From: Terriglobia bacterium
GTDB lineage: Bacteria; Acidobacteriota; Terriglobia; 20CM-2-55-15
Length of the DNA: 64,000 nt
Direction of reading: 5' to 3'
Assembly (NCBI GenBank): GCA_965218585.1
Contig: CBDCLE010000010.1
Span: 128,001 to 192,000 of the forward strand
Shown here: piece by piece, positions 1-64,000 of the stretch
How the letters are laid out: each line of letters opens with the position of its first letter
How positions within the stretch are numbered: position 1 is the first letter of the stretch
Notes under the pieces: model-generated
The model's database searches: none
Told to the model about the DNA's origin: nothing
What the model saw: the letters and a program-made list of their open reading frames with translations, nothing else
Position numbers and translations under genes: made by a program

Positions 1-451
1 CGCCCATTTCGTAGTAAATGAAAATATGGTCCCGTTTCAGCGAGGTCTGGAACTTCAGGACGTCTCCCAGCAGAGTTGGAATCGTGTTTGCCCCGCAGGA
101 ATACAGCGGTGACTGGATCTCGTCGAAGTATTCAATCCAGGCCAATGCCCTTTCGCTCAACGGCATTTCATCGACGATGATGGCGCAGTTGTTTCTGGGG
201 ATACCGTTCTGATCCACCAGGAAGCCGCAGTCTCCTCTGGAATACGACTGTCCATCCCGCGTCCAGTTTCCGATGAAGCTATAGGCTTCGGGGGGAAGGG
301 GGCCTATGGGTCGTGAGAAGATTTCTTCAACGTTAACGCTGCTTTGCGCGGGAAGGTCCGCCACGCCGATTATCATGATGAGCGCCACCGAGGCGCCTAG
401 GATCCACGCGATACGTGCTCCCTGATTCACTTTCCTACCCATCGATGACAT
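1..451 (-). CDS. Secreted hypothetical protein, runs off the window edge
   Basis: Manual translation from ATG at 451 (MSSMGRKVNQGARIAWILGASVALIMIIGVADLPAQ...): AGGAG RBS upstream, signal-like hydrophobic stretch, frame open to position 1. Confidence 0.6.
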   Translation of the reverse strand, partial: MSSMGRKVNQGARIAWILGASVALIMIIGVADLPAQSSVNVEEIFSRPIGPLPPEAYSFIGNWTRDGQSYSRGDCGFLVDQNGIPRNNCAIIVDEMPLSERALAWIEYFDEIQSPLYSCGANTIPTLLGDVLKFQTSLKRDHIFIYYEMG

Positions 452-565
452 GACTAAACTCCTGTTGTCGAAAATTTCTTGGGATGAACGAGCAACGGCG
501 CTCGGAAACATCGAGCGCCGCCGGCTGGCATGCAATTACTTCAATTTAACCGCAAGCTGTACGAG

Positions 566-970
566 TTATCCCTGGGGGATACCGCCACCGCCACCAAACC
601 AGACTTCGGAACCGTCAGAGCGCGTGATTTTTCCGGCAACCAATGCGGGAGAGTTTGCCCGCCGTGCGGGGCTGCCCTCGACCGTCACGGTCATGCCGAT
701 CGGCAACGTGTCCGGGGTCCAACCTGCACGGAGTATGGCACTGCCCGTTCCCCTCGAGGTGATGTACCAGTCAGTCGCGACGCCGTTGTCATCGGTTACC
801 GTGACCACCAACTCGCAGTGAGGGTTGACCAGCCTCAGCGACTTGACCACGCCTGTGATGTCAGCAGTCTGTTCCAGGTCCCAGAAGTTGGTGAACGAGT
901 GATGTGCCAGAGCCGGAATGGTTGCTACCAGGAGCCCAATGGCCAGGGCGGCCATGATCGGACGTTTCAT
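566..970 (-). CDS. DUF6152-type periplasmic protein
   Basis: Signal peptide ending ALA-HHSF; ITGVV..NPH motif; GW..DTL..G..VTVEG pattern. Confidence 0.75.
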   Translation of the reverse strand: MKRPIMAALAIGLLVATIPALAHHSFTNFWDLEQTADITGVVKSLRLVNPHCELVVTVTDDNGVATDWYITSRGTGSAILRAGWTPDTLPIGMTVTVEGSPARRANSPALVAGKITRSDGSEVWFGGGGGIPQG

Positions 971-1326
971 TTCAAATTCCTCCTGCTGTTTCTGTACTCT
1001 CTCAGCTATGACTGCCGCGTTTCATGAGGACTCGTGCTTGGCGGCTGTTTTTTGGGCGGAAGTTACGCCGTGTCCCCTACCCGTGTGCACGAAATAGCGA
1101 TTCCAGCGTGTACGGGCCGCCTGATTATGACTTCTGGGCGCATGTTAGTTCTGACGTAACTGATTTGTCAAGAAGCGTTTGACACTTCACTTCGGCCTCT
1201 GGGAATCCCTTCTCGGAACTTCGTTTGACTTTGATTTCGAGTGTACTACCATGAGCGTCACTGTCCACGGCGTATGTACTTGTATCTTAGAAGATGAAGT
1301 CGATATTGAGCGAGGAGGTCCTTCCG

Positions 1327-1719
1327 ATGAGAGTCCGTATCGTGTTGTTGACCGTTCTTATCCTGGTAGTGGTCTTTCCACCGTCGACCCTCTCACATCA
1401 TTCCCGCGCCGCTGAGTTTGACGAGCGACTGCCGGTGTCCTTCGAAGGAGTTGTGGCCAGTGTAGACTGGCGGAATCCCCACATCTGGATTTTTGTAGAT
1501 GAGACTCAGTCCGACGATGAGGTGGTCCACTGGGAAGCCGAAGCTGGTAGCAACCCGATCGGCATGGCAAGAAATGGCTGGAAGAGGGATACGTTGAAGC
1601 CAGGGGATGAAGTCAGGGTCGAAGGCATTCGTGCTTACTGCTGCGAGAATGTCATGAGTATAGGGACGATACGCCGGGCCAACGGGGAGCAACTCTTTGC
1701 CGGTCGTGCCCCGCAATAG
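1327..1719 (+). CDS. DUF6152-type periplasmic protein
   Basis: GAGG RBS before ATG 1327; signal then SHHS; DWRNPH; HWEAE; GWKRDTLKPGDEV. Confidence 0.75.
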   Translation: MRVRIVLLTVLILVVVFPPSTLSHHSRAAEFDERLPVSFEGVVASVDWRNPHIWIFVDETQSDDEVVHWEAEAGSNPIGMARNGWKRDTLKPGDEVRVEGIRAYCCENVMSIGTIRRANGEQLFAGRAPQ

Positions 1720-1753
1720 GAAACCAGGTTAGAAATCGGGAGGAGGGTTCGAA

Positions 1754-2521
1754 GTGAACACTAGTGAGTCCACCGTTATCGCGATGGTACTGATCGGTGC
1801 CGTCCTGGTCTTCGGGCCGGGAGCCGTCAGGGGGCAGAATGCGAAACTTCCGCTACCTCCCGTGGCCGATGGCCCGGAAGGAATGCCGAACCTCAACGGC
1901 GTCTGGCAGGGGACGGGCATTCTCGGAGAGGAGTCGGTCCGGCGGGCCCTTGGAGGGAACCTTCCGCCCTTTACGGCCCTCGCTCAGGAGCGATGAGACA
2001 ATCGTGATCTGGCGCTTGATCCCACGGGTTACTGCCAGCCAAGCGGCCCGGGCCGTATCTTCCACTCGCCGATGTGGTACCAGATCATTCAGAACGAGGG
2101 GCAGGTCACTTTCCTGTTTGAGATCTATCACCAGTTTCATCGGGTGTACACCGACGGGCGCCCTCATCCGGAGCCGCTCGACGTCACCTGGTGGGGCAGT
2201 TCGATCGGCCGGTACGAGGGAAACAAGCTCATCGTGGAAACCATCGGGATCGACGATCGAAGCTGGTTGTTTACTGCAGGGGTTCAGCACAGCGACCAGT
2301 TGCGCTTGATCTGGGAATTCGAAAAAACGGGTTCCGATACCATTCAGTTGACGGAGACTTTCGAAGACCCCGTCTTTTTCACCGAGCCGTTTTCAGTTTC
2401 CTACGATCTGCGGCGAGCCGAGTACGATCTGATGGAGATGATTTGTGCAGACAACAACAGGGATGCGAGCTACTTTGTAAACGACACGGGAGACGTGACG
2501 CATAACCCCAATTTGCAATGA
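1754..2521 (+). pseudogene. Secreted DGRPHP-family hypothetical protein split by an in-frame TGA at 1994-1996
   Basis: ORFs 1754..1996 and 2072..2521 share a frame; read-through gives PNLNGVW...ER*DNRDLALDPTGYCQPSG...TDGRPHP..WWGSSIGRYEG...CADNN. Confidence 0.7.
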
Positions 2522-2745
2522 GACCGATCAGTCTTCTTGATTGAACACCCGAACAGAACCTATGGCGCTGGTGACGATGCGCCGTCCGTTCTTTCTTTCT
2601 TGTATAATGCGCACCTCCACCCACCTTCAGGAGACGCGAGTGGCCCTCGCACCACGAATACGTCGGGGCGTTTACGAATCGCAGCCGACGAGTGCGTCAC
2701 CAGCCCTTCCCCGCCCACGCGATACCAGAGCCAAGGAGTTAACCA

Positions 2746-3930
2746 ATGATTGCATCCAGAAAGCTTTCCACAAGTTTGATGATGATGGTCCTTCTCGTGA
2801 TTCTCACATCCTGCACGGGACCGACCGCGAGCGAAGCGCCCGACGTCGTCGCCGACATCGGGCCCATGTTCGTGCCGGATACCACCTGGCCCGCGCTGCC
2901 TGCGGACTGGGAGTGGGGGCAGGTGATCGGGATCAACCGAGACGCGCGTAACCACATTTGGTCGTCGACGCTGGAAACCGGCCTGCTCACCGAGTGGGAC
3001 GAAGAGGGTAACTTCGTACAGTCCTGGGATGCGGGTGGTCCAGACGGCGAGTGGCGTTCAAACCACGGCCTCTTTGTCGACCACAACGACTACGTCTGGA
3101 CCACTGCGCGCAACTACGGAATGCTCAACAAGTTCACCCGTGACGGAGAGCACCTCCTCTCCATCGGAAGGTTTGACGAGACGGGCGGCAGCAACGACAC
3201 GGAATTGCTCGGGGGGCCTGCCGACATGTGGGTGGATGAGGAAACGAATGAAGTCTTCCTGGCAGACGGCTACGACAACCGACGCGTCATAGTGTTCGAC
3301 GGGGAAACGGGCGAGTATCTACGGCACTGGGGCGCTTATGGGGAAGCGCCCGTAGATCCTCCGCCGGTAGAGGACGGCGTCGAAGAAGTTGCCGAGGAAG
3401 AGGCGGCGCCTGAGACTGTGCCCGAGGCTCCGTCGAGCCAGTTCCAGACCGTCCACGCAATCAGCGGTTCTCGTGATGGACTGATCTATGTCGGTGACCG
3501 GGACAATAACCGCATCCAGGTATTTAGTCGAAACGGGGAGTTCATCATGGAGCGCATTCTGCGGCCGGAGTGCGGAGTGCAGGAACAGGCAGCATGGGTG
3601 CCCGAGCGGACCTGTGGAAGCGATGCTGTGATTGCGATCGCCCTGTCGCCTGACCAAGCGCAGGAATACCTGTACGCGGCCGATGCCGGTCAACACACCA
3701 TCGTCGTTCTCCGACGATCGGACATGGAGATCCTCGACGAATTCGGCGGTCTCGGTGTCGGGCCGGATCAGTTGGGGTTGCCTCACAACATTACGGTGGA
3801 TCAGCAGGGCAACATCTACGTATCCCAGGCAGCGGGTCCGGAAATTCCGGATCCGTCGGGAGAGGGTACGGTTCGGGCCGGGTTCCGCGCCCAGAAGTTC
3901 GCCTTCACCGGGAACGGACCGCAGCCCTAG
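2746..3930 (+). CDS. NHL-repeat lipoprotein (peptidyl-alpha-hydroxyglycine alpha-amidating lyase-like beta-propeller)
   Basis: Lipobox LTSC; HGLFVD, ADGYDNRRV, YVGDRDNNRIQVF, PHNITVD motifs. Confidence 0.75.
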   Translation: MIASRKLSTSLMMMVLLVILTSCTGPTASEAPDVVADIGPMFVPDTTWPALPADWEWGQVIGINRDARNHIWSSTLETGLLTEWDEEGNFVQSWDAGGPDGEWRSNHGLFVDHNDYVWTTARNYGMLNKFTRDGEHLLSIGRFDETGGSNDTELLGGPADMWVDEETNEVFLADGYDNRRVIVFDGETGEYLRHWGAYGEAPVDPPPVEDGVEEVAEEEAAPETVPEAPSSQFQTVHAISGSRDGLIYVGDRDNNRIQVFSRNGEFIMERILRPECGVQEQAAWVPERTCGSDAVIAIALSPDQAQEYLYAADAGQHTIVVLRRSDMEILDEFGGLGVGPDQLGLPHNITVDQQGNIYVSQAAGPEIPDPSGEGTVRAGFRAQKFAFTGNGPQP

Positions 3931-4301
3931 CCCGCATATTTCACCGATAGGACCAGAAAAGGCCGCCCTGTCTGGCATAAAGCGTTTTGAAATAAACGCT
4001 TAACAAGCCAAACGGAGACGGCCCTTATGAGAACAGAGTGTAACCAAACGACGTTCGAATTTCACGGACTTCTTCAACGAAAAGTGAAGGCGCGTTTTGA
4101 CGGCGGAAAGATCACCTCCGACGCTGGGGTTCTGCTGTTGAGGGAAGTGGAAAAGCGAACGGGTCTGATCGCCGGACTGGCCGAGTGTTTCAGGGATTAC
4201 CGGGACGCGAGGTTGATCGAACACACGGTGAGCGAGTTATTGGGGCAGCGCGTCTACGGACTCTGTCTGGGCTACGAGGATCTGAACGATCATGACCAAC
4301 T
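3931..4301 (+). mobile_element. IS1380-family element, 5' remnant (transposase N-terminus from 4027) cut by IS256
   Basis: FDGGKITSDAGVLLLREV..LGYEDLNDHDQL is the IS1380 N-terminus; CCCGCATATTTCACC end-like sequence at 3931. Confidence 0.8.
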
Positions 4302-4302
4302 G

Positions 4303-5838
4303 GGCTCTTGTCAAGAAAGTTGTGTTTGAGGAGGGGATCATAAGTCCTCCTCAAAGCGGGATTGGAACATGGCGTTGAGCTGATGAAGAGCGGAATGGAT
4401 GGAAGTGGCCGGAGATTTCCAACGGCCGTTGTGGAGGTGAGAGACGGCCAAGCCGAGTTTGAACTTGAGGGTGTCTTCGGAGTGAAAGTAGCCGCCCGAA
4501 TTGCGGCGCATAATTTCCAGTTGTCCGTTGACGGCCTCGACGAGGTTGGTGGTGGAAAACGATTTGCGCATGAGGTCGGGATACTTGAGGAAGGCGAGAT
4601 AGTGAGTCCGTTTCTTGCGGAGCCCCGCGATCCAGGAGGGATAGTGCTGGGCGAAGCGGTCACAGAGTTCCTCGAACCCTTGGTTGCCGACATCCTCACA
4701 CCAGGAGGACTTGATGGCACGGAAGCGTTGCTGAAACTCGGCGGCGTCGGATTTGGAGAGATGGCTCTTAGCATTGCGCTGCATGTGGACGGTACAGAGC
4801 TGGATATCAGCATTGGGAAAGAAGCCTTCGCTGACCTTGAGAAGGCCGGAGAAATCGTCCTGGACGAAGATCATGACGCGTCGGAGACCGCGCTCGATCA
4901 GAGAGCGGAGAACCCCCTTCCAGTCTTCGAGATTCTCGCGGCCGGGTTTGGCAATGCAGGCCAGGACACGCTTCTTGCCGTCGCGGCCTAGACCCACCAC
5001 CAGGTAGATACAGGCCGGACGCAGCCGGTCGCCGTCGCGGAGTTCGACGTACTTGCCATCCACGAATAGGGCCAGCAGATCCGTGTCCAGTGGCCGGCTG
5101 TTGCCAAGATCGAGTTCTTCGATCAGGCCCGACGCCACCCGTTCCAGATCCTGTTGGGACCCGGACAGGCCCATCTTCTGAAGCGCCTCCCGGGCCGCAT
5201 TGACCGAACGGGATGAGGCCAGCAGTCCCAGCAAGATGGACTCGACTTCTTCAGGGTAGCCGCGCTGATACGGGGATGGTAGGTTCGCGGGACGGAAATC
5301 CCCGTTACGGGTTCGAGGGACACGGATATCGATCGGAACGCTGCCCACTTGGAGGGAGCGATCGTAAAAACCATTGGGACGGTCGTCGGGGCGGTGTTCA
5401 AGATGCAGGTCCCGTTCGGCCACACTGAGGCCCGACAACAGGGTCCCCAGTACCTCGCGCAGGCTCAGATCGGCCAGCCCGGAGGCCAGCAGGGTCTGGA
5501 TCTGTGTTTTTGTGGATTCAGAAATCTGTTCTGATGGTACGCTTTCATTCGGATCTGTAGACATTGGGTTCAACTCCATAACTGAATAACTGATGACTCA
5601 GGTCTAGGGCTCCAGCGTGAACTGGAGCCCGCTTCAATTTCAGCGGGCGACGGGGGCTGTGGAAACTGCCGGGCCTATGGAAATCGGGGGAATCGGTCGC
5701 CTTCGGCGGCTTCTTCTTGATGATTTCCACAGGCCCTTGGAACACCTCCGGCGTCCGCACAGTTCCCACAGCCCGGACGACGAATCTATCATTCTCTCTC
5801 AACTGGAAATCACGAAACACAACTTTTACGTTACTCCC
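4303..5838 (-). mobile_element. IS256-family element (copy A)
   Basis: Imperfect TIRs ..AAAGTTGTGTTT (to 4327) and AAACACAACTTT.. (ending 5838) enclose the transposase; no target duplication. Confidence 0.8.
4338..5579 (-). CDS. IS256 (Mutator) family transposase
   Basis: RNG.Y.R-like motif, RVPRTR, LFVDG, QLCTVH..RN, STTNLVE motifs. Confidence 0.9.
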   Translation of the reverse strand: MELNPMSTDPNESVPSEQISESTKTQIQTLLASGLADLSLREVLGTLLSGLSVAERDLHLEHRPDDRPNGFYDRSLQVGSVPIDIRVPRTRNGDFRPANLPSPYQRGYPEEVESILLGLLASSRSVNAAREALQKMGLSGSQQDLERVASGLIEELDLGNSRPLDTDLLALFVDGKYVELRDGDRLRPACIYLVVGLGRDGKKRVLACIAKPGRENLEDWKGVLRSLIERGLRRVMIFVQDDFSGLLKVSEGFFPNADIQLCTVHMQRNAKSHLSKSDAAEFQQRFRAIKSSWCEDVGNQGFEELCDRFAQHYPSWIAGLRKKRTHYLAFLKYPDLMRKSFSTTNLVEAVNGQLEIMRRNSGGYFHSEDTLKFKLGLAVSHLHNGRWKSPATSIHSALHQLNAMFQSRFEEDL

Positions 5839-7124
5839 AGCCTGATCCCGCGGCGCGCGGGGGAGCGAGTGAAGACGGATCGGCGCGACGCGGTGAAGCT
5901 GGCGCGGCTGCATCGGTCGGGGGAGCTGACGGCGGTGTGGGTGCCCGACGAGGAGCAGGAGGCGATGCGCGACCTGACGCGGGCGCGCGAGGACATGAAG
6001 GCGATCGAGGCCAAGGCTCGGCAGCGACTGGGGGCGTTTCTGCTGCGTCATGATCGAGTGTATCGGGAAGGCAAGAGCCGGTGGACGCAACGGCACTTTC
6101 GGTGGCTGGAGGAGCAGCGGTTCGAGCATCCGGTACAGCAGGTGGTGTTTCAGGAATACGTCGATACGGTGATGGAGGCGCGCCGCCGCGTGGCGGGCCT
6201 GGAAGGGCAGATGCGCGAGGTGTTGGAGCAGTGGTCGCTGCGTCCGATGGTCGAGGCGCTGATCGCGTTGCGCGGGGTGGATGTGGTCACGGCCATGACG
6301 GTGCTGGCCGAACTCGGGGACCTGACGCGTTTTGACTCGCCGCGCGAGTTGATGAGCTTTCTGGGGCTGGTGCCGAGCGAGCACTCCTCGGGGCCGCGGC
6401 GGCGCCAAGGAGCCATCACGAAAACAGGCAATGGACACGTGCGCCGCGTGCTGGTTGAATCGGCCTGGAGCTACCGGTTCCCTGCGCGCAAAACCAGGCA
6501 CTTGAGATGCAAGGCGAGTGCGGCGCCGCCAGCAGTGCAGGCCATCGCCTGGGCAGCCCAGAAGCGGCTGTGTGCGCGGTACCGGCATCTGTATAGCGCG
6601 GGCAAGGCGAAGTGCGTGGTCACCACCGCGGTGGCCCGCGAGCTGGTGGGGTTCATCTGGGCGATTGCTTGCGAGGTGATGGGCCGAGCCCATGCAACGC
6701 GGGCGCGGAGCTGAGAGATGGGCCGGAGTTCTCCACACCTTGCCACTGCTCCGCCGTGTATTCGAAGCACGCGGTGCCATGGACAAGGTGTGGAGAACTC
6801 CTCCGACGCCTCCCCGGGCGCAATGCCATCATGCGCTTCCGGAGCAAGGCTGGACCCAAAAAACGTAATGTGTTGGATTCAGGGCGTGGCAGGCCGGTGA
6901 GGAGAATCCTCGTGCACGCTATGAGAGGCTTGGCTCAGCCAGACCGACCCACGTCCTTAGACCGAGGCAGCTCCGCGACGAAGTGATGTCAGGTGGTAGC
7001 CAACCCACGAATATCAGAGTGATCCACCGTCGCGAATCATGCCGGCCGCGCCCTGAATCCAGCACATTGAAGGAGGCGCATTCGAGAAACGTAACGGAAG
7101 CTTGACAGGGTCAATCCATATCAG
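5839..7124 (+). mobile_element. IS110/IS1111-type element copy 1, 5'-truncated by IS256
   Basis: Near-identical (about 4 SNPs) to 19285-20570; starts mid-transposase right after the IS256 TIR; ends GGTCAATCCATATCAG. Confidence 0.9.
6715..7122 (+). ncRNA. Putative bridge/seekRNA region of IS110 copy 1
   Basis: Same structured right end as 20161-20568. Confidence 0.7.
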
Positions 7125-7380
7125 CGTACGATTTTTTCCGTTTCGTGAGGTGACCCCTACAAACGCCGCACGTCGGACGAGGAGACCGTCTTTCGGTCCA
7201 GCGTCAGGTTCAGCCACGCCAGCGCGGGAGTACTCGTCAACGATGAGGCGGTCAAAGAGGCCAGGGCTTTCGGAAGTCTCCAGGGCTGAGAAGACCGAAT
7301 GCCCGTTCAGCAGTAGATCAGCCCGCAACGCAGCGCGTCCAGCAAAGAGAACGCCGCCGGGCAGGGATGTGCATGGCGGG

Positions 7381-8931
7381 TTAGCCGGCCCTGCACGCCG
7401 TGCTCGCGCGCAGCCCCTTCCATGTGCTGTAGCACATGAGAACCAGCACCAGCGCGAAGGGGATGGCAGTGGCTAGGGTGGCCGCCTGCGCTGCCACGAG
7501 GCCTCCGCCGAGCAGCAGCGCGATGGCGACGAGCCCCTCGAAGACGCACCAGAACGCGCGCTGGGCAATCGGCGTGTCCAGCTTGCCGCCGGCCGTGATG
7601 GTGTCGATGACCAGCGATCCGGAGTCGGATGAGGTGACGAAGAACACCACCACCAGTACGAGGCCGAGGAACGACGCGATGTTGGCAAGCGGCAGCGTCT
7701 CCAGCATTGCGAACAACGCGATTTCTGGCTGCTGCGTCTGTACCGCCGCGATCACATCGAGATGACCGCGGTCGAGGTACTGCGACACCGCGGTCCCGCC
7801 GAAGGCATTCATCCATATTGCGGCAATCAGCGTCGGGACGATCAGCACGCTGGCGATCAACTCACGGACCGTCCGTCCCCGGGAGATCCGGGCGATGAAC
7901 AGGCCGACGAAAGGGGACCACGAAAGCCACCAGGCCCAAAAGAATGTCGTCCATTCGTGCATGAAGTGGAGGTCCTCGCGGCCCATCCAGTTGCTGAGCG
8001 GCCCGATCGACACTAGATACTGGCCGAGACTGGTCACGGTGCTGGTGGCGATGTCTCGCGTTGGCCCGAGCGCCAGCACGAACGCCAGCAGCAACAGGGC
8101 GAGCAGCAGATTGGCCTCGCTCAATCGCTTGACCCCCTTCACCATCCCGCTGACAACCGATGCCAGTGCTATGGCTGTGATGCCGGCGATCAGCAGCACC
8201 TGGGTGGTATCGGTCACCGGCACCCCCCACAGGCGGGCCAGCCCCGCCGCCACTTGTTTGGCCCCCAGGCCGAGCGACGTGGCCAGCCCGAAGAGCGTGG
8301 CGAAGACGGCAAGGGTATCGATGCCGTGGCCGAACCGGCCCCACACCGCCTTCCCCAGGAGCGGATAGAATGCCGACCGAAGCGTCAACGGCAGGCCGAG
8401 GTTGTAGGAAGCGAAGCCGATCGACAGTGCGACCACCGCGTACATGGCCCACCCATGGAAGCCCCAGTGGTAAATGGCGCCGGCCATGCCGAGGCGCGCC
8501 GCCGCGTCGCCCGCCTCGAGGCCGAGCGGCGGTTGCAGGAAATGCTCCACCGGCTCCGACACCCCGAAGAACATCAGGCCGATGCCCGTCCCGGCGGCGA
8601 ACAGCATGGCGAACCAGGCCGATCGGGAATAGTCCGGTCGGGCATCCGCACCGCCCAGGCGCACGCGGCCGAGCGGGGTCACCACCAGCAGCAGGCAGAA
8701 GAGCACAAAGAGGTTCCCGGCGCCCATGAGCACCCAGTCGAAGGTCGACATGAGCCACGCGCGCAACGCCACAAAGGCGGCCGTTGCCCCGGTCTGGAAC
8801 GCCAGCACTCCGGTGACGAACAGAACGGTGCTCAGGCTGGAGACGACGAAAACCGGATTGTGGACATCGAGGCCGAGGAACTGGACGTTGTCTTGACCCA
8901 GCCTGTAGTCGATCGTCGAACTCTTAGCCAT
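7381..8931 (-). CDS. BCCT family betaine/carnitine/choline transporter
   Basis: WFAMLFAAGTGIGLMFFG..EP, HWGFHGW, WT.FFWAWW.SWSPFVG.FIARISRGRT, FFVTSSDS. Confidence 0.95.
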   Translation of the reverse strand: MAKSSTIDYRLGQDNVQFLGLDVHNPVFVVSSLSTVLFVTGVLAFQTGATAAFVALRAWLMSTFDWVLMGAGNLFVLFCLLLVVTPLGRVRLGGADARPDYSRSAWFAMLFAAGTGIGLMFFGVSEPVEHFLQPPLGLEAGDAAARLGMAGAIYHWGFHGWAMYAVVALSIGFASYNLGLPLTLRSAFYPLLGKAVWGRFGHGIDTLAVFATLFGLATSLGLGAKQVAAGLARLWGVPVTDTTQVLLIAGITAIALASVVSGMVKGVKRLSEANLLLALLLLAFVLALGPTRDIATSTVTSLGQYLVSIGPLSNWMGREDLHFMHEWTTFFWAWWLSWSPFVGLFIARISRGRTVRELIASVLIVPTLIAAIWMNAFGGTAVSQYLDRGHLDVIAAVQTQQPEIALFAMLETLPLANIASFLGLVLVVVFFVTSSDSGSLVIDTITAGGKLDTPIAQRAFWCVFEGLVAIALLLGGGLVAAQAATLATAIPFALVLVLMCYSTWKGLRASTACRAG

Positions 8932-8974
8932 AGGGTTTCATCGGCAGCGTTGCAGGACAGCCGCTGGACACCGG

Positions 8975-9090
8975 CCCCGATCGTGAACTTCTCGTTCCTC
9001 CACTCCGCGCCGCCGCCGCCGTGCACCATATCGTTGATCTTGTAGGTGATGTCGAAGTTGAGGTTGACGTCGTCCTGCCGGTAGCTGCCG
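8975..9090 (-). pseudogene. Short internal fragment of a TonB-dependent receptor-like gene
   Basis: PGSYRQDDVNLNFDITYKINDMVH..GAEWRNEKFTIGAG resembles beta-strands of a TBDR barrel. Confidence 0.4.
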
Positions 9091-9301
9091 GGTCGAATCC
9101 GTTTTCTTCCAGACTCCGGTTTACTCGCTCGCAGAAGACATGTCCTTTCGTCCGTGGCGACTCCTGGGTCGCGACCCGCAACGATTCCTGGTGTCGCTTT
9201 CTCCGTCCCATGCCCATATCGCATCCTCCTTCACTCATCTTCGTCGCGATACAGACGCATGGGATCTGTTGGGATCTATAGGGTGGACTTCAATCACCGG
9301 C
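9085..9301 (-). mobile_element. IS5/IS1182-like transposase 5' relic
   Basis: MGMGRRKRHQESL.VATQE.PRTKGHVF.ERVNR.LEENGFD resembles the N-terminus of IS5/IS1182-type transposases; truncated. Confidence 0.55.
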
Positions 9302-9303
9302 TT

Positions 9304-12300
9304 CTAGAACTCGTAGCGCAAGCCGAACTGCATGACCCGAGGAGGGATCATCACCTGTGAGTAGTTGCCAAAACTGCCGGGAAAGACGAACGAGAGCGTT
9401 TCCCATGCGTCGGGGTTGAACCGAACGCTGTTGGTCACGTTGAAGGCCTCGGCACGAAACTGAAGACTGTGCCCCTCGAATGGCATCGGGAAGCGTTTTC
9501 CGATAGCCATGTCGATCGAGAATATCCCATCGCCGCGCAGATTGTTCCGTTGCCCGATTTCGCCGGGCAGGACTTGCCGGAACGAGGCCAGGGCCGCCGC
9601 AGGATCGCTGAAGACGTTCGGTCCCGTGCCCCCTCCGATCAACCGGGCGTTCTTCGCGTTGGTCTGTTCCGGGACCGGGCCCACCGGTTCGGCAAAGTGC
9701 TGGTAGCAATAGCACGTCGGCCAAGCCAGACCGTTCAACACACTGAGGGGAAGGCCGGACGTCAAGCGCAACAGGCCGCTGAGCTGCCAGTCGCCCAGCA
9801 CGGCTTGGCCCGCCGACCCCAAGTTGGGCAGGACGGGTTTCCCGCGGCCGATCGGCAACTCGACGACCCAGTTGGCGTTCCATTGGTGGCGCATGTCGAA
9901 ATCGGAGACGGCCCGCTGCGCCTCCCGGTCCCAGGAGTTGATGACGCTGAACGTCGACCAATAGGTGTCTCCCGGAATCTGGCCGAACCGTTCGCCCTGG
10001 CTGCGGCGGGCGCCCACCGACACCAGGTCCGTGGACTTCGACAAGGTGTAGTTCAGGTGGAACTGGTACCCTTGGGAGAAGGCTTTGCGCAGCGACACTT
10101 GCATCGAGTGGTAGGTGGAGGTTCCGAAAGACCGGAGGGCATCGAAGGCCCAGAACTGGGGGTTCATGAAGGTCCCTTGCCCCAGATCGCTGCAGAACGG
10201 GGCGCAGGCGGAATCGAGATAGTAGAGCGCCGTGCCGGTATCGGGACTGCTGGACCGAATGACGTCGTAGACGCGCTGAGTCGCCGTGGCCTCCGGCGTG
10301 GCGGCTCCGGAATAGAGGTTTTCCCAGAACGCGACTGGTTGCACGGCTTCAGCCGACTCCCCGCGCCGCACCATGAGTTCGAGTTCCCGGAGCGAGTCCA
10401 TCAAATGTTGGCCGGACACCGGATCCCTGAAGTTGGTGTACTGAGCCGCGGCCGTGTCGTTGACGAGCAGTCGGCGGCCGAGTCTGCCGACGTAGCCGAT
10501 CTCGACGAGGAACCCGCCGTCCAACTCACGGGCGATAGAGAAGGTGGGGTTGATGCTGTATGGAGGCCGCACACTGGAGTCGACTCCCTGGCTCCATCCC
10601 AATCCGGTCGGGTTTGGCGTGCCCGGCCCTCCTGGCGGAGCAGGCAAGATCCCTCCAGCCGGGAGGGTTGAAATCCCGGCGAAGCGAGGCGCCGCCGCCA
10701 CAGTGGAGATCTGGTTGGTCACCTTGCTGGTGAGGCCGAACGCGTTCCGGTCGAGCATCTGCATCATGCCCATGCCGAAGCTGCTGTAGAAGATGCCCAC
10801 CCCCGCCCGGATCGATGTCTGTCCCGCGCTGCCGAACAGCTTGCCCAGAAAACCATCGCGAACATCTGGCGAGAAGGCTACGGCAAGCCGGGGGGAGAAA
10901 TTCTTGTAATGGGTACTCCACAGCGGGCCTCCTTGCGCATCGTCGGCCCGCACGAAGCCGATGGGTCCCGCTTCACGCGAGGGCCGACCGTTCGCCGCCA
11001 AGTCCAGGCGGTGAGCGATGTAGGCGTCGAGACCCGGCGTGATGCTGACCTGGAGTCCGTTCACCTCCCGGACCGGCGGCATGACAGACCAACGCAGGCC
11101 GGCCGTCACCGTCAGGCCTGGCCGCATGCGCCAGGTGTCCTGGAGGTAGAGTTCCAGTTGTTCCGCCCCGAAAGTTCGGCTCACGGGGTCTCCCAGGGGC
11201 AACGGATTGCCCTCCAGGTCGTAGTTGTAATTGGCATCGTAGAAGTTGAGGACCCCCAGGGCGGTCGCCATGGTTTCCCGGTAGGCGCCGGGGTTGGCGG
11301 GCGGGGCGGGGAGCGGCCCATCGAAGACGGTGGAGACGTCGGCAAGTGCCCAAGCGGCCTGTTTCCCGAAGTGATAGCTGTTGTCGTAACTTAAACGGCG
11401 GTTCCGGGTCGAAAAGAAGTCCCCGCCGAACTGCAGGAGATGCGGACCGCGCGTGAGGGAGAAGTTTGCCGTCACCGTCTGCGTCGGCAAGTAGGTGTCC
11501 CGGGGAGTCGTCGCACCCAGGATATCGTCGATGATGCTGTCTCCGAGACTGGCCCGGGATGCTGTCTGGACACCCGAAACATTCAACTTCTGGGCACTGA
11601 ATCCGTAGCGGAAAGCGCCGAAGACGTTGCCGCCGAACGTCCCGTCGTATCCGAATGCCAACCCGCGGCTGGTGTCGGCCGTCTCCGTGTTGGGGGGCTG
11701 GCCGGGAAACTGGGGCAGGTTCGAGATGCGGTCGTTCTGGTAGTTGACGCGCAGGAACATGCGGTGCAGACCGTTCCGGTCCGCAGTCCAATCAATCTTC
11801 GAAACGAATGTGTTCCAGGCCAGGGGCGTCGAGGCCGTGAACCGGTATCCGGCCGTGTTCAAGCCATCGCCGACGGTGGAGTCGTTCGGTTCCGGAAAGG
11901 ACCTGAAGTATTCGAGAGTGGCGGGATTGGGACCCGTCCCCAGAGGATCGATCCGGGTGCGGATGAATGCCGGATCAAGCGTTCTGACATCCCCGCCGGC
12001 GCTCCTGTACCGGACGAATCCATCGCGCATCGAAGCCGTCGGCACCCGGCGCACCGCGCTGCCTTCGCTGGCGTCCCGGCGGCCTTCGTAGTTCACGAAG
12101 TAGAAGAGGCGGTCCCGCTTGACGGGGCCACCGAGGGAACCGCCGAAGACGTTGCGGATCAGCTTGGGGCGACCGACACCGGCCCTGTTGTTGAAGAAAT
12201 CATTCGCCGCCGTGATCGTGTTCCGGTGAAATTCGTAGAGTGATCCGTGGACCTCGTTGGTACCGCTCTTCGTCACCAGCGATACCTGCGCGCCCGACGA

Positions 12301-13017
12301 GCGACCCTGGTCGGCATTGGCGGTGGTCGTCACCACACGGAATTCTTGAATCGAATCCAGCGTGTTGCGCAGCACGCTGGTGAAGGGCGTGCGTCCGTTC
12401 TGATCGTTCACATCGACCCCGTCCAGCGTTACGTTCGACTGGTCGCTCTGGGCTCCGTTCACCGAACCATTCCGGATATCCGCCGATCGCTGGGTGTCCA
12501 ACGGGTCCGCGCTGATGAAGGTGACACCCGCCTGCAGCGAGAGCAGACCGGCCGGATTTCGGGCATTCAGCGGCAATTGGCTGATCGGCCGGGGGCCGAA
12601 CGCGTTTCCTACCGACGCATCCGTGGTATTCAGCTGTTCGGCCACCGCGGCCACCGTGACGGACTCGGTGAGCGCCGCGACTTCGAATGTCACGGGAAGC
12701 TCGACGTTCGTGTTGACGAGCAACGTGAGGCCTTCAATAATCACCGATTGGAAGCCCGGCTGTGTCGCCGACAGCGTATAGGAGCCGGGTGGGAGCTGGG
12801 CAAAGATGTAGAGTCCCTCATTGTTGGACAGTATGGTGCGCTGGAGACCGTTGGCCGCGTTCGTCACGGTGATCTCGGCGCCGGGGAACACGGCGCCGCT
12901 CTCGTCGGTGACCCGTCCGCTCAAACTACTGGATTGAGCGTGAGAAGTTGGAGCGGCGAGGGTGATTGCCATCAGGAAGATCAAAAACGCAGAGTAGAAT
13001 CGAATGGGTTCCATCAT
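9304..13017 (-). CDS. Oar-like TonB-dependent receptor with N-terminal carboxypeptidase-regulatory-like domain
   Basis: Signal peptide; LSGRVTDESGAVFPGA; LPLNARN; TKSGTNEVHGS; C-terminal PRVMQFGLRYEF. Confidence 0.92.
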   Translation of the reverse strand: MMEPIRFYSAFLIFLMAITLAAPTSHAQSSSLSGRVTDESGAVFPGAEITVTNAANGLQRTILSNNEGLYIFAQLPPGSYTLSATQPGFQSVIIEGLTLLVNTNVELPVTFEVAALTESVTVAAVAEQLNTTDASVGNAFGPRPISQLPLNARNPAGLLSLQAGVTFISADPLDTQRSADIRNGSVNGAQSDQSNVTLDGVDVNDQNGRTPFTSVLRNTLDSIQEFRVVTTTANADQGRSSGAQVSLVTKSGTNEVHGSLYEFHRNTITAANDFFNNRAGVGRPKLIRNVFGGSLGGPVKRDRLFYFVNYEGRRDASEGSAVRRVPTASMRDGFVRYRSAGGDVRTLDPAFIRTRIDPLGTGPNPATLEYFRSFPEPNDSTVGDGLNTAGYRFTASTPLAWNTFVSKIDWTADRNGLHRMFLRVNYQNDRISNLPQFPGQPPNTETADTSRGLAFGYDGTFGGNVFGAFRYGFSAQKLNVSGVQTASRASLGDSIIDDILGATTPRDTYLPTQTVTANFSLTRGPHLLQFGGDFFSTRNRRLSYDNSYHFGKQAAWALADVSTVFDGPLPAPPANPGAYRETMATALGVLNFYDANYNYDLEGNPLPLGDPVSRTFGAEQLELYLQDTWRMRPGLTVTAGLRWSVMPPVREVNGLQVSITPGLDAYIAHRLDLAANGRPSREAGPIGFVRADDAQGGPLWSTHYKNFSPRLAVAFSPDVRDGFLGKLFGSAGQTSIRAGVGIFYSSFGMGMMQMLDRNAFGLTSKVTNQISTVAAAPRFAGISTLPAGGILPAPPGGPGTPNPTGLGWSQGVDSSVRPPYSINPTFSIARELDGGFLVEIGYVGRLGRRLLVNDTAAAQYTNFRDPVSGQHLMDSLRELELMVRRGESAEAVQPVAFWENLYSGAATPEATATQRVYDVIRSSSPDTGTALYYLDSACAPFCSDLGQGTFMNPQFWAFDALRSFGTSTYHSMQVSLRKAFSQGYQFHLNYTLSKSTDLVSVGARRSQGERFGQIPGDTYWSTFSVINSWDREAQRAVSDFDMRHQWNANWVVELPIGRGKPVLPNLGSAGQAVLGDWQLSGLLRLTSGLPLSVLNGLAWPTCYCYQHFAEPVGPVPEQTNAKNARLIGGGTGPNVFSDPAAALASFRQVLPGEIGQRNNLRGDGIFSIDMAIGKRFPMPFEGHSLQFRAEAFNVTNSVRFNPDAWETLSFVFPGSFGNYSQVMIPPRVMQFGLRYEF

Positions 13018-13587
13018 TCAGAATTTTCCTCCAGGCTGTGAGCTGAAATACCGAGCCTTTTGAGATCGCGCAGCGAACGGATTTTGGGGTCGAATGGTCG
13101 ATCCTGATGGTTCGCTGCACGGGGAAAGCAGAATCACCCCTGGGCGCGCGCGGCTTTTTCCTTCTGCTCGATGTTCCCGAACATCACCCTCGTATGGGAG
13201 TCATAAGCTACCGTATTAATAAATCGAGGTCAAGGAGGCGGAAGCGGGATGGCGCGCTCGGTGCAGGAACCCGCTTCGGGGCGGGACTCCGATTTGCTTC
13301 TCGTCCACGGCCTGCACGGCGGGTACGATTCGGGGCTCGATGCCAGGTGCGCGTCAGTTTTGCCAACGCGGGCGGGATGCCCCCGCCGCCGATAAGCGCT
13401 GCGACGACTGCACCCGGTTCCGCCCCTTGAGGATAGCACTCGCGTCGGCCGCGAGACGCCTGGGGGCTCGGAGGACAGTAGCCGTACGCGTTTCATGACG
13501 TCTGGGTGGGTGGGGGCACGCCGATCATGGAGGTTCGCCGGATTCACGCTGAGATTACCGGTAAAGGTGGCCGATGACCACGCGCAA

Positions 13588-13727
13588 ACCTGGAACGCCA
13601 GCACCCCGGCGACGAATGCGATGATGGTGAGGCTGGAGACGACGAAAACCGGATTATGGATGTCGAGGCCGAGGAACTGGACGTTGTCCTGACCCGGCTT
13701 GTAGTCGATCTTCGAGATCTCAGCCAT
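13588..13727 (-). pseudogene. Second BCCT transporter, only the first ~46 codons remain
   Basis: MAEISKIDYKPGQDNVQFLGLDIHNPVFVVSSL closely matches the N-terminus of 7381..8931. Confidence 0.8.
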
Positions 13728-13970
13728 ACGGTTTCGTCAGCGGTGCTGCAGCACAGCCGTTCCACCGCCACCACGGCGGTAAGCGGCGGGGCAATGACGT
13801 GCGCCGTGCACGTCTAATACTGCCGCTGGCCAAAGGCCGGTCATTTTTCGCGACCCGTAAAGCTTAGGCAATACTAGAGTGTTGCACACCCGCTCCTTTG
13901 TGCAACCCACCGGCAGTGTCTAACACCCTTGGTGAAGCTGGAAGGATTGCGCGTGGCCACCACCGGCCGA

Positions 13971-15166
13971 GAGGTCATTACAAAAGGTGTGTAAAAGTCA
14001 TCAGGCGGCGGCCTTCGATTTCATCACGACTCTGATGCCGTCAGCGAATTGCTGACCATCATAGACCTCTTGTAAGAGTTCGGATCCTTTTAAGTGTCGC
14101 CAAGCCTTCTCAGCGACACGTAGTAGCTTCCAGATCATTGCCGTTGCATTCTCGACACGCTTGAATCGGCGAACTGATCCCGCTTTCGTTCGCAGGCCGC
14201 GCGGGAGTTCGCGAAGGCCATCCCATGAAGCAGCTGTCTGGCCGCGGGCTGCTCGGTCTTCGGCAGATGATCGACCACGTTGATCGACTTGTGGTTCCAG
14301 CAGCGTTGTTCCTGGCCCTGGGGCTGTTGCTCGGCCAGCGCGGACCAGATGCCCAGGTGACCGTCCGCGACAGTCAGCCGTCCCAGCTTCAGGCCCCGTC
14401 TCTGGAGATTGCGCAGAATGCGGCTCCAGGACTCCTTGTTTTTCCGCTGCCCGCTCTCACAGGCCAACACCACTTTGCGCCCGTCTGACAAGGCTCCGAT
14501 GATCACCAGCAATGCCGCTCGCTCTTTCGCGATCCCCGCTTTCACGTACAAGCCGTCTGCCCACTGGTACACGACCTCGAGGCCGGACAGGTCCTGCTGG
14601 ACCCACTCGTCATACTCCAACTGCCAGGTCGATTTCAGTCGTTGGATCGATGCTCGCGACAACGGAGCGCCAGCGCCAAGCAGTCCGCGCATGGCCTGCT
14701 CGAAGTCCCCTGTGGCCAGACCGTGGAGGTAGAGATCGGGAAGTAGCTCGCCCAGCTGTTTCGATTTCCGTCGAAAATACGGCAGGATCTGACTCTCGAA
14801 CCGCTCGGCGGTGTTTCGAACCCGAGGTCGTCGAACCTCCATCGTACCGTTCATCATTGCGAAGCGTCGCGGCTTCCCGTGACCGTTCCGGTATCCTCGT
14901 CGATTCGGACTCCGCTCCGACTTTTCCCGACCCAGAAATTGAGTGACTTCGTCCTCGAGCAGCTCCTGTAGCCAGACTTGGACCCGGGATCGCGCCCAGT
15001 CCTCCAAACCTTCATACGCGTTCGTTGACGCCACTGATGCCGGTATGTTCTTCTTCTTCATGGGTGGTGTACCTTTCTCCCGATTGCTGCCGGGATTGCT
15101 TACGGTTTCGAATTCACCGAAAGCGTACACCGCCTTCTCTTTTTACACACCGATTGGAACGACCTC
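13971..15166 (-). mobile_element. IS256-family element (copy B) with internally deleted transposase (15062 to 14001)
   Basis: 26-bp imperfect TIRs GAGGTCATTACAAAAGGTGTGTAAAA / TTTTACACACCGATTGGAACGACCTC; RNGHGKPR, WADG, QRCWNHK; jumps frame to RFKRVENATAMIWKLL C-terminus. Confidence 0.85.
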
Positions 15167-15223
15167 TATCTGGTTGATTTGTTGTTTACCAGACTTCAAA
15201 GCAACCAAGGGAGATACGCCACT

Positions 15224-16792
15224 ATGAGCAAGAGTAACGTGAATGGACCGGAGGGTCGAGAGACGATTGAGGATCCGATAACAGAGCTACTACGAGTTGG
15301 AGCTCAGCAACTGATCCAACGCGCGGTGGAAACCGAATTGGCGGAACTGCTATCCCACCACGGCGATCGGAGAACCGAGACGGGCAACGCCGGGGTGGTG
15401 CGCAACGGTTATCTGCCTGAACGTGAACTGCAGACCGGTTTGGGGCCGGTAACGGTCCAGATCCCGAAAGTCCGAGCGAAGACTGGCGACCCGGTAACGT
15501 TCCGGTCGGCCCTGGTACCTCCCTACATTCGGAAAACGAAATCGCTGGAAGCAGCGGTGCCGTGGTTGCGGCGATGGGTCCGGGAGCGGAAGATGCGTTT
15601 GGGCTGGCACCGGCCGGGGGCGGTGGTGCCGCTGGATCCGGAACAGGCGCGGGAAGCGGAAGTGGACTGGGGGACGGGCTGGGTCCGGATGAAGGGTGAA
15701 GACGTTCAGGTCAAACTGTTCTGCATGCGGAGCCGGTACTCGGGCAAGTCGTTCGTGCGGGCGTATCCGCGGGAACGGCAGGCGATGTTCCTGGACGGTC
15801 ACATCCGGGCGTTCGGCTGGTACGGCGGCGTATTCCCGGCCGTGGTCTTCGATAACCTGAAGACAGCTGTGAGGCGGATTCTGAGGGGGAAGGCCCGGAT
15901 CGAGCAGGACCGGTTCACGGCGTTACGAGCCCACTACACCTTTGAAGCGCGGTTCTGTAATCCGGCCCGGGGCCAGGAGAAAGGTGGTGTCGAGGGCCTG
16001 ATCGGTTTCGCACGCCGGAATTTCCTGGTGCCGATTCCCGAGGTGGCCGACTTCGAGGAACTGAACGCGCAGCTGCTGGAACGCTGCGCGACCGACGAGC
16101 AGCGCCGGATCGGCGGCCGGGCCGACGCCCGCACGATCGGGGAACGGCACGCGGTCGAGAAAGAGCGCCTGTTGGCGCTGCCCGAGACGCCATTCGAAAA
16201 CACGAAGGTGGTGGGCGTGCGGATCAGCCGGTACCAGGCCGCCCAGGTGGATTCGAACCGCTACTCGGTGCCGACCGCGTATGTGGGACGCCGGCTCTGG
16301 GCCCATATCGGCTGTGACCGGGTGAGCTTTTACGCGGACCAGAAGAAGGTGGCCGAACATGCCCGCGCCTTCGGTCATAGCGACTGGCGGACCGATCCGT
16401 TGCACTACCTGGAGTTGATCCGGCGGAAGGTGGCCTCGTTTGAGAGTGCCCGCCCGATCCGGCAGTGGCGGCCCCAGTGGCCGGCCCATTACGAGACGGT
16501 GCTGGAGCGGTTGCGGGACCGGCATGGGTACAGCCGGGGCACCCGGGAGTTCATCAGCATCCTGCAACTCCACCAGGACTGGGATCTGGGCCGGGTGTCG
16601 GCCGCCGTCCAGGATGCGCTCGATGCCCACTGCGCCGAACTGGAAGCGGTGCGGCACATTCTGATGCGGGAGGACGCGCCCGCCCGATCCCATGCCCCGC
16701 TCGAGTCCGGACTGATGCCCGGGATCACGGACCGGGCGATTGCCGGAACCGATCTGAATCGATACGACCTGTTGGCTGGAGGTGTGCGATGA
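15224..16792 (+). CDS. istA: Chimeric ORF: IS256 transposase N-terminus fused in frame to IS21 IstA
   Basis: RNGYLPER..TGLG..IPKVR..FRSALVPPY (IS256) then EAEVDWG, FDNLK, PARGQEKGGVE, NRYSVP (IstA). Confidence 0.8.
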   Translation: MSKSNVNGPEGRETIEDPITELLRVGAQQLIQRAVETELAELLSHHGDRRTETGNAGVVRNGYLPERELQTGLGPVTVQIPKVRAKTGDPVTFRSALVPPYIRKTKSLEAAVPWLRRWVRERKMRLGWHRPGAVVPLDPEQAREAEVDWGTGWVRMKGEDVQVKLFCMRSRYSGKSFVRAYPRERQAMFLDGHIRAFGWYGGVFPAVVFDNLKTAVRRILRGKARIEQDRFTALRAHYTFEARFCNPARGQEKGGVEGLIGFARRNFLVPIPEVADFEELNAQLLERCATDEQRRIGGRADARTIGERHAVEKERLLALPETPFENTKVVGVRISRYQAAQVDSNRYSVPTAYVGRRLWAHIGCDRVSFYADQKKVAEHARAFGHSDWRTDPLHYLELIRRKVASFESARPIRQWRPQWPAHYETVLERLRDRHGYSRGTREFISILQLHQDWDLGRVSAAVQDALDAHCAELEAVRHILMREDAPARSHAPLESGLMPGITDRAIAGTDLNRYDLLAGGVR

Positions 16793-17580
16793 CTCCGGGT
16801 CAGGAGGTGGTCCTGGACGACGCATTGCGGCAGCTCCGGTTGCCGGCCATGGTCCGTGCCTGGCGGGAATACGGCCGGCAGGCCAAGGAAGCCGGCGAGG
16901 GGTACCCCGGCTTTCTGCTGGCTCTGGCCAGTCGTGAGTTGGAACAGCGGCAAGCCAATCAGATCCAGCGCCGGTTGCGCACGGCCCGGTTCCCACGGTT
17001 GAAAACCCTGGAAACGACCGACCTGAACAAGTGGCCGGCACTGGATGCGGTCCAGGTGCGCGACTATGCCGAGTGCGACACCATCACCCGGTGCGAGAAC
17101 GTTGTGTTGTTGGGCAAGCACGGCACCGGCAAGACTCACGCCGCGACGGTGTGGGGCGTGGAAGCCTGCCGGAGGGGCTACCGCGTCGGGTTCACCACGG
17201 CCGCGGGGCGGGTCAATTCGCTGATCGAGTCCCGTGAGGAGCGACAGTTGAAGCAGCAACTGGCGAAGTTGTCCCGCTTCGAGCTGCTCATCGTCGACGA
17301 GGTCGGCTATATCCCGTTCTCGGCCGAGGGTGCCCAGTTGCTGTTTCAGGTCTTCTCGGACCGGTACGAAAAGGGTTCCCTCATCGTGACGTCGAACCTG
17401 CCGTTTGCGCAGTGGACCAGCGTGTTCGGCGATGCCGCCCTGACCGCGGCCCTGTTGGACCGATTGACCCATCACTGCGCGATTCATCAGTTCGATTGGG
17501 AAAGCATCCGGTTCACCGAGAGTCTCGGTGCCGCCAACAAGCGGAAGAAGAAACCCCGGTCCGCCGAAGGCTCCGCGTGA
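16789..17580 (+). CDS. istB: IS21 helper ATPase IstB
   Basis: ATGA overlap with istA; Walker A GKHGTGKT; LLIVDEVGY; TSNLPF..W; ALLDRLTHH. Confidence 0.92.
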   Translation: MTPGQEVVLDDALRQLRLPAMVRAWREYGRQAKEAGEGYPGFLLALASRELEQRQANQIQRRLRTARFPRLKTLETTDLNKWPALDAVQVRDYAECDTITRCENVVLLGKHGTGKTHAATVWGVEACRRGYRVGFTTAAGRVNSLIESREERQLKQQLAKLSRFELLIVDEVGYIPFSAEGAQLLFQVFSDRYEKGSLIVTSNLPFAQWTSVFGDAALTAALLDRLTHHCAIHQFDWESIRFTESLGAANKRKKKPRSAEGSA

Positions 17581-17724
17581 AACACACGCGAGCGAGCGGC
17601 TGTGGAAAGTGCCGCCACCGTGGAAACCCGCTGCAAAGCCGGCGCGTTACCACCGCGGCTTGGAAGCTTTCGGCTTCCACACTTCCCGCAACCCCGACGG
17701 CGGATTTACTTACAAACCATTAAC

Positions 17725-17778
17725 CCGGGGGGTGGGTCCTTTTTACTCGACCGGGGTGGGCTCTTTTTACGTTGTCAA
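17725..17778 (+). repeat. IS21 right end with tandem terminal repeats
   Basis: GGGGTGGGTCCTTTTTACTCGA and GGGGTGGGCTCTTTTTACGTTG direct repeats after istB. Confidence 0.65.
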
Positions 17779-17800
17779 AGCGAGGAGTAGGCAGTGACGG

Positions 17801-18139
17801 CTAGCTGCTCACCGCCGCGTTCAACACATCACCGACCCACTGATTCAAACTCTTTCCAGCAGCGGTTGCAGCTTCTACCGCCTGCTGGTGCAGGTCCGGT
17901 GGTATGCGGATAGTGAATTTGCCAGAAAATTCCTTGCGCGGTTCTATTCCACGTTGCTCGCATGCTTTCAGAAAGACCTTAAGGGAGGTCGCTCCTTCCT
18001 TACGTAGTCCCTTAATATCGGAAGCGTAGAAGTCAGCTCCGCCGTTCAGCCCGATAAATTCCCCACGGAGCATATCGATGTCTGGATCATAGTTGACAAC
18101 TGCCTTGAAGCCGCCGATGTTCAATGTGTTGCTCATCAT
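17801..18139 (-). CDS. hicB: HicB-family antitoxin
   Basis: YDPDIDMLRGEFIGLNGGADFYA..EFSGKFTIRIPPDLH (RHH C-terminus); overlaps the hicA stop. Confidence 0.85.
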   Translation of the reverse strand: MMSNTLNIGGFKAVVNYDPDIDMLRGEFIGLNGGADFYASDIKGLRKEGATSLKVFLKACEQRGIEPRKEFSGKFTIRIPPDLHQQAVEAATAAGKSLNQWVGDVLNAAVSS

Positions 18140-18390
18140 GGTGTTACTCCGTTTGCTTTCAGCCAATCTCTAACGCTTCCAACAGCACCTTTATCGGTGG
18201 AAGGGCCAGGGTGAGGGCGATGGTACACCCGCACCTCGCCAAACAGAAAAACCACTACGCGGCTTCCTTCACGCTCCTCCAATTCAGCACCCAATCCCTT
18301 CAGCAAGCCCTTAATATCAACCCACTTTACGTTACCGCTAACAGGGCGGCTGAAGATCAGTTGGAGCGTCTTTTGGTGCTTGCGGTTCAT
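18136..18390 (-). CDS. hicA: HicA-family toxin
   Basis: MNRKHQKTL..IFSRP..W.DI..L..LGA..EREGSRV..HRPHP. Confidence 0.85.
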   Translation of the reverse strand: MNRKHQKTLQLIFSRPVSGNVKWVDIKGLLKGLGAELEEREGSRVVVFLFGEVRVYHRPHPGPSTDKGAVGSVRDWLKANGVTP

Positions 18391-18398
18391 GTCATTAC

Positions 18399-18419
18399 TG
18401 GTACCAGTATATGGTACCA
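18399..18419. promoter_or_regulatory. Probable HicAB operator (two TGGTACCA palindromes)
   Basis: TGGTACCAgtataTGGTACCA immediately upstream of hicA. Confidence 0.55.
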
Positions 18420-18443
18420 TCTCGTGGCGGTCAACGTACACAG

Positions 18444-18748
18444 CGTTGTTGCATGGATCGGGGCGGAGATGGAATTCCCCCTTGCCCCAAGCGGTAGCGT
18501 CAGGCGGTGCGTTCGAACACAGGCCGTCCGAGTGCGGTCATTGTGTTCAGGACTTTCTGGCCGAGTTGGCTCCCGTGATCTGGCTGGAGAAGCTGCGGGA
18601 TTGGAGTCTGGGGCCGATGACGCTCTTCCAACGGCCGATCTGCGTTTCTGCCGTCGGGCTGCGTTGAACTTATGCGGCATCTAAGTTATCCCTGGTGTTG
18701 AAAAACACAATGATAAGGCATCCTTCGGGATGATCCATGCAACAAGGT
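18444..18748 (-). mobile_element. Internally deleted IS5 (IS903-like) mini-element
   Basis: TIRs TTGTTGCATGGATC (18446-18459) / GATCCATGCAACAA (18732-18745); MPHKFNAARR start joined to ..KVLNTMTALGRPVFERTA end. Confidence 0.7.
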
Positions 18749-19029
18749 CCCCAATGAGCATCATCACTCCCCCTGTCGGGGTGTCGCAAAAGTCCCACGA
18801 CCCCGTAGAATTGCAACAATGACTTGTGCGACAGGGTTTTGCAACGCAATCCGCGTCCTGATCCTGCGTCGTGAGCCTTCCCCGTTACCTGTCGCGGAAC
18901 CGACCGTTTTGCGACGGTCGCACTCACGGCCTTAGACACCATGGATTGACCTGCCCTGGCCTCGTACGCGTGGGTTATGTTGCGGGGCGAGGAACCTTCG
19001 ACACAGAGCCACAACGAGGAGGGCAGGTC

Positions 19030-20160
19030 ATGAACAAGTGTAGTGCATACGTTGGACTGGACGTTCACAAGGACACGATCGCGGTGGCGGTAGCGCTGCC
19101 CGGACGTGAGGCGCCGGTGTACCGGGGCGAGATCAAGAATCAACGCAAATCGCTGCTGCGACTCATTCGCAGCCTGAGTCCGCACGCAGAGGTGTTGAGC
19201 TTCTGCTACGAGGCGGGACCGTGCGGGTATGGGGTGTATCGAGAGATCATCGACACCGGCCACTATTGCGAGGTGGTCGCGCCGAGCCTGATCCCGCGGC
19301 GCGCGGGGGAGCGAGTGAAGACGGATCGGCGCGACGCGGTGAAGCTGGCGCGGCTGCATCGGTCGGGGGAGCTGACGGCGGTGTGGGTGCCCGACGAGGA
19401 GCAGGAGGCGATGCGCGACCTGACGCGGGCGCGCGAGGACATGAAGGCGATCGAGGCCAAGGCTCGGCAGCGACTGGGGGTGTTTCTGCTGCGTCATGAT
19501 CGAGTGTATCGGGAAGGCAAGAGCCGGTGGACGCAATGGCACTTTCGGTGGCTGGAGGAGCAGCGGTTCGAGCATCCGGTACAGCAGGTGGTGTTTCAGG
19601 AATACGTCGATACGGTGATGGAGGCGCGCCGCCGCGTGGCGGGCCTGGAAGGGCAGATGCGCGAGGTGTTGGAGCAGTGGTCGCTGCGTCCGATGGTCGA
19701 GGCGCTGATCGCGTTGCGCGGGGTGGATGTGGTCACGGCCATGACGGTGCTGGCCGAACTCGGGGACCTGACGCGTTTTGACTCGCCGCGCGAGTTGATG
19801 AGCTTTCTGGGGCTGGTGCCGAGCGAGCACTCCTCGGGGCCGCGGCGGCGCCAAGGAGCCATCACGAAAACAGGCAATGGACACGTGCGCCGCGTGCTGG
19901 TTGAATCGGCCTGGAGCTACCGGTTCCCTGCGCGCAAAACCAGGCACTTGAGATGCAAGGCGAGTGCGGCGCCGCCAGCAGTGCAGGCCATCGCCTGGGC
20001 AGCCCAGAAGCGGCTGTGTGCGCGGTACCGGCATCTGTATAGCGCGGGCAAGGCGAAGTGCGTGGTCACCACCGCGGTGGCCCGCGAGCTGGTGGGGTTC
20101 ATCTGGGCGATTGCTTGCGAGGTGATGGGCCGAGCCCATGCAACGCGGGCGCGGAGCTGA
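19030..20160 (+). CDS. IS110-family DEDD recombinase/transposase
   Basis: VGLDVHK, YEAG, KTDRRDA (DEDD); GLVPSEHSSG serine loop; ITKTGN. Confidence 0.95.
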   Translation: MNKCSAYVGLDVHKDTIAVAVALPGREAPVYRGEIKNQRKSLLRLIRSLSPHAEVLSFCYEAGPCGYGVYREIIDTGHYCEVVAPSLIPRRAGERVKTDRRDAVKLARLHRSGELTAVWVPDEEQEAMRDLTRAREDMKAIEAKARQRLGVFLLRHDRVYREGKSRWTQWHFRWLEEQRFEHPVQQVVFQEYVDTVMEARRRVAGLEGQMREVLEQWSLRPMVEALIALRGVDVVTAMTVLAELGDLTRFDSPRELMSFLGLVPSEHSSGPRRRQGAITKTGNGHVRRVLVESAWSYRFPARKTRHLRCKASAAPPAVQAIAWAAQKRLCARYRHLYSAGKAKCVVTTAVARELVGFIWAIACEVMGRAHATRARS

Positions 20161-20568
20161 GAGATGGGCCGGAGTTCTCCACACCTTGCCACTGCTCCGC
20201 CGTGTATTCGAAGCACGCGGTGCCATGGACAAGGTGTGGAAAACTCCTCCGACGCCTCCCCGGGCGCAATGCCATCATGCGCTTCCAGAGCAAGGCTGGA
20301 CCCAAAAAACGTAATGTGTTGGATTCAGGGCGTGGCAGGCCGGTGAGGAGAATCCTCGTGCACGCTATGAGAGGCTTGGCTCAGCCAGACCGACCCACGT
20401 CCTTAGACCGAGGCAGCTCCGCGACGAAGTGATGTCAGGTGGTAGCCAACCCACGAATATCAGAGTGATCCACCGTCGCGAATCATGCCGGCCGCGCCCT
20501 GAATCCAGCACATTGAAGGAGGCGCATTCGAGAAACGTAACGGAAGCTTGACAGGGTCAATCCATATC
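20161..20568 (+). ncRNA. Putative bridge/seekRNA (target- and donor-binding loops at ~20347-20480)
   Basis: Nested stems; loop segments match both insertion flanks and the circle junction (see findings). Confidence 0.75.
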
Positions 20569-21279
20569 AGCGTGCAAAATCGCACCGATCTGCCTGATAC
20601 CCTATCTTCACCACACTGCCGGTGGTGCCGGTGACCCAGTGATTTTCAGGCGATAGCGTGAGTGGGGTTGACTGCGGCGTGGATTGCAGCTGGATGAATC
20701 CTTCCGTCGCTTGTCCGAGTCTGGCGATGCGCTCGACATGGCTTGTTTCCAGCTTGCCTATGCGATCAACTCACCTGACTCCACCTTACCTGCGCGCTCG
20801 CGCAGGGCGGCAATGTCCCTGGAACGCGCTTAAGCTTCGGGTCCCACCTCTTCAGGCGAGATCCAGGCGAGCAACAGGCGGGGCCGATTGCCGCAGGGCA
20901 GATGGGTGTCGATCCCGGCGGACATCCCGAGCGTGCAGGGTCCGTTGCGCCGGACATACCGATACCGGTGACCGGGGGTGGGTGCGGGGCAGAGAACACG
21001 GTGCCAGGAGCCGCGCCATGAAACCCGGATCGGGAACCGCTTCACTGGCCCCGTCAAGCGGGTCCCGCTGATCGAAACGGGAGAAAGGGCGCTGCGCCTG
21101 GGGTGAGTGCTCGGGGGCTTGCTTCACAAGCCCGTCCGAGAGCAAAAGGGATGACCCCGGCCGCCGGGTTCCGATCGATATGTTTGCGCCGGGCCGAAGA
21201 ACCGAACCGACGATCCTTCTATAGAAGGGTACTGACCAGATTCGTGTAGAGTCGCGGGGAGGCGCGTAGCCGGTAGGGG

Positions 21280-21420
21280 GCGGTGGTGAACGGGGCGACC
21301 GCTGACGCTGACCTACGACGAGGCGCTGGACGTAAGTTCGACGCCGGTGGCGCTCGCCTTCACGGTGAATGTCCAAGGCGCCGAACGGAGGGTGTCCAGG
21401 GTCGCGGTGAGCGACGGCTT
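21280..21420 (+). pseudogene. SwmB-like repeat domain fragment
   Basis: With one frameshift reads AVVNGAT/LTLTYDEALDVSSTPVALAFTVNVQGAERRVSRVAVS. Confidence 0.5.
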
Positions 21421-21432
21421 CTCGATCCGCTC

Positions 21433-21993
21433 CTACTTGTCCTCGGCCTTGCCAAGGCTTTGATACTTCTTTGCGAAGCGGGCTTCCATCTTCTTAATCT
21501 TCTCCGATCGTTCTGAATGACGCTGCATGACCTTCTCGCCCGCAGGCTTCGCGTATTGCTCGTCTTCAGTGATTCGCTCTCCGTCGTAGAACATCCAGGC
21601 CCACTGCAGCATGGCCTTAATAAAATCTGGATGGTCGGGCACCAAGATATCGTGGTTCGCGATCGCCTTCAGGATCGCACCGAGAGCGGCAACGTCTGGA
21701 TCGAGCGGCACTTGGTCCTCAGCCCCTTCATCCATATGCTTCAGGTCATTGATCTTCAGCGTGTCGTTAATGTGCTTGGCAAACTTCGCCTTCGCTGGTG
21801 TTGTCCCAGATATAACCTCCGTAACTCCAATTGCGTAGTCTGCGAACGGTTGCTTTCCTGCTTTCAGAACAAGACCGTGAAGGATGCCGTCGGCAGCACC
21901 CGCCAACGTGATTGCAGAGATCCTGTCCCTGCGGCTCACAAACAGACCGATTGCAGTCTCAAGTTGGCGTTGCGCCAGCTCCAATTTGGTCAT
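21433..21993 (-). CDS. Hypothetical all-helical protein
   Basis: 186-aa ORF from MTKLELAQRQLETAIGLF..ISAITLAGAA..NDLKH. Confidence 0.6.
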   Translation of the reverse strand: MTKLELAQRQLETAIGLFVSRRDRISAITLAGAADGILHGLVLKAGKQPFADYAIGVTEVISGTTPAKAKFAKHINDTLKINDLKHMDEGAEDQVPLDPDVAALGAILKAIANHDILVPDHPDFIKAMLQWAWMFYDGERITEDEQYAKPAGEKVMQRHSERSEKIKKMEARFAKKYQSLGKAEDK

Positions 21994-22019
21994 CGTTGTT
22001 TCAGCCAACTCCGACCTCC

Positions 22020-22321
22020 AAAGTCTGATCGACACACCAAGATTTGTGGGTTGGCTTGAGATGACGGCGCAACCGCCCCTCCAGTTAGGGACCGTAGCGC
22101 TGGACCCAGTGCCAGATTGTCGTGTGGTCTGCCTTCAGGCCGCGCTCGCCGAGGAGCTTTTTGACATCGCGGAACAAGAGCGAGTACCGCAGGTATCAGC
22201 GCACAGCGCAAAGAATCAGCTCGGGCTCGGTTTGTCGCCACTTGAAGATCACCGGTCGGATTGTCTTTTTCATGATCTCTTCAGTTTACCCGCCGCCGTC
22301 GGCCAAAGTTGCACCACAATC
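22020..22321. mobile_element. IS6-like relic
   Basis: Ends in AAAGTTGCACCACAA, resembling an IS6 TIR; degenerate internal sequence. Confidence 0.4.
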
Positions 22322-22339
22322 GATGCACAGTCTTTATTT

Positions 22340-22360
22340 TGCTGGCACGTATTGCTAGCA
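22340..22360. promoter_or_regulatory. Probable FitAB/VapBC operator
   Basis: TGCTGGCA and TGCTAGCA boxes upstream of the antitoxin. Confidence 0.45.
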
Positions 22361-22408
22361 TATATTGGGATTGCAAGTCGATACAACGTCCGACAAGGAG
22401 ACGCCGCG

Positions 22409-22666
22409 ATGAATTCCACCATCACCGTCCGCGATATCGATCCAGGAGATAAGTCCTGGCTCAAACACGAAGCCCGCCATGTCGGTGTTTCGATGGAAGA
22501 GTTCGTGCGCCGCCTCATTCGCGAGGAGCGCGAGAAGCGCGAACGATCTACAAAGCCTTCCGAGGCCTTCAAGCGATATTTCGGTCCTGAGCACGGGGTC
22601 GAGCTGCCGGCGTCCGCGCGTTACTCCTACACGCCGGTCGAGTTTTCCGACGAGAGCAAAACGTGA
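22409..22666 (+). CDS. FitA-like ribbon-helix-helix antitoxin
   Basis: AAGGAG RBS; ITVRDID..L..EA...GVSMEEFVRRLI; GTGA overlap with the PIN gene. Confidence 0.8.
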   Translation: MNSTITVRDIDPGDKSWLKHEARHVGVSMEEFVRRLIREEREKRERSTKPSEAFKRYFGPEHGVELPASARYSYTPVEFSDESKT

Positions 22667-23106
22667 CCGCGCCCGTCGCCTGGCTCCTCGACACGAACAC
22701 TATCTCGGAAATGATGCGGCCGAAGCCGGAACCGCAGGTTGCCAAGTTTCTCGATAGGATCGCCGGGGAAGGAATAGGTCTGGCCTCCATCACCGTCTGG
22801 GAAATCCTCAACGGCATTGGCCGTCTCGACCCTGGCCGGCGGCGGGACGATCTTGTCGAGCGGTTTCAAGGCCTTCTCGACGAGCTTTTCGAAGGACGAA
22901 TATTCGATTGGACCCTGGCCGACGCCCAGGCCTGTGCCCGCATCATGGAAGAAAAACGGCGACAGGGCGAACCGCTCGACGACCACCTACCGGATGCCTT
23001 TCTCGCGGCAGCGGCGGCCTGTCGCGGGCTCGCCGTCGTCACGCGGAACGCAGGCGAGTTTCGAAACACCGGCATCGAGGTCATCGACCCGTGGGACGTC
23101 ACTTAG
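22663..23106 (+). CDS. vapC: VapC/FitB PIN-domain toxin
   Basis: WLLDTNTISE, D..LAA.A, VVTRN..EF..TG...IDPW. Confidence 0.9.
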   Translation: MTAPVAWLLDTNTISEMMRPKPEPQVAKFLDRIAGEGIGLASITVWEILNGIGRLDPGRRRDDLVERFQGLLDELFEGRIFDWTLADAQACARIMEEKRRQGEPLDDHLPDAFLAAAAACRGLAVVTRNAGEFRNTGIEVIDPWDVT

Positions 23107-23790
23107 CGATAAGGGAAAGGTTTGAGTGACAGCTTTTAAAAAACCATAATGGAATTCAGGAAAAGAGAAAAACAGCGCATTGAACCGTTGAAGTCGAATC
23201 TATTTTCCGCGGAGGCCTCGGAACCCCGGAGATATATAGGAGACCGGCGCGACTTCTGCCTTCTCCAACTCCTTCAGCCGTTTCAACTGATCCGCCTTCG
23301 GCCCGCTGTAGTTCTTGCGCCAGCGGTAGAATGTCACTGTGGGGGCTTTCGACTTCATTCAAGCAATTTGGAAAAATGGAAAAGAAGATACCAAGTTCAA
23401 AGGGGCGTCGCAACGCTACTTTCGAATTAAACATAGGCAAGTCCGTCAAGGGCTGCGGCCGGCGTGAGGACGGCCAGCTCCGCAGTGCCGTCATCGCGGC
23501 GGCGGCCCTGATCGCCTTCACGCTGGCCGGGAACCGCCCCCGCCTTCACCGCCGCGCAGGCCGGGGTCTCCGGGCTAATAAGTTCTTCTTGCTTCCATGC
23601 GGCGGCCTCTGCGTCTTTGCGCCTCAGCGTTAGCAACGCAGCATCGAACTCGGAAATGTTGACTCGAAGAGTACGATTGTGCTACCTAAACTATTGTGGA
23701 GAAGCGACTAAGGGAACCATCCTGGGTGGTCGAGCCGCAAGCGGCATCCAGCGACATTCGAGAGTCAACGCAATATCTTGGGGGTCATCC

Positions 23791-25605
23791 GTGGATCGAC
23801 GCCACAGCCGCTCCATTTTCGTCCTCGTTCTAATCCTCCCTGTTCTGAGTTCCTGCGGCCGCTCGACCCGCCCGTTGACGCAAGCCCCGCCACCCATCGA
23901 CACTTCGACTCCAGCAGCGAATCGGCGGCCGGTCGCCCTCGACCCGCTGGCGCAGGTATTGATCAACGCGCGGGATCACACCCAGCGCGGGGAACGACTG
24001 CTGCGGGACGGCAACGTGAACGAAGCCCGTGACGCTTTTGAAACGGCTCTCGAAGTCTTGCGGGCCTACACGCCAACCAGGTCCCGAAGCTTCGAGTTCG
24101 AGCGCGAGATCGATTTCCTGAACATGCGCCTGGCCGCTCTGGGACCGACACCGGTTGCCGAGCCGGCCATGATCGACGATCTGGCGACGCTCGACGCCCC
24201 CATTGAGGATGGGTATGCGGCACTGCGCGAGAGAACCGCTTCGGATATCGCATCGATCACTTCCGATCTCCCGATCCAACTCCACCACCGGGTTCTGGAA
24301 CTCCTGATCTATTTCACCGAAGGGCGCGGACGCCGAGCGATCGAATTGGGGCTGAGGCGGGTCGGCCTGTACCGGCCCCTGATCCAGCGGATCCTGAACG
24401 AAGAAGGACTGCCGCAGGATCTGGTCTATCTGGCCCAGGCTGAAAGTGCTTTCAAACCGGAGGCCCTCTCCCGGGCCCAGGCAAAGGGAATGTGGCAATT
24501 CATTGCCTCGCGGGGTCGCGAATACGAGCTGCGGCAGAACTGGTGGATTGACGAACGGTCCGACCCGGAGAAGTCGACGCGGGCAGCCGCGCGGCATCTC
24601 AAGGACCTGTATCAGGAATTCGGTCACTGGTACCTGGCGATGGCGGCCTACAACGCCGGCCCTGCGAGGGTGAGTCGCGCGGTGGAGCAAGCCAGCTCGC
24701 GAGATTTTTGGGCGCTGGCCGACCGTAAGCTTCTTCCGCAGGAAACGCGCAACTACGTTCCGACCATTCTGGCTATGACGATCATCGGCAAGAACCCGGC
24801 CCGATACGGCTTCGCTGTTCGGCCTGCGGATCCAATCGAGATGGAGCGCGTCCGCGTCCCACATGCCACCGATTTGCGAGTCATTGCGGAGAATCTCAAC
24901 CTTTCAGTCGAACGGATCCAGGAACTGAACCCCCATGTCCTGCGATGGGCAACGCCACCCGATGACGACGAATTCGAATTAAATGTCCCTGTTGGACTGG
25001 CAGCCCAGTTCGCCGAAAAAGTCGCAACCCTGCCGGAGAGCGAACGCATCCAGTTCCATCACCATGTCGTGGCCAATGGTGAAACACTGTCGCAACTGGT
25101 GAACCGTTACGGCGTGTCCATGACGTTGATTACCGGAACGAACGGGATCGCAAACCAGAACATGATTCGGGCCGGACAGACCCTGGTGATCCCTGTCAGG
25201 GGTGTGTCGCGGGCCGACGGCGGGGCCGAAACCCCGGCAGTGGCACCGGCGTCTTCCACCGACCGTCCGGCTGCGTATCAGATCCGGCGCGGGGACACAT
25301 TGATCGGCATCGCAACCCGCTTCGCGTTGTCAATCAATGAGATCAAGGCTTGGAACGGCATGTCGTCCAACCTCTTGATCGCGGGTCAAAGTCTGCGCCT
25401 TCCTCCCGCATCGACCCCGCCGACGAGTTCCGGAAATGCCACCCGGACCGAGCGTGTCGTGTACCAGGTCCGGCCTGGCGATACGCTCTTCCAAATCGCC
25501 ATGTTTTACCGCACTTCGGTGGACGATATCCGCGCCTGGAACCCCGATTCAGACTTGTCGGTCATCCGGCCAGGCGACCAGATCACGATCCATATGCCCC
25601 GCTAG
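23791..25605 (+). CDS. MltD-like lytic transglycosylase lipoprotein with 3 LysM domains
   Basis: Lipobox LSSC; AESAF, GMWQF, AAYNAG, ETRNYV; three LysM repeats; start position uncertain. Confidence 0.9.
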   Translation: MDRRHSRSIFVLVLILPVLSSCGRSTRPLTQAPPPIDTSTPAANRRPVALDPLAQVLINARDHTQRGERLLRDGNVNEARDAFETALEVLRAYTPTRSRSFEFEREIDFLNMRLAALGPTPVAEPAMIDDLATLDAPIEDGYAALRERTASDIASITSDLPIQLHHRVLELLIYFTEGRGRRAIELGLRRVGLYRPLIQRILNEEGLPQDLVYLAQAESAFKPEALSRAQAKGMWQFIASRGREYELRQNWWIDERSDPEKSTRAAARHLKDLYQEFGHWYLAMAAYNAGPARVSRAVEQASSRDFWALADRKLLPQETRNYVPTILAMTIIGKNPARYGFAVRPADPIEMERVRVPHATDLRVIAENLNLSVERIQELNPHVLRWATPPDDDEFELNVPVGLAAQFAEKVATLPESERIQFHHHVVANGETLSQLVNRYGVSMTLITGTNGIANQNMIRAGQTLVIPVRGVSRADGGAETPAVAPASSTDRPAAYQIRRGDTLIGIATRFALSINEIKAWNGMSSNLLIAGQSLRLPPASTPPTSSGNATRTERVVYQVRPGDTLFQIAMFYRTSVDDIRAWNPDSDLSVIRPGDQITIHMPR

Positions 25606-25741
25606 TGGTCCCGGTCACAATGACGGCAGATCCAGAAGACCCGGCCACAGCCGGGCCACCGGGAAGACCGACTGCGGTCGCCCGGCAACTTCATATCGAC
25701 TGTACTTCCGCGCGGCGTATTCTAATAGAAAGGATTCGACC

Positions 25742-26134
25742 ATGAATGGTCCATCGATACAGTTCCATAAGATCTGGATTGAACAGTGTAGGGCGACTGA
25801 GGATATCCGTGAACGCTTCGGGCTCGAAGATGCCATACGCTATCTGATCGGAGAAAAACTGCTCGACTTCGTTCGCGCTTCGGAAGACGATCCCGACTTC
25901 GCGAAGGAGTTGCCCGCGTTTGTGGCTGAGATCCGGCGGCTCTTCTCTGCTGCGGAGATTCGGGAGTTTCTGGACGATCTCGAGCGCACGAAGTTTTTGG
26001 TTCCACCAGAACCGGATCTGGAGGTGGAGGTTCTCGACGACGAAATGGACGAAGAGTCCTGGCCGGGTAATCCAGTGTTAGGCGCAGAGGAGTTACTTCG
26101 ATTCTCTCGTATTCGGCATCTGCTGAAGCCGTAG
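25742..26134 (+). CDS. Hypothetical protein
   Basis: AAAGGA RBS, 130-aa ORF (IWIEQC..A..I.E.FG...A.RYLIGEK). Confidence 0.6.
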   Translation: MNGPSIQFHKIWIEQCRATEDIRERFGLEDAIRYLIGEKLLDFVRASEDDPDFAKELPAFVAEIRRLFSAAEIREFLDDLERTKFLVPPEPDLEVEVLDDEMDEESWPGNPVLGAEELLRFSRIRHLLKP

Positions 26135-26449
26135 TTGGCTGAACGGCAAGAAAACGAGGGAAAGAGCAGCAGATCTATCTCTGGCTCACCATAACGCGGT
26201 GCTCTGCATAATCCTCTCCAGGTTCGCTCTGAATGATCCCGGCCGCCTCAGCAGACCGCACGCCCCGAAGCTTGCGCACGAAACGCTTCACCGATTCGTA
26301 GCTGCCGGCGAATCCCTGATCGGAGACCAAGTCCTGCCAGCTGCCCATGGCATTACGGCCTCGGTCGAGCGCGTGCTCAATGATCTCGCGATAAGGTTCC
26401 GCAGAACTAGGGTACCAACCAGATTTGAACAGAAATACGTGCTAAGGGG

Positions 26450-26930
26450 TGTCCATCTTGAGCTTGGTGGTGTCAAATCTGACGAGGCCACGCACGAAGG
26501 CGACCTGGTAGGCGAAACCCAATCGATTGTGGCGGCCCCGCCGCAGGGCGATCTCGCGTCGGCCGGCTTCGAGAAAGCGGGCATCGCGAATCAGACGGGG
26601 GCGAGAGACGTCGGGACCGGAGACTCGTGAAAACCGTTGCCTATCTGAGGGTCTCGACCGTGCAACAGGACGTGCGCAGCCAGCGCTTCGCCATCCTCAA
26701 GTACGGACGCAAACACGATTTCCGCAGCGACGATTTCATCGAGGCGACCGTTTGGTCGTCAGCGAACTCTTCCGGCTCGGTCGGTCGCTGGGTCAGGTCG
26801 TCGCCATCCTCGACGCCCTCGCCAAGGCCAGGGCCTCGGGCAGGCAGCTCGGGCACCCGAAAGGCTCGCTGAGCGTCTCACGACTCAACGGCAAGGAGAA
26901 CGACATCCGGCGCTTCCTCGAGGCTTTGAG
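26450..26930. mobile_element. Degenerate Tn3-family relic: transposase N-terminal fragment (-) and serine resolvase fragments (+)
   Basis: Minus strand RRGRHNRLGFAYQVAFVR; plus strand AYLRVST..Q, LVVSEL.RLGRS, GRQLGHPKG with deletions/frameshifts. Confidence 0.65.
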
Positions 26931-26985
26931 GTGCGGCGCGTGGAGAGGGCCAAGAAGATCGTTGCGCTTCGGCGCCTGCGGAACG

Positions 26986-27348
26986 TGTCAACAAGTTTGA
27001 GACACCTGCATTCGGAATTTAAGCTACCGTAGGCGACTCTGCGGGCGGGTTGATCCACACCTTGTCCGGCGGCCCAGCGATCTTTCTCGGTACATTGACG
27101 AAACGTTCTGGATGTTGCCGACGAGCGCGATCCAGAGCATGCTGGCGTCGTTCCAGAACCGGACCGGTCTGACCGGAATGGACCATCGCTGGGGTTAGCC
27201 AGTTCAGACCGGAATGGTAGTGGACGTTGTTGTACCAGTGGAAGAAGTCCCGGCAGAACGCCTTGGCGTCCTGGATCGAACCGAATCGTTCCGGGAAGTC
27301 AGGGCGGTACTTCAGGGTTTTGAACTGGGCTTCCGAGAACGGGTTCAT
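26986..27348 (-). mobile_element. IS3-family 3' remnant (integrase core C-terminus)
   Basis: NPFSEAQFKTLKY..WYNNVHYHSGLNWLTP; TGTC.. end at ~26986. Confidence 0.75.
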
Positions 27349-27466
27349 TGCATGTCGCCAAAACGCATCCTGAAGTTTCTCAATCCGGACATCTTACAGG
27401 CGCTAACTACGGTGCGGCTGTATCGAACTGCCCCGCCGCCGGATCACCCGCTGAAGCAAGGGAGTC

Positions 27467-28115
27467 CTACCCGTTGGACTCTATCGCCTCCAGGAAGAGG
27501 TACATGCCCGAAGATGGATTGTCGTCCGGGAACTCGGTTTCGTCTCCTGCGTGCTTGGCGGTCAGGGCGCGCGCCCGTCGCGCCGCGTCAGCTCGCCGGG
27601 GGCATGTACTGCGCGCCGTCGAGTCCCTTCCCCAAACTCCTGTCGTGGTCGCGGATCAGCTTCCTGGCAGCCTGGTTGTCGAGCCATGCCGTATGGTCTT
27701 CAAAATGGAGCGCAAGCCATAACTCGAAGCACGGATTCGAAATGGCAAGTCGGACGCCGCTCTTGTTGGCCCTATCTTTGGCTTCAGGAAGCTTAGGGTG
27801 ATTCCGGGGCCATTCGACGTCAAAGAGACACCACACCTCGTCGATTTCGCCTTGCTCTCGGGAGCTGCGAGTCCGGGCTTCGGCAGCCGCTTTCACCAAG
27901 CTCAACGGCACGGCGCCACTCGCCTCCAGGTCAACACGGATATCAACCGAGGCCGAGTCGCGGACCGCTGGGTCCTGTTTCAAGGCCTTGAGGTAGTCGG
28001 GTTCGGTCTTCGTGCCTTCGCAGAACACCAGGAAGGTCCGCTTGGGAGTGCGAACGGCGACTGTGCGGCTGAGCGATCGCTTCTTGCGCGGCTTGCGTTC
28101 AGTCCGCTTGGTCAT
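27467..28115 (-). pseudogene. rloB: RloB-family protein, frameshifted near 27600
   Basis: LVFCEG.KTE.DY, VWCLFD, AISNPCFELWL.LHF; NPSS motif continues in another frame. Confidence 0.8.
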
Positions 28116-28270
28116 CACGAGACTGAGAGACGAGCCCGAGGGCTCTGCGGACTGCGGTCTGGTCGACTTCTGGAATAGCCCCGAACCGACCCTGCAGGTA
28201 GGCTCTTTCCAGGTTCAGAGACCTCCTCACACGTTCGCCCCCGAACTCGGCCAGACCAACGAGGCGCGTA
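28099..28270 (-). pseudogene. C-terminal remnant of RloA-type AAA ATPase cut at the group II intron boundary
   Basis: Manual translation ..RRSLNLERAYLQGRFGAIPEVD.., overlapping the rloB start. Confidence 0.7.
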
Positions 28271-30425
28271 GTGCGTGCCTGGCAGCACGCGTTTCCGGCG
28301 GGTTAAAGTCCCGCTCGGCCCGAGGCCACGGGTCGATATCCAATAAGTGGGGGTAATGCCTCACTGGCCGAAGTGTAGGCGGGTATGCAAATGCCTAAAC
28401 GGGCACGAAGGCGAAAGCCGGATACGGCCAAGACAGAGCTGGATCCACCTACGGAAACTTTGGAGGGCAGGGCGCCCACCGCGAGGTGGGGTCTGAAGGG
28501 CATGAGGAGAACCACCGGGTCGTAATCGACGGGAGCGATCCCGAGGATGAACCGGTCGGCCAAAGATGGGGAATGGTCGAGCCCGCACTATGGGGGCGAA
28601 GGCACATTGGTTCCCCCCCCCATCGCACCAAGGTGTGTGCGGGCGACACGGTGGAGAAGAGACACGAGTGACCCAGGGAGGCCTGGTATTGTCCGGGCGG
28701 AAGGTAAGGTCGAGATGGTGTGGCACCCGCAGACGAAAGGGCGGGCAACGGAGAAGACAAACATCGACCTAGAGCCCCGCAAGGTAGGTGCGGATATAAG
28801 CGAGAGCGAAGTTCCGGCCGACGCGGTGCCAGGAATCGGATCAGGGAATAGTACTCAGGAACGAGACACCGAACATAAGATCTCGGATCGTTGCTTCAAG
28901 CAGCGGCGCTGGCGGGTTCAAAAGGCCCGTTGGAGGGGGAAGTCCCTGTACTCAGTTGTGATTGTGCGAGCGAGGGAAAGGCGGAGGTATCGTGACCTTG
29001 GACAGTTCCCTTAGTGAAAGACCCAAACGCGATTCGGACGAAGCCGCCGCCCGTCACCACACAGCGACATTGGAAAGCAAACAGGGAAAGAAGCGAAAGG
29101 TCCACTCGCTGATCGACAAGGTGTTTAGTCGCAAGAATCTGGAGTTGGCCTGGGAGAAGGTGAAGCGGAACCGAGGTAGTGCGGGCATCGACAAGGTGAC
29201 CGTTGAGCAGTTTGAAACGCGCAAGGAGGAATATCTGGCCTTGTTGCATCAAAGACTGCGAGATGGCAGTTATCGCCCCAAGCCGGTTAAGCGAGTCGAG
29301 ATCGGGAAGTCCGACGGAGGAGTGCGAAAGCTGGGGATACCGGCCGTGATGGATCGGGTATGTCAGCAGGCACTGGTCCAGCGGATGGAACCGATCTTCG
29401 AGCCGCTGTTTCTGGACTGCTCATTCGGGTATCGCAAGGGGCGTTCGCCTCACGATGCGATGCGGAAAGTATGGGTAGAGCTGGGCGAGGGAGACCTATG
29501 GGTAGTTGATGCCGACTTGCGGCAGTTCTTCGACACGATTGACCAGGAGAAGCTCCTCGACTTAATTGCCGAAGAGATCAGCGACGGCCGAGTACTGGGA
29601 CTGATCCGGGTCATCCTGGGTTCGGGGGTGTTGGACGGAGGTTGCTGGCAACCCACGCGGACGGGAGTTCCCCAAGGGGGAGTGGCCAGTCCGTTGTGGT
29701 CAAACATCTTTCTGACGCCGTTTGACCGTGAGATGACCCGACAAGGTTACAGACTCACACGCTGGGCGGACGACTTCGTGGTGGTCTGCAGGACACCGTC
29801 GGAAGCCCGGCAGGCACTCGCATGTGCAGAGCGGTTTCTCTGGGAGGCACTTGGAGTTCGGCTCCATCCGAAGAAGACGCGGATTGTACACGTCCGACAG
29901 GGCTTCGAGTTCTTGGGGTACAAGGTGAAGCAAGGGAAAGGCCTGCGCCTGTCCGATACACAGAGGCAGGGTCGCGGAATGCATCCCTATAACCTGTACG
30001 CCATTCCACGGGAAAAGTCGGTGGAGAGGTTCCGGACGCAAATCCGACACCTCTCGCGCCGAAAGGCTCCCCTCACGCTGGGCGAAGTCATCGACCAGCT
30101 CAACCCAGTGATTCGTGGTTGGGGGAACTACTACCGCAAAGCGCGGGTGCGCCGACTCTTTAACCAGTTGGACCGTTGGATCGAGCGCCGTATCCACTCG
30201 TTTCTCGCGAAACGGTGGCGCAATACGATGTGGCGCCGCTATCCGGCACGACGACTGATTCGGGAGTTTGGTTTGGTCCGACTGACGCATCTGATCCCCG
30301 GTCTTGTGGACCGGTGACTTCGAGCGAGGAGCAACTGAGGAAAGCGGCTTGCGGGAAAACTGCACGAGCCGTTTGATTGAGCGGACGGTGGAAGGGCGGC
30401 TCTGCCCGACCACTTTCGACTCTAC
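28271..30425 (+). mobile_element. Group II intron (~2.15 kb)
   Basis: 5' GTGCG; domain V AAGCGGCTTGCGGGAAAACTGCACGAGCCGTTT after the ORF; domain VI ending CGACTCTAC. Confidence 0.85.
29070..30317 (+). CDS. ltrA: Group II intron reverse transcriptase/maturase, no endonuclease domain
   Basis: GSAGID, RKLGIP..DR, PQGG..SP, RWADD, FEFLG, LNPVIRGWGNYY; start uncertain (28962-29070). Confidence 0.93.
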   Translation: MESKQGKKRKVHSLIDKVFSRKNLELAWEKVKRNRGSAGIDKVTVEQFETRKEEYLALLHQRLRDGSYRPKPVKRVEIGKSDGGVRKLGIPAVMDRVCQQALVQRMEPIFEPLFLDCSFGYRKGRSPHDAMRKVWVELGEGDLWVVDADLRQFFDTIDQEKLLDLIAEEISDGRVLGLIRVILGSGVLDGGCWQPTRTGVPQGGVASPLWSNIFLTPFDREMTRQGYRLTRWADDFVVVCRTPSEARQALACAERFLWEALGVRLHPKKTRIVHVRQGFEFLGYKVKQGKGLRLSDTQRQGRGMHPYNLYAIPREKSVERFRTQIRHLSRRKAPLTLGEVIDQLNPVIRGWGNYYRKARVRRLFNQLDRWIERRIHSFLAKRWRNTMWRRYPARRLIREFGLVRLTHLIPGLVDR

Positions 30426-30951
30426 AACAGAAGCGACTCCGAACACGGCCGAGAAAGGATCGACAGCCTCCTTCGTTCAGATGACGAGTGAGATTCCTAC
30501 TGAAACAGGCGGCACGGCCCGTCAGGCTGCACCGCAACCGGCTGCACCGGCCCAACCGGCGAAACCCGCAAACCTGCCGACGTTTTCTCTTGAACCGGCA
30601 CGGCGTGTGACGATGATGGTCGGGGAATCCGATAGCGGAGTTCGCGTCCAGTTGAGTGAGAATCGGGGCGAGGTCTCGGTTCGATTTAACGCTCCCACAG
30701 TCATTTGCACCGGCCTGGAAGGTTCCGTCCACAACCTGGTGGATTCGCTCAATCGCCAACAGGTTCCGCTCTCCGATGTCCTGTTCTCCGGACGCTTCGA
30801 CACTGGAACCGACTCGGGTCAGTCCCAGCACGGCGACGGACATGGCTCCCGGCAGGGACAATCCGCTGATACCGAATCTGAAGAAACTCTTGCCTTCATG
30901 ACAGAGTTCGAGTCTTCCGATGAAGATTCTCTCGTCAGCCTCACCGCGTAA
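30426..30951 (+). pseudogene. FliK-like (hook-length control) C-terminal remnant
   Basis: Pro/Ala-rich linker then VRVQLSENRGEVSVRF...L...L; lies just upstream of flgD. Confidence 0.5.
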
Positions 30952-31213
30952 CCTCTGGTTACGTCCCCAAAAGACATTTCAACGCAGAGGCGCAGAGGTC
31001 GCAGAGACCTATATGATTTCTGCGGTCTTCGCGTCCCTGCGTCTCTCGGTTCTTGCGAGGAAGCTGAAGGCTGATCGCCGATCGCTGGGGCGTATCGGCA
31101 GGTCGCGGCGACGACATAAGCAAAAAATGCCGGGTAGGGAGATTTTTCTTATAGAAGCTTTCATGCCTTCGCACAATGCATATGCAGTTTCAATAACTTG
31201 CAGCCGATTTTAG

Positions 31214-31231
31214 TTCGGCGCGACGCGTGCT
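31214..31231 (+). promoter_or_regulatory. Possible sigma-54 promoter for flgD
   Basis: GG(31217)-N10-GC(31229) spacing, imperfect consensus. Confidence 0.3.
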
Positions 31232-31256
31232 CTAAATAGTCCCGAGGAGGAAAACG

Positions 31257-31514
31257 ATGATTGAAACAATTTTACCTACATCTTTGGGCGATCGGGCGCC
31301 GGCGCTTCCGATGTCGAAGGCCGAGGAACAGAAGTCGCAGTTCCTGCAGTTGCTCGTCGCCCAGATGAAAATGCAGGATCCCCTCAATCCAATGGACGGC
31401 ACCGATTTTGTGGCGCAGTTGGCGCAGTTCACCAGCGTCGAAGAATTGATCAATATCCGGCAAGCCATGGAAAACGTCGAACAGGCGCTAGGGCAGACAG
31501 GTACAACGCTATAA
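31257..31514 (+). CDS. flgD: Flagellar hook-capping protein FlgD N-terminal domain; stop codon supplied by the IS110 left end
   Basis: FLQLLVAQMKMQDPLNPMD..DFVAQLAQFTSVE. Confidence 0.85.
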   Translation: MIETILPTSLGDRAPALPMSKAEEQKSQFLQLLVAQMKMQDPLNPMDGTDFVAQLAQFTSVEELINIRQAMENVEQALGQTGTTL

Positions 31515-31614
31515 GGAAGGACGCCCCTTTGTCGGCTGTTGCCAGGAGGAAAATCTCCCGACAACAACCCATTCAACGTAGCTGCGTTGAATTCAAAGAC
31601 AAAGGAGCACGTAA

Positions 31615-32676
31615 ATGAAACAGGCCAAGTATATCGGCATGGATGTGCACCAGGCAACGACGGTGGTGATGGTCTTAAACGCAGACGGCAAACTGGTCTG
31701 GGAAAAGATCGTAGAGACCCAGGCCGGGCCAATCATTGATTTGCTGGAGAGTCTGAGTGGTGAGCTGCACGTGACGTTTGAAGAAACCACGCAGGCCGAA
31801 TGGCTCTACAACGTGGTCCGGGGATATGTGAGCGAAGTGATCGTGTGTGATCCCAGACGGAACAAACTGCTCAGTGACGGGTCCAAGACCGACCGGGTGG
31901 ATGCCCTGAAACTGGCCGAGCTGCTCCGGGCCGGATGGCTGCGGTCGGTCTACCACGGGCACGATGCGACGCGGACGTTGAAAGAACTGGTCCGCGGATA
32001 TGAGACCTTGACCCTGGATACGCAGCGGACGATGGTTCGGATCAAGGCAATGTATCGAGGACGTGGGATCCGGACGCCGGGCCACGGCGTCTACCTCCCA
32101 TCGCAGCGGGAACACTGGATCGAACAGCTCGCCAATACCGGTGCACGGCGGCGTACCGGATGGTTGTATGAGGAGCTGGATCATCTGAGAGGGTTAAGAA
32201 AAAAAGCGAAGCTGGCGATGTTAACCGAGAGCCGCAAGCATCGTGCGGTGGGGATATTGCAGACGATTCCCCAGTTGGGACCGATACGTTGCGCCTTGAT
32301 TGTAGCGACGGGGGACACCCCGCATCGATTTCGAACCAAACGCCAGCTCTGGAACTACAGCGGTCTGGCCGTGGCAATGCACATGAGTGCGGAGTATGAG
32401 CAGGAAGGGAGTCGTGTGGTACGTCGTCGAAAGCCGATCGCCACGCGGGGACTGAACCGCAACGGCAACCGACGTTTGAAAGATGTGTTCATCGGGGCGG
32501 CGACCGGAGGCATGGGGGCCGAACCTTGGAAAAGCTACCTGGAGGGGCTCCAGAAAGACGGCAAGCGTAAGGAGATGGCTCGGCTGACACTGGCGAGGAA
32601 GATTGCAGCGACCGCACTGAAGATGTGGAAGAAAGGAGACACGTTTAACGCAAAGAAACTGAACTTGGCGACATAG
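31615..32676 (+). CDS. IS110-family recombinase/transposase
   Basis: IGMDVH, FEET, KTDRVDA; TIPQLG, RF...QLWNYSGL. Confidence 0.92.
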   Translation: MKQAKYIGMDVHQATTVVMVLNADGKLVWEKIVETQAGPIIDLLESLSGELHVTFEETTQAEWLYNVVRGYVSEVIVCDPRRNKLLSDGSKTDRVDALKLAELLRAGWLRSVYHGHDATRTLKELVRGYETLTLDTQRTMVRIKAMYRGRGIRTPGHGVYLPSQREHWIEQLANTGARRRTGWLYEELDHLRGLRKKAKLAMLTESRKHRAVGILQTIPQLGPIRCALIVATGDTPHRFRTKRQLWNYSGLAVAMHMSAEYEQEGSRVVRRRKPIATRGLNRNGNRRLKDVFIGAATGGMGAEPWKSYLEGLQKDGKRKEMARLTLARKIAATALKMWKKGDTFNAKKLNLAT

Positions 32677-33061
32677 CCGTTTCCAGACTTCTGCCGACAG
32701 CGCGAGGCATTCGACCGCTCGTCGTCGGTGAGGCGTCGGAACGGTAGGGTCGAGGGTGAGGATCCGATACGCGGTTGGCACACAGCGCTTGCTGAAGGCC
32801 CATGTAATACTCTATCCCCCCTCGCACGACCTGGAAAAGCGATAGCCCTCGAGGCTCAGATAGAACCGTGGTCGGCAATCACGACCCCTTTGCGCTTTTC
32901 AGTTTCTCGAAACCACACCACGTTGTGATGAGTGATCGACTTCTCTGCGATGCCGGATCAACAGTTCGTCTCAACGGAGACAGGGGCTGGCTGCCACGAC
33001 AGTGTTGGGTCCGGTGGTCCGCTCGGCGGGGACGTGTTTCTCTTGACAGCCCCTTCCATAG
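32677..33061 (+). ncRNA. Putative bridge/seekRNA region (loops at ~32753-32875)
   Basis: 10-nt perfect antisense match to the right flank and 7-nt match to the donor junction inside stem-loops. Confidence 0.72.
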
Positions 33062-33064
33062 AAC

Positions 33065-33647
33065 CGCGTATGAAGTCGGGCCACCTCAGTCGGTCACGCC
33101 AATTCAACAAGAATTCACATTCAGCCAGGGATTGCGCGGTGGAGTTCGACTCAACGTTGCCACCTCAGGTCATTGGGGAGAAGAGTTTGTGTACAGCTTC
33201 GAAACCAACGAAGCCAAATTCGTCACCGTGAGCCCTCCGGCCGCGGATCTGGAACTGGGTATGCAGATCCACCAGTTCTCGGTCAACACCCTCTACTACA
33301 TCGATGCTGACGAGGATCTGACGGTCCGACCGTTCCTGACCTTTGGAATCGGTGCCACAATGTACCGGCCCACGGACGAAGCCAAGGCGATCGCTCGCGA
33401 CCCGTTGCGTGGCAACCTGGGTGGAATCGATACCTCCACGGAATTCGCGTTCAACTATGGCATCGGTCTGAAGGCCAGGATCAGCGACAGAATCGGCTTC
33501 CGCGTCGACGGAAGGGGCTATTTGTCCAGAACGCCGTCGTTCGGATTTGCCCGCTCATCTTCGGACCCGAACGCCACGGTTTTTCCTGCCGGCGGAGCGT
33601 TCCACAACGGTGCTGCCACTGCAGGACTGATCTTCTACTTGAATTAG
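33065..33647 (+). pseudogene. Outer-membrane beta-barrel protein lacking its N-terminus
   Basis: RPFLTFGIG, FAFNYGIGLK, IGFRVDGR, aromatic C-terminus; no signal peptide after the IS boundary. Confidence 0.7.
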
Positions 33648-33677
33648 GCAAGGCCGGATTTCGTTGTACCGGACTCG

Positions 33678-34691
33678 TTAGGGTTGGAGACTTCGGTAGA
33701 TCGCTTCGACAAACCTGTCTGTCGTCCACGGGCCCTCTGTTGCTCCATGGACGCCGTCGTAGTCGAGGGTTGGGCGTGCGGCCTGCACTTCGGCCAACGT
33801 CAACCCTTCGTCAATCATGACCGAGACTCGATCGCGGATAATCGTGAGCATGTCCCGGTATTCCACTACCTCAGATTCGTTCGAGATCCGACCGTGGCCG
33901 GGTACCACCAGCGTTCCCCCTTGCTGGTTGAAACGGGGAATCGTGATGTCGATGATACGGTTGGCCGCATCTATCAACCCTTGAATCGAGCCACCCCGTT
34001 CCAGGTCTATCACGGGATAGCCCTCGGTGACGAATACGTCGCCTGCCACGACAATGTCAGACCTGCGGAAGAACACGATCAGATCACCATCGGTGTATGC
34101 AGACGGCTGGTGCAGGACTTCGATTCCATCGTCATTGAAGAACATGGTCTTTTTCGGCGTAAAAAAGGTGCTGGTCGGCCATGCGTCGAAAGGCCGGGGC
34201 TCGACGCGCCCCGCAGCCCCGGCCATCCGCAGGTAGGTTTCTTCGCGCGCAATGACCGGCGCGTTCTCGATCTGGAGGCCCGAGTTGCCAGGTCCGTTGA
34301 CGGATTCGTTGGCACCCGCCAGAGACAAAAGTTCGTTGCCGCCGGTGTGACTCCGGTCGGAATTCGTGTTGATCACGTAGCGTATGGGGCCGTCAGATAG
34401 CGACCGGATGATGTCGAGGATCTCCTGACTGACGGCCTCGGCTCCGGAATCCACCAACAGCACCCCGGCCTCGCCCAACTGGACTACGATGTTGCCGCCG
34501 GCTCCAGCGATCAGATGCACACCATTCCGAAGGGGCAACACTTCGATCGCGTCAACATCGCCGACAGCCCGGTTTTGCTGGGGCTGCACCGACGCTGACG
34601 ATCTGCGCGCCAGGCCAGGTACAGCCAGTACCACGGCAAGTAGGATCACGCCGGACGCGCGCAGGAGGATTATCTTCTCCCGACCCGCCAT
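33678..34691 (-). CDS. Secreted MBL-fold hydrolase-like protein
   Basis: GAGGN, LVDSG, INTNSDRSHTGGN (degenerate HxHxDH), AGDVF, VPGHG. Confidence 0.8.
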   Translation of the reverse strand: MAGREKIILLRASGVILLAVVLAVPGLARRSSASVQPQQNRAVGDVDAIEVLPLRNGVHLIAGAGGNIVVQLGEAGVLLVDSGAEAVSQEILDIIRSLSDGPIRYVINTNSDRSHTGGNELLSLAGANESVNGPGNSGLQIENAPVIAREETYLRMAGAAGRVEPRPFDAWPTSTFFTPKKTMFFNDDGIEVLHQPSAYTDGDLIVFFRRSDIVVAGDVFVTEGYPVIDLERGGSIQGLIDAANRIIDITIPRFNQQGGTLVVPGHGRISNESEVVEYRDMLTIIRDRVSVMIDEGLTLAEVQAARPTLDYDGVHGATEGPWTTDRFVEAIYRSLQP

Positions 34692-35571
34692 CACGGTTCT
34701 ACCCCACCAGTTGCCTGCGCTTCGCGTGTCATCTCCCGAATCTTTTGTACGTATTCCGGATAGAGAGTTTCGGCCCCACCCTGGGTCGCTTCGTAGGGCA
34801 AGCCGACTAGCTCGGCGAAGTCAGTGTGGTGCGTTCCCATCGGATAACTGGGAACATACCCCGGGCCAGGCGCGACCACCTCGTCCACGATCTCCAGGAA
34901 AGTCGGCGACCCGACCTGAAGTTCAGGATTCCAAACAAAAGTCGTCGAGCGTACGAACGGTTCGTCCAGATAGACGGGGTCCTCGATCGCCGTGAACGTC
35001 ACGAGGAGTTCGCCGTGCCGCACGAAGTACTCGGTCATCCGGGAGAGCTCGCTGGCCGGCACACCATTGCGTTGGATATATCCGGCTTTCAGGTGAGTCG
35101 TGGTGACTTTAAGTGTCCGGCCTACCCATTCGCCCGTGGAGAAGCCGGTCCACGTGTGCAGCGCGCGGTCAAAAGGGTGCGGGCGTCCGTCCATCCAGAT
35201 CGTCCGAACTGCACCCCACAGCCCGTTGATTGTGTAGGCGAGGACCCGGAACTGACCGGGTCGATGACCTCGTCGAAGCGAAAATTCGCCGGGCCGCGCA
35301 ACGAGTACTGTGCCGGATGCGGCCGCGCTTGCTGTTCGGGCAGCGAGTGGATCGAGGCATCCCAGGTCCGCGCCTTCAATCGGGCCGCTTCGTTGACGGG
35401 TATCCCCGTGTAGTCCCCCAGCTCGGGACCGGGAATACGGTGCGGACGGTCCTCATGGAGAGACGCACTCCATTTGCCCGCCAGATCGTATTGTGCTGCG
35501 GCCGGCAGGGAGAACGCCAGGCCCAGTGTAGCCACCAGAAGTGGGGTTAAGTAGTTCTTCAATCGATTCAT
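34691..35571 (-). pseudogene. Secreted DGRPHP-family hypothetical protein, frameshifted near 35250
   Basis: Signal plus DLAGKW..GDYTGIP in one frame; RTIWMDGRPHP..WTGFSTGEW in the next. Confidence 0.75.
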
Positions 35572-35734
35572 AGACGTCACCTTCTCATGGAGGTCATCAA
35601 TCAAAATGACCGAGACTCAAGACTCAGAGGTCCTTTCCCGAAACGGACCGGGCCAACCCAGGAAACCATACTACGAGAAACCATGTTATTTGTCGTTACT
35701 TTGAGAAGGGCCGGAAGGGAAACGAAAAGTCCGC

Positions 35735-35896
35735 CTACATAGACTTTGCGATCCTGTAACCCAGGTATATTCCGGCCATTGCTCCCACGAACGAAAACAA
35801 GACTCCGGAAAGCATTTCGCCGCCCCAGAACGACGGAACGTATCCTCCGATCATTGACCCAACGAAGAAACCGCCCCAGATGAATTTCTTGCTCAC
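35735..35896 (-). CDS. Small membrane protein
   Basis: 53-aa Gly-rich, two hydrophobic segments. Confidence 0.5.
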   Translation of the reverse strand: MSKKFIWGGFFVGSMIGGYVPSFWGGEMLSGVLFSFVGAMAGIYLGYRIAKSM

Positions 35897-36012
35897 AGCA
35901 GAAATCAGTAATCGATGCTCAATTTCCGGCAAGAGGGTCTGCCGGATTGAGAACGACGAGGGCTTTTCTTCGAATAGCCGGTTGTAGAACGACGTGACCC
36001 GGACGATGATCG

Positions 36013-37182
36013 TTAGTCGTTCGGCCTTTCCCAACCCTGTTCGAAGTGTTCTTCCCAGCTTTGCGCCCAGGGCCGGCCGTAGTAGTCAATCCACCCTTCG
36101 TCCCCGGGGATGAGCTGGGTAGGCCGGCCGTCTGCACCGACGACGATCGTGCTCTGGACACGGCACTGTTTGAACGTGTAGCGCGTTTCGGCATCATCAG
36201 GGGCACGTTGCAGGATCCACGGGGTGACGGTGTGGAGTGGCTCGGCGAAGGCCTCCGAGTCGTAAAACGTCGCCTCCGAAATAATTCCGTTTCCATCCGG
36301 GCTGGGCCTGAAGACCTCGATCACTTCGAATTCGTTGCTGTATTCCGGCATCGAGTGGGACAGCCTCCAACCCTGGACGTTAGCGGTCCAGGCGACGAGC
36401 GTGTCGGCGTTCCAGAATCCGACGGTTTCACCCCACCACTGGGGAACCCCTTTCTGAACGTGGTCGCGGCCGACCAGGACCTTTCGGAGGAGATTGTCGG
36501 CCTGACCGACGAGGAGCTGAACCTGAGTCGGAGTCATCATGACCTCGATCGGACCACCGTGAGAGAACTCCGCCCACCAACGCCACGTGCCTTCGGGATA
36601 GCAGAAGGAGGATTGCCACCATGGGGCATTGCTGACACCCTCGTGATAGTTTTCCTGAACCATCCGCTTCTGATATTCCGGCGTGAGCAGCGAAGTCATA
36701 GTCGAGGTTTGAAGGTTTCGGCCGTAGACCCATTGTTCGTCGCGCGCTCCCCGGACGTACCAGCCGTCCCAGTCCGGCAGCGATTCCCGGGTATGGACCG
36801 TAGGGCCGCCGGCCGCGCGGGCTTCGGTCATCAGCGCTCGGTAGTGTTCCTCGGCAGTTCGGTAAGCGTAAGGACTCACGATGTCGGCGATGTCACGGTC
36901 CAGGTTGCAATCCCCCCATTCTCCGGGCCTGTCTTCCCTGCTCCACATGTCAGTCAACTGACGGGGCGTATTGCAGCGGGCGTATCGAGGGTCGGTCCAA
37001 TACTCGCTATCCAGATAAAAATTGGTCGTCGTCCACAAGTCGACGGGGAGTGGTTCGACACCCGGTGGCGGCGTCGCATTGATGGCCGCCTCTCCCTGCG
37101 CTGAAGCGGGCACAGGCGAAATCGCTAGGATCGCCAGAACGACCAATAGAACGGATCCTACCGTTGCGGACGACATACGCAT
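36013..37182 (-). CDS. Secreted hypothetical protein (distant DGRPHP-family relative)
   Basis: AGGAG RBS, signal peptide; [27 protein letters not shown]. Confidence 0.75.
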
Positions 37183-37554
37183 ATTGAGAGTCTCCTCTTT
37201 AGAAATTCGAGGCCGCTGGACCAGCCTGGTGATTATGATATTTCATTTTAATGACCCCTGCCGTGACATGCCAGAGTCTAGACACCACGAAGCAGGATAC
37301 CAGAGCCTTAGTTCCCTATGACCGCATTCGGGGTCGAAGTCGGTCTCTGGGACCCCAGTCAGCCTCCTCTGGACGTATCCCGAGCTTATCGGACAGGTGG
37401 GGCCGTAGTCTCCTGACGGATCATGCCTGACGTAGTCCGATGAATGCGATAGAATCGCGCTCGGCAGGACTTCGTCGACACCGGAATAAAAACGCGACTC
37501 CGCAGGTCCAAATCTGGGGCACATCTTATGAGCCATTAACGACCCGATAAACGA

Positions 37555-60235: not shown

Positions 60236-62458
60236 TCAAATCACTTCGAGCGAAGCGTACTTGGCGATCATTTTCTTCAGGCCAAAATTACTGAAACTCA
60301 CCGTTAACTTGGCATCATCGCCGGTGCCTTCCGTGCGCAGTATGGTCCCCACACCGAACTTGGGATGCTTTACGCGGGCGCCCTGGGTCCATCGCCCTCT
60401 TCCCCCGCCACGCCGGCCTCTGCTTCGGGTCGGGTTCCTGGCCTTCAGGAAATCCTGGACCGCGTTGACAGTGTTGTAGGTGTCCCCCACATAGGCCGTT
60501 CTTTCACGTGGTTCAGCTACGAAAGGCTCGGACACCTCAAGACCATCAATTAAATCCGGCGGGATTTCGTTCAGAAACCGTGAAACTTCCGAGATCATGG
60601 GCTCCATCGTCCCGAAAGTTCGACGGTAACGGGACGAACTCAAATAGAGTCGTTCTTCGGCTCGCGTCATGCCAACGTAGAAAAGTCGCCGCTCCTCCTC
60701 GAGTGAGGACTGCTCGGTGATGGATCGACTGTGGGGAAACAAGCCGTCTTCCATTCCGATGATGAATACGACGGGAAACTCGAGTCCTTTAGCGGTGTGA
60801 AGCGTCATCAGGGTCACCGGTGCCCGTTCGTCGTAGTCATCCTGGTCAGACACCAACGCAGCGTTGTCCAGGAAATCACGTAGAGTCTCACCGCGCTCGG
60901 CGCTTTCTTCGGCAGCGGTCATAAGTTCACGAATATTGTCGATCCGGCCAAGCGCTTCCTCGCTCCCTTCCTCGGTGAGAACCTCGACGTAGCGCGTCTT
61001 CTCGACGACCTTTTGAAGCAAGTCAACGGCAGAGGGCTGATCGGCCGATTCCAGAAAGTCGGTCATCAGTTCGTGAAAAGTTCCGAGGGCTCGCCTCGAC
61101 CGTAGCGCCAGACCTTCCCCATCGATCGCGATCCCGATCGCATCCCAGAGCGAGGCCTCCCTTTCCGCAGCCAGATCCAGAAGAGCATTGATCGTTGTTT
61201 TGCCGATACCGCGCGCCGGCGTGTTGATGATCCGCATCAGGTGAACCGAATCGTGAGGATTGAGAATCGAAGTCAGGTAACTGAGCAGATCCTTGATCTC
61301 GGCTCGTTCGTAGAAGCTGAATCCGCCAACCACACGGTAGGGGATATCGAACCGACGAAATATCTCTTCCAGGACACGCGAAAGAAAGTTGGTCCGGTAA
61401 AGGACAGCAATGTGACGTTCGGGATGGTTTCGGCGCTCTCCCATGACCTTCTCGGCAACGAAGGCGGCTTCCTGATCCGGATCGCGGGCTTCGAAATACT
61501 GGATCTGTTCACCGGATGCATTCTCGGTCCACAGCTGCTTGCCTTTCCGCTCCTCGTTGTTGGCGACGACGGCTCCTGCAGCCGCCAGAATCGTTTTCGT
61601 GGAACGGTAATTCTGCTCGAGCCGGACGATCTGCGTGTTCGGATAGTCCTTTTCGAAGGAGAGGATGTTCTGGATGTCCGCACCCCGCCAGCTGTAGATG
61701 GACTGGTCCTCATCTCCGACGACGCAGACGTTGCCGTGCCGTGAAGATAGATAGCGAACCAGCTTGTACTGGGTACGATTCGTGTCCTGATACTCATCCA
61801 CCATGAGGTAACGAAAACGTTCGCTGTATTTTTCTGCCACATGCGGAAACTTGCCGAAAAGCTCAACAGTCTTTCCCAGCAGGTCGTCAAAATCGAGAGC
61901 GTTGGCCTTCCTGAGCCTCTTTTCGTACTCCCCATACACCTTTGCAGTCTGTTCCCAGTCAGGCTGCCACGCGTCTTCGGCCATTTTATCCGGGCTGGTT
62001 CGCTGATTCTTCGCCGCGCTGATACGAGACTGGACGATGCGTGGGGTGACGACTTTGTCGTCCAGGGAAAGGTCTTTCATCGCAGATCGAACGACCTGAA
62101 GCTGATCATCGGAATCGTAAATCGTGAACTCGGGCCCGTAACCGAGCACCTCGATCTCCCGCCTGAGCAGGCGCACGCAGAGGGAATGGAAAGTCGAAAT
62201 CCACGCATCCGCCGACCTTGGACCACGCAGCTGATCGCGGACACGTGCCTTCATCTGGTCGGCAGCCTTGTTGGTAAAGGTGACTGCCAGAATGGATTCT
62301 GGACGAACTCCAAGGTTTTCGATCAAGTGAACGATCCGGTACGTAATGACGCGAGTCTTGCCACTGCCCGCCCCAGCGAGAATCAGAATCGGCCCGTCAA
62401 TCGCCTCAGCTGCTTCGAGCTGTTGCGGGTTCAGATGCTCTTTTAAGTCAATCCCCAT
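60236..62458 (-). CDS. pcrA: UvrD/PcrA ATP-dependent DNA helicase
   Basis: AGAGSGKT, TFTNKAA, VDEYQD, VGDEDQSIY.WRGA, NYRST, HTAKGLEF, EERRL.YV..TRA, Tudor-like C-terminus. Confidence 0.95.
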   Translation of the reverse strand: MGIDLKEHLNPQQLEAAEAIDGPILILAGAGSGKTRVITYRIVHLIENLGVRPESILAVTFTNKAADQMKARVRDQLRGPRSADAWISTFHSLCVRLLRREIEVLGYGPEFTIYDSDDQLQVVRSAMKDLSLDDKVVTPRIVQSRISAAKNQRTSPDKMAEDAWQPDWEQTAKVYGEYEKRLRKANALDFDDLLGKTVELFGKFPHVAEKYSERFRYLMVDEYQDTNRTQYKLVRYLSSRHGNVCVVGDEDQSIYSWRGADIQNILSFEKDYPNTQIVRLEQNYRSTKTILAAAGAVVANNEERKGKQLWTENASGEQIQYFEARDPDQEAAFVAEKVMGERRNHPERHIAVLYRTNFLSRVLEEIFRRFDIPYRVVGGFSFYERAEIKDLLSYLTSILNPHDSVHLMRIINTPARGIGKTTINALLDLAAEREASLWDAIGIAIDGEGLALRSRRALGTFHELMTDFLESADQPSAVDLLQKVVEKTRYVEVLTEEGSEEALGRIDNIRELMTAAEESAERGETLRDFLDNAALVSDQDDYDERAPVTLMTLHTAKGLEFPVVFIIGMEDGLFPHSRSITEQSSLEEERRLFYVGMTRAEERLYLSSSRYRRTFGTMEPMISEVSRFLNEIPPDLIDGLEVSEPFVAEPRERTAYVGDTYNTVNAVQDFLKARNPTRSRGRRGGGRGRWTQGARVKHPKFGVGTILRTEGTGDDAKLTVSFSNFGLKKMIAKYASLEVI

Positions 62459-62605
62459 CGTTACTCAGTGGTGCACGGAAGACTCAACCGAGAGGCGCAG
62501 AGGCCGCAGAGCCATTGTAATGAATCCAGTCTTGGAAGGTTAGAGCGAGAAATCGACTATGAACCCTGCGATCTCCGCGTCTCTGCGTCTCCGCGTTCGG
62601 CTCCT

Positions 62606-64000
62606 TCACTCTACAGTAACGCTTTTGGCAAGGTTGCGGGGTTGGTCCACGTCGCAGCCGCGTTGGACGGCAATCTGATAGGCAAGCAGTTGGAGAGGGA
62701 CAACCTCTAGAATAGGCAGCAGGAAGTCGGTGGCCCGCGGAACGAAAATGCAGTGATCGGACTCGTCGGCAACGTCGGTGTCACCCTCAGTAGCCACCGA
62801 AAGGATGATGCCATCCCGCGACTTCACTTCCCTGACGTTGTTAAGTACTTTTTCGTAAATCTGGCCCGATGCCTCCCGCCCCTCGTCCTTGGTGACGACA
62901 AATACAACAGGCAGATCGCCATCGATGAGCGCGTTGGGTCCGTGCTTCATTTCGCCCGCCGGATATCCCTCGGCATGAATGTAGGAAATTTCTTTCAGTT
63001 TCAACGCACCTTCAAGGGCTATCGGGAAATGGATACCGCGTCCCAGGAAGAGAAAGTCGTTGGAGTGCGCCAGCGAACGGGCGATATTTTCAATCTGAGG
63101 CGAGGCATCCAGAACCTTCTCGATCTTGGGAGGGAGCGCAGTCAACTCCGACAAGGCCCTGCCAATTTCGTCGGGAGTCATCGTCTGGTGTGACCTGCCC
63201 AGCTGCAGCGCCAGCAGGTACAGGGCGGCCATCTGAGTGACAAACGCTTTTGTCGACGCCACGCCGATTTCAGGGCCGGCGCGCGTATAGAGGACGCCAT
63301 CGGCCAGTCGCGTGGTCATCGACCCTACGACGTTCGTGATCGTCAGGACCTTGAAGCCCATCTCGCGCACCAGTTTCTGGGCTGCGATGGTGTCGGCTGT
63401 TTCGCCGGACTGCGTGATCACGACAAAGAGCGTATCCGGATCGACGACAGGACTCCGATACCTGAATTCACTGGCGTAGTCCACTTGCACGGGCACGTGG
63501 GCCATAGCCTCGATCATGTACTTCCCTGCCAGGCAGGAGTGCCAGCTCGTTCCGCATCCGAGGAGGCAGATGTTTTTGAAGCTCTTCCAGTCTCGGTCGG
63601 AAAATCCAACTTCGTCGAGATGCACTTCGTTGGACTCCAACCCCAACCGTCCCACAAGCGTCTCGCTGACGGCTTCGGGTTGCTCGTGGATCTCTTTTAA
63701 CATGAAATGCTTGTAACCACCCTTCTCGGCCTGCACCGGGTCCCAGGTGATGTGATTGAAGTGCAACGCGCGCTCGTCGCCGGCAAAATCCATCAAACGG
63801 ATCTGGTCAGGTTCGACCACGGCCAGTTCACCGTCGTCCAGGAACAGCAGGTCACGCGTATGGGGGAGCAGCGCGGGTATGTCGGATGCAACGAAGCCTT
63901 CTCCGTTGACGCGACCGATAACCGTGGGTGGGCCGTCACGTCCGGTCACTATTTTTTGCGGATCGTCTGCCGAGATCGCCGAGAAGGCAAACAGTCCTCG
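62606..64000 (-). CDS. glmS: Glutamine-fructose-6-phosphate aminotransferase, 5' end outside the window
   Basis: HFMLKEIHEQP, QSGETADT, GVASTKAF, LKLKEISYIHAEG, PRNLAKSVTVE. Confidence 0.97.
   Translation of the reverse strand, partial: RGLFAFSAISADDPQKIVTGRDGPPTVIGRVNGEGFVASDIPALLPHTRDLLFLDDGELAVVEPDQIRLMDFAGDERALHFNHITWDPVQAEKGGYKHFMLKEIHEQPEAVSETLVGRLGLESNEVHLDEVGFSDRDWKSFKNICLLGCGTSWHSCLAGKYMIEAMAHVPVQVDYASEFRYRSPVVDPDTLFVVITQSGETADTIAAQKLVREMGFKVLTITNVVGSMTTRLADGVLYTRAGPEIGVASTKAFVTQMAALYLLALQLGRSHQTMTPDEIGRALSELTALPPKIEKVLDASPQIENIARSLAHSNDFLFLGRGIHFPIALEGALKLKEISYIHAEGYPAGEMKHGPNALIDGDLPVVFVVTKDEGREASGQIYEKVLNNVREVKSRDGIILSVATEGDTDVADESDHCIFVPRATDFLLPILEVVPLQLLAYQIAVQRGCDVDQPRNLAKSVTVE

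Follow-up and report, generated by a model that had tools for sequence, protein, structure and literature searches.

An IS1111-type IS110-family element of a Terriglobia bacterium with covarying target and donor loops in its 3′ non-coding end

Introduction

Does a mobile element of this Terriglobia bacterium carry, behind its transposase gene, the RNA that would tell it where to insert? The recombinases of IS110/IS1111 elements are programmed by an element-encoded RNA, which in the IS1111 group lies 3′ of the gene (PMC11187229, PMC11208160). A preliminary description of the 64,000-nt stretch of DNA analysed here (the window) had read an IS110/IS1111-type element with an AG core, and with target and donor loops in its 3′ non-coding end, directly from the letters. 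All the sequence features that it named were found where it had placed them, and its core reading is supported by Pfam and NCBIfam matches, by covariation of the RNA fold, by covariation between guides and flanks and by the agreement of the donor loop with the element ends. In our judgement the element is very probably active and of the IS1111 type within the IS110 family, and its DEDD/serine recombinase would be aimed by a 3′-encoded bridge RNA (seekRNA). The mechanism was described in 2024, so that the element counts as a new and well-documented case of it rather than as a novel type of system.

Results

The element, its ends and its copies

The element spans positions 18936-20570 of the window (1635 bp) and encodes, on the forward strand (19030-20160), a DEDD transposase of 376 aa that combines a DEDD/RuvC-like N-terminal domain with a C-terminal Transposase_20 domain, as expected of the IS110 family. 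The protein matches Pfam PF01548 (E 1.3e-15, 58 bits, cut-off 29) and PF02371 (E 1.9e-20, 73.4 bits, cut-off 21.3), as well as NCBIfam NF033542, "IS110 family RNA-guided transposase", with 264.7 bits against a cut-off of 140. The motifs holding D11 (GLDVH), E61 (CYEAG), D99/D102 (KTDRRDA) and S269-G270 (GLVPSEHSSG) align with those of solved ISCro4 (chain 9t56_A) and IS621 chains; by this alignment they are candidates for the catalytic D, E, D and D of the family and for the Ser of its SG motif, with roles assigned from IS621. The non-coding regions measure 94 nt on the 5′ side (18936-19029) and 410 nt on the 3′ side (20161-20570), the longer one lying downstream as in IS1111 elements.

The left junction reads CACGGCCTT-AG↓ACACC and the right junction ATATC-AG↓CGTGCA, so that an AG stands at each of them (18934-18935, and 20569-70 at the end of the right extension ATC plus core, 20566-20570). 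Just inside lie the left subterminal inverted repeat ATGGATTGACC (18941-18951) and the right one, GGTCAATCCAT (20555-20565), which are reverse complements of each other over 11 bp without a mismatch, a length within the 11-13 bp usual for IS1111 (PMC11187229). Under the Hall-lab convention the AG at 18934-35 opens the left extension AGACACC (7 bp, 18934-18940). With the AG thus assigned to the left end, the left extension measures 7 bp and the right one (ATC) 3 bp, and the text of the same source gives 7 or 6 bp and 3 bp for IS1111 (PMC11187229). The regular expression used for finding both ends demands the AG and its adjacent letters, and therefore the presence of AG in every end set found in this way is true by construction; an end search free of that demand gave the same letters next to the inverted repeat in every case in which the longest repeat was the true one.

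Insertion at a short shared core without target-site duplication, as in the IS110 family, predicts an empty site with one AG, and the preliminary description had reconstructed such a site. Empty sites with a single AG were observed in three forms. A contig of run X21 skips from 18910 to 20576, and its intervening letters hold ...CTTAGCGTGCA; one loose end carries CACGGCCTTAGCGTG; and an in-genome paralogue of another copy's site (C4 position 103814) has a single AG as well.

The genome contains five near-identical full-length copies and three 5′-truncated ones, with an RNA region that is the same in all eight. The five full copies differ at 10 positions in total, none of them within 20307-20524. 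One of the truncated copies lies in the window itself (5836-7124, forward strand; element positions 347-1635); its RNA region, likewise identical, is at 6861-7078. TTAG ends the left flank in six cases out of six, and right flanks start with CGT in eight out of eight, with five distinct sequences among them; since some right flanks repeat each other, the independent insertions number fewer than eight. TTAG↓CGT comprises the only letters common to all flanks in the genome. The earlier view of an intact and recently active element agrees with the five near-identical full copies and with the Pfam and NCBIfam matches, and from its sequence the element indeed looks intact and recently active.

The RNA and its fold

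The RNA corresponds to about 20307-20524 (~216 nt) and consists of a closing helix around two stem/internal-loop/stem modules, the target loop and the donor loop. The outer helix had been put at ~27 bp (20314-20340 with 20487-20513); single-sequence folding places its strands at 20312-20340 and 20487-20515, forward strand, with 28 pairs and one 1x1 mismatch. Folding of the whole 410-nt 3′ region gave a z of -6.7 and also recovered the extra long hairpin noticed earlier at 20171-20247, directly 3′ of the stop codon. This hairpin occurs in all genome copies and, among the fetched relatives, only in L020 and L021. We considered whether it is an independent mobile palindrome and rejected the idea, as it is confined to copies of the element except for one orphan piece of 57 nt.

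A covariance model built from relatives (R1) finds matches in 78 of 80 homologous loci. In the structural alignment 93.9% of the cells pair, versus 40-48% with the partners slid, and double changes are present in 24 of the 40 consensus pairs, including all 16 pairs of the outer-helix consensus (columns 28-34 and 40-49). None of 500 shuffles reached the observed values in four of five measures, while the fifth, the count of further pair types, was reached by 24 of 500. The target-loop stem formed by GGAG/CTCC and CCTC/GAGG is absent from the single-sequence minimum-energy fold and was recovered only when 37 relatives were folded to a consensus. A relative with a 97% identical protein, L019, is yet without an RNA match because that copy is truncated after element position ~1180.

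In an Rfam scan of 18700-20800 with E up to 10 we obtained only sub-threshold microRNA and snoRNA noise, and Rfam 15 has no family matching the RNA of the element; for annotators, the covariance model now covers this missing RNA. The "large RNA scaffold" of the preliminary description turns out to be of ordinary size, that of published long seekRNAs (145-172 nt), its extra length coming only from the closing helix.

Target loop and donor loop

All parts of the two loops are on the forward strand. The basal stems of the target loop have their 5′ strands at 20347-20358 (GGAG 20347-50 and CCTCG 20354-58; consensus helices 3 and 4) and their 3′ strands at 20409-20420 (CGAGG 20409-13 and CTCC 20417-20). 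Between them lie the right target guide, TGCACG+CT (20359-20366), complementary to the top strand of AG+CGTGCA; a distal stem-loop (20367-20399; consensus helices 5 and 6) that includes the conserved CCCnCG; and the left target guide, TCCTT+AG (20400-20406), which reads in the sense of the left flank GCCTT+AG. As had been noticed from the letters, the 5′ strand TGCACGCT (20359-66) is, without a mismatch, the reverse complement of AGCGTGCA, and the 3′ strand CACGTCCTTAG (20396-20406) matches the left flank at 10 of 11 positions. The fold and the guide-flank covariation described below thus give the arrangement that defines a bridge RNA or seekRNA, in which the strands of one loop match opposite target strands around the core. 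The top-strand match is located 5′ of the bottom-strand match, which is the order of IS1111-type seekRNAs (PMC11187229).

Could these matches be a coincidence or the result of hitch-hiking, with the target chosen by contacts between protein and DNA? The roughly 7 bp common to all insertion sites in the genome (TTAG↓CGT) are of a length that a protein could read. Against this, guides and flanks change together in 58 distinct guide/flank sets, which come from numerous unrelated hosts and in which none of 10,000 permutations reached the observed score; a run on 33 loci gave the same result. The target loops of relatives were located by alignment and covariance model. The two strands of the loop, moreover, track different sides of the target, and among 5000 dinucleotide shuffles of 20161-20545 we counted 25 with an 8/8 right-flank match and six with at least 10/11 on the left, but none with both. 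We consider target choice by protein contacts extremely improbable. The family-wide controls are stronger than this window-only shuffle.

Covariation between loops and flanks across homologues, which the preliminary description had named as the check on its reading, is therefore found, and it also sets the length of the guides. On the left, the match to the own flank at -1 to -4 is 0.98/0.86/0.57/0.36 versus 0.85/0.31/0.26/0.25 when permuted, and on the right, at +1 to +5, it is 0.86/0.86/0.83/0.78/0.62 versus about 0.3. The signal is limited to left -1 to -3/-4, the AG core and right +1 to +5, which leaves a usable target match of about 10-11 nt, shorter than the ~17 nt first proposed: in the 58 sets no covariation goes beyond left -3/-4 and right +5. 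The letters CACG of this copy, which the preliminary description had counted into the left guide, were rejected as such: they are part of the conserved CCCnCG scaffold and pair in the distal stem.

The donor loop (20420-20480) is closed by a stem of CGCGACG (20420-26) with CGTCGCG (20474-80) and contains an inner stem-loop (consensus helices 7 and 8). Its 3′ strand, ATATCAG (20457-63), repeats the right end plus core letter for letter, and its 5′ strand, GATGTC (20431-36), is in part the complement of the left end, both being positioned and related to the donor junction as first described. In 36 of 37 sequences, among them all five with the ATACCAG variant, the donor heptamer and the right end are the same. 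The 5′ strand shows partial complementarity, (A/T)GTC against ATGTCT, with TGACA or TGAAA in one clade. The second loop thus matches the joined ends of the element, as in bridge RNAs and seekRNAs, with only partial complementarity on the left-end side.

Circle junction and RNA-library contigs

The hexamer TTGACA (20548-20553, forward strand), which had been noted to point across the circle junction, is present as an outward-facing -35 of a promoter predicted to arise only at that junction, separated by an 18-nt spacer from the left end's CACCAT. Its letters are conserved: TTGA[CA]N occurs in 43 of 47 distinct end pairs, together with CATNAT-type hexamers at 17-18 nt. The -10 of this copy's junction matches at three of six positions. 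A sigma-70 scan of the linear element yielded no promoter-like site, and four terminator-like sites within the transposase gene were judged to be due to chance. No right-end-to-left-end joint is among those listed for the contigs of four runs, a result that says nothing either way since contigs drop rare forms.

Expression of RNA from the element is weakly hinted at by two RNA-library contigs that stem from two studies and cover 20341-20522 and 20338-20488; RNA libraries can contain DNA, and contig ends can be assembly effects. Uncovered parts of the element in RNA runs were not counted as evidence. The contigs start at the inner end of the closing helix (20341 and 20338) and one stops at the other inner end (20488), and published long seekRNAs, of 145-172 nt, are believed to derive, by processing, from the transposase transcript. 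It is possible, if doubtful, that the active mature RNA lacks the outer helix, in which case the 28-bp helix and the 77-nt hairpin would serve as sites of double-strand processing, through which an RNA of ~150 nt is released from that transcript, rather than as parts of the functional scaffold. Contigs cannot show RNA ends, however, and the second contig continues to 20522, while the strong covariation of the helix (double changes in 16/16 pairs) is compatible with either role. A contig of run X1, whose library kind is not on record, crosses 20338, and the loose ends listed include none at 20338/20341 or 20488.

A wider proposal, which we regard as rather improbable, would make the covarying helix (up to 28 bp) and the post-stop 77-nt hairpin of this subfamily a double-strand RNA processing module that excises a bridge RNA of ~150 nt (about 20338-20488), with guide production tied to the circle-junction promoter and an unusually short effective guide of about 3-4 + AG + 5. 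If it were true, the short effective guide would account for a spectrum of targets as loose as cTTAG↓CGTr.

Discussion

By analogy with published relatives, the preferred reading of an element aimed by its own bridge RNA would imply the following course. Excision as a circle would join the TTGACA of the right end to the -10-like hexamer of the left end; the resulting junction promoter would drive the transposase gene, and the RNA would be made by read-through, processed and bound by the protein. The donor 5′ strand GATGTC would pair in part with the top strand across the core and left end, and the RNA-protein complex would recombine the circle junction with a cTTAG↓CGTr target at the shared AG, exchanging strands as in those relatives, without target duplication.

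Members of the element's subfamily occur in isolates and metagenome-assembled genomes that carry the labels of many different phyla, and combine almost constant ends (AG-ACAT...ATATC-AG) with target loops that vary widely. The locus leaves the understanding of the mechanism unchanged and adds a clean natural data set, in which the programmable positions (left -1 to -3/-4, AG, right +1 to +5) are read from natural covariation, along with a compact conserved scaffold with a closing helix. A possible use lies in the mining of bridge recombinases for orthologues with a defined guide geometry.

Does the element belong to IS1111 proper? The same mechanism could operate in a lineage of the IS110 group with its RNA downstream, the exceptional group of Siddiquee et al. 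The transposase, with 376 aa, falls outside the 330-350 aa that the text of PMC11187229 gives for the IS1111 family; it shares only about 25% identity, over about 61% of its length, with transposases labelled IS4321/IS5075, and its nearest named relative is ISEc45, at 47.8%. We nevertheless think the IS110-group assignment quite unlikely, given the IS1111 hallmarks of a perfect 11-bp subterminal repeat, 7/3-bp extensions and a long downstream non-coding region, together with the GL-P----SG motif and the position of the top-strand match 5′ of the bottom-strand match.

Of the IS1111 family, the element resembles ISEc11, ISPa11, ISKpn4 and ISPst6 as these are described in the text of PMC11187229: they share a DEDD transposase with GL-P----SG, subterminal repeats of 11-13 bp, a 7-bp left and a 3-bp right extension, the lack of target duplication and a circle-junction promoter (predicted here), and in those elements the long RNA form measures 145-172 nt. 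For long seekRNAs in general, Siddiquee et al. 2024 (PMC11187229) give 145-170 nt and the table of a review 148-172 nt. The transposase of ISEc11 is shorter (339 aa versus 376 aa), and in contrast to ISEc11-type elements the present one has a 410-nt non-coding region with an extra post-stop hairpin, an AG core, a cTTAG↓CGTr target and a closing helix around both loops that covaries and reaches up to 28 bp, the comparison being with the published text. The closing helix or the subfamily may already appear in Supplementary Figs 6-7 of Siddiquee et al., or in Extended Data Fig. 10c or Supplementary Table 5 of Durrant et al.

IS621, as presented by Durrant et al. 2024 (PMC11208160) and Hiraizumi et al. 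2024 (PMC11208158), likewise has two internal loops, a D/E/D/D + Ser set and a right donor guide whose pairing is imperfect or discontiguous. It differs from the present element in having its RNA upstream of the gene, at the left end, a left guide that lies 5′ of the right one, a CT core and subterminal repeats of only 2-3 bp. The IS621 protein (328 aa in the solved chain 8wt6_A) has weak similarity to the transposase described here (E 4.5e-7). For 93.0% of IS1111 elements, Durrant et al. 2024 (PMC11208160) predicted a bridge RNA in the right end, and they showed ISAzs32, ISCARN28 and ISPa11; in the literature on ISAzs32, ISCARN28 and ISEc45 we found no RNA descriptions beyond those of Durrant et al.

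In the plasmid collection, close matches are labelled only "IS110 family transposase", and the label ISEc45 comes from the NCBI annotation of E. coli plasmids. The identity of 47.8% with ISEc45, the nearest named relative found, extends over 95% of the protein. ISEc45 also has an outward TTGACA adjoining the subterminal repeat and a 3′ non-coding region, with a weak full-length match to R1 directly after the gene (27.4 bits, E 1.5e-5); it differs in its end sequences and is without the conserved loop and scaffold words of the subfamily. An element on an Azospirillum plasmid (NZ_CP059451.1, annotated "IS110 family transposase") encodes a protein of 57.6% identity and matches R1 with 102 bits (E 2.3e-25); by eye its RNA has the same scaffold words and closing helix, and it differs in its ends and in a donor loop of the CATGAGA type.

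The element and its transposase

The element is 1635 bp long (window 18936-20570, the shared AG counted once) and runs from a left end ACACC-ATGGATTGACC to a right end GGTCAATCCAT-ATC-AG, within which the perfect 11-bp subterminal inverted repeats lie at 18941-18951 and 20555-20565. Its single gene (19030-20160), with 94 nt of non-coding DNA upstream and 410 nt downstream, encodes a 376-aa transposase carrying domains PF01548 and PF02371 and scoring 264.7 bits against NCBIfam NF033542, 'IS110 family RNA-guided transposase' (cut-off 140). The words GLDVH (D11), CYEAG (E61), KTDRRDA (D99, D102) and GLVPSEHSSG (S269) align with the solved ISCro4 chain, and the other PDB match is IS621 (E 4.5e-7).

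According to Siddiquee et al. (PMC11187229), the subterminal repeats of IS1111 elements measure 11-13 bp, the terminal extensions are 7 bp on the left and 3 bp on the right, the non-coding region lies downstream of the gene, the protein carries the motif GL-P----S(t)G, and the top-strand match is placed 5' of the bottom-strand match. The repeats, extensions, non-coding region, motif and guide order are all found here and, together with the protein matches, identify an element of the IS110/IS1111 type, as a preliminary description made from the sequence had proposed; the features it located were found again in the window at accurate coordinates. The transposase is, however, longer than the 330-350 aa quoted for the family (PMC11187229) and only about 25% identical to proteins labelled IS4321/IS5075. 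Right-end bridge RNAs of IS1111 elements had already been predicted before this one, in 93.0% of elements and with three examples, by Durrant et al. (PMC11208160).

A conserved RNA structure downstream of the gene

A protein-guided scan, taking one genome per species, gave 80 loci with proteins 59-97% identical and many phylum labels. From an alignment of 37 3' regions we derived a consensus fold in which an outer helix is followed by a target module (GGAG/CTCC and CCTC/GAGG, an internal loop and a distal hairpin) and then by a donor module (GCGACG/CGTCGC, an internal loop and a GGTGG/CCACC hairpin). The paired cells amount to 93.9% on this structure and to 40-48% after the partners are shifted by 1-3 columns. 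Double changes occur in 24 of 40 pairs, including all 16 of the outer helix, and none of 500 shuffles did as well as the real alignment in pairing, in double-change counts or in covariation score; for the count of further pair types, 24 of 500 did. The RNA (about 20307-20524 in the element) is a conserved, covarying structure; its scaffold, called large in the preliminary description, is of unexceptional size.

A covariance model built from the 37 sequences matches 78 of the 80 loci, the exceptions being L019, a copy truncated on its 3' side, and L050, where the gene is followed by only 36 nt. An element on an Azospirillum plasmid is matched as well (102 bits), and ISEc45 gives a weak match (27.4 bits, E 1.5e-5); no family in Rfam matches this RNA. 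In four relatives (L061, L063, L056, L057) the right end is duplicated, with the last ~77 nt repeated or another right-end word lying farther downstream, which leaves their true outer boundary ambiguous. A hairpin at 20171-20247 is found only in the element and its two closest relatives among those fetched.

Target guides follow the flanking DNA

In each relative the right guide (20359-20366 here) directly follows the conserved CCTCG; its 8 nt end in CT and reverse-complement the AG and right flank of the copy itself. The left guide (20400-20406 here) precedes the conserved AGA(C/G), ends in (T/A)AG and repeats the left flank of the same copy. We scored these matches by position in 58 distinct guide/flank sets, with permuted flanks as control. 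On the left, the own flank matched in 57, 50, 33 and 21 of the 58 sets at -1, -2, -3 and -4, against permuted fractions of 0.85, 0.31, 0.26 and 0.25; on the right, it matched in 50, 50, 48, 45 and 36 sets at +1 to +5, against about 0.3 at each position. Beyond left -4 and right +5, own and permuted flanks scored alike in these sets. None of 10,000 permutations reached the observed score, and an earlier run with 33 loci was concordant, so that the proposed correspondence between loops and flanks is borne out across homologues.

These limits give a programmable footprint of about 3-4 + AG + 5, or 10-11 bp, rather than the ~17 nt first suggested; the interpretation offered with the original observation is therefore supported in part, while the observation itself is confirmed. 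This copy does match its target at 17 of 19 positions, and none of 5000 dinucleotide shuffles of its 3' non-coding sequence (20161-20545) reproduced both flank matches, but the 17/19 figure overstates the footprint because the left CACG coincides with a scaffold word of the distal stem, CCCnCG, and is matched in no other copy in the genome.

In one Paracoccaceae MAG, five copies of a relative (L033, L035, L037, L041, L043; protein 69-70% identical) have guides almost identical to those of this element (ATCACG-CT, ATCTT-AG) beside flanks cTTAG|(C/T)GTg, which replicates this target type independently in nature, with a similar mismatch tolerance. A contig over 20338-20488 from an RNA library (run X21, depth 6.4) differs at four positions, among them C>T at 20396 and G>A at 20406, where the AG of the left guide has its G; this single contig may reflect either a variant in which a core letter has changed or an error.

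The donor loop follows the right end of the element

The 3' strand of the donor loop (20420-20480) carries a heptamer, ATATCAG here, that repeats the right end and the core in 36 of the 37 sequences of the alignment. Where the right end reads ATACCAG the RNA reads ATACCAG too (5/5), a change that may have been inherited once, since all five sequences carry the label Halomonas. The 5' strand, (A/T)GTC(A/T/C), shows no more than partial complementarity to the core and left end, whose reverse complement reads ATGTCT; in this copy GATGTC stands opposite GGTGTC. The right-donor guide of IS621 is likewise discontiguous and imperfect (PMC11208160).

Expression signals and proposed mechanism

A scan found no sigma-70-like promoter in the linear element. 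Among 47 distinct end pairs, 43 have TTGA[CA]N within the right end, and circularisation would bring it opposite CATNAT at a spacing of 17-18 nt; in this copy the predicted junction promoter is TTGACA-18-CACCAT, with a 3/6 match. Promoters at the circle junction have been reported for the family (PMC11187229). By analogy with ISEc11, ISPa11, ISKpn4 and IS621, the element would be excised as a circle, the junction promoter would drive transcription of the gene and the RNA, the RNA would be processed and assembled with the protein, and serine-mediated strand exchange would take place at the core.

Two studies contributed RNA-library contigs over the RNA region, one spanning 20341-20522 (183 nt) and one 20338-20488 (151 nt); another contig covers part of the gene. 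Both of the former begin where the closing helix has its inner end, and this common start and the 151-nt size resemble published long seekRNAs (148-172 nt in a review table). As contigs cannot prove transcription or ends, they give a weak hint that RNA is made from this region. It is rather unlikely that the closing helix and the hairpin at 20171-20247 act as processing sites.

Copies and empty sites in the genome

The assembly (G000) holds five near-identical full copies, which differ at 10 positions in all, none of them in 20307-20524 or in the ends, as well as three 5'-truncated copies, one 5' fragment and a 57-nt orphan; eight RNA copies score equally with the covariance model. Every left flank ends in TTAG (6/6; ccTTAG, tcTTAG, gaTTAG, atTTAG) and every right flank starts with CGT (8/8; CGTgca, CGTacg, CGTgtg, CGTagg). 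Some right flanks duplicate one another, leaving five distinct sequences and hence fewer than eight independent insertions. Empty sites were seen in a contig of run X21 that jumps from 18910 to 20576 with ...CTTAGCGTGCA between both sides, in a loose end reading CACGGCCTTAGCGTG, and on contig C4 as an unoccupied paralogue of another copy's site. Each has a single AG, which makes AG the core common to element and target, as first proposed, with no duplication.

The target may be part of a repeated sequence in the community of sequencing run X1, as suggested by a summed contig depth of 2946 over the right flank (window 20571-20655) and about 370 over the left flank, far above the values of about 50-330 in the element interior, by another common left partner among loose ends (...CGCTT before AG-CGTGCAAAA), and by a diverged paralogue at C4:153966-154010. 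The neighbourhood (window 16792-18441, 21884-22666) is rich in mobile and addiction genes; it includes an IstB-like IS21 helper (PF01695, 8.5e-72), HicB and HicA as a pair, and an ORF encoding a FitA-like antitoxin domain.

The window contains a second copy, at 5836-7124 (element positions 347-1635), which is cut on its 5' side beside a Mutator/IS256-family transposase ORF (4338-5579; PF00872, 1.5e-53). Its missing part (positions 1-357) lies on contig C19 (188601-188957), adjoined by sequence resembling the other end of the same intruder; this and the 11-nt overlap of the two parts indicate one copy split by a second insertion sequence, with its halves now on different contigs. On contig C9 (158689-160414), two 5'-truncated copies stand head to head, joined at 159254 (element positions 1070-1635 reversed, then 475-1635), with similar right flanks on both outer sides; this large palindrome may be a genuine inverted duplication or may have arisen during assembly. 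The orphan, at C1:48163-48219, is identical to window 20208-20264 in the hairpin region after the stop codon and has no other part of the element adjoining it.

Follow-up and report, generated by a model that had tools for sequence, protein, structure and literature searches.

Selection of insertion sites by an IS110-family element

The question raised by this locus is how an insertion sequence present in 16 copies within one genome, at 99-100% identity and each at a different site, selects its DNA targets. The locus lies in the window, i.e. the whole 64,000-nucleotide stretch of Terriglobia bacterium DNA herein analysed, and the first-pass annotation had read it as a bridge-RNA recombinase with its RNA guides. 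This reading is supported by the flank logos of the copies and by relatives that share the RNA scaffold and carry loop words fitting their own flanks. Very probably, the element is an active IS110-family insertion sequence of IS1111-group layout, targeting DNA via a bridge RNA (seekRNA) encoded downstream of the recombinase gene.

Boundaries, core and genomic copies of the element

The element proper covers 31508-33062 (1555 bp, about 1.56 kb), with one AC core per side. The span of 31499-33071 given at first is wider, taking in 7 nt of flank on either side. Outside the RNA, its features are as follows.

31499-31505, + strand: left target half-site (LT), AGGTACA in this copy; the flank logo gives ..GTAAT as 15-copy consensus
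31506-31507, + strand: left AC core dinucleotide
31508-31614, + strand: left end and 5' non-coding region, 107 nt
31510-31515, + strand: -10-like TATAAG within the left end
31510-31520, + strand: degenerate subterminal repeat TATAAGGAAGG within the left end
31615-32676, + strand: recombinase gene (353 aa), with DEDD (RuvC-like) domain, coiled coil and Transposase_20 domain
32877-33042, + strand: rest of the 3' non-coding region after the RNA, which in a 12-element alignment shows a conserved GGGGCTG..TGCC motif and, immediately ahead of the -35, a T-rich run
33043-33062, + strand: right end, with -35 TTGACA (33043-33048), subterminal repeat arm CCTTCCATA and terminal ATAGA
33063-33064, + strand: right core copy, AC here
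33065-33071, + strand: right target half-site (RT), CGCGTAT, from the flank logo

Within the set of copies used for the flanks, one (L014) was without left anchor and one (L015) without exact right anchor. Among the 14 copies with both anchors, 13 measured 1558 nt over the compared span with at most one difference, and the remaining copy was 1 nt shorter. As in other IS110 elements, a short core is present at both junctions with no long target duplication: AC was found at all 15 left junctions and at 11 of the 16 right junctions, the others being AA (4 copies) and GC (1 copy). The AA and GC right junctions, together with the flank of copy L010 (counted among the AC right junctions), which is one base shorter, are left unexplained by the 2-nt core model.

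The extent of the core was also indicated by the reading frames interrupted by the element. The L004 copy splits a glycosyltransferase, for which the frame was restored only by removing 1557 nt, that is, the element plus one AC, in agreement with the domain matches. After joining the flanks of 15 copies, the removal of 1557 nt gave the longest spanning frame in 10, with 2 ties, while a 1-nt shift was better in 3; this open-frame test is noisy in a genome of 57% G+C, and domain matches backed the L004 case only. The core had been proposed as (A)AC; the dinucleotide AC holds and AAC does not, given the 15 invariant left junctions and the 1557-nt frame of L004. Two other core models, one with the right end ATAGAA followed by AC or CC and one with a CG core, were rejected because AC terminates both left guides of the RNA (see below) and the L004 frame calls for 1557 nt rather than 1558 nt.

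Genes hit by element copies are a flagellar flgD-like gene as well as those for a glycosyltransferase and an outer-membrane protein. The flgD-like gene on the left flank of the window copy was found in 6 related genomes, where it is an ORF of about 100 aa with flgE next to it, whereas an outer-membrane gene lies to the right of the element in the window. Since the neighbours of the flgD-like gene thus differ in the relatives, the two flanks of the window copy are no plainly interrupted site from which the empty target could be read.

For the IS1111 group, inverted repeats of 7-17 bp close to the ends (subterminal) are described. In the window element, the longest exact run is 6 nt, which was reached by 68 of 500 shuffles, and 9 of 11 positions match by eye with a 2-nt gap. 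Of 11 relatives, 9 have a longest exact run of 7-10 nt and the other 2 one of 6 nt.

The recombinase belongs to a divergent branch

The recombinase matched Pfam families PF01548 (63.1 bits, cut-off 29; 3.4e-17) and PF02371 (37.2 bits, cut-off 21.3; 3.9e-9). In an alignment of 12 sequences, D10, E56, D93 and D96 are invariant, and the position of S258, located within GLAVAMHMSA and which we take to be the nucleophile, is S or T in all 12. The IS110 loop motif, as defined in PMC11187229, is G-L-x-P-x4-S/T-G; at its Pro position all 12 sequences carry V or I, and the residue following S/T is A, S or G. On the NCBIfam profile NF033542 ('IS110 family RNA-guided transposase'), the recombinase aligned over positions 1-342 of 343 with 129.5 bits against a cut-off of 140, which is an annotation threshold and not a biological criterion. 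The score below this cut-off indicates that the recombinase clade is a divergent branch.

A PDB fold search with the predicted model (pLDDT 84.9) placed at ranks 1-10 exclusively bridge-RNA complexes of the IS621 and ISCro4 recombinases (E 7e-15 to 3e-13, probability 1.00, 359-363 aligned columns, TM 0.43-0.51). The sequence similarity to these recombinases is weak (E 4e-7 to 2e-9), with 21-24% identity in the fold alignment.

Predicted bridge RNA downstream of the recombinase gene

The non-coding region of the element is longer downstream of the gene (386 nt) than on the 5' side (107 nt), as is characteristic of the IS1111 group. Within this region, the predicted RNA begins about 75 nt after the recombinase stop, is about 125 nt long, and forms two stem-loops, each with a large internal loop.

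32748-32876, + strand: predicted bridge/seek RNA gene, target-binding then donor-binding stem-loop, as matched by covariance model R1
32751-32824, + strand: target-binding stem-loop, outer stem CGAGGG..GGAT (32751-32763) pairing with ATCC.CCCTCG (32814-32824)
32767-32776, + strand: right target guide ATACGCGGTT, located 5' in the loop and antisense to (A)AC+CGCGTAT (top strand)
32777-32799, + strand: small inner hairpin of the target-binding stem-loop
32802-32810, + strand: left target guide ATGTAATAC, i.e. (AT)GTAATAC, 3' side of the loop; the logo backs GTAATAC (32804-32810) only
32827-32874, + strand: donor-binding stem-loop (consensus structure), outer stem CGACC (32827-32831) with GGTCG (32870-32874), inner stem AGCC (32844-32847) with GGCT (32853-32856)
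32836-32843, + strand: tentative right donor guide AAAGCGAT, antisense at 6/8 positions to AACGCTAT of the left end (31505-31512)
32860-32866, + strand: left donor guide ATAGAAC, right-end word ATAGA plus core AC, identical to 33058-33064

All the sequences named in the first-pass annotation, including the stems, the ATAGAAC repeat and the 6/8 match of AAAGCGAT, were found where it had placed them.

The evidence for this RNA came from comparison between relatives. Both stem-loops were recovered by RNAalifold. For 12 sequences, 94.3% of cells pair as compared with 85.2% for shuffled sets, and compensatory (both-sided) changes occur at 8 of 19 base pairs; none of 500 shuffles reached this. When 54 distinct sequences were used, 96.7% of cells pair, again reached by none of 500 shuffles, and the frequent G-U pairs fit the strand of the recombinase gene only. 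A full-length match of the RNA model was found downstream of the recombinase gene at all 80 Acidobacteriota loci searched, and the recombinases of the relatives that share the scaffold are 43-69% identical. In the window, the R1 match (113.5 bits) was the sole one. Stability gives no argument for the structure because the thermodynamic folds were no better than shuffled sequence, either for the stem-loops (z +0.30), for the whole 3' non-coding region (z +1.73), or for its tail and spacer; an Rfam scan of 31000-33600, with E up to 1, gave no match.

Assembled contigs from four of 22 listed sequencing runs (two RNA libraries and two of unrecorded kind, taken as DNA) were also searched. Contigs from the RNA libraries cover 31640-33071 in pieces with a variant of the element at 95-99%, although such cover is no proof of transcription; no RNA start or end could be seen in them. 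No joint corresponding to a circle junction or an empty site was found among the contigs of the four runs, which is no evidence against a circle.

A very unlikely alternative is that the hairpins function at the level of single-stranded DNA rather than RNA, for instance within a circular single-stranded intermediate, with the loop words pairing DNA to DNA. The RNA is known here from sequence alone, DNA likewise tolerates wobble pairs (G-T), and IS621 is reported, in the abstract of a 2026 preprint (10.64898/2026.08.31.748434), to excise mainly a single strand. On the other hand, the structure is specific to the sense strand of the gene and lies behind the one plausible promoter, recombinase-RNA complexes are the nearest folds, and, as stated in PMC11187229, RNA from this region is co-purified with related recombinases and acts in trans.

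Guide sequences in the target-binding loop agree with the insertion sites

The perfect 10-nt antisense pair pointed out at first, ATACGCGGTT in the loop and AACCGCGTAT on the right flank (33062-33071), was confirmed as an inverted pair. Within the window copy alone, this complementarity is at chance level, as four perfect 10-nt inverted pairs occur in the same 1671 nt; the significance of the guide match comes only from the other 15 copies and from the relatives.

The comparison of flanks, proposed in the first-pass annotation as a check, was performed for 15 copies, and the logos match both loop words. The right flank reads C10/A5, C14, G13, C13, G13, T12, A9, T10, the antisense of the 5' loop word, while the left flank reads G10, T8, A12, A7, T9, then invariant AC, the same as the 3' loop word. 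The overall logo is GTAAT-AC, the insertion sequence, and AC-CGCGTAT. Being of the same sense as the left flank and core, the left target guide would pair with the bottom strand. Against the left flank and core of the window copy, ATGTAATAC matches only at 6/9, as had been noted; since the left-flank logo fits the 3' loop, this low match reflects a weak site and not a wrong guide. About 19 single genomic sites with a perfect ACCGCGTAT are unoccupied.

Relatives carry the same scaffold with other loop words, each matching its own flanks. In a set of 12 elements (11 genomes; recombinases 43-51% identical), the 5' loop agreed with its own core and right flank at 8.08 of 9 positions on average and with flanks of other elements at 4.99, and the 3' loop agreed with its own left flank and core at 6.67 of 8 and with others at 5.33; in both cases the sum was reached by 0 of 20000 permutations. 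The analysis was then enlarged to 30 elements, consisting of these 12 and 18 representatives with distinct 5' guides. From 82 matches of the RNA model, 63 were parsable for right end and flank, of which 2 nested partial copies were dropped. For the 30 elements, the 5' guide matched its own 8-nt right flank at 6.67 of 8 and others at 3.93 (0 of 20000 permutations), and a match of at least 7 of 8 was observed for 22 of 30 own pairs against 4 of 870 other pairs. For a sister family with 24 distinct insertions, the left logo is C[C/G]ATT[A/T]C-AC and the right flank TCATTGAC, and its RNA carries CCATTACAC and GTCAATGA. Two properties of a bridge RNA or seekRNA, namely, covariation-supported stem-loops with internal loops and target-loop words that covary with insertion-site flanks, are thus present.

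These comparisons bear directly on the view that the complementarity is a by-product, in which the protein prefers certain DNA sites and the loops resemble them by chance or by descent from a captured copy of the target. The chance level of the 10-nt pair within this one copy and the ordinary stability of the folds would be in line with it, but the 30 elements carry different loop words each fitting its own flanks, and separate sides of the loop read both target strands at fixed scaffold positions. Contradicted already by the 12-element, 30-element and sister-family comparisons, this view is hardly credible, and the loop words are best taken as guides.

In this RNA, the match to the top strand lies 5' of that to the bottom strand. 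The same order, with the non-coding region downstream, is given for IS1111-type elements in the part of Siddiquee et al. (PMC11187229) referred to here.

Donor-binding loop and junction promoter

The left donor guide, ATAGAAC, repeats the right end and core. In elements with GC, CG or TC as junction core, the left guides of the target and donor loops both contain that core, and the one of the donor loop also follows the end variant ATAGG in G029. The assignment of AAAGCGAT as right donor guide is weakly supported: its 6/8 antisense match, as claimed at first, is correct, while its own-versus-other signal is weak (5.33 versus 4.75 of 8; 136 of 20000 permutations reach the sum, with the row of the window element mis-parsed).

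It is conceivable, if unlikely, that only the first stem-loop is a guide (a target seekRNA), the second being structural or protein-binding and the ends being read by the recombinase through the subterminal repeats. In favour of this, the right donor guide is barely better for its own left end than for others, and ATAGAAC and the right end hardly vary within the family, which leaves most of their identity without covariation; furthermore, the relatives have exact subterminal repeats of 7-10 nt, and the main RNA species of ISEc11 is described in PMC11187229 as a short one of 82 nt with target matches only. What argues against it is that the left donor guide tracks all four cores (AC, GC, CG and TC) as well as ATAGG in G029, that one compensatory change between the 5' side of the donor loop and the left end was seen by eye between two G078 elements, and that IS621 and ISCro4 use the two-loop design, as described in PMC11208160. 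We therefore keep the reading with both a target loop and a donor loop.

For the promoter suggested to form at the joined ends, the arrangement TTGACA-N18-TATAAG was confirmed in the sequence: TTGACA (33043-33048), when joined via ATAGA-AC-GC to TATAAG (31510-31515), is separated from it by 18 nt. In 10 of 12 elements, TTGAC is kept at a distance of 14 nt from the right end, and no promoter-like site was found on the + strand inside the linear element.

Proposed mode of transposition

From published work on IS621, ISEc11 and ISEc21, the element would be excised as a circle joining ATAGA-AC-GCTATAAGG. The circle junction would set the right-end TTGACA 18 nt from the left-end TATAAG, forming the only sigma-70-like promoter, which would drive the recombinase gene together with the RNA that follows it. 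Within the first loop, the 5' side (ATACGCGGTT) would base-pair with the core and right target on the top strand, AC-CGCGTAT, and the 3' side (GTAATAC) with the left target and core on the bottom strand, GTAAT-AC; the 5' side of the donor loop (AAAGCG) may pair with the left end. The predicted recombinase-RNA complex would hold the circle junction by one loop and a genomic site resembling GTAAT-AC-CGCGTAT by the other, and exchange strands at the AC core. If the more tentative subfamily reading given below holds, the choice of target would be dominated by the right guide of 9-10 nt, with the left half loosely read; this could account for left matches being weak and for insertion both into genes and into other copies' guide DNA.

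Relationship to known RNA-guided elements

The closest layout is that of ISEc11, ISPa11, ISKpn4 and ISPst6, as described in the relevant parts of Siddiquee et al. 2024 (PMC11187229). Shared with this group are a recombinase of about 350 aa followed by a long non-coding region, an RNA with the top-strand segment 5' of the bottom-strand segment and both matches overlapping where insertion takes place, a promoter that arises solely from the circle junction (here predicted), subterminal repeats (here putative), and relatives with different targets. The element differs from them in the catalytic loop (GL-A-V-x4-S-A here, GL-x-P-x4-S/T-G in theirs), the degenerate subterminal repeat and the hosts (Acidobacteriota here, Proteobacteria for theirs), and in being known so far at the level of DNA sequence only.

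With IS621 and ISCro4, so far as covered by the material used from Durrant et al. 2024 (PMC11208160) and PDB entries 8wt6-8wt9 and 9t56, the element shares an RNA with a target loop and a donor loop, each of which takes the left half from the bottom strand and the right half from the top strand (in the donor loop here, the right half tentatively), a 2-nt core within the pairings, and the overall fold of the recombinase. The RNA of IS621 is, however, encoded in the left end, upstream of the gene, and its core is CT instead of AC.

The window contains a second IS110-family element (18932-20573), likewise with a DEDD recombinase, a downstream non-coding region and several genomic copies. The two recombinases are 25% identical; the second one scores 264.7 bits on NF033542 as compared with the 129.5 of the present one, and its element has a clear 12-bp subterminal repeat, different ends and flanks, and no match to RNA model R1.

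We conclude that the element adds a well-supported case to the RNA-guided bridge/seek RNA transposons, which were first reported in 2024, and represents no new type of system. Whether it also stands for a distinct IS1111-like subfamily, very common in Acidobacteriota, with an altered loop, a reprogrammed scaffold of about 125 nt and targeting dominated by the right guide, is a more tentative proposal, which we consider possible but doubtful. At least 551 related stretches were found. The proposed subfamily has the catalytic loop GL-A-V/I-x4-S/T-A/S/G and an NCBIfam score below the naming cut-off, and its compact scaffold is associated with at least 26 natural guide pairs and the four cores AC, GC, CG and TC. 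This scaffold could be orthogonal to those of IS621/ISCro4 and of the second element in the same genome.

A 2012 survey reportedly treats mobile elements in Acidobacteria. Our literature search on bridge RNA or seekRNA in Acidobacteria, a poorly discriminating one, had no bridge or seek term in any of the papers listed. The tables of predicted bridge RNAs by Durrant et al. may already include relatives of this element.

Significance

RNA-guided IS110/IS1111 recombinases are under development as programmable tools for DNA insertion, excision and inversion. The present element is a clean natural case, occurring 16 times in one genome with a target logo that can be read, and its Acidobacteriota clade, with one RNA scaffold, many guide words and four cores, makes a natural reprogramming data set, from which one could learn where the scaffold is free to change and how stringent the reading of each half-site is. 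The same cell offers a candidate second, unrelated recombinase/RNA pair for testing of orthogonality. The current picture of how such elements work is unchanged; for its host, the element is a recent, active mutagen of the genome.

Organization of the element

The sole long open reading frame of the region encodes a 353-aa protein that matches both Pfam DEDD_Tnp_IS110 (3.4e-17) and Transposase_20 (3.9e-9), each over the cut-off. The coding region is located near the left end, with 107 nt of non-coding sequence on the 5′ side and 386 nt on the 3′ side, the latter containing both stem-loops; the sequence common to the copies runs from ACGCTATAAGG (31506) to CCATAGAA (33063).

31508-33062, IS1111-type insertion sequence
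31615-32676, + strand, recombinase gene (353 aa)
32767-32776, right target guide (first loop, 5′ side)
32802-32810, left target guide (first loop, 3′ side)
32860-32866, left donor guide ATAGAAC (second loop, 3′ side)

The first-pass annotation had read this region as an IS110-family element with bridge-RNA guides, and every word that it quoted was found in place upon re-reading. The perfect 10-nt inverted pair 32767-32776 / 33062-33071 is unremarkable by itself, being one of four such pairs in 1671 nt. The folding stability of the stem-loops in the window element was no better than that of shuffles, and an Rfam scan of the element region gave no match. The case therefore depends on the other copies and on the relatives.

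Within 32985-33042, a GGGGCTG..TGCC motif some 60-70 nt from the right end is conserved at the same place in 11 relatives, and a T-rich run directly precedes the -35 TTGACA in the window and in these 11. The fold of 32985-33042 in the window element was no better than shuffles; this region may function as a terminator or as a protein-binding site.

Target site and core

The 26 contigs of the window's genome carry 16 copies of the element with 99-100% identity, all at different places, and 16 of the 27 IS110-type DEDD domains detected by family search belong to the 353-aa protein. Among the 14 copies with both anchors, 13 are of the same length with at most one difference and one is a single base shorter. 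The 15 readable left flanks carry G (10), T (8), A (12), A (7) and T (9) before an AC that is present in all 15, and are random beyond these five positions; the 15 right flanks carry C (10) or A (5), then C (14), G (13), C (13), G (13), T (12), A (9) and T (10), and are random afterwards. From these counts, the site preferred by the element is GTAAT-AC-CGCGTAT. This logo, proposed beforehand as a check, matches both sides of the first loop, the 5′ side ATACGCGGTT being the exact antisense of (A)AC-CGCGTAT and the 3′ side (AT)GTAATAC having the same sense as GTAAT-AC. The left guide had been doubted for its 6/9 fit to the flank of the window copy; the fit was confirmed but the doubt was not, because the guide matches the 15-copy consensus and the window copy thus occupies a poor left half-site.

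No unoccupied perfect site GTAATACCGCG was found in this genome against about 2 expected, and about 19 empty single sites have a perfect ACCGCGTAT. Another repeat, TACTCGGTGCCGACCGCGTATGTGGGA, present in six copies in the genome, also carries the perfect ACCGCGTAT without the IS (for example at C10:144273, window 16273).

The left target guide GTAAT-AC and the left donor guide ATAGA-AC both terminate in AC, which was found at 15/15 left and 11/16 right junctions. The exceptions at right junctions are AA in 4 and GC in 1, and the flank of one copy (L010) is one base shorter; we suppose that the first core position is tolerant or subject to mismatch resolution. One copy (L004) interrupts a glycosyltransferase: its left flank gives a weak Glyco_trans_4-like match, the Glycos_transf_1 match on its right flank starts from position 51 of the 172-position profile, and the two halves are in frame only when 1557 nt (element plus one AC) are removed. 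In a noisy test over 15 copies, the open frame spanning the joined flanks was longest with the same removal in 10; there were ties in 2, and a 1-nt shift did better in 3.

The window copy interrupts a flgD-like gene at codon 83 (31257-31514 / 33063-33647). In relatives this gene has a total length of about 100 aa and is followed by flgE; on the right of the window copy stands an outer-membrane beta-barrel gene lacking its N-terminal part, and tblastn detected no flgE N-terminus in the window's genome. These mismatched flanks suggest that DNA between IS copies was deleted or rearranged, so that the two flanks probably derive from two different insertions. What looks like a dispersed short repeat lies upstream of the flgD-like gene: the roughly 30-nt word at 30977-31007 recurs often in the window's genome and in several relatives, with 90-96% identity.

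Natural reprogramming among relatives

A six-frame protein search of 401 same-phylum genomes (E up to 1e-20) identified the recombinase in 22, the window's genome included. Eleven more elements, with recombinases 43-51% identical, were examined in full and follow one common plan: a left end of core-GCATTATGAAAGG, the gene, a spacer of 74-150 nt, two stem-loops, a tail of 169-212 nt and a right end of TTGACA-N8-ATAGA-core. The loop words vary among these relatives, and every one fits its own flanks; for instance, five copies in genome G216 are flanked by TGGGCC-AC and AC-CCGCC, and their RNA has ATGGGCCAC and TGGGCGGGAT. In the 12-element matrix, the 5′ loop matched core plus right flank at 8.08/9 for own against 4.99/9 for foreign pairs, and the 3′ loop matched left flank plus core at 6.67/8 against 5.33/8, the observed sum being attained in 0/20000 permutations for either side.

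In a wider scan using one genome per species, at least 551 related stretches were detected, and 80 loci were retained; among the matches listed, almost all records with a name are metagenome-assembled genomes of Acidobacteriota. In 80/80 loci, a covariance model made from the RNAs of the 12 elements gave a full-length match downstream of the gene, at 72-114 bits (82 matches in total), and parsing of right end and flank in 63 of the 82 yielded 26 distinct guide pairs. For a 30-element set (18 representatives with distinct 5′ guides plus the first 12), the 8-nt right flank without core was matched at 6.67/8 by own and 3.93/8 by foreign guides; a match of at least 7/8 was found in 22/30 own against 4/870 foreign pairs (0/20000 permutations attain it). 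A sister family with 24 distinct insertions shows the left logo C[C/G]ATT[A/T]C-AC and the right flank TCATTGAC, and its RNA spells these flanks as CCATTACAC and GTCAATGA. Where the junction core is GC (G203), CG (G157) or TC (L061-L065), the identical core is present in the left target and left donor guides.

At one locus (L051, genome G078), a complete copy is directly followed by a partial copy with its start (GCCTAAC|CACAGG) exactly past the left target guide; either the element or a recombination event took another copy's guide DNA as a half-matching target here. Second model matches are listed alongside this case at L074, L076 and L103.

Conserved RNA structure and donor loop

RNAalifold on the 12 sequences recovered the outer stem of each stem-loop, together with the inner one of the second, with changes on both sides in 8 of 19 pairs. 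Pairing cells amounted to 94.3% against 85.2% after shuffling (attained in 0/500 shuffles), and fell to 31-48% when partners were shifted by 1-3 columns; for 54 distinct sequences of the wider set the value was 96.7% (0/500) in an alignment that was model-fitted. Since the stems contain numerous G-U pairs, which would be A-C on the opposite strand, the structure lies on the sense strand of the recombinase gene.

The identity of ATAGAAC, on the 3′ side of the donor loop, with right end plus core was upheld; it tracks end and core variants among relatives, including an ATAGG right end in genome G029 with ATAGG also in the donor loop. On the 5′ side, a conserved A-rich stretch ending in GC opposes the left end GC(A)TTAT. 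The right donor guide proposed there, AAAGCGAT, fits weakly, with own ends at 5.33/8 and foreign at 4.75/8 (136/20000 permutations, the window row being mis-parsed), and its assignment is tentative.

The recombinase

All 12 sequences share D10, E56, D93 and D96. The C-terminal loop GLAVAMHMSA was compared with the motif G-L-x-P-x4-S/T-G described in PMC11187229: the Ser/Thr position is S or T, and the Pro position V or I, in 12/12. The best solved relatives by sequence are the recombinases of ISCro4 (1.6e-9) and IS621 (4.2e-7), and the top ten PDB matches of an AlphaFold model from the 12-sequence alignment (mean pLDDT 84.9) were IS621 and ISCro4 chains complexed with bridge RNA and DNA. The next fold ranks were TIGR-Tas and Nop5-type proteins, and residues 128-290 gave a weak NCBIfam TIGR-Tas endonuclease match (1.7e-8; 34.7 bits against a cut-off of 100). 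The bridge recombinase fold has been linked with the TIGR-Tas/Nop5 families, with which the fold ranking and the weak match agree. The NCBIfam IS110 naming model scored 129.5 bits, below its 140-bit cut-off, against 264.7 for the other window element; judged by sequence, the recombinase clade reads as a divergent IS110 branch.

Putative junction promoter and proposed cycle

The linear element has no promoter-like site on the + strand. As the first-pass annotation had predicted, joining of the ends produces TTGACA, 18 nt and TATAAG. In 12/12 elements the -35 position is 14 nt away from the right end (exact TTGACA in 10/12), and in 11/12 a -10-like hexamer (at least 4/6 matches) follows 16-19 nt past it. 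For ISEc11, the sole promoter found is the circle-junction one in the account of Siddiquee et al. (PMC11187229), where IS1111-type elements are described as carrying their non-coding region downstream, with the match to the top strand coming first (5′) and that to the bottom strand second; the window element shares this guide order and layout. As in IS621, the core is part of the pairings. From the promoterless linear element, the predicted junction promoter and the ISEc11 parallel, we infer a cycle in which the element would be excised to a circle, the circle-junction promoter would transcribe the recombinase gene and RNA, and the circle junction would undergo RNA-guided strand exchange at AC with a GTAAT-AC-CGCGTAT-like site.

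Four of 22 sequencing runs, all available as contigs, were examined. In the two taken as DNA, depth was 27-88 over the element and 2-3.4 over the flanks, as expected since it is multi-copy. In the two metatranscriptome libraries, contigs of a 95-99% variant span 31640-33071 piecewise, including both stem-loops; differences were found at 32802-32803, two outer, non-conserved guide positions, and none is listed inside 32767-32776 or 32804-32810. No joints were reported in contigs of the examined runs. The metatranscriptome contigs are compatible with, but not proof of, transcription of the element.

A second IS110-family element

The annotation of 18932-20573 as another IS110-family element was borne out.

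19030-20157, recombinase of the second element (376 aa)

The recombinases of the two elements are 25% identical. In the second element, a perfect subterminal repeat (CCATGGATTGACC / GGTCAATCCAT) extends over about 12 bp, and some 410 nt of non-coding sequence lie downstream; its ends and flanks are unlike those of the 31508-33062 element, and the covariance model gave no match on it. At least 5 full copies plus fragments are present in the genome, and window 5836-7127 is a 5′-truncated copy of this type, 99.6% identical over 1292 nt.

The flank logo, the own-flank loop matches in relatives and the conserved RNA structure support the bridge-RNA recombinase reading. The 31508-33062 element is a new and well-documented case of an IS1111-type RNA-guided insertion sequence, a kind described in 2024. 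Its clade is large, somewhat divergent and of Acidobacteriota. The element holds no new mechanism; what makes it valuable is the natural reprogramming series, together with the presence, within one genome, of a second, unrelated candidate recombinase/RNA pair.
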